Below are positions 1 to 64,000 of a DNA stretch of 64,000 nucleotides, in pieces. The stretch covers positions 625,128-689,127 of the forward strand of contig CAWAXG010000002.1 of the NCBI GenBank assembly GCA_963785755.1, read 5' to 3'. A program made the translations under genes and the position numbers. The DNA is from an uncultured Acidobacteriota bacterium. GTDB taxonomy: Bacteria > Acidobacteriota > Vicinamibacteria > Vicinamibacterales > 2-12-FULL-66-21. Numbering within the stretch: position 1 is the first letter of the stretch; the number at the start of each line of letters is the position of its first letter. Under the pieces are notes generated by a model. The model saw only the letters and a program-made list of their open reading frames with translations. It did not search any database and was not told where the DNA came from.

Positions 1-15
1 AGCTACGCAGCTAAG

Positions 16-900
16 GTGAAGGGCTACCACGACATCGTCGGCGACGGGGGATCCAGAATCCTCGAGCAGGTTGTTGAGCAGCGTACCCGCATAACTGACG
101 GGCTCGCCGGGGTGCGCCATCTCGTGGCCGTGGGCTCCGGCAAGGGGGGCGTCGGCAAGAGCACCTTGACGCTGCATCTCGCGGGCGCTCTGCGTGCCCG
201 GGGGCTTCGAATTGCGATCCTGGACGCGGACTTCAACGGCCCCTCACAGGCGCGTATGGCCGGTGTCCAGGGAGCGCTGTTCGTTCCAGGCAGCCACAAA
301 GTCGCGCTCCCGCGGACCACGAACGGGATCGGGGTCTTCTCGATGGGCTCGATGATCCCCGAGTCGGAGGCGCTCGATTTCGAGAGCGCGGCGCGCGGCG
401 AGTCGCATACGTGGCGCGCCACGAGAGAGTTCGCCCTCCTCGGCGAGATCCTCGGGTCGTTCGAATGGGGATCGCTCGATCTGCTGATGTTCGATCTGCC
501 GCCTGGAGCCGAGCGGACCGTTCAGTACGCCGAGTTTCTCGGCCCGAGGACGTCCTTCGTGCTCGTGACGATCCCTTCTGAAGTGGCACGGGGCGTCGTC
601 GCGCGCTCGGTGGCCGCCCTGTCGAAAGGGCCCAATCGCCTGCTGGGTTACGTCGAGAACATGAGCGGCTATTACTGTCGCGACTGCAACGCGATCAAGC
701 CGCTGTTCGCGTCCGACGCCCCATCGCCGCTGGAAATCCCTTGCTTCGGAACCGTTCCCTTCGATCCCGAGCTCGCGCGCCATTGCGACCGCGGAATTCC
801 GTTCACCGAACTGCGCGACAGCCCAGTGGGCCGGTCCTTCGACCAGATCGCGCAACGACTGCTTGACGGCCTCGAATCGTCACCGGAGTCCAGCCGATGA
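16..900 (+). CDS. Mrp/NBP35 (ApbC-like) P-loop iron-sulfur cluster carrier ATPase
   Basis: Walker A GSGKGGVGKST. Mrp signature ENMSGYYCRDCNAIKPLF with a CxxC motif. The frame is open to the window edge, so the true 5' end may lie upstream. ATGA overlap with the next gene. Confidence 0.85.
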   Translation: MKGYHDIVGDGGSRILEQVVEQRTRITDGLAGVRHLVAVGSGKGGVGKSTLTLHLAGALRARGLRIAILDADFNGPSQARMAGVQGALFVPGSHKVALPRTTNGIGVFSMGSMIPESEALDFESAARGESHTWRATREFALLGEILGSFEWGSLDLLMFDLPPGAERTVQYAEFLGPRTSFVLVTIPSEVARGVVARSVAALSKGPNRLLGYVENMSGYYCRDCNAIKPLFASDAPSPLEIPCFGTVPFDPELARHCDRGIPFTELRDSPVGRSFDQIAQRLLDGLESSPESSR

Positions 901-1334
901 AGTTCCTGTGTGTCCCTTGCGACAGCCCGATGAAGCTGCAGACCATCGGCCCGCCCGAGGGTGGCTCGCTCTCCGTCGTCTACTCCTGTCCCGAGTGCGG
1001 CTACGAGATGGCGATGCTGACCAATCCGTACGAGACACAGGTCGTCCAGTCACTCGGCGTGCGGATCGGTCCCGACACGGGGGCAAGCACCTCTGCTACC
1101 AGCTCCGGCTGCCCGTTCACCGCGATGATGCCTGGGATGGAAGGCGCACGGGCGGGAGGCGGTGAGCCAATCTCGGTCCGGTGGACGTCCGCCGCCGAAG
1201 CGAGGCTCGCGAACATTCCCGAGTTCGTGCGCCCGATGGCGCGGACCGGCATCGAGAAATTCGCCCGGGAAAGAGGGGTCCTTGAAGTCGACGAGAAGAT
1301 CCTCGATGAAGCCCGCGACTTCTTCGGCATGTGA
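897..1334 (+). CDS. Zinc-ribbon protein with C-terminal PCP_red (BchB/ChlB C-terminal-like) domain
   Basis: N-terminal CxxC...CxxC (CVPCDSP...CPECGYE). The C-terminal WTSAAEARLANIPEFVRPMARTGIEKFARERG matches the PF08369-type pattern. 4-nt overlaps with both neighbours. Confidence 0.7.
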   Translation: MKFLCVPCDSPMKLQTIGPPEGGSLSVVYSCPECGYEMAMLTNPYETQVVQSLGVRIGPDTGASTSATSSGCPFTAMMPGMEGARAGGGEPISVRWTSAAEARLANIPEFVRPMARTGIEKFARERGVLEVDEKILDEARDFFGM

Positions 1335-2771
1335 GCGGCGCCCTCGGCATGGACACGTTCACCCGCCCCTACGTTATCTCCTGGAACCTCACCTACCGCT
1401 GCAACCTCGCCTGCGAGCACTGCTATCTCGACGCCGGCGGCACGCCTCAGGTCGGCACGGAGAACTTCTCCGACCGGAGCGAGCTCGGCACCGAGGAATG
1501 CTTCAAGGTCATCGACGAAATCGCCGCGTTCGCGCCTGAATGCCTGACGATCCTGACGGGCGGCGAGCCGCTCCTGCGCCGCGACATCCTCGAGATCGTC
1601 CGGCGCGCGTCGGAGCGCGAGCTCTGGGTCGTCGTCGGCACCAACGGGGTGAGCATCACGGAGAACCTGGCGAAGCGCCTCGCGGACGCCGGCGCGCGGG
1701 GCCTCTCGCTCTCGCTCGATGCGCTCGATCCCGATCGTCACGACCGCTTCAGGATGGTGCGGGGCGCCTGGCGGAACACGGTGGAGGGAGCGGAGATCCT
1801 CAATCGGACCGGGCTGCCCTTCATCGTGCAGACGACCGCGGGCTCGCACAATCTCGGCGAGCTCGAGGCGATCGCCGACTTCGCGCACGAACGCCTCGCC
1901 GCCAGGGTCTGGAACCTCTACTTCCTGGTGCCGACGGGCCGCGGGCAGTACGTGTCGGACATCACTCCTGCCCAGTACCGATGAGGTTCTCGCCTCGCTC
2001 TACCGCATCCAGAGGAAGTACGACCGCCGGATGCTCGTGAACGCGAAGTGCGCGCCACACTACATCAAGACTGTTCTGGAGCAGGCGGGGACAGGCAACG
2101 GGGACAGGCAAGAGGGACAGGCAACCGGGACAGGCAACGGGGACAGCCAGCCGGGACAGGCAAGTCCCTCGTGGCCCGGTCTGTCCGCGATCAGGACCTA
2201 CTCCGGAGGGGCTGGCGGGTGCCCGGCGGGGACGCACTACATGGGGATACGGCCGAACGGTGATGTCACCCCGTGCCCCTACCTCCCGGTGTTTGCGGGG
2301 ACCCTTCGCAGCTCGAGCCTCGCGGACCTCTGGACGTCGTCGGAGCTCTTCGCCGGCATTCGCCGCCGAACCTCGCTCGGCGGCCGTTGCGGCGAGTGCG
2401 AGATGAACGGCCACTGTGGGGGCTGCCGCGCCCGCGCCTACGGGATGACCGGCGATCTGATGGCTGAAGACCCGCTCTGCACCCACACCCCCGGCACGTT
2501 CGCCGGGTCTCCCCTTCTTGCCATCCGTGGCCGGACGTCCGTCGCGGGCGCGCAGGGGCCTGCCACGATTCATTACGGCACCGAATCGGCAACGAGCATC
2601 GCCTGGGACGATGACGCCGCCGCGCGCATGAAGAAGATCCCCGCATTCGTCCGGGGCATGGTCGTCAGGGCCGTCGAGGAATCGTGCCGTAAGAACGGCC
2701 TCGACCGCGTGACCGTGGAGGAACTCGAACGAATCCGCGCGCGGATGCCGACGCCGAAGATGTTTGGGTAG
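1331..2771 (+). pseudogene. Radical SAM/SPASM protein with C-terminal PCP_red-like tail; frame disrupted as assembled (may be a sequencing error)
   Basis: N-part (ORF 1331..1984): YRCNLACEHC (CxxxCxxC) and GGEPLL. C-part (ORF 1719..2771, homology from about 1980): GGCPAG, TPCPY and CGECEMNGHCGGCRARA SPASM cysteines, then IPAFVRGMVVRAVEE. The frames rejoin if one C is removed at CAGTAC[C]GATGAG (about 1979). Confidence 0.8.
2088..2165 (+). repeat. 13-nt tandem repeat x6 (GGGACAGGCAASN) inside the rSAM coding region
   Basis: Units start at 2088, 2101, 2114, 2127, 2140 and 2153. The total of 78 nt is in frame and encodes GTGNGDRQEGQATGTGNGDSQPGQAS. Confidence 0.9.
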
Positions 2772-4478
2772 TTACTTGACTGCCCGACCCGCCGCCGGCG
2801 CATCGTCGCCCCACGGCAGCCGACGCGGTCCGAGCCATGGATCCACGTGGGCCCGCTCAGCCCACGCGTTCCATTCGGCCGCGAGCTCTCGGACGGTGTC
2901 GGGATGCCGCGACGCGAGGTTGTTGCGCTCGACGCGGTCGGCAGCCATGTCGTACAGCTCCCAATCATCCGGATAAGTCGACACGAGCTTCCAATTGCCC
3001 GATCGAACGGCGCGGTTGCCCTCGTGTTCCCAGAAGATGGGGCGCGTGCGGCGGAGCGGGCGCCCGGCGAAGGCCGGGAGCAGGCTGACACCTTCCACGG
3101 GCTGGATGGTCTGCCCTTTGAACTCGCGGGGATACGTCGCGCCCGTGATCTCGATGACCGTCGGCATCACGTCGATGAGGTGTGCGGGCTGACGCTCGAG
3201 CGCATTGCGGCGGTTGGCCGGAATGCCCCGGGGCCAGTGCGCGATGAGCGGCACGGCAATGCCCCCTTCGTGCGTGAAGTGCTTGAACCGGCGGAAAGGC
3301 GTGCTGCTGAGCGCAGCCCAGTTCATCCCCAGGTACAGATTCGAGTTCGGTCCGCCGGGCGGGTTGCCGTTGTAGCGCCCGTCCGGACCGGACTCGGCGT
3401 TGGCGCCGTTGTCGGACAGGAACAGGATCAGGGTGTTGTCGAGGGCGCCTCGCGCCTCCAGACCTTTCACCAGCACCCCCACGCTGATATCAATCGCCTC
3501 GATCATCGCGGCGTAGACCGACATCAGATGATCGAAGCGGTCCTTCGCCTCGTCCGACAGCGATTCCCAGGCGGGTGAGTCCGCTTCCCGCGGGCTGAGC
3601 GGCCACCTGACGTCGACGAGTCCCATCGAGATCTGCCGGCGATACCGCGCGTCGCGCAGCCTGTCCCAGCCAGCTCTGTACTTGCCGCGATGTTTGGCAA
3701 TCAATTCCGGCGGCGCCATCAGCGGAAAATGCGGCGCATTGTGTGGCAGGTAGAGAAAGAACGGTCTGTTGGCCTTCCGCGCCTCGTCGATGAACTTCAA
3801 TCCGAAGTCCGTCCACAGGGATGTCGCGTACCAGTTCTGTCCGAACACGGGGGAATCGCGCGGCGTGGGTGTGCCGTCGAGGTACAGCGGCTCCTGCGCC
3901 CGCCGGGTGAGTGCATCGTCGCCACCCTCGAACTTCTGATTGGGAAAAAACATGCCCCCGGCACGCAGGCTCAGCACGCGATCGAAGCCGCGCTGCCATG
4001 GCGGCGATCCGTTCTGCAGACCCAGGTGCCACTTGCCCGACATCGCGGTGAGGTAGCCGGCGTCGCGGAGGACTTCGGCAATCGTGACGGACCGGTCATT
4101 CAGGCGGCCCGTCGTCCCCGACGACCCTTCGCGGACGATGTTGTCGAGATGCCCCATTCCCGCCTGATGAGGATAGAGCCCGGTCAGCAGGCTGGCGCGC
4201 GTCGGCGAACAGCGTGGCGTGCTGTAGAACTGTGTGAAGCGGACGCCGCGCGCGGCCAGCGCGTCGAGGTTGGGGGTCGGGATCTCGCCGCCGTAGGATC
4301 CGATGTCCGACCAGCCCATGTCGTCAACGAGAATGACGATGATGTTGGGGCGGGTATCGGTCTGTGCGGCAGCAACCGGCGCTCGGAGGGTGAAGGCGGA
4401 CATCGCGATCGCCCCACCCGCCGCGACGGCGGCTGCAGCCAGCAGGAACGAACGAGCTCGCGCGATCGGCACCGGCAC
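2772..4478 (-). CDS. Arylsulfatase (formylglycine-dependent, Cys-type), secreted
   Basis: NIIVILVDDMGWSD and the CSPTR (CxPxR) motif. N-terminal hydrophobic signal-like segment. Full-length 568-aa ORF. Confidence 0.9.
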   Translation of the reverse strand: MPVPIARARSFLLAAAAVAAGGAIAMSAFTLRAPVAAAQTDTRPNIIVILVDDMGWSDIGSYGGEIPTPNLDALAARGVRFTQFYSTPRCSPTRASLLTGLYPHQAGMGHLDNIVREGSSGTTGRLNDRSVTIAEVLRDAGYLTAMSGKWHLGLQNGSPPWQRGFDRVLSLRAGGMFFPNQKFEGGDDALTRRAQEPLYLDGTPTPRDSPVFGQNWYATSLWTDFGLKFIDEARKANRPFFLYLPHNAPHFPLMAPPELIAKHRGKYRAGWDRLRDARYRRQISMGLVDVRWPLSPREADSPAWESLSDEAKDRFDHLMSVYAAMIEAIDISVGVLVKGLEARGALDNTLILFLSDNGANAESGPDGRYNGNPPGGPNSNLYLGMNWAALSSTPFRRFKHFTHEGGIAVPLIAHWPRGIPANRRNALERQPAHLIDVMPTVIEITGATYPREFKGQTIQPVEGVSLLPAFAGRPLRRTRPIFWEHEGNRAVRSGNWKLVSTYPDDWELYDMAADRVERNNLASRHPDTVRELAAEWNAWAERAHVDPWLGPRRLPWGDDAPAAGRAVK

Positions 4479-4615
4479 ACCTCCAGGACGGGCTGGGGAA
4501 GTCTACTGAAGTTCGACTGGTTGTAGTCGGCCCAGTCCCCGCCCAGGAATCTGAAGGGGTCGCGTACTGAGGGCGTGATCGCCCAATCGCGCGGTGTTGA
4601 CGACGCTGAATGGAC

Positions 4616-5421
4616 CTATCTGAAGGGGTCCGATGCGGCCTCGATCTGCTCCTTGACCTTTTCGTCCATCCACTTCTGGAAGTCCTCGGTGGTCTGGACG
4701 GTGACGAAGCCCCGCATCCGGAAGTGGCCCAGCCCGCAGAGCTGCGCGCAGGCGATCTCGGTACTGGAACTCGGGTTTCCCGAGTCGGGTCCGCATCTCC
4801 TCGGTCGTGACGTTGGCGACGAACCAGATGGGAATCGTCAGGCCGGGGATGGCGTCCTGCTTCACGCGAAGCTCGGGCACGCCGAAGCTGTGGATGACGT
4901 CCTTGCTCCGGAGCCTCACGATGATCGGCTTGTTCACGGGCAGATAGAACTGATTGAGCGTCGTTACGTCGTCCTTCGCGGCAGGATCGGAGCGATCGAT
5001 TCCCAGGGGATTCGACTGGAGGTCGAGCAGCTTGATGTCGGTGCGGCCGAATTTCCCGTCGGGGCCTGGATAGTGGACGTTCCAGGCGAATTGTTCGCCG
5101 GTTACCTGAACGACGAGCGATTCACTCTCCGGGGGAATGCGATCGACCCTCGCGGCCCAGATCGGGATCGCGAATCCGAAGCAGGAGAATCATTTCGACC
5201 ACGGCCACGCCGCCTTCGAGATAGCTCGAGGTGTGCGACTTGACCCCCGCGTAGTTCGCCACCGGATTCCGCGAACGCCGGAAACGGAACAGGGCGTAGA
5301 TGAAGAAGCTTCCCCACCCGACGAACAGGACGAGCATGAACACATGCGTCCAGCCGATCAGGCCGTCGATCTGCCCGCCGTGAGTCGAGGCGAGCGGAGG
5401 GAGTCCGAGCCACTCTGTCAT
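4616..5421 (-). pseudogene. coxB: Cytochrome c oxidase subunit II (CuA, no cytochrome c domain); two frame disruptions as assembled
   Basis: Three consecutive frames. (1) The 5122..5421 ORF carries the TM helices. (2) The middle part carries VTGEQFAWNVHYPG...DVIHSFGVPELRVKQDAIPG. (3) My own translation of the third frame gives EIACAQLCGLGHFRMRGFVTVQ...DPFR, with the stop at 4616-4618. Breaks lie near 5178 and at CAGTAC[C]GAGATC (+ strand 4758-4765). Confidence 0.85.
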
Positions 5422-5738
5422 GATGTTCTAGGCCCCCTTTGGAGCTCCGACCATTCGGCATCGAGGTCGAGGTCGGCGATGCGCTTCGCGCGCCTGCGAA
5501 GATAGAGAAAAAAGCCCACAAACCCGCCCTGCACCGCAAGGGTGATGGCCAGCATCACCAGGACGCCGAGCTTCGCCCCGTCGATCAGCGGGGTCTCTTC
5601 CGCCCCGAAGCACACCGGGCAGGCGAGCACGCGGGCGCCGCCGGCGATCACCACGAACGCGGCGGTAATCAACGCCTGTCGCGCCGAAGCGAAGCGAAGG
5701 CGGGCCTGCCGCGCCGAAGCGAAGCGAAGGCGGGTCAT
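5418..5738 (-). CDS. Small membrane protein with CPVC motif (unknown function), oxidase-operon encoded
   Basis: Start MTRLRFASARQ at 5738, with an ATGA overlap to the upstream gene. Its stop overlaps the coxII ATG. Two predicted TM stretches and ACPVCFG. Confidence 0.55.
   Translation of the reverse strand: MTRLRFASARQARLRFASARQALITAAFVVIAGGARVLACPVCFGAEETPLIDGAKLGVLVMLAITLAVQGGFVGFFLYLRRRAKRIADLDLDAEWSELQRGPRTS
5675..5734 (-). repeat. 30-bp tandem duplication at the 5' end of the CPVC gene
   Basis: cctgtcgcgccgaagcgaagcgaaggcggg / cctgccgcgccgaagcgaagcgaaggcggg differ at one position. The pair encodes RLRFASARQA twice. Confidence 0.9.
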
Positions 5739-5935
5739 CGCAACGACCTCGTCTTGCGCAGGAACCACGAGTCGTAGACGACCAGGCCGATCGCCACGCC
5801 GAAAGCCGCGACCGCCGAGAACAGGCTTCCGACCCCGCCCTCCTCCCCGTAGATCCCCAGGCACCACACGCCGAACAGCACCGCGAGGGCCGCGGAGAGG
5901 AGGATCAGCGTTGCGTGGAACCACCTGAGGTTCAT
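5735..5935 (-). CDS. Small two-TM membrane protein (unknown function)
   Basis: MNLRWFHATLILLSAALAVLFGVW... Its ATG at 5935 overlaps the coxIV stop (ATGA). Hydrophobic. Confidence 0.5.
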   Translation of the reverse strand: MNLRWFHATLILLSAALAVLFGVWCLGIYGEEGGVGSLFSAVAAFGVAIGLVVYDSWFLRKTRSLR

Positions 5936-6237
5936 TGGTGAATCCAGTAGCCGTTGCTGTGGGTGATCACTGGAAGAGACAGCAGCACGACGAAGAAAAC
6001 AGCGGTCAGCGCGAGGACCGCGATGATCAGCTTTTTCTCGGAGATCAGGTGCATGAAGTAGCACGCCACCAGCGATCCCTTGATGGTTGCGACCAGCAGC
6101 GCGACGGTCACGGCAATCGGCACGGGAAGGTGGACCCGCGAGACCGCCACGGTGACGATTGTAAGGACCATGAGTGCGACGAAGACGGTGATGTAGATCC
6201 TGACGTGCTTGTCGATGTCAGCTGCGTGGTCGCTCAT
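5932..6237 (-). CDS. Cytochrome c oxidase subunit IV (bacterial COX4_pro type)
   Basis: About 100 aa with three TM helices. KHVRIYITVFVALMVLTIVTV...GSLVACYFMHL is typical of prokaryotic subunit IV. Positioned after coxIII. Confidence 0.8.
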   Translation of the reverse strand: MSDHAADIDKHVRIYITVFVALMVLTIVTVAVSRVHLPVPIAVTVALLVATIKGSLVACYFMHLISEKKLIIAVLALTAVFFVVLLSLPVITHSNGYWIHQ

Positions 6238-6246
6238 GGATGCTGC

Positions 6247-6837
6247 CTACAGAAGGTACAGAGTCGGGAAGAGAAAGATCCAGACCAGATCCACGAAATG
6301 CCAGAAGAGGCCCGAGTGCTCGACCCGGTTGGTGAACCACTGCGGGTTCGTCTTCCACTGCTTCGCGCCGGGACCCCAGAAATAGGCGTTCACCACCATC
6401 CCGCCGAACACGTGGAGCATGTGCAGGCCGGTCAGGGTGAAGTAGATGGCGAGGAAGTTGCTCGTGCTGGGAAAGAGTCCGTCGTGGAACTTGTGGCTGT
6501 ATTCGAAGTACTTGACCACGAGGAACACGCCCCCGAGCAGGATCGTCGCCCCCATGTAGAGTCGATAAGTCCCAAAGCGGTGGCGCATCAGCGACGCCCA
6601 CGCCATGACCATCGTGACGGAGGACAGAATCAGGACGATCGTGTTGAACGTAGCGAGCGGGACGTTCAGAATCGTGTCTCCCCGCGGCCAGCTCGGCGCT
6701 CCTGTCCGGATCAGGATGTAGCTCGCGAACAGCGCGCCGAACAGCATGACCTCCGAGGCCAGGAAGAGCCAGATGCCGATCTTGCCGTTGGTGAGACCGG
6801 TGTCGCGCCGGACCTCTACGGTGTAGGGAATGTCCAT
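6247..6837 (-). CDS. ctaE: Cytochrome c oxidase subunit III
   Basis: 196-aa heme-copper oxidase subunit III-like sequence (LFLASEVMLFGALF, HVFGGMV, WHFVDLVW). Confidence 0.9.
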   Translation of the reverse strand: MDIPYTVEVRRDTGLTNGKIGIWLFLASEVMLFGALFASYILIRTGAPSWPRGDTILNVPLATFNTIVLILSSVTMVMAWASLMRHRFGTYRLYMGATILLGGVFLVVKYFEYSHKFHDGLFPSTSNFLAIYFTLTGLHMLHVFGGMVVNAYFWGPGAKQWKTNPQWFTNRVEHSGLFWHFVDLVWIFLFPTLYLL

Positions 6838-6842
6838 TTAGG

Positions 6843-8606
6843 TTACGCCTCGTGCTGCGGCACGAAGTCCCTGGCCGCGCCGGGAACGCTGTACTCGTAG
6901 GGGCCCCGGTGCGCTTCCGGCGCCACGACGAAATTGCCGTGCGGCGGAGGCGAGGGAGCCGCCCACTCGATCGTCGTGGCCTGCCACGGGTTGTCGCCGG
7001 TCTTCTCCCCCTTCCAGATGCTCCAGAAGAAATTGAAGATGAAGGGAATCTGGAAGACGGCGAGGATCCACGCGCCCCAGGAGGACACGACATTCCACTG
7101 GAGGACCGGCTGCGCAAAGTCGTAGCTCGCGCCACCGTCGAACAGCCGCCGCGAGACGCCGGCCAGCCCCACGAGGAACATCGGCATGAAGATGACGTTC
7201 ATGCAGACGAGCGAGCCGAAAAAGTGAATCTTGCCGAGCGTCTCGTTCATCATCCGCCCGGTTGCCTTCGGAAACCAGTAATAGACTCCCGCGAAGAGGG
7301 CGAAGATCGTCCCCGGCGCCACGACGTAATGGAAGTGGCCGATGACGTAGTAGGTGTCGTGCAGCGGAATGTCCGAGATGTTGAAGGCGAGCGGAAGCCC
7401 CGTGAGCCCGCCGATCCCGAACATCGGGAGAAAACCGAGCGCGAAGAGCATCGGCGTATTGAAGCGGATCGATCCGCCCCAGAGCGAGATGATCAGGGCC
7501 GTGAGGATGACGACCGACGGGATCGAGATGATCATCGTCGTCGTCTGGAAGAATGCCGCCATCGTCGTGCCCATGCCGGTCATGAACATGTGGTGCGCCC
7601 ACACGATGAACGACATGAAGCCGAGGAAGACCAGCGAATAGACCATCGAACGGTAGCCCCACAGGGGCTTCCGCGTGTTGTTCGCGACGATCTCGGCCAC
7701 GATTCCCATCCCCGGAAGAATCAGGACGTAGACCTCCGGGTGCGCCAGGAACCAGAACAGGTGCTGCCAGAGCAGCGGGTTGCCGCCGCCGGCCACCGGG
7801 AGGGGCTGGCCGCTGACGACGAGGCCGCTCGGGAGGAAGAAGCTCGTGCCGGCCAGGCGATCCATGAGCTGCATGACCCCCGCGGCCTCGAGCGGCGGAA
7901 ACGCCAGCAGCAGGAGGAAGGCCGTCACGAGCTGGGCCCATACGAAGAAGGGGAACCGCATGAAGGTGAGACCCTTCGTGCGGAGCTGGATCGTCGTTGT
8001 AATGAAGTTGACCGCTCCCAGCAGCGACGAGGTGATCAACAGGACCATCCCGATGAGCCACCACGTCTGGCCCGTGCCCGCGATGTTGGCAAGGGGCGAG
8101 TAGGAGGTCCACCCGGATTGCGCGGCGCCCCCGGGGACGAGAAAGCTGAACAGCATCGTCACGCCGCCGAGGAAGAAGAACCAGTAGCTCGCCATGTTCA
8201 GCCTCGGGAACGCCATGTCCGGGGCTCCGATCTGGAGCGGGAGCACGAAGTTTCCGAATCCGCCGACGGCTAACGGGACCACCCCGAGGAACACCATGAT
8301 GGTGCCGTGCATCGCCCCGAGCTCGTTGTAGAACTCAGGGAGCATCGACCCGCCCGGCATGCGCGCCTCGCCGAAGAGACTGCCGATCAGCGGCAGCGCG
8401 GCGCCCGGGTAGGCGAGCTGCCAGCGCATGAGCATCATCAGCGAAAAGCCGAAGAGCAGGAACAGCAAGCCGGTGATGGCGTACTGGATACCGATGACCT
8501 TGTGGTCGGTCGAGAAGACGTACTTCCACCAGAAGCCGAGCTCCTCGTGATGTGCTTCGTGCGCGGCGGGCGGCTTCGGTCCCGCGACAGCTGCTGGGTG
8601 GCTCAT
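6843..8606 (-). CDS. ctaD: Cytochrome c oxidase subunit I
   Basis: Start MSHPAAV at 8606. STDHKVIGIQY, WFFGHPEVY-like LAHPEVYVLILP and HHMF motifs. 12-TM heme-copper oxidase core. Confidence 0.95.
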   Translation of the reverse strand: MSHPAAVAGPKPPAAHEAHHEELGFWWKYVFSTDHKVIGIQYAITGLLFLLFGFSLMMLMRWQLAYPGAALPLIGSLFGEARMPGGSMLPEFYNELGAMHGTIMVFLGVVPLAVGGFGNFVLPLQIGAPDMAFPRLNMASYWFFFLGGVTMLFSFLVPGGAAQSGWTSYSPLANIAGTGQTWWLIGMVLLITSSLLGAVNFITTTIQLRTKGLTFMRFPFFVWAQLVTAFLLLLAFPPLEAAGVMQLMDRLAGTSFFLPSGLVVSGQPLPVAGGGNPLLWQHLFWFLAHPEVYVLILPGMGIVAEIVANNTRKPLWGYRSMVYSLVFLGFMSFIVWAHHMFMTGMGTTMAAFFQTTTMIISIPSVVILTALIISLWGGSIRFNTPMLFALGFLPMFGIGGLTGLPLAFNISDIPLHDTYYVIGHFHYVVAPGTIFALFAGVYYWFPKATGRMMNETLGKIHFFGSLVCMNVIFMPMFLVGLAGVSRRLFDGGASYDFAQPVLQWNVVSSWGAWILAVFQIPFIFNFFWSIWKGEKTGDNPWQATTIEWAAPSPPPHGNFVVAPEAHRGPYEYSVPGAARDFVPQHEA

Positions 8607-8625
8607 GCGGCTGTTCTCCGGTTCG

Positions 8626-9370
8626 CTACTTCGCGGCCACGGCGAACTTGAAGTCCTGGGTCTTCTTGTCGTTCGCGCGCAACCGTGACGGAAGCCGTCT
8701 GCGTCCCCAGCTTCTCGTGCCAGGCCGTGATCTCGTAGGTGCCCGGATCGAGGCCCGAGATCGTGAACTTCCCGTCCGCGCTCGTGACCGAGTAGAAAGG
8801 ATGGGTGAAGACGCCGATGTATGCGCTCATCCATGGATGGACGTCACACTTGACATGGAAGATCGCCTCAGGCTTGGCGAACGTCGTGGTCGCCTCCTTG
8901 CGCGTCGCCGGGAACGCCTGGTTGAATGTCGGGTTGACCTTTGGTTGCGTGTGGATATTGTGCATGATGCCGTCGGAGTTGAGGATCCGGTAGGGCTGAC
9001 CGACCATTATCCCCATCACGTGCGGCACATATAGGCAGCCCTTCTGATCGAGAACCACCGGTTCCTTGGGAGCCGGGAAGGTCTTGCCGGCCGGAAGCCC
9101 TTTCGAGACCCAGACCATGATGTTCCCCATGGTCTGGCCGCTGCCGAGCACGAGCATCTCGGCCGGCACGGGTTTCGAGTGCTTCTTGGCGCACGCGGGG
9201 TCGGCGTCCATGGCGAGCGGCCTTGGAGTAGGGACTTTCCCGTCGAAGGTGACGGTTCCGCTGATCGACGAGGCGGCGAATGCAACGCCCGGCCAGCACA
9301 ACACCGCGAACAGCCCGGCCACCTGCCACACCCTGTTGAATGTCCCGCGCACACTCGGCTTCTTGGTCAT
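8626..9370 (-). pseudogene. Secreted cupredoxin (type-1 copper-like) protein with carboxypeptidase-regulatory-like beta domains; last ~20 codons out of frame as assembled
   Basis: Signal peptide MTKKPS...GVAFAASS. Ligand-like pattern MHNIH ... KCDVHPWM (C-x2-H-x2-M). GGAGG lies 9 nt upstream of the ATG at 9370. The natural-looking end NDKKTQDFKFAVAAK* (stop 8626) needs a 1-nt correction near 8672-8680. Confidence 0.75.
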
Positions 9371-9600
9371 CGCAAACCTCGCCTCCATCGTCACCTTGAC
9401 GCTAGCACCCGCGATCATTAAGTGGGGCGACTTTACACCGGGGCTTGCCGTCTGTGCAACCCTAGCACAGCCTTTTGAGTCGACGCTTCGCACTGGGAAT
9501 CGGCCCACGATCCGACTTCCGCCTTCGACAAAGGTTTCGCCTTCGCAATGGTAGGGGGCGAGCGGCCGTAGCCTTCGGCGGAGGCTGGCTGGCGGACAGG

Positions 9601-10815
9601 TCAAACGTTCTCGAACGCCATCGATTCGGCAAGCCTCGGGTCGCGTAATGGAACGAGCGCCTGCCGTCGCATCAGCCAGCCCGCGGCCGCCACGAAGCAC
9701 CCGCCGATCGCAACGAGCGCGGCCAGGTCCAGCGCCGACGGGCTGGGCCCATGGGGATGGAGCGTCGGCATGACCTGCCAGTAGAGATCCAGGAAGTGCA
9801 TCGCGAGGAGCCACGCTCCGCCGATGGCCAGGGTCGTTCCCCTCCGCTTGACGGCACGCCCCATCAGATAGAAGAACGGAACTCCGAAGTGTCCCGCCAT
9901 GAGGAACAGCGAGACCGTCAGCCAGGAGCCTTCCATTCGCGCCTTGTACCAGATCGTCTCCTCCGGGAGGTTCGCGTACCACATGAGGAAGAACTGGGAG
10001 AAGGCGATATAGGCCCAGAACGCCGTGAATGCGAACAGGAGCTTGCCGATATCGTGCAGGTGCTCGTCGCTGATGATCGTGTCCAGCAGCCCGGCCCTGC
10101 GCATCGCCACCACGATGACCGAGAGCAGCGCGATGAACCCCACGAAGGAACCGGCGAAGAAATAGACGCCGAAGATGGTCGAGTACCAGTGCGGCGTGAG
10201 CGACATGATCCAGTCGATCGAGGCGAAGGTCTGGGTCAGCGCGAGGACCATGATTGCGGGCCCGGCGAGGCGTCGCAGACGGGCGGACACGCCGGGATCC
10301 CCCGTCTCGTCCTGACCGCGCGAGCCGCGGTAGTAGAGCAGCGCGATGAAGGACCAGATTCCGAAGAAGAGCGCCGCCCGGATCAGGAAGAACGGCACGT
10401 TGAGGTATGGCGCCTTCCAGCGAAGCAGCGCATCGTGTTCGGCTGCGTCGGCATGGGACCATTCGTAGAGATCGTGCAGCCCGAGGAGCAACGGGAGGAA
10501 GAGGGCCGCCATCACGGGGAGCGTTGCGAAGATCGTCTCCCCGATCCGCCGCACCACGATCCCCCATCCTCCCTGCGCCGCGTACTGGATCAGCACGAAG
10601 AAGAGCGCGCCGAGGGCCAGGCTCAGGAAGAACAGGAACGACACCAGCCACGAGAAGAAGAACTGCTTCGGATTCCCGGCGCCGAGAATCGCGCAGACCA
10701 CCACTCCCAGCAGGGCGCACACGGCGCCGATCATCGGAATGCGGTTCCACGGGTGCCCCGGGGGAATCGTGGCCTGCTCGGGCCGCAGCGCCACGTGATC
10801 GTGTGCGGAGATCAT
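9601..10815 (-). CDS. actF: ACIII ActF-like (NrfD-related) integral membrane subunit
   Basis: Polytopic membrane protein (FFFSWLVSFLFFLSLALGALFFVLIQY..., KAPYLNVPFFLIRAALFF) located after actD. Start chosen at MISAHDH (10815). Confidence 0.7.
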   Translation of the reverse strand: MISAHDHVALRPEQATIPPGHPWNRIPMIGAVCALLGVVVCAILGAGNPKQFFFSWLVSFLFFLSLALGALFFVLIQYAAQGGWGIVVRRIGETIFATLPVMAALFLPLLLGLHDLYEWSHADAAEHDALLRWKAPYLNVPFFLIRAALFFGIWSFIALLYYRGSRGQDETGDPGVSARLRRLAGPAIMVLALTQTFASIDWIMSLTPHWYSTIFGVYFFAGSFVGFIALLSVIVVAMRRAGLLDTIISDEHLHDIGKLLFAFTAFWAYIAFSQFFLMWYANLPEETIWYKARMEGSWLTVSLFLMAGHFGVPFFYLMGRAVKRRGTTLAIGGAWLLAMHFLDLYWQVMPTLHPHGPSPSALDLAALVAIGGCFVAAAGWLMRRQALVPLRDPRLAESMAFENV

Positions 10816-10941
10816 TCTTCCCCGGGGGACTTCGTCCCCGGACCCCCTTACACGCGCGCTCGCGGGGGCCCTCACGCCCCGCTCCGCGCGCGTGGCTCGC
10901 TCGCTGCGCTCACTCGCTGTCGAGAGTGGTTATTCATGATT

Positions 10942-11565
10942 TCAGGACTCCACGAGCTCGACGGTGCGGGCGCCCAGGGATTCAAGCAGCTTGCCGGTGG
11001 CCGACGGATCGAACCGGGGATCCCAGGATTCGATCGAAATGAAGAAGGCGTCGTCGGTCACACGCTCGAAGACCTTGGATCGGAAGAGCGGATGGTAGTG
11101 CATGGGGAGCCGGTTGAGGCCGAACATGCCGAAGACGGCGCCGAGCGCGCCGAAAAGGACGGCGAGCTCGAAGGTAATCGGAATGAAGGCGGGCCAGGAG
11201 AAAAACGGTTTGCCGCTGATCACGAGGGGATAGGCGGTGGTGTGGACCCACCACTGCAGGACGAACCCGAGTGCGGCCCCCATCAGTCCCATGCCGAGGA
11301 CGATCCAGGGAAGCGGGGATCGCCGGAGCCCCATCGCTTTCTCGAGGCCGTGGACAGGGAACGGGCTGTGGGCATCCCACTTGGTGAAGCCCGCGTCACG
11401 CACCCGCTCGCACGCGTGATACAGGTCCGCAGGCGTCGCGAATTCGGCGAGGAGTCCGTAATAGGGCCCCTTCGGGAGCTGCGGGGAGAGCAACGGCATT
11501 GTCCTGAGCGAGCGACCTGTCCGCCATAGCGCGAAGCGCGAAGGCGGAAGCGAGTCGAAGGGCAT
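10942..11565 (-). CDS. actD: ACIII ActD-like protein (DUF3341)
   Basis: YGLLAEFATPADLYHACERVRDAGFTKWDAHSPFPVHGL ... FFISIESWDPRFD. The ATG at 11565 overlaps the actC stop (ATGA). An alternative start is 66 nt downstream. Confidence 0.8.
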   Translation of the reverse strand: MPFDSLPPSRFALWRTGRSLRTMPLLSPQLPKGPYYGLLAEFATPADLYHACERVRDAGFTKWDAHSPFPVHGLEKAMGLRRSPLPWIVLGMGLMGAALGFVLQWWVHTTAYPLVISGKPFFSWPAFIPITFELAVLFGALGAVFGMFGLNRLPMHYHPLFRSKVFERVTDDAFFISIESWDPRFDPSATGKLLESLGARTVELVES

Positions 11566-13079
11566 CAGGAGGCTCCTTCGGGAGCGGGCTCCGACGCCCC
11601 ACGCCCCGCGGCGGTCCGGTGGTCCTTGATTACGCGTTCGGTGCCGGGCTGCCAATGCGGATCGGCCTGCGGCAGCACGGTCTTGACCTCGGCGGTTGCC
11701 ACCATCGGAAGAAAGCGCACGAACAGGCAGAACATCGTGAAGAAGAGCCCGAAGCTTCCAAGCAGGCACGCCACGTCCCAGAACGTGGGAGTGAAGTAGC
11801 TCCAGGCCGAGGGCAGGAAGTCACGGTGCAGCGACGTCACGATAATCACGAACCGCTCGAACCACATGCCGATGTTGATCACGATCGACACTACGAACAG
11901 GATCGGGATGCTCGTGCGCGCCTTCTTGGACCAGAAAATCTGGGGGCTGATCACGTTGCAGGTGACCATGATCCAGTAGGCCCAGGCGTACGGTCCCAGG
12001 GCGCGGTTCATGAACGTGAAGTACTGGTACGGGTTCCCGCTGTACCAGGCGGTGAAGAACTCCGTGGCATAGGCGTAGCCCACCATCGATCCGGTCACCA
12101 ACATGATCTTCGCCATGTAGTCGAAGTGCCGGAGCGTGATGATGTGCTCGAGGCCGAACGCCTTGCGGCAGATCACCATGAGCGTCAGCACCATGGCGAA
12201 CCCGGAAAAGATCGCGCCCGCGACGAAGTACGGCGGGAAGACCGTCGTATGCCATCCGGGGAGGAGGGAGACCGCGAAATCCATCGAGACGATCGAATGA
12301 ACCGAGAGGACCAGCGGCGTCGCGAGGGCCGCGAGAATGAGATACGCGGATTCGTAGTGATGCCATTGCCGCACGGAGCCCCGCCATCCGAGAGCGAAGA
12401 GACCGTAGACGAACTTCCTCGTCGGAGTCTTCGCCCGATCGCGCATCGTCGCCAGGTCCGGGATCAGGCCGATGTACCAGAACAGGACCGAGACGGTTCC
12501 GTAGATGCTGACCGCGAAGACGTCCCAGAGAAGAGGGCTCCTGAAGTTGGGCCACATGCCCATCTGGTTCGGGAGCGGGAACATCCAGTAGGCGACCCAG
12601 ACGCGTCCCACGTGGATCCCGGGAAACGTCAGGGCACACATGACTGCGAAGATGGTCATGGCCTCGGCGGAGCGATTGATCGACGTGCGCCATTTCTGGC
12701 GGAAGAGGAACAGGATCGCTGAGATGAGCGTGCCGGCGTGCCCGATCCCGACCCAGAACACGAAATTCGTGATGTCCCACGCCCATCCGACGGGGACGTT
12801 GAGGCCCCAGATGCCGATCCCCTCCCAGAACAGCCATGAGACCGCGACGCCGAGCAGGCCGAGGAGGGCGACCGATGGGATGAAGAAGATCCACCAGCCG
12901 ATCGGTGTCGGCCGTTCGATCGGCTCCGCGACGACCTCGGTGATTGAGTGAAAATCCGGCGAGCGCAGGATGAGCGTCGGCCGGCCCGCGACAGGGTTGT
13001 CTAGCAGTTCTGCTTCCGTCTGGGCCAAGCCCGCTCCCGCGTTGAGTTTTGAAAAGTGGCCGTTTGTACCATCGCGCAT
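11565..13079 (-). CDS. actC: ACIII ActC-like quinol-interacting NrfD/PsrC-family membrane subunit
   Basis: 504 aa. [43 protein letters not shown] is typical of ActC/NrfD. Confidence 0.85.
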
Positions 13080-13392
13080 CGCGGGGAGTCAAGCGCCCGC
13101 CGCCGCGTACTCGCTCGTCACGCGCTCGAAAATCCACAGTTCGATCGAAACTCGACGAGGCGGGCACCCTGGGTGATCCTGTCGATTTCCGCGAGTTCTG
13201 TTCGATTAGCTGGTGATGGGGTCGAGGCCTTGGCCGCCGCGCGTTTGACGCTGGCGAGACCAGTACGGTATTCACCGGAAGGGTCCCGCCATTTACCGTC
13301 TCGTGATAGCCGGCCTCAACGAGGCGACGTAAAGTCCGTATGTATACTGAGCAGTCCGGCAGGTCGCCGGTCCTCTGCAGCAGCGAAACAGC

Positions 13393-14625
13393 GTGACATC
13401 GAACAACCTCAAGGAAGAACTGGCCTCCCTTCGAATCGATCACTCGGCCCGTGGCGGCGGAAGCCGTCGGGGCGTCTGGGTGGTCGTGGCGCTCGGCATT
13501 GTCGCGGCGGTCGCCGGTGGATGGGCCTGGTCGAACCGCGATGCCGCGGTTGAAGTGAAGACCGCGACCATCGCGGCGCAGAGCGGCGGAGCCGGCGCGG
13601 CCGCCGCCGTCTTGAATGCGTCCGGCTATGTCACGGCACGGCGGCGGGCCACGGTGTCGTCGAAAGTCACCGGCAAGGTGCTCGAGGTTTTCGTCGAAGA
13701 AGGTAAAGAGGTCCGTCGCGGTCAAGTGCTCGCCCGGCTCGACGATGCGCAGGTGCGCGCGATGCTGAAGGTCGCCGAAGCCCAGCTGGCGGCCGCGGAC
13801 CGGGTCGCGGCGGAGGATCAGGCACGCCTCCGCGAGGCCGAACTTACGCTCGATCGCCGCCGTCAACTTGTGAAGGAGCAGGTCATCTCTCGCGCCGAGC
13901 TCGATTCAGCCGAAGCGCAGGTGGAGTCGATCAAAGCGCGCATCGCGCTCGCGCAGCAGCAGATCGAGGTGGCGCAGAGTCAGGTGAACGCGCAGCGCAC
14001 GGACCTCGACGACATGGTCGTGCGGGCGCCGTTCGATGGCGTGGCGATCTCGAAGGATGCCCAGCCGGGCGAGATGATCTCGCCGGTCTCGGCCGGCGGC
14101 GGCTTCACGCGCACCGGCATCTGCACCATCGTGGACATGTCGTCGCTCGAGATCGAGGTCGACGTCAGCGAGCAGTACATCAACCGCGTGGTGCCGGCAC
14201 AACCGGTGGAAGCCGTTCTCGACGCTTATCCGGACTGGCGCATCCCGGCGCACGTCATCACGACGGTGCCGTCGGCGGATCGGCAGAAGTCCACGGTCAG
14301 GGTCCGGATCTCGTTCGACAAGCTCGATCCCCGGATCCTGCCCGATATGGGAGTGAAGACCACGTTCCTGGCCGAGCAGAAGGCCGAGACGTCCAAGGAG
14401 CCGCAGCGGCCGCGCATCCTCGTCCCGAAAGCGGCGGTGCGCTCCTCGGACGGGGCGTCAGTGGTCTTCGTGATTCGCGAGGATCGCGCCGAACGCCGCG
14501 CCGTCAAGGTGGGCCCGGAAGACGGCGGACAGATTGAGATTGCGACGGGGTTGTCGCCAGGTGAGCGGGTGGTCGTCGAGGGACCCGCGACGCTCGCCGA
14601 CGGAGCAAGGGTGAAGGAGCGCTGA
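13393..14625 (+). CDS. Efflux periplasmic adaptor (HlyD/MacA family)
   Basis: N-terminal TM, coiled-coil region (AEAQLAAADR...ELDSAEAQVESIKARIALAQQQIEVAQSQV) and beta-barrel C-terminus. Confidence 0.9.
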   Translation: MTSNNLKEELASLRIDHSARGGGSRRGVWVVVALGIVAAVAGGWAWSNRDAAVEVKTATIAAQSGGAGAAAAVLNASGYVTARRRATVSSKVTGKVLEVFVEEGKEVRRGQVLARLDDAQVRAMLKVAEAQLAAADRVAAEDQARLREAELTLDRRRQLVKEQVISRAELDSAEAQVESIKARIALAQQQIEVAQSQVNAQRTDLDDMVVRAPFDGVAISKDAQPGEMISPVSAGGGFTRTGICTIVDMSSLEIEVDVSEQYINRVVPAQPVEAVLDAYPDWRIPAHVITTVPSADRQKSTVRVRISFDKLDPRILPDMGVKTTFLAEQKAETSKEPQRPRILVPKAAVRSSDGASVVFVIREDRAERRAVKVGPEDGGQIEIATGLSPGERVVVEGPATLADGARVKER

Positions 14626-15312
14626 ATGAATACACTGGTTGCCATCCGGAATCTCCACAAGGTGTACTTCCGCGGAAGCGAGCGGATCGACGTGCTTCAG
14701 GGGATCACCCTCGACATCCCTGAAGGGGATTTCCTGGCGCTCATGGGACCGTCGGGCTCGGGCAAGACGACGCTGCTGAACCTGATGGGGGGCCTGGACA
14801 CGCCGTCGGAGGGCTCGATTCAGGTGGGCGGGGATCAGATCGACAAGCTCTCGGGCGGCCGTCTGGCCGCGTGGCGGGCGCGTCACATCGGATTCGTCTT
14901 CCAGATGTACAACCTGTTGCCGGTGCTCACCGCGGCCAAGAACATCGAGCTGCCGCTGCTGCTGACCAAGCTGTCCTCAGCGGACCGCAAGCGGCGGGTC
15001 CAGGTCGCACTGAATGTCGTCGGGCTTGGCGAGCGCGCGCATCACTATCCGCGCCAGCTGTCCGGCGGTCAGGAGCAGCGCGTCGGCATCGCCCGGGCGA
15101 TCGTCACGGATCCGACGCTGCTCCTCTGCGACGAGCCGACCGGCGATCTCGATCGAAAGTCCGGTGACGAGATTCTGGAGCTGCTGACCGCGTTGAACCG
15201 CGACCACGGCAAGACGATCGTCATGGTCACCCACGACCCCCATGCCGCGGCGCGGGCGAAGCGCACGCTGCACCTCGAAAAGGGACTGCTCGTACAGGAG
15301 GCTGCCGCATGA
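14626..15312 (+). CDS. ABC transporter ATP-binding protein (MacB/LolD type)
   Basis: GPSGSGKTTLLN, LSGGQEQRVGIARA and LLLCDEPTGDLD. Confidence 0.95.
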   Translation: MNTLVAIRNLHKVYFRGSERIDVLQGITLDIPEGDFLALMGPSGSGKTTLLNLMGGLDTPSEGSIQVGGDQIDKLSGGRLAAWRARHIGFVFQMYNLLPVLTAAKNIELPLLLTKLSSADRKRRVQVALNVVGLGERAHHYPRQLSGGQEQRVGIARAIVTDPTLLLCDEPTGDLDRKSGDEILELLTALNRDHGKTIVMVTHDPHAAARAKRTLHLEKGLLVQEAAA

Positions 15313-16476
15313 AGTTCCTGCCGCTGGTCATCCGCAATCTGGGACGGCGCAAGGTCAGGACGATTTTCACGATCCTGTCGATCATGATCGCCTTCCTCCT
15401 GTTCGGCGTCTTGATGGCGATCCGCGCGGCGTTCAGCATGGGCGTCGACATCGCCGGCGCCGATCGGCTGATGGTGATCCACAAGATGGGGTTCATGATG
15501 CCGCTGCCGCCCGGCCACGGCCCCAAGATTCGCGCCACGCCGGGCGTGACCGATGTGACGCATGCGAACTGGTTCGGCGGGTACTACCAGGAGCCGAGCA
15601 ACTTCCTGGCGAACTTCGCCGTCGACCCGGAGAGCTGGCTCAGGATGTATCCGGAGTATCAGGTACCGGAAGAGCAGAAGAAAGCCTGGTTCGCCAACCG
15701 GGCCGGTGCGATCGTCGGTATCGACACCGCCAAGAAATTCAACTGGAAAATCGGCGATCGGGTTCCACTCATCTCACCGATTTACCGGAAGCCGGATGAT
15801 ACGCCGTGGGATTTCACGATCGACGGGATTTACGACGCGACAGCGCCGGGCGTGGACAAGACACAATTCTTCTTCCACTACGAGTACATGAACGAGGCGC
15901 TGCGTGCCGCCAACGTCAGGCTCAGCGACATCATCGGCTGGTACATCGTACCGTGTTGACGATCCGGCTTCTGCCGATGCACTCGCCAAACGAATCGACC
16001 AGGTATTCGAGAACTCGACCGGAGAGACGAAAACAGCGACCGAAAAGGCGTTCGCCGCGGACTTTGCGAACCAGGTCGGCGACATCGGCACGATCATGAT
16101 CGCGATCACCGGGGTGGTCATGGGGTTCATCCTGTTCGTCGCGGGGAACTCGCTGGCGCAGTCCGTCCGTGAACGCATCAACGAGCTGGGCGTGCTGAAG
16201 ACCCTCGGCTTCACGGACGGCCGGATCCTGGCGATTGTGCTGCTGGAATCCTGCACCATTGCGGTCATCGGCGGCGGCATCGGCCTGCTCCTGGCCTGGG
16301 TCATCATCGCCCAGGGGGATCCCACAGGCGGGTTCCTGCCGATCTTTCACTTCCCGCCGCGCGACCTGATCTTCGGCATCGCCCTCGTCGGCATCCTCGG
16401 GATCGCCACCGGCCTCATCCCGGCGCTGCAGGCCAGCCGATTGAAGATCGTGGACGCATTACGTCGAGCGGGATAG
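15309..16476 (+). pseudogene. ABC transporter permease (FtsX/MacB_PCD type); one frame disruption as assembled
   Basis: ORF 15309..15959 continues in ORF 15904..16476 (..GWYIV|RVDDPASADALAKRID..). An extra C at ATCGTA[C]CGTGTT (about 15951). The FtsX C-terminus is intact. Confidence 0.85.
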
Positions 16477-16477
16477 G

Positions 16478-16578
16478 TACGAGCACGGAGCACGTGAGCA
16501 CAGCACGTAGCACATAGCAGGTGAGCACGTGGCACATGAGCACGTGAGCACGCAGGACGTCGCACCCAGCACGTAGAC
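16478..16578. repeat. Short-period array of (R)TGAGCAC / GTAGCAC units (array A)
   Basis: gagcacggagcacgtgagcacagcacgtagcacatagcaggtgagcacgtggcacatgagcacgtgagcacgcaggacg lies between the two permease genes. Confidence 0.85.
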
Positions 16579-16591
16579 GAGGCTTTCACCC

Positions 16592-17779
16592 ATGAACTGG
16601 CTGTCACAGACCCTCGCCGTCACCGCAGTAACACTGCGATCGATACCCCAGCGTCTCGGTTCGTCCATCGTCGCGGTCATCGGCATCGGCGGTGTGGTCA
16701 TCGTGGTCATATCCGTGCTCTCGATTGCCGAGGGGTTCCGCGCGGCGATGCGCGGCACCGGCGATCCTCAGACGGTGATCGTGATGCGATCAGGAAGCGA
16801 CACGGAGATGACCAGCACGTTCTCGGGAGAAGAGGCCAAACTCATCACCGAGGCGCCTGGTATCGAGCGGGCGGAAGATGGCGCGCATGCCTCGCCGGAG
16901 CTGTTCGTAATCATTGCCATTCCGCTCAGCCGAAGCGGCACCGATGCCAACGTTCCCCTGCGAGGGGTGCGGCCGGTCGCGCTCAAGGTGAGACCACAGA
17001 TAGAGATCATCGAGGGCCGCATGTTCAATCCGGGCACCTCGGAGATCGTCGTCGGCCGCGCCGCTTCGCGGCAGTTCAGCGGCGTCGGCGTGGGATCGAC
17101 CGTGCGATCGGGCAAGACGTCGTGGCAGGTCGTCGGGATCTTCGACGCCGGCGGCAGCGTCGCCGAATCCGAGTTGTGGTGCGATTCCAGCGTGCTGCAG
17201 GGCGCGTTTCAGCGCGGGAACTCCTACCAGTCGGTCTACCTGAGGCTCGAGACCGTCGACAGTCTGCAGAAGCTGAAGGACGCGCTCACCACGGATCCGC
17301 GGCTCAGCGTCACCGTCGTTCGTGAGCCGGACTACTACGCGGAACAGTCTCAAGTACTTCAGAGCGTCATTCGTACGGTCGGCATGGCCATCGGCATCCT
17401 GATGGGAGTGGGTGCGGTCTTCGGTGCCGTGAACACGATGTACTCGGCGGTCGCGGCACGCACCAGAGAGATCGCGACGCTGCGCGCGCTCGGCTTCGGC
17501 GCCATGCCGGTGGTCCTCTCAGTGCTCGGAGAAGCGCTCTTGTTGAGCCTCGTCGGCGGCACACTCGGGGGGCTGCTTGCCTGGGCGGCGTTCGATGGGT
17601 ACCAGACCGCCACCATGAACTGGCAGTCGTTCAGTCAGGTCGCGTTCTCGTTCGCGGTGACCCCGGAGCTGCTGGTGCGGGGACTGATCTACGCCTCCCT
17701 GATGGGGCTACTCGGTGGCCTGCTGCCTGCGATCCGCGCCGCCCGCCTTCCGGTCGTGACGGCTCTGCGCCAGCTCTAA
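16592..17779 (+). CDS. ABC transporter permease (FtsX/MacB_PCD type)
   Basis: 395-aa intact ORF. N-terminal TM, periplasmic domain and C-terminal FtsX helices (REIATLRALGFGAMPV...). Confidence 0.9.
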   Translation: MNWLSQTLAVTAVTLRSIPQRLGSSIVAVIGIGGVVIVVISVLSIAEGFRAAMRGTGDPQTVIVMRSGSDTEMTSTFSGEEAKLITEAPGIERAEDGAHASPELFVIIAIPLSRSGTDANVPLRGVRPVALKVRPQIEIIEGRMFNPGTSEIVVGRAASRQFSGVGVGSTVRSGKTSWQVVGIFDAGGSVAESELWCDSSVLQGAFQRGNSYQSVYLRLETVDSLQKLKDALTTDPRLSVTVVREPDYYAEQSQVLQSVIRTVGMAIGILMGVGAVFGAVNTMYSAVAARTREIATLRALGFGAMPVVLSVLGEALLLSLVGGTLGGLLAWAAFDGYQTATMNWQSFSQVAFSFAVTPELLVRGLIYASLMGLLGGLLPAIRAARLPVVTALRQL

Positions 17780-17799
17780 AGGCCGCTGTCCACAAAGAC

Positions 17800-18135
17800 G
17801 GGGCACCGGCCGGTCAACGGTGGTCCCACGTCTCGGAAGTCATTCATTTTCATACAATTATAAGGATCGTGTAATACCGTAGAGCTTATGTATTGATTTC
17901 AGACGGGCGAGAGCGAGGAAAGTACACTTTCCGGCTGAAGTCTGCGTCTTTCGCCAGGACTGTCCGCCACGAACGGTTCGGCTAACTCAAAGTTGGATAA
18001 CCACTTACCCTCCACTATCGGCCGGAGACGCCCAGAACTTCAGCGCAGAATCTCTCGGGGTACGACAGTTGCACTTAAGGGTGCACACAGCAAGACCAGC
18101 AGTCGGTGCAGGAAACTAGTAAAGGGAGGAATCCC
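17800..18135. other. AT-richer non-coding island upstream of a small ORF
   Basis: The only visibly low-GC stretch in the window (e.g. cattcattttcatacaattataaggatcgtgtaataccgtagagcttatgtattgatttc). No convincing ORF. It contains sigma70-like hexamers TTCATA-17nt-TAATAC. Confidence 0.4.
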
Positions 18136-18384
18136 ATGCTCATCGATGAAGTGCTCCAGAGAATACAAGGGGAATTCGTCGAGATGCCTGGGCTCCGACT
18201 GACCGCCCCACAGGCACAGCGTCTGTGGGGATTGGAGCGCGACCTTTGTGATGCGCTGCTTGGTGCCCTCGTGGATGCCAAGTTCTTGTCTCAAACGCGA
18301 GACGGAGCGTTTGTCCGCCAGGACGGCGCCCTGCCAACGCGGATTACGAACGGTCGGCGCGGTCATTCGTTGGCTGTCGCCTAG
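18136..18384 (+). CDS. Small hypothetical protein (82 aa), possibly winged-helix-like
   Basis: An AAGGGAGG Shine-Dalgarno sequence lies 6 nt before the ATG at 18136. MLIDEVLQRIQGEFVEMPGLRLTAPQAQRLWGLERDLCDALLGALVDAKFL. No family recognised with certainty. Confidence 0.5.
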   Translation: MLIDEVLQRIQGEFVEMPGLRLTAPQAQRLWGLERDLCDALLGALVDAKFLSQTRDGAFVRQDGALPTRITNGRRGHSLAVA

Positions 18385-18488
18385 GTTTACCCTACCGGTG
18401 CCGGTCGGCTGACTACCTGCCTCGTCAGCCTGAACAAACCGGCTCGCGTCCCCCGCTCCCGGGCGATGGCGCCCGCGGCCAGGTTTCG

Positions 18489-18523
18489 TCGAAGGTTGAG
18501 GGCTTCCGGCCCTCCACCTTCGA
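18489..18523. terminator. Strong GC hairpin between convergent genes (candidate bidirectional terminator)
   Basis: tcgaaggtTgagggc-ttccg-gccctcCaccttcga gives 8+6 bp of stem. There is no clear U-tract. Confidence 0.45.
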
Positions 18524-18540
18524 CATCACTCCTCTACCAA

Positions 18541-18640
18541 CGTGCTCCGTCCTGCGTGCTGGGTGCTCACGTGCTCCGCGTGCTACGTGCTCACGTGCTC
18601 ACGTGCCTTTCGGGCTACGTGCTCACGTGCTCACGTGCTC
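18541..18640. repeat. Short-period array of GTGCTCAC / GTGCTAC units (array B, reverse orientation of array A)
   Basis: cgtgctccgtcctgcgtgctgggtgctcacgtgctccgcgtgctacgtgctcacgtgctcacgtgcc...gctacgtgctcacgtgctcacgtgctc. Confidence 0.85.
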
Positions 18641-18659
18641 GAGGCATCCGCGCACTCTC

Positions 18660-19130
18660 TCAGGCCGTCCCGAGCGCGCTGAGCGCGTTCAGGCACTCCT
18701 CGTTGTTCGGTTGTTCCGGAATGTCGTAGGTCCGCACCCAGGCGATCTTCCCCTGCTTGTCGACGATGAAAATCGCGCGCTCGGAGAATCCTTCCTTCTG
18801 GCGAAACACGCCGTACTTCTGCGCGACTTCTCCGTGCGGGTGGAAATCGCTCAGCAGATCGAATGAGATCGATCCGAGAGTTTTCGCCCAGGCCGTCTTC
18901 GACGGCTGAGGATCGATGCTGATGCCGAGCACGACGGCATCACGTTCGTTGAGCCGATTGAGATCGAGCTCATATCCCGACATCTGCGTGGCGCACACCG
19001 GCGTGAATGCCAGCGGGTGAAACGCGAGCACGACGTTCTTCTTCCCTCGATAATCCGACAACCGTACGGTCCCGCCTCGATGGCTGCGAAGCTCGAAGTC
19101 CGGAGCTTCGTCGCCTGTTTTCAACGCCAT
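18660..19130 (-). CDS. Peroxiredoxin (AhpC/TSA, Bcp/AhpE-like)
   Basis: [17 protein letters not shown] peroxidatic Cys context. 156 aa. Confidence 0.9.
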
Positions 19131-19177
19131 CGGCTTTCCTCACCTCGTTCGGTCGCGCACGCCGTGCGCCGTCTCAC

Positions 19178-19678
19178 TCATCGCAGGGTATCGATGGCGA
19201 CGACGCGCCCGAGCCGCCACGCACCCTCGTCCTTCCGCAGTTCCGAGGAGAATTCGCGTGCGTCGAGCGACTCCTCCCCCGATCCGATGCTGCGCCGGCG
19301 GATGACGAGCGTCAGCGCAGCCTCTGCTCGATTCGCGTCCAGAAGCTGGACGTTGATGTCCTTCAGCTCGACGACGAATGCGGCCGTCCGCGGCTGCAGA
19401 CGGGCCGCCATGCCGATGAGCGTTTCGCGGCCGTGAATCGGTGGACTCCCCTGCCCCAGCTCGACGACGACATCGGGCGTGAACAGCTGTCCGATCCGGG
19501 CCGCTCTCGCTACGGTCCCGAGGCCGTCGGTCGTCGACGCGTTGAACTCCGCCGCGAGCTCCTGCAACCGGCTCTTGATCTCTCGCTCTTCCGGTGTCCC
19601 CAGGGCGCGCCACGTCAGATACGCGGCGATCACCGCGACCGCCAGGGCTATCGCACCGACCCAGGCGCGCCTGTTCAT
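19178..19678 (-). CDS. Membrane-anchored hypothetical protein (NTF2/SnoaL-like fold suspected)
   Basis: N-terminal TM (AWVGAIALAVAVIAAYL) followed by a domain of about 130 aa. Its start overlaps the lepB stop. Confidence 0.45.
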   Translation of the reverse strand: MNRRAWVGAIALAVAVIAAYLTWRALGTPEEREIKSRLQELAAEFNASTTDGLGTVARAARIGQLFTPDVVVELGQGSPPIHGRETLIGMAARLQPRTAAFVVELKDINVQLLDANRAEAALTLVIRRRSIGSGEESLDAREFSSELRKDEGAWRLGRVVAIDTLR

Positions 19679-20169
19679 CAGAAGACGAGCTTTCCAAGAA
19701 TGCGCCGGGCATCGACGCGGCCAAAGTCGTGATCGCCCACACGCATGCCTCGATTGTCGCCGATTACGAAATACTCGCGAGGCCCGACGGTCACCTCCGC
19801 CACATCCCAGGCCTGCCGCTCCTTCACGTAGGTTTCGGCGAGTGGCAGACCGTTGATCTCGATGACGCCCCCGATGATCGCGACGCGCTCGCTCGGCAGC
19901 GCGATGATGCGCTTGACATACAGGATGCTCGGGCCGGCGAGCCGGATGGCGACAACGTCGCCGCGTGCCGGAGCCCGAATGCGAAAAACGACGCGATTCA
20001 CGAGGTTGAGCGCGCCGTCACGGTAGGTGGGCTGCATGCTGATGCCGCGCACGCGGATAGGCGTCAGCACCCATCCGAAGATCACGAAGCTCAGAACCGC
20101 CAGGACCCCGATACGTACAACCGTACGCCTGGGATGCCGACCGAAGATGAGCCGTCGTGACAGCGACAC
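19678..20169 (-). CDS. lepB: Signal peptidase I
   Basis: GISMQPT (catalytic Ser), YVKRIIALPSERV (Lys box) and GDNRG box. Confidence 0.85.
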   Translation of the reverse strand: MSLSRRLIFGRHPRRTVVRIGVLAVLSFVIFGWVLTPIRVRGISMQPTYRDGALNLVNRVVFRIRAPARGDVVAIRLAGPSILYVKRIIALPSERVAIIGGVIEINGLPLAETYVKERQAWDVAEVTVGPREYFVIGDNRGMRVGDHDFGRVDARRILGKLVF

Positions 20170-20216
20170 AATTGCAGTGGAGGCACCGCCTGCAGAAGGA
20201 AGGGCCGCGGCGCGGC

Positions 20217-21047
20217 TCAGCGCGTCTTGTATGGGACGAGCAGCGACGTCTCCCCGGGAACGACCGACACGTAGATCAGATCCTTCCGGTCGGTGGCTTC
20301 ATAGACCGGGAATCCACGGTAGTCGCCGATCCTGCTGAACCGATCGCTCGCGAACTCCACGGCGCGACCCGCGGCGTAATAACGGACGCTGCGAAACTCG
20401 AGGAACACCGCGTTCAGGCCGACCGGACGCTGAGCGGTTTCGATTCGCGCGGGACCCGAGGGCAGCAAGGTCTCGGGAGCCGCACCACGGCTCGGCCCCA
20501 CCGTCCCCACCGCAGCGGGAACCGTCGAATCGATCGTCGCGACGGGCCGGGGCACCGGCTGCGACGTGCCATACAAGAATCCCGTCGTCCCGACCGGCTG
20601 CGGAAGCGTCGGCGCCGGCGCCGAATAGAAGGACGCGCCGCTTGCCGCCTGACTCTGTTCCTGGGCTGGGAGGACGACCGGGAACGAGGGGGCCGAGCTC
20701 CCAACAGTGCCGGCGAGGTCGCCCGAACGACGGCGTTCGTACGGCCTGACCAGGCCTCCCGGCAGCGGAACGTAGACGATGCTGCCCGGTTCCTGCGTGG
20801 TCTTCTTGTAAATCGGAATCCGATCGAACATCCCGGTCAGGACCATCTCGTTCCGACTGAAATGGGTCACGGGGCCTGACGGGTAATAGATGTTGCCGCC
20901 AACATTGATGGGAGCGCCAGACAGGTACCAGCTCTCGTTCTCTGCGGTCAGTTCAGGCGGCGGCGTACTGAGCTGGGCCGACGCGAGTGCCGGCAGCCAC
21001 AACCCAAGGATGAACAGGAACACCAGGCGGGCAGGTCGGTCTCTCAT
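20217..21047 (-). CDS. Secreted hypothetical protein with an internally duplicated ~55-aa module
   Basis: Signal peptide ...LWLPALASAQ. The N- and C-terminal modules are related (YYPSGPVTHF..IPIYKK..IVYVPLPGGLVRPYERR vs YYAAGRAVEF..FPVYEA..LIYVSVVPGETSLLVPYKTR), with a Pro/Ser-rich linker between them. Confidence 0.5.
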   Translation of the reverse strand: MRDRPARLVFLFILGLWLPALASAQLSTPPPELTAENESWYLSGAPINVGGNIYYPSGPVTHFSRNEMVLTGMFDRIPIYKKTTQEPGSIVYVPLPGGLVRPYERRRSGDLAGTVGSSAPSFPVVLPAQEQSQAASGASFYSAPAPTLPQPVGTTGFLYGTSQPVPRPVATIDSTVPAAVGTVGPSRGAAPETLLPSGPARIETAQRPVGLNAVFLEFRSVRYYAAGRAVEFASDRFSRIGDYRGFPVYEATDRKDLIYVSVVPGETSLLVPYKTR

Positions 21048-21067
21048 ATCTCAGGCTCCCAGGCGCA

Positions 21068-22015
21068 TCATCCTTTTTTCCGCCAGTAGCGCGCAAGTCC
21101 CTGCCAGGAATAGTGCAGGCTGCCCGCGCGGCCGTAGAGATCGGCCTCCTGGACACCTACGACTCGGCGCAGCTCCCGCGTCGCCTCCTCGACGAACTGG
21201 TCCTGCCGGGCGTCCTCCGTGAGCCGATCGTCCGCGATGAGACGTCGCACGAGGCGGCTCCACTCCGCCACCCGCTCCATCAGCTGTTGGAAATGCGGGC
21301 GGGCGCCATGGAACGGGCCGAAGTGCGTCAGGAATAGCGTGTCGGGATCCCACGCCAGGATGCGTGCCTCGCTTTCCCGCCAGAGCTCGAGGTCGATGTC
21401 GGGAGGCGGCGAGGCGGGCATGACGTACGCCCCGCTGCCCCTCCGGACTCCCGCGGTGTCGCCAACGAACGCGATTCCCGCCGAAGGCTCGAAGAAGCTG
21501 ACGTGATGCGAGGCATGGCCTGGCGTATGCGCAACGTCGAGCAACCTGCCGGCCGCGACCACCCGTTCGCCCCCTTGCAGGACGCGGATCGCGTTGGCCG
21601 GGACCGGCAGAATCTCACCCCACAACCGATCCATGTCCTGCCCGTAAAGCCTTCCGGCGCTCGCCACGAGCTTTCCCGGATCCACCAGATGTGGGGCACC
21701 GCGGTCGTGAACGTACACCTCGATGTCAGGGTTGTCTTTCAGCAGTGAGCCCGTGCCGCCACCGTGATCCAGATGAATGTGGGTCAGCAGGACCTGGCGG
21801 ACGTCCCGAACCTCGATGCCCTTCTGAGCCAGGGCGCGGCGCAGGTTCGGGAGGCTGGTCGACGGCCCCGGATCGATGAGCGCGACCCCTGCTGCCCCAT
21901 GCAGCACAGCCGTGGCGATAATGCTGGGAAAACCTAGGAACTCGACGTCGATGTAGTCGATGCCTGACGCGAGCGAAGTCATCAGAGCCGGCAACCGATG
22001 GCCATCGACCGGCAT
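21068..22015 (-). CDS. MBL-fold metallo-hydrolase
   Basis: THIHLDHGGG motif. 315 aa. Confidence 0.85.
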   Translation of the reverse strand: MPVDGHRLPALMTSLASGIDYIDVEFLGFPSIIATAVLHGAAGVALIDPGPSTSLPNLRRALAQKGIEVRDVRQVLLTHIHLDHGGGTGSLLKDNPDIEVYVHDRGAPHLVDPGKLVASAGRLYGQDMDRLWGEILPVPANAIRVLQGGERVVAAGRLLDVAHTPGHASHHVSFFEPSAGIAFVGDTAGVRRGSGAYVMPASPPPDIDLELWRESEARILAWDPDTLFLTHFGPFHGARPHFQQLMERVAEWSRLVRRLIADDRLTEDARQDQFVEEATRELRRVVGVQEADLYGRAGSLHYSWQGLARYWRKKG

Positions 22016-22049
22016 CTTATATCAGGGCTGCTACAATCGAAGGGCGGCC

Positions 22050-22364
22050 ATGGCTGGACCCGATCGTCAGACATCTGGCGAAGTCCTCGAACGAACGCGG
22101 CAGGAGACGAAAAAACCTGAGCTCTACAAGGTCCTGCTGCTGAACGACGACTACACCACGATGGATTTCGTGGTGGACGTCCTCGAGACGATCTTCCACA
22201 AACAGCCGGCCGAGGCGCACCGCATCATGATGATGGTGCACACGCAGGGGAAAGGGCTGTGCGGTCTCTACCCGTTTGAAGTGGCGGAGACGAAGGTCGC
22301 CACGGTCATCGAACGGGCGCGCGCAAACGGCTTTCCATTGCTGGCCGCGATGGAGCCGGAGTAG
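22050..22364 (+). CDS. clpS: ATP-dependent Clp protease adaptor ClpS
   Basis: YKVLLLNDDYTTMDFVVDVLETIFHK...MMMVHTQGKGLCG. Directly upstream of clpA. Confidence 0.9.
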   Translation: MAGPDRQTSGEVLERTRQETKKPELYKVLLLNDDYTTMDFVVDVLETIFHKQPAEAHRIMMMVHTQGKGLCGLYPFEVAETKVATVIERARANGFPLLAAMEPE

Positions 22365-22391
22365 TTTTTTCGGGGGTCATAACGAGAGGTC

Positions 22392-24740
22392 ATGTTCAGT
22401 CCAGCGCTGGAGATCGTGCTCACCGTCGCCTACCGCGAGGCGACATCGCGGAGGCATACGCACCTCACGCTGGAACACCTGCTGTACGCGCTTGCGCACG
22501 ATCCCGACGGGGAACGGATCCTGGCGGCGTGCGGCGCTGATCTCCCGCAGCTCCGCAAGGATCTCGACAAATACCTCAAGGAGTCGGTCGAGCAGTTCGG
22601 CCGCGGCCAGCAGAAGGAGCCCGAGCAGACGCTGGCGTTCCGCCGCGTGCTGCAGACCGCGGTGCTGCACGTCCAGAGCGCCGGGCGGCAGGAGGTGCAA
22701 TCGGGCGACGTGCTGGCGGCCACACTGCAGCAGAACAAGTCGTACGCCGCGCAGCTGCTCGCCGCGCAAGGCGTGACGCGGCTGGACGTGCTCGAGTACA
22801 TCACGCACGGCATCAGCAAGGTTCCACCGGCCGCGCCGCGGGGAGATGAAGAACCCGGCGGCGATGCCGAGGCCGGAGCGGGCCAGGCCGGCACCGCGAC
22901 GTCGCGCGACCCGCTGTCCGCATACGCGATGAACCTGACGACGCGCGCGCGGGCCGGCGAGCTGGATCCGCTGATCGGCCGGCTGACCGAGCTCGAACGG
23001 ACGATGGAGATTCTCTGCCGCCGAAGGAAGAACAACCCGGTGTTCGTCGGTGATGCCGGCGTCGGCAAGACCGCGCTGGCCGAGGGACTCGCGACGCGCC
23101 TGCTGTCCGACGACGTGCCCGAGCTGCTCGAGGGGGCGGAGGTCTTCTCGCTCGACACGGGAGCGCTGCTCGCAGGAACCAGGTTCCGCGGTGACTTCGA
23201 AGAACGGTTCAAGGCGGTCATCGCCGCGCTCTCGAAGCGCCGGATGCCCATCCTGTTCATCGACGAAATCCACTCGACGGTCGGTGCCGGCGCCACCACC
23301 GGCGGCACGATGGATCTCGCGACCCTGATCAAGCCCATTCTCACCGCCGGGCAGCTCCGCGTCGTCGGCTCGACGACGCACGAAGAGTTCAAGCACATCG
23401 AGAAGGACCGCGCGCTCGCGCGGCGGCTGCAGAAGATCACAATAGACGAGCCGTCGATTCCCGAGACGGTGAAGATTCTCGAAGGGCTCCGATCGCGCTA
23501 CGAGTCGCATCACCGGGTGAAGTTCGCGGACGACGCGCTCGAGACCGCGGCGAAGCTCGCCGCGCGGCATCTGCGCGACTACAAGCTGCCGGACAGCGCG
23601 ATCGACGTGCTCGACGAAGCCGGCGCCCGCGTGCGGCTGCGTCAGGCCAGGGTCCGCCCGCAGGATGGTCCGCCCGCCGAGATTGCCATCATCGACGTCG
23701 GAGCCGCCGAAATCGAAGAGGTCGTCGCGCGCATCGCGCGGATCCCAGCCAAGCAGGCGTCATCGTCGGATCGCGATCGGCTGCGCACGCTCGAGGAGGC
23801 GCTCGGCCGCGTGGTGTTCGGTCAGGAACAGGCCGTGGGAACAGTCGCGCGCGCCATCAAGCGATCGCGCGCCGGTCTGGGTCAACCCGAAAGGCCCGCC
23901 GGCTGCTTCCTGTTCAGCGGTCCTACCGGCGTCGGCAAGACCGAGCTGGCGAAACAGCTCGCGCTGCACCTCGGCAACGAGTTCATCCGCTTCGACATGA
24001 GTGAGTACATGGAGAAGCATGCCGTCGCGAGGCTGATCGGCGCGCCGCCCGGCTACGTCGGCTTCGAACAAGGCGGACTGCTGGTCGACGCGGTGCGGCA
24101 GCATCCGTATGCGGTGCTGTTGCTCGACGAGATCGAGAAGGCACACCCCGACATCTTCAACATCCTGCTCCAGGTGATGGACCACGCGACCCTGACCGAC
24201 AACAACGGGCGCAAGGCGGACTTCCGCCAGGTCGTGCTGATCATGACCTCGAACGCCGGCTCACGCGAGCTGAGTGTGGGAACAATCGGCTTCTGGGAGG
24301 CTGGCACGGAACGGACCGTCGACGCGCGGCAGAAGTCGGCGCAACAGCGGTCGAAGCAGGCGATCGAAAAAGTCTTCAGCCCGGAGTTCCGCAACCGGCT
24401 CGACGCGATCGTCTCGTTCGGTCCGCTCACACCGTCGGTAATGGAAACGATCGTCGAGAAGTTCATCCTGCAGCTGGAAGCGCAGCTGGCCGAGCGCCGC
24501 GTCGCGATCACCCTGCAGCCCGAAGCGCGGGAGTGGCTCGCGGCCAAGGGGTACGATCCCATCTACGGCGCGCGTCCGCTCGGCCGCGTCATCCAGACCG
24601 AAGTCCGCGATCCGCTGACCGACGAGATTCTCTTCGGCCAGCTCGAGAGCGGCGGCACGGTCACGATCGATCTGAAGGATGGAAAGCTCGCGTTCACCTA
24701 CGTGCCGAAGACCGAACCGGCCGTGAAGAGCGAGGCATGA
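22392..24740 (+). CDS. clpA: ATP-dependent Clp protease ATP-binding subunit ClpA
   Basis: Clp_N repeats and two AAA+ modules (GDAGVGKTA, GPTGVGKTELAK). Confidence 0.95.
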   Translation: MFSPALEIVLTVAYREATSRRHTHLTLEHLLYALAHDPDGERILAACGADLPQLRKDLDKYLKESVEQFGRGQQKEPEQTLAFRRVLQTAVLHVQSAGRQEVQSGDVLAATLQQNKSYAAQLLAAQGVTRLDVLEYITHGISKVPPAAPRGDEEPGGDAEAGAGQAGTATSRDPLSAYAMNLTTRARAGELDPLIGRLTELERTMEILCRRRKNNPVFVGDAGVGKTALAEGLATRLLSDDVPELLEGAEVFSLDTGALLAGTRFRGDFEERFKAVIAALSKRRMPILFIDEIHSTVGAGATTGGTMDLATLIKPILTAGQLRVVGSTTHEEFKHIEKDRALARRLQKITIDEPSIPETVKILEGLRSRYESHHRVKFADDALETAAKLAARHLRDYKLPDSAIDVLDEAGARVRLRQARVRPQDGPPAEIAIIDVGAAEIEEVVARIARIPAKQASSSDRDRLRTLEEALGRVVFGQEQAVGTVARAIKRSRAGLGQPERPAGCFLFSGPTGVGKTELAKQLALHLGNEFIRFDMSEYMEKHAVARLIGAPPGYVGFEQGGLLVDAVRQHPYAVLLLDEIEKAHPDIFNILLQVMDHATLTDNNGRKADFRQVVLIMTSNAGSRELSVGTIGFWEAGTERTVDARQKSAQQRSKQAIEKVFSPEFRNRLDAIVSFGPLTPSVMETIVEKFILQLEAQLAERRVAITLQPEAREWLAAKGYDPIYGARPLGRVIQTEVRDPLTDEILFGQLESGGTVTIDLKDGKLAFTYVPKTEPAVKSEA

Positions 24741-24805
24741 GCGGAGGACGCCTGCCCGCCGTGCTTTAGCGGAGGCTGGTCAGCCCTGCCTCGTAATCAG
24801 CCGAA

Positions 24806-25396
24806 ATGTCCGACAAAGAATTCGAAGTCCCCGTCAAAGTCGTCGACCGCCGCTGGTGGGTCAATCAGGAGCAGCAGGCCGGCGGCCCCACGGCCACGAC
24901 GCCGTCGCTGAAGCCGACCTACGTCGAAGAGCTCGAGCAGCAGCTCGCGCAGAAGGACACGCAGCTGCAGGATGCGATCGCGCGGTACCGCCAGGCATCC
25001 TCCGAGTTCGACGACTCGCGCCTTCGCCTGCGGCGCGAGATCTCGAAGGACATCGAGCGCGCCAGGCGCGAGGTCCTCGCTGAACTGCTCGAGGTCGTCG
25101 ACAATCTGGATCGCGCGCTCGACGCTAGAGCGGGATCGAGCGCGGACCAGATGGACGCGCTGCTCCAGGGCGTGGAGCTGGTGCGCCGGCAGTTCCTCGC
25201 GAAGCTCGAAGGATTCGGGGTCAAGCGAATTGCCTCGGAGGGGCTGCCGTTCGACCCATCCGTGCATGAGGCCATATCGACCGTCCCGGCCGCGACACCC
25301 GAGCAGGACGGGACCGTCGTGGGCGTGGTTCGCCATGGATATCGCATCGGCGACGAGGTCCTGCGCCCGGCTGCCGTCGCCGTCGCCAAGAGCTGA
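24806..25396 (+). CDS. grpE: Nucleotide exchange factor GrpE
   Basis: Coiled-coil N-terminus, VVDNLDRAL, and GFGVKRIASEGLPFDPSVHEAIS...GYRIGDEVLRPAAVAV. Confidence 0.9.
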   Translation: MSDKEFEVPVKVVDRRWWVNQEQQAGGPTATTPSLKPTYVEELEQQLAQKDTQLQDAIARYRQASSEFDDSRLRLRREISKDIERARREVLAELLEVVDNLDRALDARAGSSADQMDALLQGVELVRRQFLAKLEGFGVKRIASEGLPFDPSVHEAISTVPAATPEQDGTVVGVVRHGYRIGDEVLRPAAVAVAKS

Positions 25397-25452
25397 CGCG
25401 CATCGCCCGCATCATCCTCGCGGTCTTCGGGTCGCTCGGCGACGTCCACCCG

Positions 25453-26661
25453 GTGGTTGCCGTGGCGCTGGAACTGAAGCGGCGCGGGCATCAGCCGGTG
25501 CTCGCCACCGCCGAGTACTATCGCGACAAGATCTCGTCCGCCGGTCTCGACTTCCTTCCGCTTCGTCCGAATCTCACACCCGCTGACAAGGACCTGCTGC
25601 GCCAGACCATGGATGAACGCAGCGGACCGGAATACCTGCTGCGAACGGTGATGATGCCGGCCCTGCGCGACACCTTCACGGATCTTCGTCAAGCCGTAGA
25701 GGGCGCCGACGTGCTGGTCGCCACCGATCTGCTCTATGCGGGGCCGATTGTCGCCGATGCGGTCGGCATTCCCTGGATAGCCATGACGATGGCGCCGATG
25801 ACGTTCCTGTCGGCGTACGACCCTCCCGCGCTGACGCCCGCGCCGTGGCTGGTGCAGCTCGCCAGGTTCTCACGGCCCGCATACGCCGCTTTCCTGCGAT
25901 TCGCGCGATGGTCGACACGGCACTGGGGGGCGCCGGTCTACGAGCTGCGTCGGGAACTGGGACTGCCTCGGGGGCTCGAACCGCTGTTCGGCGCGCGAGC
26001 GAACGCCGATGCGCTGCTCGGCATGTTCTCCCCCCTCGTCGGCGCTCCTCAGCCGGACTGGCCGGCGAATGCGCGAACCGCCGGCTTCGCGTTCTACGAT
26101 CGACACGAGCCGATGCCGCGATCGCTGAGCGATTTCCTCGACGCGGGCGATCCACCCATCGTTTTCACGCTGGGGTCCGCTGCGGTATTCGATCCGGGCG
26201 CGTTCTTCCGCCACAGCGCCGAGGCGGCCCGCCGCCTCGAAAGGCGCGCGGTCCTGCTGGTCGGACCGGATCCCGAGAACATTCCGCAGTCCGATGCCGA
26301 TCTCGCAATCGTCAGCTATGCGCCGTTTTCGGAGCTGTTTCCCCGCGCCGCCGCCGTGGTGCATCAGGGCGGGATCGGCACGACCGCGCAGGTATTACGC
26401 GCCGGGCGCCCGATGGTGATCGTTCCCTTCAGCCACGATCAGCCTGACAACGCGGCGCGAATGGTCCGGCTGGGAGTTGCGCGGACCATCAGACGCGGGG
26501 ACTATTCGGCCACGACGGCCGCTGCGGCGCTCGAGTCGCTGCTGAGCGATCCGTCGTACTCGAAAAACGCGCGGGAGGCCGCGGTGCGGCTGCGCGATGA
26601 GGATGGGGCGGCAAGGGCCGCGGACGTGATTGAAGCGATCGCGGGTCGAGGACGGGAGTGA
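25453..26661 (+). CDS. GT1-family glycosyltransferase (MGT/UDP-glycosyltransferase-like)
   Basis: HQGGIGTTAQVLRAGRPMVIVPFSHDQPDNA signature. The conserved N-terminus (RIILAVFGSLGDVHP) lies upstream of the first canonical start, so the real start is probably near 25393. Confidence 0.85.
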   Translation: MVAVALELKRRGHQPVLATAEYYRDKISSAGLDFLPLRPNLTPADKDLLRQTMDERSGPEYLLRTVMMPALRDTFTDLRQAVEGADVLVATDLLYAGPIVADAVGIPWIAMTMAPMTFLSAYDPPALTPAPWLVQLARFSRPAYAAFLRFARWSTRHWGAPVYELRRELGLPRGLEPLFGARANADALLGMFSPLVGAPQPDWPANARTAGFAFYDRHEPMPRSLSDFLDAGDPPIVFTLGSAAVFDPGAFFRHSAEAARRLERRAVLLVGPDPENIPQSDADLAIVSYAPFSELFPRAAAVVHQGGIGTTAQVLRAGRPMVIVPFSHDQPDNAARMVRLGVARTIRRGDYSATTAAAALESLLSDPSYSKNAREAAVRLRDEDGAARAADVIEAIAGRGRE

Positions 26662-26665
26662 TCCT

Positions 26666-28246
26666 CTACCACGGGACCTCCGGCGCGCGATAGAAATTGA
26701 TCCCGAGCGCCGACCACCGAGGCGCCTGTCGACCGAGCCGCACCCTGAACTCCTCCCAGCTGCGGCGATCGCCGCGGGACCACCCGACTTCCGCGAGCGC
26801 AGCGAGGCGTGGGAAGGCCAGGAACTCGGCATCGCGGATGCCCGCGACCGTCTCGGTCCAGAGCGGCGCCTCGACACCGAGGATGGCGGATTCCGGCACG
26901 CCCTCTGCGGCTGCCGCGGGGTCCCAGTCGTACGAGCGCCGCACGTCGATCAATGCCGCCCAGGAGAGCCCGATCGGCGTGGACGCGTCGTACTTCATGT
27001 CGAGGTAGGTCCGATCGGCCGGCGACATGATCACCTTCACGCCCTTCGCCACCGCCTCTTTCGGCGTGGTCTTGGGCCGCCAATGCTGGACGATCGAGCT
27101 TGCCACCAGCCGGGCCGGCGCGATCTCGTCCCAGCCGATCATCTGCTTCTGGTGTTTCTGGACGATCGTCTGCACGCGTTCGATGAACTGGACGTATTGC
27201 GCCGGCGTCAGCGTCTTCACCTCGTCGCCGCCGACGTGAAAATACGGTCCCGGCGTCATCGCCGCAATCTCCCGCACCACGTCGTCGATGAACCTGTAGG
27301 TGATCTCCTTCTCGACGCAGAGCGCGCTGAAGCCGACTTCGATCCCGGTGAACATGGCCGGTGCCTTGCCGCTGCAATTCAGCTCGGCATAGGACGCGAG
27401 TGCCGCGTTCGTGTGGCCGGGCATGTCGATCTCCGGCACGATCGTAATGAAGCGATCCGCCGCGTAGGCCACGAGATCGGCGAACTGCTGCTGCGAATAG
27501 AAGCCTCCGGGCCCGCCTCCGACCTCGGTGGTGCCGCCGTGCGCGGTGAGGTTCGGCCACGACTTGATCTCGATCCGCCAGCCCTGATCGTCGGCAAGGT
27601 GCAGATGCAGGCGGTTCATTTTGTGCAGCGCGATGAGATCGATGTAGCGTTTCACCTCTTCGATCGAGAGGAAGTGGCGCGCGACGTCGAGCATGGCGCC
27701 GCGCCAGACGAAGCGGGGGCGGTCGACGATCCGTCCGCCCGGTACACGGAGCGGACGCGTCTTGTCGAACCTCGCCGCCGCGTGCTCGACGAACGGCGGC
27801 AGCAGCTGCCTGAACGTCTGAACGCCGTAGAACACGCCGGCGGGGGTCCTGCCTTTGATGGTGGCCCGTGCCGGCATCATCGTGATCTCGTACGCCTCAT
27901 CGCCGGCTTCGGAGACGTCGCCGAGCTGAAGTGCGATCACGCTCTCAGCCGCGGCGCCATCCTGCGGCGCCACACGCAGCGGCTCGGGACCCGCAGACAA
28001 ACCGACAACGCCGGCCAGCGCACGCCCGATGCGCAAGAGTCTTTCGTCTCCCGCAGGAACGCTGATGATCGTCGCTGAGGTGATCGCGAAGTCGTTCCCC
28101 GTGGAGAGCTCGACGAGAACAGGAAGTGGAATCAATTGGTGCATCGGAGTCGGCGGCCGGGTTGATGGTGTTGGCGTGACGGCCGTCTTGCCGGCGCACG
28201 CGGAGACGAGCAGCGTCACAACCAGGGTCGTGACTGTCTGGCGCAT
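26666..28246 (-). CDS. Beta-N-acetylhexosaminidase (GH20), secreted
   Basis: HLHLADDQGWRIEIKSWPNL and HVGGDEV. Signal/lipoprotein-like N-terminus (LLVSACAG). Confidence 0.9.
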   Translation of the reverse strand: MRQTVTTLVVTLLVSACAGKTAVTPTPSTRPPTPMHQLIPLPVLVELSTGNDFAITSATIISVPAGDERLLRIGRALAGVVGLSAGPEPLRVAPQDGAAAESVIALQLGDVSEAGDEAYEITMMPARATIKGRTPAGVFYGVQTFRQLLPPFVEHAAARFDKTRPLRVPGGRIVDRPRFVWRGAMLDVARHFLSIEEVKRYIDLIALHKMNRLHLHLADDQGWRIEIKSWPNLTAHGGTTEVGGGPGGFYSQQQFADLVAYAADRFITIVPEIDMPGHTNAALASYAELNCSGKAPAMFTGIEVGFSALCVEKEITYRFIDDVVREIAAMTPGPYFHVGGDEVKTLTPAQYVQFIERVQTIVQKHQKQMIGWDEIAPARLVASSIVQHWRPKTTPKEAVAKGVKVIMSPADRTYLDMKYDASTPIGLSWAALIDVRRSYDWDPAAAAEGVPESAILGVEAPLWTETVAGIRDAEFLAFPRLAALAEVGWSRGDRRSWEEFRVRLGRQAPRWSALGINFYRAPEVPW

Positions 28247-28279
28247 GGCGAGAGGATATCAGGGCGTGTCGGCAGGGAG

Positions 28280-29089
28280 ATGGCGTTCCGGACGGGGCCG
28301 GGCGATCATCATGACGTGAGCCTTGGCAGGATCGGCGGCGTGCTGACCGCGCTCCGGCGCTTTCTTACTCCGCGGCGCGCCCGCCGTGAGGCGGTTCTCA
28401 CGGCGCCGGTTCCCCGCCCGTGGCTGGAGTTCCTCGAGGCGCGATCGGATCACTACCGGCGTCTGCCCCTCCCCTACCGCAGCGAGTTCCAGAATCAACT
28501 CCGGATATTTCTGTCAGAGAAGCGCATTACCGGGGTGCACATCGCCATCACCGACGAGATCAGGCTGCTCGTCGCGGTCTCGGCCGTCACGCTGACGGTC
28601 GGCTGGCCCGGCTATACGTGGGATCGGCTGGCCGAAGTAATCGTGTACCCCGACAACTTCGACCGTGACTACCGCCTCGGCCGCCCTGTTCTCGCGGGTC
28701 AGGCACACCCCTGGGGCGTGGTGATTCTCTCCGCTCCTGCCCTGTTTCGCAGCTTTGACGAGTCGCACGACGACAATCACCTCGGCTACCACGAGTTCGC
28801 GCATCTCTTCGATCGCTCGCAGACGGGTGGGATTCCCGTCCACCTGTCCGACGAGGCGATCCGGCGGTGGGTGGCGATTATGCGGCGCGAAGACGAGCGG
28901 CTTCGGAACGGGACGTCCGTGCTGAATCCGTATGCGCTGTCCGCCCCGAACGAGCTGTTCGCGGTCGCGGTCGAGACGTTCTTCCAGCGACCGGTCGCCT
29001 TGATGGATGCACACCTCGAGCTCTATTCGTTTCTCGCGGGCTATTTCCAGCAGGATCCGGCGGTGTGGGCCCGGGGGTCGCCGGCGTAG
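28280..29089 (+). CDS. M90 (MtfA-like) zinc metallopeptidase
   Basis: YHEFAHLFD (HExxH). Overall length and layout fit the MtfA/DUF980 family. Confidence 0.7.
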   Translation: MAFRTGPGDHHDVSLGRIGGVLTALRRFLTPRRARREAVLTAPVPRPWLEFLEARSDHYRRLPLPYRSEFQNQLRIFLSEKRITGVHIAITDEIRLLVAVSAVTLTVGWPGYTWDRLAEVIVYPDNFDRDYRLGRPVLAGQAHPWGVVILSAPALFRSFDESHDDNHLGYHEFAHLFDRSQTGGIPVHLSDEAIRRWVAIMRREDERLRNGTSVLNPYALSAPNELFAVAVETFFQRPVALMDAHLELYSFLAGYFQQDPAVWARGSPA

Positions 29090-29222
29090 TCGATTCAGAA
29101 AGGTGACCGTTGTAAACCAGTCATCGTGGCGAGCTCCCCGAAGAAACGGTCAACACGGCCACGGCACCTCGCGACCGGCCAACCGAAAACGCCAGCCTCA
29201 TGTTTCGCGCTACACTGTCTTC

Positions 29223-29453
29223 ATGCCACTTTTCGAGTATCAATGCGGAGATTGCGAACAGGAGTTCGAGGCGTTCGTCACCGCCGACCGCAAGGCCGAG
29301 TGCCCGGCGTGCCACGGGGAAAACCTCAGGAAGCTGCTGTCGAGCCCGGGAATGGTTGGCGCGGCAAACGGCAGCCGCCGCGACGCCTCAGCACCAATGC
29401 CCGGCCGATGCGGCGCCGGCGGCGCGCACTGCGCCTGCCGCAGCGACCACTGA
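29223..29453 (+). CDS. FmdB-family zinc-ribbon protein
   Basis: MPLFEYQCGDCEQEFE...AECPACHG (CxxC..CxxC regulatory zinc ribbon). Confidence 0.75.
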   Translation: MPLFEYQCGDCEQEFEAFVTADRKAECPACHGENLRKLLSSPGMVGAANGSRRDASAPMPGRCGAGGAHCACRSDH

Positions 29454-29476
29454 CGTCATAGTCCGATCCGTATTGG

Positions 29477-29504
29477 GGCGCGCGAAAACGTTCGACCGCG
29501 CGCC
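29477..29504 (+). terminator. GC hairpin downstream of the zinc-ribbon gene
   Basis: ggcgcgcg-aaaacgttcgac-cgcgcgcc gives an 8-bp stem. No U-tract. Confidence 0.4.
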
Positions 29505-29597
29505 GGAAATACGATCTTCGTCCGGACGACCCGCGCACCGTCTCCCCCTCGTAGTCCCCGCCTGCCTGTGCTATCGTGCGGCGCAACGCGCCGCCGG

Positions 29598-29676
29598 TTG
29601 AACCTTGAACCTTTGAACCTTTGAACTTTTTGAACCCGAACCCCTGAACCCGTGAACCCTTGAACTCCTGAACCTT
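29598..29676. repeat. Short-period array of TTGAACC-type units (array E)
   Basis: ttgaaccttgaacctttgaacctttgaactttttgaacccgaacccctgaacccgtgaacccttgaactcctgaacc lies directly upstream of the pmbA-like gene. Confidence 0.9.
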
Positions 29677-29685
29677 TAATCCAGC

Positions 29686-31038
29686 ATGTTTTCGCGAGAT
29701 CAAGTCAAAGCCATCACCGACAAGGTCATCGACATGGCGAAGGCCGACGCCGTCGAGGTCGAGTTCAACGGCGGTGAGCGTTCGGCGACCCGGTTCGCCA
29801 ACTCGAACATCACGGCGAACATGGTCCAGTTCGATCGCACCGTCTCGCTGACCATCCATCTCGGCAACAAGTCCGGAACGGCCACGGTCCGCGACGTCGA
29901 CGACGCGACGTTGAAGCAGGCGGTGGCGGATGCGCAGAAGCGAGCGGAGGAGGCCCGCGAGAGCACCGAGCCCCCCGTCCTGCTCGGACCGCAGGAGTAC
30001 GAGCCGGTCGAGGCGGCTTTGCCCAGCGGGATCAACTACGGTCCGGCCGAACGCGCGAAGGCCGTACGCCAGAGCCTCGATATCTGTAGCAAGAAGGGAG
30101 TCCTCGGCTCGGGCTACATCCCGAAGTCGCATCTGACGACCTGCTCGGCCAACTCCAAGGGACTCTTCGCTTATTACCAATACGCCGAGGCGAGCTTCAT
30201 CCTCACGGTCCGCACGAAAGACGGCGCCGGCTCGGGCTGGGCAGGCATTACCGGGGTCAAGGACACGAGCCTGATCGACGCCGCGCAGCTCACCGAGACC
30301 GCGGCTGACAAAGCGATCAAGAGCCAGAAGGCACGCGCCCTGGAGCCCGGACGGTACACCGTGATCCTCGAGCCGCGGCCCGCGGCGCGGTTCCTGTCGC
30401 TGATGCTGGGGCTGTTCACGGCGCGCACCGCGGAGGGCCCGGTCGGCAATTACTTCAGCGGCAAGGAACGCGGTACGACCAAAGTCGGCGAGAAGGTCTT
30501 CAGCGAGATGTTCACGCTGCGGAGCGATATCGGCAACCCGATTCTGCGCCAGACGCCGGTCGGCGCCGATGGAGCGGCCGCGCGCGACGTCCCCTGGATC
30601 GAAAAAGGCGTCCTCAAGAACCTGTATTACGACCGCCAGTGGGCGACCAGACAGAAGAAGGAGCCGACGCCGAGCACCGTCAACAACAGCCTGGTCATGG
30701 AAGGCTCGGACATGACGGTGGAACAGATGATCAAGAGCACCCGGCGCGGTCTGCTGGTCACGTTCTTCTGGTACATCCGCGCCGTCGATCAACCGACGCT
30801 GCTGAACACCGGGATGACTCGCGACGGGCTGTTCCTGATCGAGAACGGCGAAATCGCGGGTCCGGTGCAGAACTTCCGCTGGAACATGTCGCCGATTGTC
30901 GGGTTCAACAACATCACAGCGGTAGGCAAACCGTCCCCGATTCACACCGGCGAGTCCTACGACGGCCCCGGCACGGCGCTGGTACCGCCGGTGCGGATGG
31001 AGGATTTCTACATGACCTCGGTATCGCCGGCGGTGTAG
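29686..31038 (+). CDS. TldD/PmbA-family metalloprotease (PmbA-like)
   Basis: 450-aa intact ORF with typical family architecture. Paired with a TldD-like gene downstream. Confidence 0.8.
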
Positions 31039-31054
31039 ACGTACTGTCGCTACC

Positions 31055-31300
31055 CGTGCTGCGTGCTGTGTGCTACGTGCTCACGTGCTCTTCGTGCGAC
31101 GTGCGACGTGCGACGTGCCAACATGCGACGTGCGATGTGCCAACGTGCCCGGCCGTGCTACGTGCGGCGGCGCCAAGCACGTTCGCACGTTGCACCTAGC
31201 ACGTTCGCACGTGGCACGTAGCACGTACCACGTGGCACGTGAGCATGTAGCACAAAGCACGGAAAGCACATGAGCACGCAGCACATGGCACGCAGCACGT
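31055..31300. repeat. ~245-bp imperfect palindrome built of GTGCNAC / GNTGCAC heptamers (array C)
   Basis: The left arm is GTGC-oriented (gtgctacgtgctcacgtgc..gtgcgacgtgcgacgtgcgac..). The right arm is GCAC-oriented (..gcacgttcgcacgtggcacgtagcacg..). The centre is near 31165-31175. Mirror ORFs 31070..31273(+) and 31081..31284(-) both begin MLRAHVL. Confidence 0.9.
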
Positions 31301-31315
31301 AATCAGAGGCCACCA

Positions 31316-32990
31316 ATGCATCGTCGAGACTTCGTCAAGACCATGGCGCTCTCGGGCGCCGCCATCGCCGCCAGCGATCTCGTCGGCGATCTGATCGCGC
31401 AGACGCCGCAAGGCAAGGTGCTCGAGTCGCGGTTCAAGGGACTCGGAGACGTGGCGCTTGCCGAGGCGAAGCTGACCGGATGCTCGTACGCCGATATCAG
31501 GTTCACGCGACGCACCAACTCGAGCGTGAACGCGAACGGCGGGAACAGCGACTTCGCCGACGCGTTCGGCGGGCGCGGGGGACGCGGCGGGCGTGGCGGC
31601 GGCCGCGGGCGTGGCGGCGGCGGCGATTTCGGCGGCGGAAACGCCGGCCTTGGCGGGGCTGATGAAACCGCGGGACGCGGCGCCGCCGGCTTCGGCGTGC
31701 GCGTGATTCACAGCGGGGTCTGGGGCTTCGCGAGCAGCCCGATCGTGACCGAGGACGAGATCCGCCGTATTACCCGCCTCGCGACCGAGGTCGCCAAGGC
31801 CAGCGCCATCGCCAAACAGCGCGACGTCGTCCTCGCGCCGGTGCGCGCGCATACCGAGGACCTGGGCCACCCCGATTCAGCAGGATCCGGGCAAGATTAC
31901 GCAGGACGACAAACGAGCGCTGGTGCAGAAAGTGGTCGACATCGCGATCAAGAACAAAGAGGTCGTCAGCGTGACCGCCTCTGTCGGCGTCGAGCACGAG
32001 TGGAAGTACTTCGCGAGCTCCGAAGGGTCTTACATCGAGCAGGAAGCCTGGTCGGTCTCGCCATCTTTCACGGTCACCGCGCGGAAGGACGGCCAGACGC
32101 GCTCTCGCACGTATACCGGCGAGATGATGACCGGCGGCTGGGAGATCGCCGAGCGCGCGCAGATGCCGGAGAACGCCGAGCGCATTGCGGTGGAGGCGGT
32201 CGAATTCTGCACCGCCAAGCCGGTCGAGATGGGCCTCAAGGATCTCATCCTGACGCCGTCACACGCGATGCTGACGATCCACGAAATCGTCGGCCACGCG
32301 ACCGAGCTCGACCGAATCCTGGGCTACGAGGCGAATTACGCAGGAACGAGCTTCATCAGGCTCTCCGACCTCGGCAAACTGAAATACGGCTCGAAGCTGT
32401 TCAACATCACCGCCGACCGGACGATCCCTGGCGGCGTCGGCACGATCGGGTATGACGACGATGGCGTGAAGACGCAGGAGTGGCCCCTCGTCAGGGAGGG
32501 GATCCTGGTCGGCCTGCAGACGAACCGCGAGATGGCGCATCTCATCGGCGAGAAGGCCAGCCGCGGCTGCACATCCGCGAACTCGTGGCGCGACTACCCG
32601 TTCCTGCGGATGCCGAACGTGCACCTCGATGCGGGCCCCGCCGGCTCGCCGACGCCCGAACAGATCATCGCCGACACCAAGGACGGCGTCCTGATCGACG
32701 GCCGCGGCAGCTATTCGATCGATCAGCAGCGATACAACGGACAGTTCGGCGGCAACGCGTTCTGGGAAGTCAAGAACGGCAAGATCACGCGGATGGTGAG
32801 CAACGTCACCTACAACGCGATCACGACCGACTTCTGGGCGAACCTCGACGCGATCTCGGGCAAGGAGTCGTGGCGGATGTTCGGAACCGGCGGCGACGCG
32901 AAAGGGCAGCCCACCCAGACGAACAGCATCACGCACGGCTCGCCGTATCTCCGGATCCGCCGCATCATGATCGGGGCGGCGTACGCTTAG
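31316..32990 (+). pseudogene. TldD-family metalloprotease with Tat-type signal; one frame disruption as assembled
   Basis: MHRRDFVKTMALSGAAIAA (twin-arginine). ORF 31316.. continues in ORF 31923..32990 (..HTED|WATPIQQDPGKITQDDKRALVQKVVD..). An extra C at GAGGAC[C]TGGGCC (about 31862). HEIVGHATELD is present. Confidence 0.85.
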
Positions 32991-33072
32991 ACAAGTACGA
33001 AGTGACCGGTGATAAGGCGCAAGTAACAAGGCGCAACGTAGACGTTCCGTTGTACTTGCGCCTTGCAACTTG

Positions 33073-34881
33073 TTACTTGTTGTCAACCGACTTCCTGAGC
33101 GTCCGCTCCACTCGAGTCGCCGGCTGTCCGGCGATGCCCACCGTCGCCCGGACGATGTAGTCGCCGGGAGTCAGCGCGCCGATGGGGACGGCGGCCGTGG
33201 CGCTGTGATGATCGCCGGCCGCGGCGAGTGTGCCGGGGACGGTCAGAATTGCGGGCCCGTTCAGCGAGCGAGCCAGCTCGAACGTGGCCGTTACCTGTTC
33301 ACCGGGCTTCCCTCCGTAAATATCGACATACGCCAGCACGACCGGCTCGGTGCCGAACTGAAGCCTCGGCATGAAGCCGCCACGTGAGAGCCCGAGGAGC
33401 AGAGAGCTCAGGTGCAGCGTGCCGGCCTGGCGCAGCTCCGCCGTGAACTCGTAGTCGGCAGTTCCGGTCCGGCCTTGAGAATCGGTGGCCGCAAAGCGAA
33501 GCCGGTAGGTCCCGGGCGGGACGAGCATTGCCGTAGGGTACGGGCCGGCCTTCAGCTGGGCCGGTTCGAGCGTTGCCTGCGCAACCAGTTTGCCGTTGCT
33601 GTCCACGAGACCCGCAGCGGCGGCCGTCAGCGTGACTGATGGATCGACCGTCTCTCCGAGCGCGACGATCTTGAGCTTCGTCTGGCCGGGTTCGCGTGAG
33701 GCGAATCCGGTCACGCGCAGCGGCAGGTCACGAAACAGCGTGGCCTGGCGCAGCATGTCGGCAGGCGATCGGGTGCTCTTGGCATCGGATTTCGCGATCA
33801 GGATGCTCGGACGGACGCGAACGGTCACATCGGGGCGCGACACGCGGAGCTCGACCCGGTGCGAGTTTCCATTGCGCTGCGACGACTCCGGCTCGAACGC
33901 GATCCGATAGAAGGCGGACGTCTCGCGGAGAATACGAGTGAATGCGCTTTCCTCCGTTCCGCCGAGGTGCAGCCGGACTCCGCTGGTGACGCCAGCCAGA
34001 TGGTCCAGCCCGGCGACCTGATTGGAGAACCCGATCGGTTCGATGATGTACAACCGTGTCCCCGCAAGCGCCGCCGCGTTCCCGACCTGCTGGAACATGT
34101 CCGGCAGCAGCGCGCAGCCCGCCACCGTCTGACCGGCGCGCATGACCTGCTCATTGGGACCAACCATGCTGGCGGAGAAAAAGGTGACCGTCACCGGCGA
34201 CGTGCTGGCTGCGAGACTCTGCATCAGCCCGGTCAGCGAGTCGAGCGTACGCCTCGTGCGGCAGGCCATCTCGTCCGGCGTTTCAGTCCTGGCTGCCTGA
34301 CCGACGACCTGCGCCAGCGATGCGCGCACCTTCTCCTGCTCCGTCGTCAGATCGACCCTCGTGCCGCCATACGGCAAGGTGACGAGGGCGATGCGGTCGG
34401 TCGGCACGAGATTGTCGAGGAAGGTATCCGCCGCTTCCTGCAAGGCGCGCTCGGTGCCGACACGAAATGAATCGTCGTCCACGACCAGGACGAACGACCG
34501 CGACTCCTCGGATTGCACGTTCGTGCCGAACGGCGGCGGAAGCGGCGAGAGTGGCGCGCGTCCGGCCACTGGCGACGCCGCGTCGATGAGACTCATCGAG
34601 TGCACGGGGCGCACGCGCCCGCCGATCCGAAGCATCACCTCATCGGCTTTCACGTCAGGCACCGGGCGGCCGTCCTTGGCCAGCGCCAGGAAGTCAATCG
34701 AGACCAGGCTGACGCCGCTCTTGAGCACGGGACCCCGCTCCTGGAGGGTGCTCGCCGACAGCTGTTCTTCTCGGCTCGCGGGCATGTGTAAGACCAGGGT
34801 CGAAGCGGCGACGAACGCGGCCGCGGCCCTTGCGACAGGGCGTATGAATGTCCAACGCTGATCAAATGCTCCGGGAAACAT
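33073..34881 (-). CDS. VWA domain protein (acidobacterial TIGR03436-like)
   Basis: SGVSLVSIDFLALAKDGRPVPDVKADEV... and FVLVVDDDSF..DRIALVTLPYGG (VWA/MIDAS-like). Start chosen at MFPGAF (34881). Confidence 0.7.
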   Translation of the reverse strand: MFPGAFDQRWTFIRPVARAAAAFVAASTLVLHMPASREEQLSASTLQERGPVLKSGVSLVSIDFLALAKDGRPVPDVKADEVMLRIGGRVRPVHSMSLIDAASPVAGRAPLSPLPPPFGTNVQSEESRSFVLVVDDDSFRVGTERALQEAADTFLDNLVPTDRIALVTLPYGGTRVDLTTEQEKVRASLAQVVGQAARTETPDEMACRTRRTLDSLTGLMQSLAASTSPVTVTFFSASMVGPNEQVMRAGQTVAGCALLPDMFQQVGNAAALAGTRLYIIEPIGFSNQVAGLDHLAGVTSGVRLHLGGTEESAFTRILRETSAFYRIAFEPESSQRNGNSHRVELRVSRPDVTVRVRPSILIAKSDAKSTRSPADMLRQATLFRDLPLRVTGFASREPGQTKLKIVALGETVDPSVTLTAAAAGLVDSNGKLVAQATLEPAQLKAGPYPTAMLVPPGTYRLRFAATDSQGRTGTADYEFTAELRQAGTLHLSSLLLGLSRGGFMPRLQFGTEPVVLAYVDIYGGKPGEQVTATFELARSLNGPAILTVPGTLAAAGDHHSATAAVPIGALTPGDYIVRATVGIAGQPATRVERTLRKSVDNK

Positions 34882-34975
34882 GGCGTAAGAATAGCGCCAC
34901 TGCCCGCATGGAGCACATAATTGAGCTTTGTCAGAGACGCACGGAGAGCCGCATGAGAGCCTAGGGAGAGCACTG

Positions 34976-35842
<867 letters not shown>

Positions 35843-35844
35843 GA

Positions 35845-35900
35845 CGGGATCGGTGATCGGTGATCAGGGATCGGGTCTGGGGACTACGGACTAGGGTCTC
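35845..35900. repeat. Short-period array GGGATCGGT/GATCAGG plus GGACTA units (array G)
   Basis: gggatcggtgatcggtgatcagggatcgggtctggggactacggactagggtctc lies between the rhodanese and sufE genes. Confidence 0.85.
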
Positions 35901-35902
35901 AC

Positions 35903-36370
35903 TTGGCCAACCTGCCAGCGCCGTTACAAGCGGTCCTCGAGACATTCGACATGTTCCCGGATCAGTCCGACCGGACGAACCTGTTGCTCGGCTATGCCGA
36001 TCAGTTCAAGGAGGTACCGCCGGAGATCGCCTCGCGACCCTTCGACAAGTCGCACCAGATCCCTCAGTGTGAATCCGACGCCTACGTGTGGGCGCTGAAG
36101 AAGCCGGACGGCACGATGGACCTGTATTTCGCCGTCGAGAACCCGTCGGGCGTGTCGGCGAAAGCCCTCGCCGCGATCCTTCAGCGCTCGCTCTCGGGCC
36201 TGCCTCCGGACGTCGTCGCCACGATCGACCCGTCGATTGTCGAGCGCATCTTCCGGCAGAACATCTCGATGGGCAAGGGCATGGGACTGATGTCGATGGT
36301 CGACGCCGTCCGCACCCTCGCCAGAAAGGCCGGAGAGACCCCCTTCCCATCGTCTCTCGATGGAAGTTGA
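35903..36370 (+). CDS. sufE: SufE-family sulfur acceptor protein
   Basis: FPDQSDRTNLLLGYADQF...IPQCESDAYVWA (conserved Cys). TTG start. Confidence 0.85.
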   Translation: MANLPAPLQAVLETFDMFPDQSDRTNLLLGYADQFKEVPPEIASRPFDKSHQIPQCESDAYVWALKKPDGTMDLYFAVENPSGVSAKALAAILQRSLSGLPPDVVATIDPSIVERIFRQNISMGKGMGLMSMVDAVRTLARKAGETPFPSSLDGS

Positions 36371-36426
36371 CATCCGCCGCGAACCGATCCATTCTTCCCA
36401 TCGTCTAACGATGGGAGAGTGACCGG

Positions 36427-36765
36427 ATGGGTCTCACGAATCAGCCGCCCGATCTGCTGCCAGGAACGCTCGACATGCTCATCCTGCGCACGCTCAGCCG
36501 CGGCGCGCTGCACGGCTACGGCATCGCCGAACGGATTCGCCTGGTCTCGGACGATGTGCTCCAGGTCGGCGAGAGCTCGCTGTACCCGGCGCTGCAGCGG
36601 CTGCTCCTCAACGGCTGGGTCACGGCCGAATGGGGCGCCTCTGACAACAACCGCCGCGCGCGCTACTACACGGTCACCGCGGACGGTCGCAAGCGGCTCA
36701 CGTCGGAGCGCAAGGAATTCCAGCGCCTGATCGGAGCCATTCAGCAGGTCCTCGAATCCGCCTGA
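36427..36765 (+). CDS. PadR-family transcriptional regulator
   Basis: LLPGTLDMLILRTLSRGALHGYGIAERI...LYPALQRLLLNGWV. Confidence 0.9.
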   Translation: MGLTNQPPDLLPGTLDMLILRTLSRGALHGYGIAERIRLVSDDVLQVGESSLYPALQRLLLNGWVTAEWGASDNNRRARYYTVTADGRKRLTSERKEFQRLIGAIQQVLESA

Positions 36766-36771
36766 TCAGCC

Positions 36772-38907
36772 ATGGCGACGCTGCTCCGCCGTCTGCGCTA
36801 CCTCTTCAACCGGGAACGATACGAACGCGAGCTCGCCGAGGAGATCGAGACGCATCGCGCGATGGTCGAGGAACGCCTCCTTCCTTCTGTTGGTCAAGAA
36901 CCTCCCGCAAGCCGAAGGGTCATGGGGAACATCACGCTCGCGCGCGAGGATGCGCGGGGCGTCTGGGTCTGGTCCTGGCTCGACAGCACATGGCAGGACG
37001 TTCGTTACGCGGTTCGGAATCTCGGCCGCGAGCCCGGCTTCGCGATCCTCGCGCTGGCGACGCTAGGAATCGGCATCGGCGTCAACACCAGCCTACTCAC
37101 CGTGTTCAGTGCCCTGTTCCTTCGGCCATGGCCCGTCCCCGATCCCTCGACGCTCTTCGAGGTCACCGTCGACTATGGCAGCGCGAACTCTCGAAACGAG
37201 GAGTTCTCGTTCCCGGAATACCTTCATCTGCGTGAGCACGCGCGATCGGTCAGCGGCTTGATCGCGTCGGCGTGCGCTGACAATCGTGAGCCGGAATGCC
37301 GCTTCACGCTCGACGACGAGCGCGTGAGCACGCTGCTCGTGAGCCGCAATTACTTCGATGTCCTCGGCATCGCGATGGAGCAGGGGCCGGGGCTGGCTGG
37401 ACCGGAGACGAGGCAGGATGCGGTCGCGGTCATCAGCTATGCGCTGTGGCAGCAGCGATTCGCGTCGGATCGGGCCATCATCGGGAAGACCGTTCACATC
37501 AACTCGGTGCCGTTCACCGTGCTGGGCGTCGCTCCTCGAGATTTCGGCGGCACATCGTTCGCGCGCAAGGACGTGTGGATTCCGCTGGGATCGCGGGACC
37601 TCGCGCAGCCCCACGCACAGACGCCCCTGGAGACTCGATTGGCCGCGCGACTCGGCCCGGACGTGGCGCGGCAACACGCCACGTCCGAGCTCGATGCGCT
37701 CCATCGCCGGTACCGGGCCGACGTCGAACGTCTGATCGGCCGGACGATCACGCTCGACGACGTGCCGGTGATGGTGGTCGGTGTGACCGCGGCCGGATTC
37801 GCCGGGACGAAATTCGAACGTGTGGACCTCTGGCTGCCGCTGGCTGCCGCCGCGGTGTTCCGTCCGAACGAACGCTGGGTTCGCGACGAGATTTCGGTCG
37901 GGACCGGTCCAGGTCCGCGCTTGTCCGGCTACCTGGCGCTCGCCGGTCGGCTCGCGCCCGGCGCCACACGCGCGCAAGCCGAGGCTGAGCTCACCTCGCT
38001 GGCCATGGAGTTCGATCCGTCACGGCGCCGCGGCGGCAGGGGTCTCCGGACGTTCGGCACGGCCGGAGCCGACGCGCCCGGCGGCGTGAACACTGCCGCG
38101 TTCCTCCAGATGTTCGGCGCCGTGCTGGCGGTGCTCCTTCTCGCCTGCGCGAACGTGGGGAATCTGCTGCTGGCGCGGGCCCACGCCAGACGGCGTGAGA
38201 TCGCGATGCGGCTCTCGCTCGGCGCCAGCCGATCGCGAGTCGTGCGTCAGCTGCTCGTCGAGAGCTTCGTGCTGGCGCTGGGCGCTGGAGCACTGGGCCT
38301 GTTGCTGACGCTCCATCTCCCGCGGCTGGCGCTCGAAGCCGCGGCGCGGCAGCCAACGGCATTGCAACTTCGGCCGGACCTGCCCGTGTTGGGTTTCACG
38401 TTTGCGATCTGCGCCCTGGCGTGTCTCCTGTTCGGTCTCGCGCCCGCGCTCCATGCTACGCGCCGTAACGTTTCCGACGCGCTCAAGGGCGACGCGCCGC
38501 TGCAGAGCGTGCGATTTTCGGTGCGGAATGCTCTATTGTCGGTGCAGGTCGCGCTCAGCGTGATTCTGCTCGTCGCCGGCGGACTGCTGATTCGTGGCGT
38601 GCAGCACGCGCACCGGCTGGACCACGGCTTCGACGTCGGCGGAGTCACGCTGATGTCGTTCGAGCCGCCGGTTTCGAGCTACGACGCCGCGCGCACTCGG
38701 GTGTTCACGCAGCAGCTCGCGCAACAGCTCGACACGCTCGCGCAACGCGTGCCGATCGGCATCACGCACGTCGCGCCGTTCGGCAGCGGCAACCTCAAAG
38801 GCACCTATCTCGTTCCAGGCTCGAGCGAGGAGCTGTTCAACGCCGTCTACGAGGTATCGCCCTCGTATTTCAACGTGCTTCGGATTCCCGTGTTGCGGTG
38901 TGAGTGA
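36772..38907 (+). pseudogene. ADOP-family MacB-like permease lacking the second FtsX domain (in-frame internal deletion suspected)
   Basis: Typical N-terminus (RRLRYLFNRERYERELAEEIETH), then PCD1, FtsX1 and the start of PCD2. It then jumps from ..YFNVLRIPVL to the canonical terminal RCE*. The neighbour gene ends ..VVALRCE*. PCD1 also carries an internal ~110-aa diverged duplication. Confidence 0.75.
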
Positions 38908-38960
38908 GTTCAAAGGTTCAAGGGTCCAAGGGTTCAAGGTTCACTGATTCGAGGGTTCAG
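38907..38960. repeat. Short-period array of GGTTCAA-type units (array F, reverse of array E)
   Basis: agttcaaaggttcaagggtccaagggttcaaggttcactgattcgagggttcag. Confidence 0.85.
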
Positions 38961-38963
38961 AGA

Positions 38964-41633
38964 ATGTCTTCATTCATTCGCCGGCTCAAACATCTCCTCG
39001 ACCGAAACCGTCTCGACCGGGAGCTCGCCGAGGAGATCGAGATCCATCGCACCATGACTGAAGGACGGCTTCGACAGTCCGGACTGTCCGATGCGGCGGC
39101 CGCCGCGGAAAGCCGGCGCCTCATGGGCAATACCGCGCTTGCGCGCGAGGAGGCGCGAGCGGCGTGGGTCGCGCCGTGGATCGAGAGTGTCTGGCAGGAC
39201 GTCGCCTACGCGCTGCGCATTCTCCGTCGGGCTCCCGGGTTCGCGGCCGCGATGATTCTCGTGATGGCGCTCGGCATCGGCGCCACGACCGGCGTGTTCG
39301 GCCTCGTCGATGGCCTCGTGCTCCGCAGCCTGCCCGTGCACGAGCCGGAGCGGCTGGTGTACTTCAGCCGCCCGTCGTTCTCGTATCCGGTGCTGCTGGA
39401 AACACGGGCCCGCAGCGGTCATGTGCTTTCGAGCGTCGCCGCCTGGGACATGGACCGTTTCAACATCGCGTGGGCCACGGAGCTCGAGCCCACCGAGGTG
39501 TTGATGGCCTCAGGGAACTTCTATTCGATGCTTGGCATCCGCGCCGCGATCGGCCGCACCTTCGGCATCGAGGACGATGCGATCGGCGGCGGCAATGAGG
39601 GGCTGGTCGCGATGATCAGCCATGACGCGTGGCAGCGGCGGCTTCGCGGGGATCCGTCGGTCATCGGCAGGACACTGCGGATCGAGCAGAAGACGTTCAC
39701 GATCATCGGCGTCACTCCACCGGGGTTCTTCGGCGTCGCCCCTGGCCTCGCACCCGAGGTGACCATTCCCCTGACCAGCACGGCGAATGCCGGGCGACTG
39801 ACGTCGGCGAGCTCCAGCTGGCTGCACATGCTCGGCCGCCTGAACGACGGCGTCACGCTGCGCGCCGCGAACGCGGCGCTGGGAACGTTCTGGCCGGCGG
39901 TGCTCCAGGCGACGACCAACCCCGGGATGCCAACAGAGCGCCGCGCGACGTATCTCGCGCGCACGACATCGCTCGAATCCGGATCCGCAGGTTATTCCAG
40001 GGTGCGGAACCAGTTCGCCGAGCCGTTGTGGGTGCTCCTCGCGCTGGTCACGTTGCTGCTCACGGTCGCCTGCGCGAGCGCCGCGAATCTCATCCTCGCT
40101 CGCGGCGTGTCGCGTCAGCGGGAGATCGCCGTCCGGCTGGCGATTGGCGCGAGCCGCCCCCGGCTCATTCGTCAGATGCTGACGGAGTCCGTGGTCTGGA
40201 CGTGTCTCGCATCGGCGGTCGGACTGGTGCTCGCGCTCTGGGGCGCGGGCACGCTCGTCTCGCTCATGACGACGACGCAGGAACAGATCGTGGTGGATCT
40301 GTCGTTGAACTGGCGCATCCTCGGGTTCTCGATCGCCCTGGCGTTCGTCACCGCCTGCGTCTGCTCGGTGATTCCCGCGTTCGGCTCGACGCGGCTCGAC
40401 CCGGGCTCGAGCCTGAAAGAGACCGGACAGATCAGCAGCCCGGGACCGCGACGATGGTCGCTTGGGAAGTCACTCGTCGCGGCCCAGGTGGCGCTCACCG
40501 TCCTCCTGCTCTTCGGCGCGTCCCTGTTCGTCCGCAGCCTCGCCAGCGTCCTCGCGCAGGATGCGGGCTACGAGCGCCAGGGCGTGCTCGTGCTCGCGAC
40601 CGACGTCGAAGCCCTGGGCTATGAGGGCGAGAAGCTGACCGCCTTCTATCAGCAGCTGCACGAACGCCTGGCCGGCATTCCGGGCGTCCAGTCGGCCAGC
40701 CTGTCGATGTATCCGCCGATCAGCGACGAAGACGGCGCCTGGACCCAGAGCATTGCCATAGATGGCAATCCCGTGCCCGAGACACCGGGGCAGTCGGAGG
40801 TTTACTTCAACGCCGTGTCACCGGGTTACTTCGAAACGATCGGCACGCCGCTCGTAAGCGGACGGGACTTCAACCGGAACGACATCGCCTCGGCCGGCCC
40901 CGTCGTCATCGTCAACGAGTCGCTGGCGCGGAGATATTTTCCCGGTCAGGATCCAGTCGGGCGGCAGATCACGATGGGACGCAACAAGAATCGCCGCGAT
41001 CTCCAGGTGGTCGGGATCGTCCGCGACGCGAAGTACCAGCGCCTCCAGGAAGCGACCCGCAGCATCGCGTACCTGCCCTACACGCAACAGCCGGTCGAGA
41101 ATCTGTTCGCGGAAGTCCGTGCCGCCGGCTCGCTCGTCCCGGTGGTCGAGCACATGCGGCGTGAAGTGCGGGCGCTGGATGCCGTGGTGCCCATGCGGAT
41201 CGAGACCGTCGCCGACCGCATCCGCGAATCGCTGGTCACCGAGCGCGTGATCGCGATGCTCGCGACCGCGCTCGGGCTTGCCGCCCTCGTGCTCGCCTGC
41301 GCCGGACTCTATGGCATGCTCGCCTATGCGGTCTCGCGGCGGACTCGCGAGATTGGACTCCGGCTCGCGCTCGGCGCCAACCGCGCCGAGGTGCTCAGAA
41401 CCGTCTTCTTCCAGTCGCTCGTGCTGGCGGGTCTGGGGATTCTCGCCGGCCTGATCGGCGCGCTGGCGCTCGGGCAGTTCGCGCAGAATCTCCTGTTTCA
41501 GATCAGTCCGAGAGACCCTGTGTCATTCGGCGTCGCGGCGGCCGTCATGCTGCTCGTCGCGTGTCTCGCCGCCTACCTGCCGGCGCGACGGGCGTCCCGG
41601 GTCGATCCGGTCGTCGCGTTGCGTTGCGAGTGA
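38964..41633 (+). CDS. ADOP-family MacB-like ABC permease (full length)
   Basis: 889 aa with two MacB_PCD + FtsX modules. Ends ..DPVVALRCE. Confidence 0.9.
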   Translation: MSSFIRRLKHLLDRNRLDRELAEEIEIHRTMTEGRLRQSGLSDAAAAAESRRLMGNTALAREEARAAWVAPWIESVWQDVAYALRILRRAPGFAAAMILVMALGIGATTGVFGLVDGLVLRSLPVHEPERLVYFSRPSFSYPVLLETRARSGHVLSSVAAWDMDRFNIAWATELEPTEVLMASGNFYSMLGIRAAIGRTFGIEDDAIGGGNEGLVAMISHDAWQRRLRGDPSVIGRTLRIEQKTFTIIGVTPPGFFGVAPGLAPEVTIPLTSTANAGRLTSASSSWLHMLGRLNDGVTLRAANAALGTFWPAVLQATTNPGMPTERRATYLARTTSLESGSAGYSRVRNQFAEPLWVLLALVTLLLTVACASAANLILARGVSRQREIAVRLAIGASRPRLIRQMLTESVVWTCLASAVGLVLALWGAGTLVSLMTTTQEQIVVDLSLNWRILGFSIALAFVTACVCSVIPAFGSTRLDPGSSLKETGQISSPGPRRWSLGKSLVAAQVALTVLLLFGASLFVRSLASVLAQDAGYERQGVLVLATDVEALGYEGEKLTAFYQQLHERLAGIPGVQSASLSMYPPISDEDGAWTQSIAIDGNPVPETPGQSEVYFNAVSPGYFETIGTPLVSGRDFNRNDIASAGPVVIVNESLARRYFPGQDPVGRQITMGRNKNRRDLQVVGIVRDAKYQRLQEATRSIAYLPYTQQPVENLFAEVRAAGSLVPVVEHMRREVRALDAVVPMRIETVADRIRESLVTERVIAMLATALGLAALVLACAGLYGMLAYAVSRRTREIGLRLALGANRAEVLRTVFFQSLVLAGLGILAGLIGALALGQFAQNLLFQISPRDPVSFGVAAAVMLLVACLAAYLPARRASRVDPVVALRCE

Positions 41634-41676
41634 GATGGACGCGGCGGGAGCCGCGTGGCACGGGAGATCGGGGCCG

Positions 41677-42471
41677 TCAATTGCCGCGGAGCCGATCGAG
41701 CGCAATCCCCGCGGCCACGACGACGTTCAGCGAATCCACCGCGACATCGATCGGAATGCGCACGCGCGCGTCGGCGTGTGTGAGCGTCGCCGTGTCGAGA
41801 CCCTGACCCTCCGCGCCGACGAGCAGAATCCTGCGCTCCCAGGCTCCGGCGGCGCGCGCGAACTCAGCGAGCGGCTCCGCATCGGCTTGCGGGGTGAGCG
41901 CGATCAGCTTGAAGCCGCGGCGCCTGAATTGATCGAGGCCGTCGAGCCAGGTGTCGATGCGCACGTAAGGGAGCCGCAGTGCCGCGCCCATCGACGTGCG
42001 GATCGCCTTCCGGTACAAGGGGTCGCCGCTCGTGCCGTTCAACAGAAGGCCGTCGACGCCGAAGGCCGCAGCGGTGCGGAAGAGACCGCCGACGTTGTCG
42101 GGGTTGCCGACGCCCTCGAGAGCGATGAGCGATCGCGTTTCGATCAGCCGATCGACCGGCGTCGGCGCCGGCCGCGCCGCGAGCGCCAGGCAGCCGCGAT
42201 GAAAATTGAATCCGGTGATCCCGGTCAGCGTCGCATCGTCGCAGACATAGACCTCGGTGTTGGCCGAGGACAGCGGCTGCAGCAGCGCGTCGTGGGCGGC
42301 GCGGTTGACCAGGATCGAGGCGATGTCGAACCGGTCGAGCGCGATCAGGCGACCGACAATGAGCCGCCCTTCGGCGACGAAGAGGTCGTGCTGACGCAGC
42401 CAGTCCGGATCGCCGACATGCCGAAAGGGATCGAGCCGGGGATCGTCAGCCGAGAGAACCCAATGGATCAT
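41677..42471 (-). CDS. TrmH/SpoU-family RNA 2'-O-methyltransferase
   Basis: ALEGVGNPDNVGGLFRTAAAFG ... LLVGAEGQGL ... IPIDVAVDSLNVVVAAGIAL. The ATG at 42471 overlaps the upstream stop. Confidence 0.85.
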   Translation of the reverse strand: MIHWVLSADDPRLDPFRHVGDPDWLRQHDLFVAEGRLIVGRLIALDRFDIASILVNRAAHDALLQPLSSANTEVYVCDDATLTGITGFNFHRGCLALAARPAPTPVDRLIETRSLIALEGVGNPDNVGGLFRTAAAFGVDGLLLNGTSGDPLYRKAIRTSMGAALRLPYVRIDTWLDGLDQFRRRGFKLIALTPQADAEPLAEFARAAGAWERRILLVGAEGQGLDTATLTHADARVRIPIDVAVDSLNVVVAAGIALDRLRGN

Positions 42472-43070
42472 TCGTCGGTGCGAACGACGGACCGCCGGCT
42501 GCGATGGGCGTCGAGGACGTGCTGACCGAGCCGTTTGCTGAAGAACAGCTTCGATTCGCCGGTATCCACCGGGTGCTGGACGAATCTGATGATGTTGAAC
42601 CGCAGCTGCGCCAGCGTGCTCCGCATCTCGTAGAACTTGTTCTTGGTCTTGACGATGATTTCGTCGAAGCCGTTTTCCATCGCCCAGACTTCCTGCTCCT
42701 CGGTGAGCGCGCGGAAGTGCCCCTGCCCGCGCCAGTCGCTGCGGGTCCCGCCAATCCACTGGTAGAGGACGCGCCGGCCGTCGAATTCGACGCAATCCTC
42801 GAGCTGCGCGACCAGGTCGGCGAGCTTGGGATCGGTCTCGATCGCCCTGAGCTCGTGCGAGACCTTGAACGACACGGGCACGAAGGTGCCCGGCTCTTCC
42901 GGCAGCGCCGCTTCGGCCATGAGGATTTGATGATCGCGGCTGGTGAGGCGCTGCATCACCTCGGTCGCGCTCTTCTTGCGGGGAAAATCCAGGAAGAACT
43001 CCTCGATGTATTGGATTTCGAGAGCTCCCTGCTGGAGCCCGTACTGTTTGATCAAGTACTCCACGGACAT
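42468..43070 (-). CDS. GNAT-like acetyltransferase-fold protein (tentative)
   Basis: WRGQGHFRALTEEQEVWAMENGFDEIIVKT resembles the acetyl-CoA binding R/Q-x-x-G-x-G/A segment. Confidence 0.55.
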   Translation of the reverse strand: MSVEYLIKQYGLQQGALEIQYIEEFFLDFPRKKSATEVMQRLTSRDHQILMAEAALPEEPGTFVPVSFKVSHELRAIETDPKLADLVAQLEDCVEFDGRRVLYQWIGGTRSDWRGQGHFRALTEEQEVWAMENGFDEIIVKTKNKFYEMRSTLAQLRFNIIRFVQHPVDTGESKLFFSKRLGQHVLDAHRSRRSVVRTDE

Positions 43071-43309
43071 TGGTTGATTATCGCGTTTCTCGTTGGAAAT
43101 CGATCAACGTGGCGGTTTGACTCGTTTCTACCCTGCCGCCGGCGGTCTCGTGGCTCGGGCCGGCGCCTCGGTGACCTGACAGACGGCGCTGCAAAGTCTA
43201 CCAGCAGTGCCCGGCCCTCACGAAAAGGGGCCGCCGCCACGCAGGTGCCCGCCAATCCCGCGGCCGGTGCTGGCCGACACCACTAGCGCAGCCTCGCTAG
43301 AATGTTTCG

Positions 43310-43882
43310 ATGGCTCCGACGCTTCCAGCCGATATTCAGCAGGTCCTCGACGAGATCGACGATTCCGATCGCGCCGCTGACGTACTCGTGGCGAACCTCT
43401 CCGACACGCAGTTTCACTGGCAGCCTCACGCCGGGCGGAGCTGGAGCATAGCGCAATGCCTCGAGCACCTCGCGACGATCAACGTGGTGTACGGCGGCGC
43501 GTTACGCGGCGGCGTCGAGCAGGCGCGGCAGAAGGGGTGGACGCGAACCGGTGCGCTGAAGCCGGGATTCTTCGGCCAGAAGTTCATCGAGAGCCAGGAA
43601 CCGCCCGTGAAGCGCCGGGTACGAGCTCCGGGCAAGGTCCGTCCCGGCTCGCAGCTTACGCGCGACGAGATTCTGCGCCGATACCACGCCGCGCACGAGG
43701 ACGTGAAGCGCGTGATTCAGGACGCGGCCACGATCGACGCCAACCGCGCGACGTTTCCGAATCCCTTCCTGAAGATCATTCGAGTCAAGGTCGCGACCGG
43801 GCTGCGGGTGATTGCGGCGCACGATCGCCGGCATCTGTGGCAGGCGGAGCAGGTGCTGAAGCGGCCGGACTTTCCCCGTTAG
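43310..43882 (+). CDS. DinB-family (DinB_2) protein
   Basis: WSIAQCLEHL ... AAHDRRHLWQAE helical-bundle His motifs. Confidence 0.8.
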   Translation: MAPTLPADIQQVLDEIDDSDRAADVLVANLSDTQFHWQPHAGRSWSIAQCLEHLATINVVYGGALRGGVEQARQKGWTRTGALKPGFFGQKFIESQEPPVKRRVRAPGKVRPGSQLTRDEILRRYHAAHEDVKRVIQDAATIDANRATFPNPFLKIIRVKVATGLRVIAAHDRRHLWQAEQVLKRPDFPR

Positions 43883-44055
43883 CTCGCGGATTTCTTGCCT
43901 CTCTTTCACGAGACGCGGATCACCGCCGACCTTTCACGAGTTGCGGATCGCCGCGGATTCTCCTGGGGCACGAGCCGCGGATTCGCGCGGAGGCACGGAT
44001 CAATTCCTGAGTCACGAGTCGCGGATTTGACGGGATCACGCGGATCGCGCGGGGC
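43883..44055. repeat. Array of ~25-35-nt units containing CACGAG-NN-GCGGAT (array I)
   Basis: tcacgagacgcggatc, tcacgagttgcggatc, gcacgagccgcggattc, tcacgagtcgcggattt and tcacgcggatc. Confidence 0.85.
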
Positions 44056-44076
44056 GTCCTGTCGTATCCTGTCCTC

Positions 44077-44778
44077 GTGCAGCTCGAGCTCCCGTTTCTT
44101 CGCGGTCCGGTCGTTTCAGAACCTCAGCTCGAATTCGTCCGGGTCCGGCGCGCACGAAAGTACATCCTTCGCATCCGTCCCGATGGCACGCTGCGCGTCA
44201 CGATTCCGCGTGGCGGATCGCGCCGCGAGGCGGAGATCTTCGTCGCCCGGCATCGCAACTGGGCCGATCAGGAACGCCGTCGCGTGGCCGCGCTGCACGC
44301 CCCGGTCGAGTGGCACGCCGACGATACGATCATGCTGCATGGAGAGGCCACCTCGCTGCGAATCGACCGACGCCCCTCCGGATCGGTGCTGCACCTCGGC
44401 GGCGAACGCGTCCGGGTCCCCGACGGCGTGCTCAATCTCCGGCCAGCGGCCGAAGCAGCGCTGCGCCGGATCGCAGAACGGACCCTCGTACCGAGGCTGC
44501 ACGAGCTCGCCGCAGAGCACGGCCTGACCGTGAAGCGGGTCAGCATCCGGAATCAGCGCTCGCGTTGGGGCTCGTGCTCGCGCACCGGCGCAATCGCGTT
44601 GAACTTCCGGCTGGTGCAGATGCCGCATCGGATCTGCGACTACGTGCTCCTGCACGAGCTGATGCATCTGCGCCAGCAGAATCATTCACGGCGGTACTGG
44701 CGCCTGGTCGAGCTGGTCTGTCCGGATTTCCGTGAGGCGGAGCGCTGGCTTCGAGTGGAAGGACGGTCCTTGTTCTGA
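44077..44778 (+). CDS. DUF45/YgjP-like (M48-related) metal-dependent hydrolase
   Basis: RWGSCS... and LLHELMHLRQQNHSRRYW (HExxH plus NHS). Confidence 0.8.
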   Translation: MQLELPFLRGPVVSEPQLEFVRVRRARKYILRIRPDGTLRVTIPRGGSRREAEIFVARHRNWADQERRRVAALHAPVEWHADDTIMLHGEATSLRIDRRPSGSVLHLGGERVRVPDGVLNLRPAAEAALRRIAERTLVPRLHELAAEHGLTVKRVSIRNQRSRWGSCSRTGAIALNFRLVQMPHRICDYVLLHELMHLRQQNHSRRYWRLVELVCPDFREAERWLRVEGRSLF

Positions 44779-45323
44779 TGGAGCTGACCGGTCAGCGCTG
44801 CACCCTTCGGCGCTGGCGAGCCTCGGATGCCGCCGCAATCGTGCGCCGGGCCAACAACCTGAAGATCGCGAGTCAGCTGCGCGATCGCTTTCCCCATCCC
44901 TATACAGCACGCGACGCCAGGACCTTCATCCGGCACGTGATGCAGCCGGACTCGGACGCGACCAACCTGGCGATCGAGGTCGATGGCGAGGCGGCGGGCG
45001 CGGTGGGCATGATCCAGGGAAAGGACATCGAACGCTACTCGGCCGAGATCGGCTATTGGCTGGCCGAGGACTACTGGGGCCGCGGCATCGCCGCGGAAGC
45101 CGTCACAATGCTGACCGACTACGCGTTCGGTGGTCTGAATCTCCTGCGGCTCTTCGCGTTGCCGTTCGCCAGCAACATCCAGTCAACGCGTGTACTCGAA
45201 AAGGCCGGCTACGTCCGGGAAGGCGTCCTGCACGCGAGCGCCGTGAAGCACGGCGAGCCGCGCGATCAGGTGCTGTATGCGCGCGTGAATGGAGCGTGGG
45301 CGTCGCCAATCCGCGACTCGTGA
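44778..45323 (+). CDS. GNAT-family N-acetyltransferase (RimJ/RimL-like)
   Basis: IGYWLAEDYWGRGIAAEAV...VLEKAGYVREG. Confidence 0.9.
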   Translation: MELTGQRCTLRRWRASDAAAIVRRANNLKIASQLRDRFPHPYTARDARTFIRHVMQPDSDATNLAIEVDGEAAGAVGMIQGKDIERYSAEIGYWLAEDYWGRGIAAEAVTMLTDYAFGGLNLLRLFALPFASNIQSTRVLEKAGYVREGVLHASAVKHGEPRDQVLYARVNGAWASPIRDS

Positions 45324-45341
45324 AGAATCCGCAACTCGTGA
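45308..45341. repeat. Two AATCCGC-N-ACTCGTGA units (array J, reverse of array I)
   Basis: 45308-45323 (aatccgcgactcgtga) is the exact reverse complement of 44012-44027 (tcacgagtcgcggatt). Confidence 0.9.
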
Positions 45342-45379
45342 CCAGGCGCTGATCAACCGCCGCGCTCAGCGCCCGACGG

Positions 45380-47795
45380 TCACTCGTTCCTGATCGCGAC
45401 GATTGGATCGACCGCCATCGCGCGCCGGGCCGGAACGTAGCTGGCCGCGGTCGCGATACACGCCAGGAAGATCGAGACGACGGTGAAGCTGAGGGGATCG
45501 GTGGGCGTGACGTTGTACAGCACCGAGCGGACCGCCGGCGTGACGAAGGCGGCGCCGATCATCCCGATGACGATGCCGATGGTCGCGAGCTTGAGACCCT
45601 GGCCGACGATCAGCCGCATGACGTCGCGGCGCGCGGCGCCGAGCGCCACCCGGACGCCGATCTCCTGCGTCCGCTGCGAGACCGAGTACCGACAACACGC
45701 CGTAGACGCCAATCGCTGCGAGCACCAGCGCAATCACGCCAAACAGGAAGAACATGATCCCGAACAGGCGGTACTGCCAGAAGCTTCGCTGCCTCAGGTT
45801 CTCCATGGTCGAGATCTGGAAAACGGGAAGAGCGGGATCCGAGAGCCGGAACTGCTCCCGCACCGCCGCGGTGATCGACGCGGGATCGCCCGCGACACGC
45901 AGCGTCAGGCCCGTGTTCAGCGCGGGCTCGAATGTGTAGGGCACGTAGGCCGAGGGAAAGACCGTCTGATCGTTGTCCCCCTGGAAGTGCCTGAAGTCCG
46001 CAACGACGCCGACGACCATGAACCAGTCCGGCTGCGCGTCCCCCTTGAGCCGGAACCGCCGGCCGATCGGATCGTCGTCGCCCCACAACTGTTTCGCCAT
46101 CGTTTGATTGACGAGGGCGACCGCGGTCTTCGACGTGTTTTCGGTGTCGGTGAAGTCGCGGCCGCGCACGAGCGCCAGGCCGAGCGTCTCGCGGATGTGC
46201 GGCGTGGTCGCGATGAAGCCGATGTTCCGTTCCTGGCCAGGTTCGACCGGCTTCCCGTCGACGAGCACATCGCCTCCGCCGCCGCCCCCGCCGAGCGGCA
46301 CGAAGTTCGACGCGAACGCCTTCTGCACACCGGGCAGACCCTCGACGCGGCGCAGCAGATCTTCGACCCGTCGCGCCTTCGCGTCGGCCGACTCGTACGC
46401 TTCACCCGGCAGGTAGAAGCGCAGCGTCATGAGCGGCGCGGGGTCGAATCCCACGCGGGCGCGCTGCAGATTCAGGAAGCTGCGGACGAACAGCGACGAC
46501 CCGATCAGCAGAATCACCGCGAGCGCGACCTGCGCCACCACGAGTCCGTTGCGCAGCCACGCGCGGCGTTCGCCGGCCGAACCGCGGCCGCCCTCCCTGA
46601 GGCTCTCCTGGAGGCTGGTTCCCGTCGCCTGCAATGCTGGCGCGGCGCCAAAGACGATGCCGGTTGCCAGCGAGATGGCGACGGCGTACAGGAGCGACCG
46701 CCCATCGAGTGACCAATGGATGAAGTACGGGATGCTGTCGGGCGGAATCGAGCCATCGAGAAGCGCGAGCCCGCCTTTGGCCACGAGCATGCCCAGCGGC
46801 ACGCTGAACAGACCGATCAGCATCGACTCGGTCAGCAGCTGGCGGATGATGCGCACCCGCCCGGCCCCGAGCGCGGCGCGGATCGAAATCTCGCGATGAC
46901 GGACCGACGCGCGAGCGAGCAGCAGGTTCGCGACGTTGGAACAGGCCACGAACAGTACCAGTGTCACGGCGCCCATCATCGAGAGGATGATCAGCTTCGG
47001 CTCGTCGGGAAGCATCCAGTCCTTGAGCGGACGGATGCCCAGGCCCCAGTCTCGATTGAGGGTCGGGTAGGCGGACGCGAGGCGTCCGGCGACCGAGGTC
47101 AGATCCGCTGATGCCTGCTCTTCGGAGATGCCTGGTTTCAACCGCGCGAACACTTGCAGGTTCCGGGCGTTCCGGACGGTCTTTTCGCCGTAGGGCGCGA
47201 GCGTCACCCACAGGCGCGTGGTCTCGGGGAATGCGAATCGCTGCGGCATCACGCCGATCACCGTGTGCGGACGACCGTTGACTGAGATCGCGCGCCCGAC
47301 GAGCGAGCGATCGCCGTTATACCGGTTCTGCCACACTTCGTGGCTCAACATCACCACCGGTTCGGCCCCCGGCCGATCGTCCTCCGGACCGAAGTTGCGG
47401 CCCAGGACGGGCGGCGTGCCCAGGACCTCGAACAGGTTCCAGCTCACCGTCTGCCCGATGTAGCGCTCGGGCTCGGAAGTACCGTCCGAGATTGTCAGGC
47501 TGCGTCCGGTGAATGCCGCCACGGCGCTCAGGGTGGAGGTCTGTTCCCTGAGGTCCTTGAAGTCCGCGTATGAAATACCGCCGCGCCGCACGCCGACGCG
47601 CTGGTTGACTGAATTCAGCACGATGAGGCGGTCGGGCTCGGAGTAGGGATACGGCTTGAGAAGAACGCCGTCAACGACACTGAAAATTGATGTGTTTATG
47701 CCGATGCCGAGCGACAGGCAGCTCACCGCAATGGCTGTAAACCCTGGGGTCTTGGTGAGCGAACGCCAGGCATACCGGATATCTTGAAGCAGCAT
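45380..47795 (-). pseudogene. ADOP/MacB-like ABC permease; one frame disruption as assembled
   Basis: ORF 45366..47795 carries everything up to ..GVYGVLS. ORF 45380..45733 continues YSVSQRTQEIGVRVALGA...VAIRNE*. There is an extra base inside + strand AGTAC[C]GA (45685-45692). Confidence 0.85.
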
Positions 47796-47949
47796 AGGGG
47801 GTTAGACGGCACGTCGCCATCGATGTTCCGGGCACATCAAGGGGTCAGGCCGTGAATTGGTGAACAGGGGGTCAGGCCCCGAAACAACCGGGACCACCGA
47901 GACAACGCCGGCGCCCTGGCTGCCGTCAAAGAGTCCGGAGGTCGAACGA

Positions 47950-48765
47950 ATGCACGGAACAGTTGGCACAACACGGGCTTTGGGCTTCGCGCTCGCCCTG
48001 ACTCTTCTCGCGCCCGCGGGGGGCGCGATCACGACGGCGCAGCAGACCGACGACTGGTGCCGCGAGGACAACTGGGGCCGGGACCGCGCGGGCGTCTGCG
48101 ACGTCCGGCAGTTCACGGTGGCGGCGACCTCCGGCGTCCTGTCGGTGAGCGGAACGAATGGCGGCGTTCGCGTCGACGGACAGGCACGCGGCGATGTGTT
48201 GATCCTCGCCAAGGTCGTGGCGACCGCCTCGACCGAGGCGCGCGCGCGGGAAATCGCAAATTCGATCCAGCTCAATCCGACGCTCGAGCGCATCCGCGCC
48301 GAGGGCCCTCGGACCCAGAATCGCGAGGGATGGTCGGTCAGCTATCGCATCGCCGTCCCGCGGGCGCTCAACGTCTCGGTCGAAACCAGCAACGGCGGCA
48401 TCGTCATCCAGGACCTGGATTCGAAGGTGGACTTCCGTACCAGCAACGGCGGCGTGAAGCTCATCGGACTCGCGGGCGAGGTCCGTGGACGCACGTCGAA
48501 CGGCGGGATCGACGTGGATCTCGATGGCCAGGCGTGGATCGGCGAAGGACTCGAGGTGGAAACGAGCAACGGCGGCGTGCGCCTCTCAATCCCCGAACAT
48601 TATTCGGCGCGGCTCGAGGCGACCACCCACAATGGCGGCATGAACATCGACTATCCCGGCGTGGCCGAGCCTCGCGATCGGGATCTCTCGGTGCAGCTCG
48701 GATCCGGCGGCGCGCCGATTCGGGTGCGGACGTCGAACGGCGGGATCAGGGTCTCTCGCAAATAG
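47950..48765 (+). CDS. DUF4097-like beta-strand repeat protein, secreted
   Basis: Signal peptide (ALGFALALTLLAPAGG) and repeated SNGG[IV] strands. Confidence 0.7.
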   Translation: MHGTVGTTRALGFALALTLLAPAGGAITTAQQTDDWCREDNWGRDRAGVCDVRQFTVAATSGVLSVSGTNGGVRVDGQARGDVLILAKVVATASTEARAREIANSIQLNPTLERIRAEGPRTQNREGWSVSYRIAVPRALNVSVETSNGGIVIQDLDSKVDFRTSNGGVKLIGLAGEVRGRTSNGGIDVDLDGQAWIGEGLEVETSNGGVRLSIPEHYSARLEATTHNGGMNIDYPGVAEPRDRDLSVQLGSGGAPIRVRTSNGGIRVSRK

Positions 48766-48803
48766 CGACCCTGATCTCGAGGACGGAATCCTCTTGGTTC
48801 CTA

Positions 48804-48859
48804 TTCACAGGGAGGACGGGAGGGACGTCGAAAACTTTTCCTCCCGTCCTCCTTGTGAA
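48804..48859. terminator. ~20-bp-stem hairpin between convergent genes (candidate bidirectional terminator; member of a repeat family)
   Basis: ttcacagggaggacgggagg - gacgtcgaaaactttt - cctcccgtcctccttgtgaa. Confidence 0.55.
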
Positions 48860-48903
48860 AGAAGGTCCTCCCTGTGCAAAGAAACAGAACTCCCGTCCTC
48901 GTA

Positions 48904-50951
48904 TCAGAGATACTTCCTGAGCCACCCGAAGACCGCTTCGTGCCACACGCGGCTGTTGTTGGCCTGCAACACCCAGTGCCCCTCGTCCGGGAACACCAGC
49001 GCCTCCGCAGGCACGCCGTTGCGCCGCAGCACGGTGAACATCTGCAGCCCTTGATCGACGGGGACCCGGAAGTCGAGCTCGTTGGTGATGATCAGCGTCG
49101 GCGTCTTGATCTTGTGCGCGTGAAGGTGCGGGGACCACGTCATGTACTGTTCCCGCGCCTTCGCACTCCAGGGCGGACCGCCGAACTCCCACTCCGTGAA
49201 CCACAGCTCCTCGGTCGCCATCGCCATCGACTCGAGATTGAACACGCCGTCGTGTGAGACCGCGGCCTTGAAGCGGTTGCTCCGCCCGAGAATCCAGTTG
49301 ACCGCGTAACCTCCGTAGCTCGCTCCCGCGATGCCCATCCGCGTGGCATCCGCATACGGCAGCTTCGCGGCGGCGTTGAACACCGCGTCGAGATCGACCA
49401 TGACCTTGCCGGCCCAGTCGCCGGTGATCTCGTCGACGAACTTCTGGCCGAATCCGGTCGAGCCGCGCGGATTCGGCGCGACGATGACCCATCCTTGCGC
49501 GGCCCAGAGTGACGGGTTCCAGCGCGTCGACCACGCGTCCTCCCACGCTCCCTGCGGCCCGCCATGAATCAGGAACACGACCGGATACCGCTTGGCGGCA
49601 TCGAACTGCGGAGGCTTGATCACCCAGGTACCTGCACGGGTGTCCCGGCCGCGCCCTTGACCGTATGGCTCTCCGGTCGCGCGAACGCCACGTCGCGCAG
49701 CCATGCGGTATTCTCCTGCGTGATCACCTTCTCATTGCCGCCCGCGGCGTCGACCCGGACGAGCTCGGGCGGCGCGGTCAGCGTCGATCTCGAGAACACT
49801 ACGAAGCCATCGCCTGGCCTGGCGGCGGAGATCGCTCCCCCTTCCGCGATCCGCTTTGGCGTCCCGCCCCCGGCCGGCACGACGAACAGGTGCTCGCGGC
49901 CGTCCTGCGCGGCGGAGAACCAGACCGATTGGCCGTCCTTCGTCAGCGCGAAGTCGCCAACCGACAGGTCGGGCATCGTGAAGAGGGTGCGCTTCGCGCC
50001 GGTCGATCGATCGTAGGCGTCAAGGTACCAGCGATCGGACTCGAATCCCGGCCGGCGCTGCGCGCGAACGAAGAGGGTCTTGCCGTCCGGCGAGAACACC
50101 GGCTGCAGATCGGCGGCGGCGTTGGTCGTCAGCTTGCGCGCAGTTCCGCCCGCGGCGTCGACGATCCAGACGTCGTTGTTCGTGGTCCAGGCTTCCTTGT
50201 CGTTGCCTTCGCGGCCCGAGACGAACGCCAGCTCGCGGCCGTCCGGCGAAAACGCCATGCCCGCGTCCTCCTGCTGGACCGGCGGCGCATCGAAATCTCC
50301 CGGCGTGACGTCCACGGCGCGGCGTGAGGCGATGTCCGCGACGAGCACATGGTGGCGGATGTTCTCCCGCCACTCGTCCCAGTGCCTCGAGAGCAGCCGG
50401 GTGAGACGGCGGACCTTGACCGGGTTCTTGTCCGCTTCCTCTTTCTTGCGCTTGTTGCACTCCTCGTCTGCGCACTCCGGGTAGACATCCGAGACGAATG
50501 CGATCTTCGAGCCGTCCGGAGAAAAGACGAGCGGCGGCAGCACGCCCATGGCGAGGTCCGTCACTCTTCGAACGTCCTTGCCGTCCGCGTCGGCGACGTA
50601 CAGCTGTGCGGTCCCTTCGCGCGTGGAGATGAAGGCGATCCGGCGCCCGTCGGCCGAGAACCGCGGCGTGTTCTCCGATCGTTCACCGGCAATCAACTCG
50701 TGCGGCGTGCCCCCGTCAGCGGGCACACGCCAGATGTCGGCGTTGCGGCGTCCCGATTTCAGGTCCGTGGTCGTCCGCAAGTAAATGACCGTTCGGCCGT
50801 CGGGCGAGAGCTGTGGATCCGCGATGCGGATGGCCGCGAGCAGATCGTCGACAGCCATCGGCCGGCCGCCCTGCGCTCGAACCGCACACGTCGCGAAGGT
50901 CGCCATGAGCAGCGCCATCGCGGACAGAGGGGTTTTCATGCTCGTCATCAT
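48904..50951 (-). pseudogene. S9-family serine peptidase (beta-propeller + prolyl oligopeptidase/acylaminoacyl-peptidase domain); one frame disruption as assembled
   Basis: ORF 49620..51020 holds the signal peptide and TolB-like propeller. ORF 48904..49704 holds the catalytic domain (GASYGGY, HGGPQG). The break lies at caGGTACCtgg (about 49626-49633). Confidence 0.85.
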
Positions 50952-50955
50952 TCCC

Positions 50956-51426
50956 CTACCAGCGGAAAAGCGGCCGTGCGTTGGGAGTGCCCGGCCAGGG
51001 AATCGCGGCGGCAATCGCAATCAGTGCGAGGACGAAGAAAATCGCCACGACCTTGTGCCGGCGACCGTGATCCTGGATGCGCTGCGCCCGTTTGACGCCG
51101 ATATGAGACAGGGCGACCCCGACAAGCATCCCGAAGACGTGCTCGACCGCCCAGAAACGGGTCGCATCCACCTGCATCGCGCCACTGAAATCGGACAATG
51201 CCGCGCGGGTGATCGGACTCAGCACGAAGTACAACAGCAGCCCCAGCAGTACCTGGAGGTCCAGGCTGTGCATGAACAGCCTGGCAGCCCGATCATCCGC
51301 AGGCAGCCACGGCCGGCGGCTGATCGCGCCGGAGATCGCTCGTCCGAGCGCGATGAGCGCGAACACGAGCACCAACCATCTGAGCCAGGAATGCAAGAAC
51401 AGCACAGCCGCATACATGAGGACCAT
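50956..51426 (-). CDS. Hypothetical 4-TM membrane protein
   Basis: Hydrophobic 156-aa ORF (LFLHSWLRWLVLVFALIALG...). No family assigned. Confidence 0.5.
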   Translation of the reverse strand: MVLMYAAVLFLHSWLRWLVLVFALIALGRAISGAISRRPWLPADDRAARLFMHSLDLQVLLGLLLYFVLSPITRAALSDFSGAMQVDATRFWAVEHVFGMLVGVALSHIGVKRAQRIQDHGRRHKVVAIFFVLALIAIAAAIPWPGTPNARPLFRW

Positions 51427-51436
51427 TGTAGTAAAC

Positions 51437-51532
51437 CCTGACCGAGCCCACCTGATCCCCTGATCCCCGATCCCGAAGACACGCCCGAGCCCCGAGTCCC
51501 GAGTCCCGAGCAGTCCCGAATCCCGAGTCCCG
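51437..51532. repeat. Short-period array CCTGATCCC/CCGATCCC plus CCCGAGT units (array H, reverse of array G)
   Basis: cctgaccgagcccacctgatcccctgatccccgatcccgaag...cccgagccccgagtcccgagtcccgagcagtcccgaatcccgagtcccg lies in a divergent intergenic region. Confidence 0.85.
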
Positions 51533-51569
51533 TCGAGATGCGAATAAGAGGAACCCCGACGCCGGGAAG

Positions 51570-52349
51570 GTGTCCAATGGCTACATGCTCGAAGCCCGCT
51601 CCCTCACCAAGTACTACGCCGCCGTGCCGGCCATCCGCGACGTCAGCTTCAAGCTGGCGCACGGAGGCATCCTCGGGCTGCTCGGGCCCAACGGTTCGGG
51701 AAAATCGACCACGGTGTCGATCCTGACCGGGCTGCTCGAGCCCTCGGGCGGCAGCGTCCTCCTCGACGGTTCGCCGGTCCGCGACGATCTCCTCCACTAC
51801 AAGACCCGCGTCGGATACGTGCCGGAAGAGGCGGTCCTCTACACCTATCTGACCGGGCCGGAATACCTGGCACTCGTCGGCGGACTGCGCGGCATCCCGC
51901 CGCGGCGGCTGAACGAGAAGATCGACGGGTTTCTCCGGCTGTTCGGCCTGCAGGACGACATCCATGCGCCGATGTCTGCCTACTCGAAGGGGATGCGCCA
52001 GAAAATCCTGATCTCGGCGGCGCTGCTGCACGATCCGAGCATCATCGTGCTCGACGAACCGAATTCCGGACTGGATGTCACGACGTCACTGGTGCTGCGC
52101 CGCCTGGTGCAGCGTCTGGCGGCGGAAGGACGGATGGTGATCTACTCGTCGCACGTGCTCGAGATTGTCGAACAGGTCGCCACCGATGTGCTGATTCTCC
52201 ATGACGGCCACGTCGTCGCCCACGATTCGGTCTCGCGCCTGCGCGAGCTGATGATGCTGTCGTCGCTCGAGGAGGTCTTCAAGAACCTGGTCATCGCGAC
52301 CGATCTCGACGGCGTCGCCGCCGATCTCGTCTCGGTCATGAAGGTCTGA
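51570..52349 (+). CDS. ABC transporter ATP-binding protein (ABC-2 type)
   Basis: GPNGSGKST, YSKGMRQKILISAAL and IVLDEPNSGLD. Confidence 0.9.
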   Translation: MSNGYMLEARSLTKYYAAVPAIRDVSFKLAHGGILGLLGPNGSGKSTTVSILTGLLEPSGGSVLLDGSPVRDDLLHYKTRVGYVPEEAVLYTYLTGPEYLALVGGLRGIPPRRLNEKIDGFLRLFGLQDDIHAPMSAYSKGMRQKILISAALLHDPSIIVLDEPNSGLDVTTSLVLRRLVQRLAAEGRMVIYSSHVLEIVEQVATDVLILHDGHVVAHDSVSRLRELMMLSSLEEVFKNLVIATDLDGVAADLVSVMKV

Positions 52350-52350
52350 C

Positions 52351-54069
52351 GTGCTGAGCCAGACGCGGCTGCTGGCCCGGACGTTCTTCTCGCGGATGTT
52401 CGAGAGCGATCTGATGCCCGAGGGCCTGCCTCAGGTCCAGCTCATGCTCTGGGGAACCCTTCTCGCCGCAACGCCAACCACTGGCTATCCTCTGCTCATT
52501 CGCCATCCAGTCTTCGATTCGGATCGCATCATCCTGATCACCCTGACGATGGTCGCGATCGGTTTCGTGGCGCTGATCATCTGGGATGGCGTGTTTCCGG
52601 ATCGCCGGGACGTACGCATCCTCGGCCCGCTGCCGATCGCAAACCACCGGTTCGTGTTCGCCAGGCTGACCGCGCTCGGACAGGTCTTCCTGCTGTTCGC
52701 GGCGCCGGTGTGCATCCCGCAGGCGATCATGATCGCAATGATCGCCGCCGGCTACGGCGGCCCGATTGGCCGCATTCACGGCACCGCGGCACACTTCGTC
52801 ACCGTCACGCTCGCCGCCACGTTCGTCTTCAGCTTGCTCATCGCGGTTCAGTGTCTGCTGCTGCTGGCGTTCGGCCGCCGCGCCGCGCAATCCGCGTCGA
52901 TGGCCTTCCAGGTGCTGTTCGCGGTCGGTCTCGTGCAGATGCTGGTATTCCTCGGCGAGATGGGACGCGTGCTCGGCGCCGCCAGCGCAGGACAAGGACT
53001 CGGCCTGGCCGTGTTCCTGCCGCCGACGTGGTTTCTCGGGCTTCACGGGGTGTTGACCGGCAGCGACCATGCCCTGGCGCAGCCGCTGGCGCGCCTCGCC
53101 ATCGGCGGCAACATCGTGGCGGTACTGCTTGCCGTCGGGCTCTACGCCTCCACGTATTCCCATCTGTCCCGGCGCGCGCTCGAAGGGCCGGCGCCGCGTG
53201 GCTGGCGGCCGCGCCACGTGGCGGTCGCGAGCGGTCTGCTCAACCGGCGGACCGGCTTCAACTCACCACTCAGGAGGGCGATCCGGCAGTTCGCGGTTCG
53301 AACGCTCGTCAGAAGCCGCACCCATCGCATGATGCTGGCGGTCTACGGCGGCATCGCGCTGGCGCTCGTCGTGTCATCGGCCGCTTCGGTCGCCATGCGC
53401 GACAACGGCGCGGGGCTGTGGCGGCCGGGGATCGCGATGCTGTCCATGCCGCTGATCCTGCAGTTCCTGCTGCTCGTCGGCCTTCGCGTGATCACCGCGG
53501 TACCGTCGGAACCGAAAGGACGCTGGGCGTTTCGCGCGGGCGAGCCGGCCGACCGCCACGAAGCGGTCTCCGCCACGCGCGACACGATGCTGGTGACCGT
53601 CGTCCTGCCGACGGCGATTCTCGCGCTGGCGCAGGGAGTGACGTTCTGGGGAATCTGGCCGGGGGTGAGCCACGGCGCGTTCGTCCTGGTGATCGGCACG
53701 CTGTTCAGCGAGCTGCTGGTCTCGCGAACGGCGAAGCTGCCGTTCGCCTGCACCTACTTCCCGGGCAAGTCCCGCGTGTTTACCTTATGGCCGTTGTACC
53801 TGATCGCCTTCTTCTCCTACACGGTCTTCCTCGCCGCGATCGAAAGCGGCCTGCTGACCCGGCCCGGGAAGTTCATCATCTTCTGCCTGTGCGCGATTCT
53901 TGCCACACGGCTGCTCGCCCTGTACCGGCGCTTTTCGCTGGCGGCCTTGCCCGCCCTCCTGTTCGAAGAGGAGGATCCCGACGCGATCTTCGAGGGCTTC
54001 AATCTGAGTGAGGGCCTCGCGGCAGCGCCGAAGACGGTCGGGGACAGCCTGGCGCCGGTGAGGGAATGA
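52351..54069 (+). CDS. Large polytopic membrane protein, probable cognate ABC-2-like permease
   Basis: 572-aa ORF with about 12 hydrophobic segments. Adjacent to the ATPase with a 1-nt gap. Confidence 0.65.
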   Translation: MLSQTRLLARTFFSRMFESDLMPEGLPQVQLMLWGTLLAATPTTGYPLLIRHPVFDSDRIILITLTMVAIGFVALIIWDGVFPDRRDVRILGPLPIANHRFVFARLTALGQVFLLFAAPVCIPQAIMIAMIAAGYGGPIGRIHGTAAHFVTVTLAATFVFSLLIAVQCLLLLAFGRRAAQSASMAFQVLFAVGLVQMLVFLGEMGRVLGAASAGQGLGLAVFLPPTWFLGLHGVLTGSDHALAQPLARLAIGGNIVAVLLAVGLYASTYSHLSRRALEGPAPRGWRPRHVAVASGLLNRRTGFNSPLRRAIRQFAVRTLVRSRTHRMMLAVYGGIALALVVSSAASVAMRDNGAGLWRPGIAMLSMPLILQFLLLVGLRVITAVPSEPKGRWAFRAGEPADRHEAVSATRDTMLVTVVLPTAILALAQGVTFWGIWPGVSHGAFVLVIGTLFSELLVSRTAKLPFACTYFPGKSRVFTLWPLYLIAFFSYTVFLAAIESGLLTRPGKFIIFCLCAILATRLLALYRRFSLAALPALLFEEEDPDAIFEGFNLSEGLAAAPKTVGDSLAPVRE

Positions 54070-54096
54070 GTCAGGGAGTGACCAGGTGTGAGCCCT

Positions 54097-54126
54097 TGGG
54101 AGTTGGAGGTTGGGAGTTGGAGTTCT
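54097..54126. repeat. GGGAGTTGGAG-type short repeat (array K)
   Basis: ttgggagttggaggttgggagttggagttc. Reverse copies lie at 55171-55185 and 55277-55295, and a forward copy at 55381-55399. Confidence 0.8.
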
Positions 54127-54192
54127 CACTGCTGCGTTTCTCGGCACCCTGTTAAGTCCAGACTCCCGTCCTCCCTTCCTCCCTGTGAATAA

Positions 54193-55113
54193 TCACGGCT
54201 TGCCCCGAATCACGCTCCGCGTCCTCACGGTCACTCCCTTCCTCAACACCTTCACTTCGATCTCGCGAAGGTCGGCGCTGCGCTGGACGGGCGGGTTCGC
54301 GATCCCGAGCATGTAGTAGCTCCCCGTTTCGCGCCAGATCCGATCGGCCGGGCCGCGAAAATCATTCGTGTTCATGAACGCATGGCCGCCGGTCTCGCGC
54401 GCGAATCCGTTCTCGCCGCCGAAGTATCCGGTCGGGCCGGCGCCCAGGCCGGCGGGATCGATCACGTAGAGCGTCGTATACGCCGAGCCCATCGCGCGCA
54501 TCGCTGAGACCCACAACGGACCGAGATCGCGCTGGCCCGGCGGCGGCAGTGGCGTGTCGAACAGCCAGCCGGCGCCGATCGCGACGATCGTCTTGCGTCG
54601 ATCGGAGACCTCGGTCAGCTGGCGCGTGATGTCGGTCACCATCTGCAGCACATGTTCACCTGCATCCTCGATGCGAAACGGGAATGGCTGCGGGTTGTAG
54701 CTGTCGATGGCGCGCCGCAGCTGCATTCGATCGTCGGTGAGCTGCATCACACCGCCATTGAGCGGGACGATCGCCATCCGGTCGCCGGGCGCCAGCCGAT
54801 CGACCAGCAGCCGCGCCGCTTCCCTCACCCTGGGCACGAGCACCGGAGGAACCGACGCGTTGTCGAGAATCACCACCACAGTACGGCTGAGACCGCTCTC
54901 GGGTGTGACCGCGACGACGTCGGTGATCGGAATGCGATAGCCGCTGATCCAGACCTCGAACTCCTTCGGCGTCAGGTCGGTCACCGGCGCATCGTGACGC
55001 CCTTCCGTGGTGACGTCGATCCACAACTCGGCTCGCGCGGGCGGCGCAGGAGTCCGCGGCTGAGACTGCGCGGCGATCGTGCTGAGCGCAACGGCGAAGA
55101 GCAAGCTGTGCAT
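54193..55113 (-). CDS. VWA domain protein (acidobacterial TIGR03436-like)
   Basis: Start MHSLLFAVALS (55113). LTPKEFEVWISGYRIPI...VVVILDNAS...DRMAIVPLNG. Confidence 0.75.
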   Translation of the reverse strand: MHSLLFAVALSTIAAQSQPRTPAPPARAELWIDVTTEGRHDAPVTDLTPKEFEVWISGYRIPITDVVAVTPESGLSRTVVVILDNASVPPVLVPRVREAARLLVDRLAPGDRMAIVPLNGGVMQLTDDRMQLRRAIDSYNPQPFPFRIEDAGEHVLQMVTDITRQLTEVSDRRKTIVAIGAGWLFDTPLPPPGQRDLGPLWVSAMRAMGSAYTTLYVIDPAGLGAGPTGYFGGENGFARETGGHAFMNTNDFRGPADRIWRETGSYYMLGIANPPVQRSADLREIEVKVLRKGVTVRTRSVIRGKP

Positions 55114-55276
55114 TGGAGTGAATCCGGTAATCGAGCAGGGCTGGCTACCGGCGAGTCTACTGCAACTCGTCAACTCCCAACCTCCCCGCCGTCGCGCGCA
55201 GAAAGTCGACGCGCGCTCTGGCGAGGCCTCGCCGGAGCTTGTCGCTCGCGTCTGGAGTGCGACAAGCGAAGGCGGG

Positions 55277-55399
55277 CAACTTCCAACTCCCAAAGGCGCA
55301 CCGCTCGTACCGATCTGGCTGAAAGCCGATGCAATGGGGCAGGCCGTTGCGACTTTCACCCGGCTGCGTCGAACCGATCGCTTTGGGAGTTGGAGTTTG
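55277..55399. repeat. Inverted repeat (19-nt arms, 85-nt spacer) in a 297-bp intergenic region
   Basis: caacttccaactcccaaag (55277-55295) vs ctttgggagttggagtttg (55381-55399). 14 contiguous complementary bases. Confidence 0.8.
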
Positions 55400-55410
55400 A
55401 CAGCGTCAGC

Positions 55411-56190
55411 TCACCCGAGAGCCACCCACACGCCAAGCGCGACAACCCAGCCCGCGAGCGCGTCGGCGGCATAGTGATAGCGGCCGAGGACCGCACCGGC
55501 TGAAATCAGGGCCGCACTGACCGCGACGTATGCCACGTAGGGCCACGGGGCGCCGATGACGAGCAGCGCGGCGGCGAGCGCTTCTGCGGCGTGGCCGCTC
55601 GGGAAGGTGTTGACCTGGATGCTGGCCGTGCCGAGCACGCGCAGATTGAGCCGCCGGAGGCGGGCGATCCAGGGGTCGGCCGTTCGAAGGGCGCGCGGCG
55701 GCCGCGTCTGGATCCAGGGGAGGAATGCGAAGCAGACGAAGTCGGTGACGAGGATCACCGTCCAGAACCGCTCCGGATCGGGCGCGGCGCTGCCGAACTG
55801 ATGGATGGCGAACGCGACGGGGATCAGCGGATACACGCCGAGATAGGCGAGCTCCAGCAGCTCGGCGATCGAGCGCGGCGTCGCCGCGGCGGCGCGATCG
55901 ACGGCGAGCGCGCGATCGAGCTCCTCCAGCGCGCGTTCCGCCCGCGGCATGGGAGCCGCGAACAGGAGTCCGCTGGACCAGTAGCCGAGCAGCAGCAGAA
56001 TCAGGGGCAGAATCCAATCGTGGAGCAGGACGACGTGCGGCAGATAGTGCGCCACGAGCGCGAGCGCGATTCCGGCTGCCGATCCCGCCGTCGCCAGCAA
56101 CCGGCGGCGCGGCGGCAGACCGGGAACCAGCGGCGCAACCACCATCACGTACACGAAGAACGCGATGCTGGCGGCTATCCAGTCGAGCAT
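55411..56190 (-). CDS. PAP2-family membrane phosphatase
   Basis: FPSGHAAEALAAALL and a polytopic layout. Start MLDWIAAS overlaps the upstream stop (TGATG). Confidence 0.8.
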   Translation of the reverse strand: MLDWIAASIAFFVYVMVVAPLVPGLPPRRRLLATAGSAAGIALALVAHYLPHVVLLHDWILPLILLLLGYWSSGLLFAAPMPRAERALEELDRALAVDRAAAATPRSIAELLELAYLGVYPLIPVAFAIHQFGSAAPDPERFWTVILVTDFVCFAFLPWIQTRPPRALRTADPWIARLRRLNLRVLGTASIQVNTFPSGHAAEALAAALLVIGAPWPYVAYVAVSAALISAGAVLGRYHYAADALAGWVVALGVWVALG

Positions 56191-57017
56191 CACCGGCTCT
56201 CGGCGGGCGGCTTGGGGACGCTGGCGACGAACTGATCGATCGATCGCCAATAGAGATCCGGGGCGGCGACGTGCAGATCGTTGTGGTCGGCGCCAGGAAT
56301 CGTCACGAACACGCCTCGCGCCGATTTCGCATCGGCGAAGACCTGACGCCCCAGGCTGATCGGGATGATGCTGTCGGCATCGCCGTGGATCACGAGCAGA
56401 GGTCCGTCATAGTCGGCGATGAACCTGGACGTCGCGAAGCGGTACGAGGACAGAAAACTGAGCAGCCACATGACCGGATTCGATCGCAGCACGGAGCGCG
56501 CGTCCGGCATCGGGCTCTCCAGCACCAGCGCGCTCGGACGCAGGACCGACAGCGTCGACGCCGCGACCGGGCTCCCAATCGAGCGTCCCCAGTAAAGGAC
56601 CGGGACGCCGGGCCGGCGCAACCGTTGCGCGAATTCATTCACTGTGGCCGCCGCATCACGATAGATGCCGGTTTCACTCGGCGTACCGGTACTTGCGCCA
56701 TAGCCGCGATAGTCGACGGCCAGCACGCTGAACCCCCGTCGCCGCAGTTCCACGATGACGTCCATCCAGAGCGACAGATTGCCGCCGTTGCCGTGCCAGA
56801 ACACGACCTGCGCGCGGGGTTCGGGGTGTTCCAGCCACCATCCGTGCAGCGTCTCGCCATCCTGTGTCTGAATGCGTAAATCGACGTAAGACAGGCTCAC
56901 CGCCGCGGGGGTCTCCTGAACACCGGGGCTCGGAAAGAAGGCCATCCGCGGCTCGAGCCAGATGACGAGCACCTTGAGCAGGACCAGGCCGACAAGGAGC
57001 AGGACGATGGTCGACAT
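56190..57017 (-). CDS. Alpha/beta-fold hydrolase
   Basis: N-terminal TM, HGNGGN and GRSIGS nucleophile elbow (GxSxG). Start chosen at MSTIVLLL. Confidence 0.8.
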   Translation of the reverse strand: MSTIVLLLVGLVLLKVLVIWLEPRMAFFPSPGVQETPAAVSLSYVDLRIQTQDGETLHGWWLEHPEPRAQVVFWHGNGGNLSLWMDVIVELRRRGFSVLAVDYRGYGASTGTPSETGIYRDAAATVNEFAQRLRRPGVPVLYWGRSIGSPVAASTLSVLRPSALVLESPMPDARSVLRSNPVMWLLSFLSSYRFATSRFIADYDGPLLVIHGDADSIIPISLGRQVFADAKSARGVFVTIPGADHNDLHVAAPDLYWRSIDQFVASVPKPPAESR

Positions 57018-57088
57018 TCGAATGACTGGCAGACGCACTCGGATACTATTGCTCAACGGCACGTCACACACACGTCTCCCTTCCAATC

Positions 57089-57759
57089 TTGACACTCGAC
57101 CTGATCGTCTTCGACCTTGACGGCACCCTCATCGACTCACGTCGCGATCTCGCCGACGCGACCAACGCGCTCATCGTGGAGCTTGGCGGAACGGCGTTGC
57201 GCGAAGAGGAAGTGACGGCGATGGTAGGCGAAGGTGCCGCGGTGCTGGTGCGGCGGGCGCTGGCGGCGGCGGGCCTGGACCGCGTGCCGCCGTCGCGCTC
57301 GAGCGGTTCCTCGCCCACTATGACCAGCGGTTGACCGTGCATACGCGGCCTTACGCCGGCATTCCTGAGGCCCTGGACGCTCTGCGGCAACGGAAATGTG
57401 CGCTCGCCGTGTTGACCAACAAACCGCAACGGCCTACGCAAGTGATACTCGAGCGGCTGGATCTCGATCGCTGGTTCACTGACGTTGTCGGCGGCGACAC
57501 CGAAGCGGGACGCAAGCCGCAACCCAACGGCCTGCTGAAGATCATCGCGCGCGCGGGCGCGTCGCCGGATTCGACAGTCCTCGTCGGGGACTCGCCGATC
57601 GACCTTCAGACCGCCAGAGCCGCCGGCACGCGCATCTGCCTTGCCCGATATGGATTCGGCTACCGATTCGGACACGAGTCGTTCCGGGGGGATGAGCTGT
57701 TCGTCGACGCTCCGTCAGAGCTGCCGGGGGTGTTGGCTGATTCGAGAAGGCACTGTTAA
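57089..57759 (+). pseudogene. HAD-family phosphatase (phosphoglycolate phosphatase-like); one frame disruption as assembled
   Basis: IVFDLDGTLIDS (ORF 57089..57334) continues as ALERFLAHYDQRLTVHTRPY...LTNKP...LVGDSPIDLQTA (ORF 57331..57759 frame). The break is near 57292. Confidence 0.85.
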
Positions 57760-57810
57760 AGGGCAAGGGGCAAGGACAACGGCAGGAACAAAGAGGCGAC
57801 TTGGTACTGG

Positions 57811-58512
57811 TCAGATCTCCCCCTTCAAATACGCCCGCCGTTCGCGCTCCGGGAACTTCTCGATCGCATACCTCAGCATCGTCCGCGGCATGCGGTGATA
57901 CCGCGTCTTCAGGAATGCCCGCTCGGCGCGGCCGTCCCGATTGCCAACCTCGCGAAGCATCCAGCCCACGGCCTTGTGGATCAGGTCGCGGTCGTCGTCC
58001 AGGAGGAGGTCGGCGATCCGGAACGTGTCGTCGAATTCCAGCCGTCTGATGAAGTGATTCGTCGCGATGATGGCAATCCGCCGTTCCCACAGCGATCGCG
58101 AGCGCGCCAGGCGCGTGAGCGCCGCGCGGGGGCGATCCTGGAGCCAGGCGCCAACGATGTGCGCGGCCGAACAGTCGACGAGATCCCAGTTGTTGATGAA
58201 GGGTGTGCTCGCCAGATACAGGCGATAGATGCGCCGCCGCTCCGCGTCAGTGCCGCCCTTGAATGCATCCACGAGGAGAAGCAGAGCCAGCAGCCGCTCC
58301 TCGTGCACCGGGGAACCGAGCAGACTCTGGATATCCTCGATCGCCGTTCCCCGACACTCCCGGCAGATTTTTCGGACCTGCGGAACGGTGAGGCCGATGA
58401 ACACGTCACCCTCGGCGTACTCGCCGGGTCCGGTCTTGAAGAATCGCTGCAATGACGCCGCGCGTGACCGGTCCGCTTGACCGCGAAGGAGCGCGCGAAT
58501 CCTATCGCTCAT
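57811..58512 (-). CDS. DNA alkylation repair protein (AlkD-like HEAT-repeat)
   Basis: LQRFFKTGPGEYAEGDVFIGL...NNWDLVD...AVGWMLREVG. Confidence 0.85.
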   Translation of the reverse strand: MSDRIRALLRGQADRSRAASLQRFFKTGPGEYAEGDVFIGLTVPQVRKICRECRGTAIEDIQSLLGSPVHEERLLALLLLVDAFKGGTDAERRRIYRLYLASTPFINNWDLVDCSAAHIVGAWLQDRPRAALTRLARSRSLWERRIAIIATNHFIRRLEFDDTFRIADLLLDDDRDLIHKAVGWMLREVGNRDGRAERAFLKTRYHRMPRTMLRYAIEKFPERERRAYLKGEI

Positions 58513-60025
58513 ACGACTCGCGGCGCGCGGAGGCCGAGAGCTTGATCAGATACTTGTTTGGGTCAGCCCAGAACAGCTGACGGAGCTCCGCGAGCGAAGA
58601 CGCGCCGCCGTAGCTGATCGACGAGCACAGGTGCTTCATCATGTCGCGGACGATCGTCCGGGCCGAGCCGCGTGCGGGCACGCTGATCTCCATGCCTTCG
58701 GCGCCGATGGCTTCGAGCTCGCGGGGGTCGGCCTCCTCCACGTCGAGCCGATCGCGGATCGCCTCGATCGACGCCATTCCACGAAGCACTTTGAAGGGCA
58801 CCTTGACCGTCTTCTGCGATTCGGGCAGGACGACGGCCTTGTGCACGACCTCTCCGGGGGCTTCTTCGGTACCCGCGAAGACGCTCCCCAGCATCGCGCA
58901 ATCGCCGCCGAAGAGCAGGGCCTCTGCCAGCGCGCCGTGCCGCCTGATCCCGCCGTCGGCGATGATCGGCACGCCGGAGCCTGCGACGGCCAGGCGGCAC
59001 TCGACGAGCGCCTGGACCTGGGGCACGCCGAAGCTGGTCGTCAACCGCGTCGTGCACCCGCCGCCAGGTCCGATGCCGACCTTCACGCCATCGGCGCCGC
59101 GCTCGACGAGGAACCGCGCGCCTTCGGCGGTTGCGACATTGCCGGCGATCATCTCGACCCCCGCAAACCGCTTCCTGAATTCGCGCATGGCACGGTCCAT
59201 CACGACCGAATGGCCGTGCGCGATGTCAATCACGAGGACATCGACCTCCGCCTTGATCAGTTCCGCCGCCCGCTCGAGGTAATCGCCGGTCGCCCCGATC
59301 GCCGCGCCGACCATCAGGCGTCCCTGCGCATCGCGGGTGGCGAAAGGCCTGCGCCGCTGCCGGACGAGGTCCTTCGCCGTCACCAGGCCGGTCAACACGC
59401 CGTTCCCGTCCACGAGCGGAAGCTTCTTGACCTTCCGCTCGATCATGATGCGTTCGGCCTCGGCGCTGGAGGCGGCGCCGCGGTGCACGACCAGCCGGTC
59501 GAGCGGGGTCATCCGATCGGCGACGGTCAGATCGGTGGGATTGACGAACCGCAGATCGCGCTCCGTCAGCAGCCCCAGCAGCCGGCGCTGCTCGTCGACG
59601 ACGACGAGGGTGCCGACGCGGGACCGGGCCATGAGCGCGCGAGCCTCGGACAGGGGCACCCGCGGGCCGATGCTGTAGGGATCACCGATGACCCCGTGCT
59701 GCGTCCGTTTGACCTTCTCGACCTCACGCACCTGCGGCTCGATTTCGCCGGGCCGGTATCCGCGGTCGATGACGCCGATCCCGCCTTCCTCCGCCTGCAC
59801 GACCGCCATCGGCGCGCGCGTCACGGTATCCATGTTCGCGGACACCATCGGACGCTTGAGCGTGATGCGGCGGGTGAGCTGACATGAGAGATCGATCGCA
59901 TCGGGGTCGCGAGTCGGCAGGACGCTGTGCTGCGGGGTCAGGATGAAGTCGTCGAACGTGCAGCCTCGCACCAGCTCGAGAACAGATTTCCCGACCCGGG
60001 CATCGATGGAGGGAAACGGTGGCAT
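58502..60025 (-). CDS. IMP dehydrogenase-family protein with CBS pair (GuaB-like)
   Basis: TIM-barrel motifs GIGPGGGCTTR and ADGGIRRHG, plus an internal CBS pair. The catalytic loop differs slightly from the canonical GSICTT, so paralog status is uncertain. Confidence 0.8.
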   Translation of the reverse strand: MPPFPSIDARVGKSVLELVRGCTFDDFILTPQHSVLPTRDPDAIDLSCQLTRRITLKRPMVSANMDTVTRAPMAVVQAEEGGIGVIDRGYRPGEIEPQVREVEKVKRTQHGVIGDPYSIGPRVPLSEARALMARSRVGTLVVVDEQRRLLGLLTERDLRFVNPTDLTVADRMTPLDRLVVHRGAASSAEAERIMIERKVKKLPLVDGNGVLTGLVTAKDLVRQRRRPFATRDAQGRLMVGAAIGATGDYLERAAELIKAEVDVLVIDIAHGHSVVMDRAMREFRKRFAGVEMIAGNVATAEGARFLVERGADGVKVGIGPGGGCTTRLTTSFGVPQVQALVECRLAVAGSGVPIIADGGIRRHGALAEALLFGGDCAMLGSVFAGTEEAPGEVVHKAVVLPESQKTVKVPFKVLRGMASIEAIRDRLDVEEADPRELEAIGAEGMEISVPARGSARTIVRDMMKHLCSSISYGGASSLAELRQLFWADPNKYLIKLSASARRESYER

Positions 60026-60035
60026 GGGGTTATGT

Positions 60036-60250
60036 TACGTGCTTTCGTCCGTGTGCTACGTGCTCGGTGCTGGTGCTGGGTGCTACGGTGCCTGCGTGCG
60101 GAGGGCGAACGTGGAGGCGACGGGCGACGAGCGGTGCCGCGCGCGATGCTTCCCAGCCGTCAGCTGGAGAACGCAGCAGTAGCACGGAGCACTGAGCACG
60201 GAGCACGCAGCACCGCACGTGAGCACGTAGCACGCAGGACGTAGCACTGA
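60036..60250. repeat. Split inverted array of GTGCT... / ...AGCAC heptamers (array D) in a divergent promoter region
   Basis: Left arm, about 60036-60101: tacgtgctttcgtccgtgtgctacgtgctcggtgctggtgctgggtgctacggtgcctgcgtgc. Right arm, about 60172-60250: agcagtagcacggagcactgagcacggagcacgcagcaccgcacgtgagcacgtagcacgcaggacgtagcac. Confidence 0.85.
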
Positions 60251-60261
60251 GAGAATATCCG

Positions 60262-60882
60262 ATGCTGTTGGCCGAAGTCGAAACAAAGCTGCGGCTGCGG
60301 CTGGCCGGGACTCTTCCCGGCGTGGAGGCGCAGGTCCGGTTCGCACCGGTTCCCGGCGCGAAGGGCTGGCGGGCGGGTGAGTTTCCGGCCGATGCCCGCA
60401 CGGCGGCGGCGCTGCTGCTGATTTATCCGGGGGACTACGGCGTCGCGATTCCGCTGACGGTGCGTGCCAGCACGCTGGCGCGTCATGCCGGCCAGATCAG
60501 CCTTCCCGGCGGCGCCACCGATCCAGGTGAAACGCTCGCGCAGGCGGCGCTGCGCGAAGCCTCCGAAGAGATCGGCATCGATCCCGCCTCGGTTCGGGTG
60601 CTGGGAGAACTGACGCCGGTCCACGTCCTCGTCAGCGGCTTCACGTTGCATCCGGTGGTCGGGGTGACCGATGATCGGCCGCCGTTTCAGGCCGCGCCGG
60701 GCGAGGTGGACGAAATCCTCGAGGTGCGTCTCGAGGATCTCCGCGATGCTTCACGCATCCGCACGGGGACGCACGTGCGCGAAGGCGTCGCCATCGAATA
60801 TCCCTACTTCGATCTCTCGGGCCATCGCGTCTGGGGCGCCACGGCGATGGTGCTCGGGGAGTTCATCACCCTCTTTGGCTGA
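60262..60882 (+). CDS. NUDIX hydrolase (CoA pyrophosphatase-like)
   Basis: Nudix box LPGGATDPGETLAQAALREASEEIGI. Confidence 0.9.
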   Translation: MLLAEVETKLRLRLAGTLPGVEAQVRFAPVPGAKGWRAGEFPADARTAAALLLIYPGDYGVAIPLTVRASTLARHAGQISLPGGATDPGETLAQAALREASEEIGIDPASVRVLGELTPVHVLVSGFTLHPVVGVTDDRPPFQAAPGEVDEILEVRLEDLRDASRIRTGTHVREGVAIEYPYFDLSGHRVWGATAMVLGEFITLFG

Positions 60883-60994
60883 AGCCGGGCGGTTCTCGCG
60901 TCACGACGGCTGTGAACGGCAGGCCGACTTCCCTCCCTCGTCGTCGAAAGAGAAGTCGCTGGATTCGCCTTACGTGACGGCTCCGCATCTCGTG

Positions 60995-61396
60995 ATGACC
61001 CGGACATACTTTCCTCTCGCGATCGCACTGACCGGATCGCTGACACTTGCCGGCTGCGGGCTGGCCATGCCGGCCCCAATCGTTCTCGAAGGTCAGACGT
61101 TTCCACAGGTGCGAGCAGCTGAAATCCGAACCGGAATGTCGCCGCGCGAAGTCGAGGCACTTCTTGGAACGCCTCTCACCCGAGCGGTTTCGTCGCATGG
61201 CGAGACCTGGACGTACCGCTACATGCAACGAAGGAAAGAATGCCGGATGGTTGTGCTTGGCATTCAGCTCGGGCGCTTCCCTGCGGACACGCACCATGTC
61301 GAGGTGGTCTTCGATAATGGCCGCGTCGAGCGTGGTGTCTACCGGCACCATGCATCCGAAGGGCGTTCGGAGCAGGTCATCGTGACGTCACGGTAA
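60995..61396 (+). CDS. Lipoprotein, BamE/SmpA_OmlA-like (tentative)
   Basis: Lipobox LTLAGCG. GMSPREVEALLGTPL resembles the SmpA/OmlA core. Confidence 0.55.
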   Translation: MTRTYFPLAIALTGSLTLAGCGLAMPAPIVLEGQTFPQVRAAEIRTGMSPREVEALLGTPLTRAVSSHGETWTYRYMQRRKECRMVVLGIQLGRFPADTHHVEVVFDNGRVERGVYRHHASEGRSEQVIVTSR

Positions 61397-61603
61397 ATCC
61401 TTCTGGTGGCTCAGTCGTGACGGGTCCTCGGAGTTCAGTCTGTCCCAGTCCCGATGCTTGTGCTTGACGCCGACGATCGGCACGAAGCGCACCACGAGCA
61501 TGACCAGCCACCAGATCACGTACAGCGCGGCGGCATGGATCGCCAGGAGCCCGGCGATCATCGCGAAGCCTGCCGCGAGCTGAAGGATGGTTCGCAGAGT
61601 CAC
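61388..61603 (-). CDS. Small two-TM hypothetical protein
   Basis: 71-aa hydrophobic ORF. No homology recognised. Weak call. Confidence 0.35.
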   Translation of the reverse strand: MTLRTILQLAAGFAMIAGLLAIHAAALYVIWWLVMLVVRFVPIVGVKHKHRDWDRLNSEDPSRLSHQKDLP

Positions 61604-61624
61604 TGCCTCCGTACAGTCGCGCGA

Positions 61625-62965
61625 TCAGCGCGCCGCCCGGATCGCAAACAGATGTTCCGCGCCGCGGATGAAAATCGTGCCGTCCGCCAGCGCGGGCGAC
61701 GCATAGACCGGCTCCCCAACCGAATTGGTCCGGACGATCTCGTGCACCGGTCCCGCCTTCAGGACGAACGTGTCGCCGTCCTCGCTCGTCATCAGCAGGC
61801 GATCACCATATGCGGCGATCGACGCGGTGAACGTGGCCGGAACCGGCGGGCGTCCGCCTTCGTACTTCACGGCGCCTGTGCGTGCGTCGAGGCAGGTGAC
61901 GAGGCCGGCGTCGGTCATGAGATACAGAAAATCGCCGTGCAGAATCGGCGATGGCACGTACGCCGTCCCCTTGCGATAGGTCCAGACCAGGGCATCCGAG
62001 TTGGTCATGTCGCCCTCACCGCCTGGGCGAATCGCCATCGCACGCTTCGCCTGGCTGCCTGCCGTGAAGAACACGAGACCGTGGCCGGCGACGGCACTGG
62101 GAATCGGATGACTCTCGGTGCCATTCGCGCGCCACAACTCCTTGCCGGTGCGCGGATCGTAGCCGGCGACCATCTCCGCACCCGCCGCGACGAGCTCCGT
62201 TCGCCCGCTCGCGCGAACAATCAGCGGTGTCGCCCAGCTCCGGCGCGTCGTTCGAGCGGTCCGCCAGACTTCGCGGCCGGTTCGCTTGTCGAGCGCAACC
62301 AGCGCGGAGTTCGCGCCCATTTCCTGATCCGCCTGGACGATGAGCAGGTCCTCGAAGAGGATCGGCGACGTGCCGGGACCCATGCCGCCTTTGGCGATGC
62401 GGCCCAGGGCTTCGCTCTTCCACACCTGCCGGCCATCGAAATCGTACGCATACACACCGGCCGCCTCGAAATAGAAGTACGCCAGCGTCCCGTCGGTCAC
62501 CGCCGTCGGGGACGCATAGGTATTCTTTCTGTGCCGGTTGTCGTGCATCAGGCCGTCGTACGCCGTTCTCTCCCACAGCAGCGTTCCGGTACGCGCGTCC
62601 ACGGCCAGCACCTTCAGGGCGTATTCGTGATCGGCGCCAACGCTGTCGGGATGCAGATAGCCCGGCTTCAAGTCGTAGCCGAGATGATCGGGCGCCTTGT
62701 GCCCGGGAGCGTGTTCGCCTTCGACAGACGTCGTGAGAAAAATATGGTGGCCCCACACGATCGGGGACGAGTGTCCGCGACCCGCGATGCGCGTCTTCCA
62801 CGCCACGTTCGTCGCCGGGCTCCACTCGCTCGGGTAGTCGGCCGTGGAAGACACTCCGGTTCCACCGGCTCCCCTCCACTGCGGCCAGTGCCCCTCGTCC
62901 GCCGCGCGAGATGACGAGGACGAGAGCAGGATCCAGCTGGCCGCGAACGCGAGCACGACACGCAT
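61625..62965 (-). CDS. PQQ-like beta-propeller repeat protein, secreted
   Basis: Signal peptide MRVVLAFAASWILLSSSSSRAA. Repeated ...G..lW.. propeller blades. Confidence 0.8.
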   Translation of the reverse strand: MRVVLAFAASWILLSSSSSRAADEGHWPQWRGAGGTGVSSTADYPSEWSPATNVAWKTRIAGRGHSSPIVWGHHIFLTTSVEGEHAPGHKAPDHLGYDLKPGYLHPDSVGADHEYALKVLAVDARTGTLLWERTAYDGLMHDNRHRKNTYASPTAVTDGTLAYFYFEAAGVYAYDFDGRQVWKSEALGRIAKGGMGPGTSPILFEDLLIVQADQEMGANSALVALDKRTGREVWRTARTTRRSWATPLIVRASGRTELVAAGAEMVAGYDPRTGKELWRANGTESHPIPSAVAGHGLVFFTAGSQAKRAMAIRPGGEGDMTNSDALVWTYRKGTAYVPSPILHGDFLYLMTDAGLVTCLDARTGAVKYEGGRPPVPATFTASIAAYGDRLLMTSEDGDTFVLKAGPVHEIVRTNSVGEPVYASPALADGTIFIRGAEHLFAIRAAR

Positions 62966-63007
62966 CGGCACAGAATAGCAGGCCAGATTGCTGATTGGCG
63001 TTTCACG

Positions 63008-63645
63008 ATGACCGGACTCGTTCCTCTCGATCGGGCGCTGTCCAAGGTTGGCGCGGGCCACCGCGATCCGAAGCGCGCGCGTGATCGCGCTGGACGGGTC
63101 CGCGTGGGCGGGCGGATCGTCCGCGATCCGGCGCGTCTGGTGCAGCCGGAGCGCGCTCACCTGCTGGTGGACGGCCCACGGTGTTCGACGTCCTCGGGGC
63201 CGAGGCGAGCCGGCTGGTCGCCGTCGGACGGCTCGATCGCGGAACGGGCGGTCTCCTGATCCTGACCACAGACACCCAGCTGGCGAACCGGCTCACGGAT
63301 CCCGCATCAGGGTTCATCCGGCGCTATCTCGTCACGGTACGGGGAGCGCTCTCAGACGAGTCCGCGGCAGGGATGACCGCTGGGATTGACGGGCTTCGGG
63401 CGGTGGCGGTGCGCGTCCGGAAGCGGTCGTCGCGTGAAACTCATCTGATCGTCGAGCTGGATGAAGGACGGAATCGGGAGATCCGCCGGCTGTGCGAGGC
63501 GGTCGGCCATGAGGTCACGGCGCTGAAGCGCGTGGCGTTTGGCGGCCTCGAGCTCGGCGACCTGCAGCCCGGCCGCTGGCGCGAGGTGTCGCGCCAGGAG
63601 ATCAGGCGGGCTTTCGGGCCGGCGACCTGGACGGCGCGCCGTTGA
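63008..63645 (+). pseudogene. RluB/RsuA-family pseudouridine synthase; deletion and frame disruptions as assembled
   Basis: S4-like N-terminus (LDRALSKVG...GRVRVGGRIVRDP...LLVDG) in ORF 63008... The catalytic core RPTVFDVLG..VGRLDRGTGGLLILTTD is in ORF 63181..63645. The ~25-30 aa normally between VDG and RPTVFD are absent. Confidence 0.75.
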
Positions 63646-63702
63646 TAGAATTGGGATTTTGGGGCCGTCCGATGGCCGCCGACAAGCGCGAAAGGCTTTC
63701 AC

Positions 63703-64000
63703 ATGAATCCACGTGTCGTCGAAGCAATCAACCGGCAGATCAACTCCGAGCTGAGCGCGTCCTATTCGTACCTCGGCATGTCCGCCTGGTGCGAGCGCCA
63801 GAAGCTCACCGGCGCGGCACGCTGGCTGCGCCTGCAGAGCCAGGAAGAGTACATGCACGCGATGAAGCTGTTCGACTTCGTGCTGGCGCGGGACATGGAC
63901 GTCGATCTGCGCGCCATCGAGCCGGCGCAGCTGCCGTTCAAATCGCTCCTCGACGTCTTCGAGCGCGCGCTCGAGCAGGAACAGGAAGTGACGCGCCAGA
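63703..64000 (+). CDS. Ferritin (non-heme), 3' end outside window
   Basis: MNPRVVEAINRQINSELSASYSYLGMSAWCE...QEEYMHAMKLFDF ferroxidase-centre pattern. Confidence 0.85.
   Translation, partial: MNPRVVEAINRQINSELSASYSYLGMSAWCERQKLTGAARWLRLQSQEEYMHAMKLFDFVLARDMDVDLRAIEPAQLPFKSLLDVFERALEQEQEVTRQ

Follow-up and report, generated by a model that had tools for sequence, protein, structure and literature searches.

Introduction

Why should an imperfect palindrome of about 245 bp, made of heptamers, separate two genes whose E. coli counterparts encode the partners of a heterodimer (TldD/TldE)? The locus that raises this question lies in a 64-kb window (the whole stretch of DNA that was analysed) from a member of the Vicinamibacterales (Acidobacteriota), an order that ranks with the most abundant bacteria of soil and whose genetics are, to our knowledge, almost unstudied; a search of the literature on Acidobacteria or Vicinamibacter repeats found nothing specific. 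The original prediction was that the palindrome would form a very long hairpin in mRNA, or a cruciform in DNA, and could decouple the two genes or act as a processing or termination element. The reading that we favour, with a probability of roughly 0.55, is that the element belongs, as a single locus, to a family of hypervariable intergenic simple sequence repeats (SSRs) that extends across the lineage; in the mRNA it would be looped out, and any effect on expression would be secondary.

Two opposed arrays between pmbA and tldD

Read directly, the sequence at 31055-31300 consists of two opposed short-unit arrays around a GC-rich apex (Table 1), which bears out the predicted palindrome, with its centre at about 31165-31175, its GTGC-oriented half and its GCAC-oriented half. 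Within the left arm, GTGCGAC occurs three times (31094-31114) and GTGCCAAC twice (31115-31122 and 31137-31144), as had been described. At period 7, TRF returns CGTGCGA (6.7 copies) and a right-arm consensus of AGCACGT (17.1 copies), that is, tandem units of ~7 nt with a conserved core, as in heptamer SSRs, and an inverted-repeat search pairs arms of 61 nt at 79% and of 57 nt at 81% complementarity. By chance, the window should contain 0.03 matches to GTGC-N3-GTGC-N3-GTGC; it contains 12, each of them inside this element or a second one (60053-60213). The element is not an assembly artefact, since four independent assemblies contain it, taken from two sources, ENA and JGI.

The mirror ORFs noticed on both strands do exist (31070-31273 on the plus strand, VLRAHVL...EST; 31081-31284 on the minus strand, VLRAHVL...KST). 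They are by-products of the palindrome's symmetry and not genes, neither being called by a codon-log-odds gene caller. A GT-rich first arm might have been thought to give stops in all frames, but most of the left arm is without TGA, TAA or TAG, which is why the mirror ORFs, and an ORF at 30639-31199, pass through it.

Pfam, run on about 20 ORFs of the window, together with a motif check, upholds the identification of the flanking cistrons as pmbA-like and tldD-like. The HExxxH motif is absent from the PmbA/TldE-like protein by this check, and the intact L001 orthologue of the TldD-like gene carries HEIVGH; the window copy of tldD is disrupted by a 1-nt insertion (frameshift) near 31863. The pmbA-like gene stops with TAG at 31036-31038. 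Between the end of the palindrome and the tldD start there are 15 nt, which contain the ribosome-binding site (a Shine-Dalgarno-like sequence 6 nt before the ATG) and thus leave no space for a separate tldD promoter downstream of the hairpin. From this absence of promoter room and the short spacers in relatives (see below), we infer that pmbA and tldD are co-transcribed. A consensus scan of 29000-33500 found no consensus terminator, no sigma-70-like promoter and no U-tract in or after the element, and 31039-31315 holds no short GC-rich stem-loop with a U-tract of the intrinsic-terminator type, the hairpin being followed by TAATCAGAGG.

Table 1. Coordinates of the element, its flanking genes and the other arrays of the window
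Feature	Coordinates	Strand	Basis or context
PmbA/TldE-like gene, 450 aa	29686-31038	+	Pfam PmbA_TldD_3rd, 2nd and 1st domains
Predicted base helix, 5' side, GTCGCT	31046-31051	+	5 bp with 31305-31310; MFE structures of four strains
Left arm	31055-31162	+	14 units, GTGC core (ATGC once) plus 3-6 variable nt
Apex/centre, GC-rich TGCGGCGGCGCCA	31163-31175	+	Sequence and MFE fold
Right arm	31176-31300	+	16 units, each ending GCAC (GCAT once)
Predicted base helix, 3' side, Shine-Dalgarno-like AGAGG plus C	31305-31310	+	MFE structures
TldD-like gene, Tat-type N-terminus	31316-32990	+	Pfam; motif check
Single non-inverted array, GTGC-N3 unit family (GAGCACGT)	16481-16574	+	Between two FtsX/MacB-type permease ORFs
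Single array, GTGCTCAC units	18540-18640	+	Adjoins stop of minus-strand AhpC/TSA gene
TTGAACC[C] array, different unit	29598-29674	+	Directly upstream of pmbA
Array of reverse-complement unit (GGTTCAAG)	38908-38959	+	Upstream of MacB-type permease gene
Second GTGC/GCAC inverted pair	60040-60251		Between divergent guaB-like (-) and NUDIX (+); fold z = -6.7

A single long hairpin is predicted

Minimum free energy (MFE) folding of 31040-31315 as RNA gives -169.9 kcal/mol, whereas dinucleotide-shuffled sequences give -124.1 ± 4.7 (z = -9.8, with 0/200 as good), and the predicted structure of the spacer is a single hairpin with an imperfect duplex of ~105 bp; folded as DNA, the same stretch gives -98.2 kcal/mol (z = -7.5). 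When the order of the right-arm units was shuffled, the energy was -157.1 ± 5.8 kcal/mol and 6/200 shuffles matched the real sequence. Most of the predicted stability comes from two opposed arrays sharing a 4-nt core rather than from strict mirror order, which adds a modest extra (z = -2.2), and since unit-order shuffles stay stable, the description of this structure as one very long, register-tolerant mRNA hairpin is accurate on folding grounds. The foot of the predicted hairpin begins 8 nt past the pmbA stop codon, and its base helix, in which the ribosome-binding site would lie, has 5/5 pairs invariant across four strains. Rfam 15 has no match to the window at gathering score, and a permissive scan returned sub-threshold plant miRNA-precursor hairpins only (39 bits, the gathering score being 168), which are chance matches.

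Arrays across the window and across Vicinamibacterales

The GTGC unit is present at no fewer than four loci in the window, in arrays of dissimilar build. The second inverted pair has its left arm at ~60040-60100 and its right arm at 60166-60251, on either side of a non-repeat centre of ~65 nt. The 16481-16574 array has no stable fold (z = -0.4), and the one at 18540-18640 shows weak self-pairing via CACGTG (z = -3.6). The TTGAACC[C] array is unstructured, and its copy number differs in strain L003. Single arrays were also considered as hairpins and rejected, since none of 16470-16591, 29590-29685, 38905-38963 and 51427-51569 folds more stably than its shuffled versions (z between -0.4 and +1.5).

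For a census, arrays were called by TRF in the window plus 80 related Vicinamibacterales loci (1.02 Mb), which yielded 355 short-unit arrays. In non-coding DNA, period 7 predominates (132 arrays; 43 have period 8 and 55 have period 9); at period 7, these 132 compare with 7 embedded in coding sequence, and the periods of coding-embedded arrays are 6, 9 and 12. Intergenic regions of 40 nt or more number 461, of which 128 (28%) contain an array and 70 (15%) contain inverted arrays, the latter irrespective of gene orientation (co-directional 48/292, divergent 13/95, convergent 9/74), with no enrichment of hairpins at convergent over divergent spacers. This weakens the idea of a purpose-built decoupler or terminator between pmbA and tldD, since the same architecture is found throughout the sample in any orientation, and since U-tract, terminator and promoter are all lacking here. 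Roughly one array in two is single and unstructured. Arrays start a median 7-13 nt past stop codons (2 nt in convergent spacers) and occur over the entire sampled range of relatedness.

Several unrelated unit families co-occur within one genome, and array-bearing spacers share 6-mers in 13.7% of same-genome pairs against 2.6% of different-genome pairs; the GTGC-N3 pattern is also found in loci of five other species. Among the 70 spacers with inverted arrays, the 5' arm has more G than C in 53 and more C than G in 13; in the main stem of the 31055-31300 element, it holds 11 G and 9 C.

The pmbA-tldD spacer in relatives and strains

Compared across relatives, the symmetry of the spacer recurs and its sequence does not. 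Of the pmbA-tldD spacers of at least 60 nt, 29/45 (64%, the window counted) fold as a single long hairpin (z < -3), and these hairpins are built of differing units. The units found at this spacer in other lineages include GGCT-N3, CACGAAG, GAGGATTT, CCAAGCT and others, and many lineages have none. In the other 34 relatives the spacer is shorter than 60 nt (median 21.5 nt, IQR 14.5-29.5); one of them, L009, is among the closest relatives (PmbA identity 86-92% over two alignment segments) and has about 5-13 nt. These short spacers weaken the idea of a decoupling element. The unpaired tails of the 29 hairpin spacers sum to a median of 18 nt (IQR 12-26), a small value that is to be expected in part whenever arrays fill a spacer, given that the folding program forms every pair that it is able to form. 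Spacer content is unrelated in L005, L004 and L009 (PmbA identity 85-89%), and L007 and L008 have unrelated spacers with pmbA DNA that is 93.6% identical.

Between strains, the arrays change in size. Four strains with 100% identical PmbA have spacers of 277 (the window), 283, 257 and 137 nt (L003), a polymorphism in copy number and length between close relatives that has to be read with caution, since repeats may be miscounted in assemblies, which might account for some of the differences in copy number (frameshifts abound in L002, and at least one occurs in the window). The window and L001 are 99.65% identical over 13.3 kb, with indels only in the 31055-31300 array and at the tldD frameshift; the 245 nt of the element contain 6 substitutions, and the ~13 kb outside it contain 34. 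Relative to L003, every indel falls within an array or at its edge, save that at the 1-nt tldD frameshift site, and L003 has a 139-nt deletion (31103-31241) that is centred on the apex. Strains 98-99.6% identical show array resizing only and no presence/absence polymorphism.

Three double-sided compensatory changes are seen among the four strains, with L002 intermediate; this covariation is not significant (64/500 shuffles are as good), the comparison comprising four sequences and a structure derived from one of them. One clustered change affects a left unit, which has TCA in the window, where the matching right unit has TGA, and GAA in L003, where the matching right unit has TTC. In the GGCT group, the left arm is more like its own right arm, taken in reverse complement (0.26), than like the orthologous left arms in other genomes (0.13).

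Comparison with known repeats

Among known systems, those nearest to these arrays are the heptamer arrays of Xanthomonas and Nostoc and the repeat hairpin of the H. influenzae hmw locus. Xanthomonas (GGGAATC)n and Nostoc (GGGGAYT)n are intergenic heptameric SSRs for which no function was found (Rehm et al., 2015, PMC4692102); the same paper credits the over-representation of heptamer repeats to Mrazek et al. (2007) and counts 70-75 'convergent' inverted pairs, capable of forming stem-loops, per Xanthomonas genome. Likenesses are (i) units of 7 nt that are degenerate around a conserved core (GGGANTN in their case and GTGC-N3 in this one), (ii) a strong intergenic bias, many loci per genome and variation in length and sequence between close relatives, and (iii) in Xanthomonas, convergent inverted pairs that follow a G-rich-arm-first rule, as here (53 against 13). 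There are also differences: (i) GTGC-N3 units have no G3 tract and so do not form G-quadruplexes, the potential for which is a trait of the Xanthomonas/Nostoc subfamily and not of heptamer repeats generally, (ii) several unrelated unit families are found per genome here, (iii) the predicted hairpins are much longer here (to ~105 bp), (iv) divergent spacers are depleted in Xanthomonas but not here and (v) one syntenic spacer here holds different units by lineage.

In the H. influenzae hmw1A 5'-UTR, the (ATCTTTC)n repeat forms one arm of a hairpin in the mRNA leader, which is processed by RNase III and is a regulatory target linked to repeat instability (PMC12721329). The element studied here would likewise be a long hairpin of heptamer repeats with variable copy number, as judged from operon context for its transcription and from folding for its duplex. 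In hmw1A, however, the repeat pairs with a G-rich region that is not itself repetitive, at a single phase-variable adhesin locus, whereas here both arms are repeat arrays, between two cistrons, in a genome-wide family.

The TAACTGA repeats of Beggiatoaceae, Cyanobacteria and Bacteroidetes comprise 169 direct sets and one indirect (MacGregor, 2015, PMC4679880). These, and the cyanobacterial STRRs covered in the same paper, are tandem intergenic heptamers too, often just upstream of starts and variable in copy number; unlike the arrays reported here, which have many GC-rich units and are inverted in about half the cases, TAACTGA repeats are AT-rich, with one unit per genome.

REPs are discrete palindromes of 20-40 nt with a fixed sequence, tied to RAYT transposases and rare in divergent spacers, and inside operons they can stabilise the upstream mRNA. 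The REP/BIME/REPIN elements of gamma-proteobacteria are GTAG/CGTC-tagged palindromes (PMC3733652) and, like the present arrays, are dispersed, extragenic, often in inverted pairs with long hairpins, found in operons and grouped in genome-specific families; they differ from the arrays found here, which have a 7-nt tandem unit and no fixed copy length. The copies at 16481, 18540, 31055 and 60040 are not fixed palindromes of 20-40 nt that align end to end and have the 7-nt unit alone in common.

Quasi-palindrome template-switch mutagenesis and palindrome-stimulated deletion are known in E. coli. These are mutational mechanisms and not an element family, and the four sequences compared here suggest them: the clustered change fits one arm to the other, and the deletion is centred on the apex.

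Proposed explanation and its alternatives

The units of the proposed SSR family are degenerate 7-mers (at times 8- or 9-mers) in which a core of 4 nt is conserved (GTGC-N3 at this locus), and the arrays sit as two opposed copies about half the time. Judging from strain differences, replication slippage would add or remove whole units, thereby building and resizing arrays, and the likeness of the arms would be kept by arm-to-arm templating (quasi-palindrome template switching) and apex-symmetric deletions. No specific sequence would be needed, the units varying between lineages at the same spacer. The element is probably transcribed within a bicistronic pmbA-tldD mRNA, in which it would collapse into the ~105-bp hairpin, from a foot 8 nt after the pmbA stop up to and including the tldD Shine-Dalgarno sequence. 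An insertion of ~260 nt would thus be looped out, leaving an unpaired stop-to-start distance of ~18 nt, like that of insertion-free relatives, and because this distance would be unchanged, the insertion would be tolerated inside the operon. Effects on expression (the long duplex might be cut by RNase III, 3' exonucleases might be halted on pmbA mRNA or the ribosome-binding site might be masked) would be secondary and tunable by copy number, and not the reason for the element's existence; a role in processing (e.g. by RNase III) or mRNA stability is possible. A purely neutral version of this model leaves two facts unexplained, namely the recurrence of units within a genome and the G bias of the 5' arm (53 against 13).

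That such effects are the very reason for the element is a tentative reading, and a somewhat unlikely one. The hairpin would then be an adaptive RNase III substrate and/or exonuclease barrier, which splits the pmbA-tldD mRNA into differently stable halves, with copy number tuning the TldD:PmbA ratio. The predicted imperfect duplex far exceeds what RNase III requires, the base helix would sequester the ribosome-binding site, the architecture recurs at this spacer with different units, the strains show compensatory changes and the hmw 5'-UTR hairpin, which is cleaved by RNase III and sets expression, offers an experimental precedent (PMC12721329). Yet relatives, both close and distant, get by with spacers of 5-30 nt, the architecture is no commoner at this spacer (64%) than in other array-bearing spacers of at least 80 nt (~60% of them inverted), inverted arrays are as common between divergent genes, where no single transcript covers both arms, and the strain covariation is not significant.

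There is a more speculative idea, which we consider unlikely: in Vicinamibacterales (and perhaps in Xanthomonas and Nostoc), an undescribed DNA-level process (a dedicated enzyme or repair pathway) would actively seed and propagate core-plus-linker heptamer arrays and their inverted copies. It could explain the recurrence of units within a genome, the swapping of spacers at a pace that exceeds gene divergence and the G-rich-arm-first rule across phyla. If it were true, the hairpins would be footprints of a novel type of self-templating genomic element, and not passive products of slippage.

A MITE- or REPIN-like mobile element that is non-autonomous, or an array made by an enzyme dedicated to generating repeats, would account for the dispersal of one unit to many loci and for the wholesale replacement of spacers; this reading is improbable. 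The GTGC unit is indeed found at four or more loci in 64 kb, units are shared ~5 times more within than between genomes, spacer content does not follow pmbA similarity and the G-rich-arm-first rule is strand-symmetric. Copies at four of these loci, however, differ in length, boundaries, loop and flanks, strains 98-99.6% identical differ by resizing and not by presence/absence, several unrelated unit families coexist in one genome, and at 31055-31300 neither the flanks nor the strain comparison revealed a target-site duplication, terminal inverted repeats independent of the array, or filled and empty sites.

A dedicated terminator is unlikely, and a U-tract-independent, possibly bidirectional, terminator or insulator that decouples tldD from pmbA decidedly so. 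Arrays do begin shortly after stop codons, the predicted hairpin is very stable and similar inverted arrays lie between convergent genes, for example at 32991-33072 in the window; but no terminator-like or promoter-like site was found in or after the element by the consensus scan, merely 15 nt separate the hairpin from the tldD ATG, the products form a heterodimer in E. coli and relatives' genes lie 7-30 nt apart, and inverted arrays are no more frequent in convergent than in divergent spacers.

Transcription-independent action on DNA, as a cruciform or a periodic protein-binding array (a nucleoid or topology element), is highly improbable despite the DNA fold, the indifference of inverted arrays to gene orientation and the apex-centred deletion typical of palindrome instability, given arms just ~80% complementary around a centre of 13-18 nt (unfavourable for extrusion), units that vary by genome and locus and fit no single DNA-binding specificity, a 7-8 nt period out of helical phase and the many single, unstructured arrays.

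Implications

Since hypervariable heptamer arrays occupy about a quarter of Vicinamibacterales intergenic spacers, and take the form of long hairpins in half the cases, this family is a concrete explanation for many of the 'odd palindromes' flagged by scans of these genomes, and its sites are hotspots of assembly error and strain-level indels. The heptamer phenomenon of Xanthomonas and Nostoc, orientation rule included, is now found in a third phylum, a recurrence that favours a general mechanism. The spacer between pmbA and tldD is itself a natural series (no insert, different units, different lengths) that could be used for tests of the effect of hairpins on operon expression.

A minor point concerns the orientation of single arrays. 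AGCACG arrays might have seemed always to be sense in 5' leaders, but the spacer of the 18540 array proved to be convergent, since what had been taken for a minus-strand gene with its start at 18526 is no more than a 33-codon ORF; and TTGAACC/GGTTCAA arrays are found upstream of genes in both orientations.

Architecture and folding of the element

The 277-nt spacer between the pmbA-like and tldD-like genes (from the stop of ORF 29686-31038 to the ATG at 31316) contains a hypervariable inverted heptamer repeat of an abundant family. The original prediction of a ~245-bp imperfect palindrome of heptamers was correct, with two opposed arms of tandem units, both reported by TRF as period-7 arrays, that surround a GC-rich apex (see table). 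The left arm includes GTGCGAC three times and GTGCCAAC twice. In register, a repeat search finds the arms complementary over 61 nt at 79% and 57 nt at 81%, and GTGC-N3-GTGC-N3-GTGC occurs 12 times in the window vs 0.03 expected, which is far from chance. The mirror ORFs predicted on the two strands also exist (VLRAHVL...EST and VLRAHVL...KST).

The predicted long, register-tolerant hairpin was likewise recovered, since the minimum-free-energy RNA fold of 31040-31315 is a single hairpin of ~105 pairs at -169.9 kcal/mol (dinucleotide-preserving shuffles, -124.1 +/- 4.7 kcal/mol; z = -9.8; 0/200 as good), and the DNA fold reaches -98.2 kcal/mol (z = -7.5). Shuffling the order of right-arm units only modestly weakens the RNA fold (-157.1 +/- 5.8 kcal/mol, with 6/200 shuffles matching the real order), so the structure is mainly that of two opposed one-core arrays able to pair in many registers, true mirror order being limited to the outer ~five units. 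At the base of the hairpin, 31046-31051 (8 nt past the stop) and 31305-31310 form a 5-bp helix; the latter segment is the AGAGG ribosome-binding site, 6 nt ahead of the tldD ATG. Elsewhere in the window, the whole 236-nt guaB-like/NUDIX spacer, which holds a second inverted pair, folds with z = -6.7 and single arrays fold no better than shuffles (z -0.4 to +1.5), hence the hairpin is a property of paired arrays and not of repeats as such.

Arrays and neighbouring gene in the window, and unit pairs at the same spacer in related loci
Feature	Location	Description
PmbA/TldE-like gene	29686-31038	upstream; three PmbA_TldD Pfam domains
Left arm	31055-31162	14 tandem units, GTGC core (once ATGC) + 3-6 variable nt
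Apex	31163-31175	GC-rich centre
Right arm	31176-31300	16 units with GCAC at end (once GCAT)
Second inverted pair, GTGC/GCAC family	60040-60251	between divergent guaB-like and NUDIX genes
Single array, GTGC/GCAC family	16481-16574	
Single array, GTGC/GCAC family	18540-18640	
Array, unit TTGAACC	29598-29674	immediately 5' of pmbA
Array, unit GGTTCAA	38908-38959	
Array, other unit	51451-51532	
Array, other unit	54096-54184	
Short inverted repeat	33009-33078	motifs recurring every ~7 nt
CCAAGCT / AGCTTGG	L004	
CACGATG / CATCGTG	L011	
GGCT-N3 / N3-AGCC	L006, L008, L017, L018, L021, L027, L045	
CACGAAG / CTTCGTG	L010, L047, L054	
ATTGCTA / TAGCAAT	L013	
GAGGATTT / AAATCCTC	L041, L043, L052, L058	
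GGTGGGTCG / CCGACCCAC	L046	
GTGCGAC / GTCGCAC	L019	

Variation among strains and relatives

Three metagenome contigs (L001-L003) encode a PmbA identical to that of the window, and the spacer measures 277, 283, 257 and 137 nt in these four strains. The element changes size by whole units and by apex-centred deletion. Over 13.3 kb at 99.65% identity, the window and L001 differ by indels only in the element array (one) and at a tldD frameshift, with 6 substitutions in 245 nt within the element vs 34 in ~13 kb outside. Compared with L003, all indels lie in or at the edge of arrays (16 + 9 nt among the TTGAACC repeats, a single nt at the palindrome 3' edge and a 139-nt apex-centred deletion, 31103-31241, that leaves a shorter hairpin with z = -8.3), bar the 1-nt tldD frameshift site. 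The L002 contig aligns to the window over 16.8 kb with 51 gap openings, and many of its genes are broken up; it resembles an error-prone long-read assembly, and its repeat copy numbers call for caution.

A further 80 genome loci, nearly all from Vicinamibacterales or Acidobacteriota metagenome-assembled genomes (58-89% PmbA identity), were compared, the spacer being extracted from 79 sequences (the window and 78 loci). The hairpin symmetry recurs in relatives, one long hairpin at z < -3 being found in 29/45 spacers of at least 60 nt; it is built from unrelated sequences, since the more distant relatives carry two opposed arrays of different units at the syntenic spacer. The other 34 spacers are shorter than 60 nt (median 21.5 nt), including that of L009, which is among the closest relatives. 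Spacers do not follow gene similarity in their content: the pmbA genes of L007 and L008 are 93.6% identical in DNA but their spacers are unrelated, and the window shares unit and 3' flank with L019 (75% PmbA identity). At this spacer, some genomes have direct repeats of longer units in place of heptamer palindromes, such as a GCGTAACTACGGTGTTCATA-like 22-mer (two copies in L007, 7357-7495; six in L012, 7357-7579) or, in L005 (7354-7510), a ~50-nt unit present twice with its own small hairpin in each.

That the arms are kept matched is suggested by two sequence comparisons. The four strains show three double-sided compensatory changes, with L002 intermediate (in one, a 3-nt cluster, TCA of the window's left unit is GAA in L003, matched by TGA and TTC in the respective right units), a level that is not significant in only four sequences, since 64/500 shuffles reach it. 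In the GGCT group, similarity of an arm to the reverse complement of its own partner is 0.26 vs 0.13 to orthologous arms elsewhere.

A lineage-wide class of arrays

Short-unit arrays abound in this lineage, TRF reporting 355 in 1.02 Mb, among which period 7 dominates in non-coding context (132, vs 43 of period 8 and 55 of period 9); within coding sequence, array periods are 6, 9 and 12. With intergenic regions defined by a purpose-written codon-log-odds gene caller, which reproduces the official calls on L001, 128 of 461 regions of at least 40 nt (28%) contain an array and 70 (15%) inverted arrays, at similar rates between co-directional (48/292), divergent (13/95) and convergent (9/74) neighbours. 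Arrays occur in every identity bin, and start a median 7-13 nt past the upstream stop and end a median 40-49 nt ahead of the next start. Array-bearing spacers have 6-mers in common in 13.7% of within-genome pairs vs 2.6% between genomes, and GTGC-N3 arrays are also found in loci of five other species.

These arrays are oriented. Among inverted pairs (70 spacers, window and L004-L083), the 5' arm has G>C in 53 vs C>G in 13, and is GT-rich in 54 vs 16; arrays nearest a stop have G>C on the sense strand and those nearest a start C>G. Since the reverse complement of such a pair has the same arrangement, this G-first rule is strand-symmetric; it agrees with what is described for Xanthomonas heptamer arrays, both in the 'convergent' arrangement and in orientation relative to ORFs.

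The closest described kind is the intergenic heptamer repeats of Xanthomonas (GGGAATC) and Nostoc (GGGGAYT), with degenerate units around a conserved core, ~185 loci per genome, 70-75 stem-loop-capable convergent inverted pairs, array lengths that vary between close species while the single or inverted type is usually kept, an orientation rule relative to ORFs as seen here, and no function found (PMC4692102). The element belongs to a type of bacterial repeat that is known but poorly understood, seen here in a new phylum. It differs in that (i) its units are incapable of forming G-quadruplexes, (ii) several unit families coexist per genome, (iii) hairpins are much longer, (iv) divergent spacers are not depleted and (v) units at a given syntenic site change between lineages. 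The lineage-wide pattern and cross-phylum orientation rule are worth following.

Proposed origin and role

Slippage and quasi-palindrome template switching are established mutational mechanisms, which together would generate and homogenise the arrays. The two genes are probably co-transcribed, because relatives' spacers are 7-30 nt and a promoter has no room past the hairpin, which would place the element within the mRNA. Unpaired tails in the 29 hairpin-bearing spacers sum to a median 18 nt (interquartile range 12-26), equivalent to the whole spacer of short-spacer relatives (21.5 nt, 14.5-29.5). Since these tails equal the short spacers, the insertion is probably looped out in the mRNA, with stop codon and ribosome-binding site remaining adjacent. 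This would account for how an operon whose two proteins presumably work in concert accommodates an insert of that size. Secondary effects may plausibly include cleavage by RNase III, a barrier at the 3' end and masking of the ribosome-binding site. Most likely, the element is no regulator tailored to this operon.

The best rival is an adaptive RNase III or mRNA-stability element, a role with genuine precedent: in H. influenzae, the hmw leader contains a heptamer repeat that pairs as one arm of a long hairpin, and RNase III cuts it (PMC12721329). A mobile or enzyme-generated element is a less likely candidate; it would explain why units recur within genomes, but copies are alike in unit only and strains differ by resizing, not by presence or absence. 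The dedicated terminator or decoupler initially envisaged is disfavoured: there is no U-tract, a consensus scan finds no promoter or terminator in the element or downstream of it, inverted arrays are just as common between divergent genes, and in many relatives the two genes are separated by a short spacer only. Two DNA-level readings, the cruciform noted earlier and a protein array, have little support. Membership of REP/REPIN, MITE and intrinsic terminator classes was considered and rejected, and Rfam returned no family match for the element.

Flanking genes and other loci

A motif check finds no HExxxH in the PmbA/TldE-like protein; the downstream TldD-like protein has a Tat-type N-terminus, and HEIVGH is present in its intact orthologue. 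In the window, this gene is broken across two frames (ORFs 31316-32455 and 31923-32990) by a frameshift at 31855-31866, with one extra base near 31863 and a substitution beside it at 31859 relative to L001 and L003. Removing one base yields a 557-aa protein (554/557 identical to L001), and the window copy is a pseudogene unless the frameshift is an assembly error. The same gene contains an in-frame 9-nt tandem repeat (CGGCGGGCG x6.6, 31567-31625), which codes for a Gly/Arg-rich low-complexity insert (GGRGGRGGRGGG...) near the N-terminus.

A radical-SAM/SPASM gene (1331-2771) also seems split over two frames (Radical_SAM in 1331-1984; SPASM and PCP_red in 1719/2031-2771). Its second ORF contains a 13-nt repeat, CGGGGACAGGCAA, six times (2086-2163; 78 nt, 26 codons); a second frameshift is one possibility, a linker encoded by the repeat another. 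Flanked by a MacB-type permease gene and the GTGCTCAC array, region 17780-18540 is without a long high-GC3 ORF, its only ORF being a 92-aa plus-strand one (18106-18384) of unknown family. Right after tldD, a strain-level indel of ~4.1 kb (window 32990-33073; L001 13306-17463; L003 8632-12756) gives L001 and L003 extra genes absent from the window, including an outer-membrane beta-barrel/TonB-dependent-receptor-like gene (OMP_b-brl_4, additionally CarboxypepD_reg in L003). Short inverted repeats lie beside this indel, in the window (see table) and at the downstream end of the L003 insert (12700-12745).
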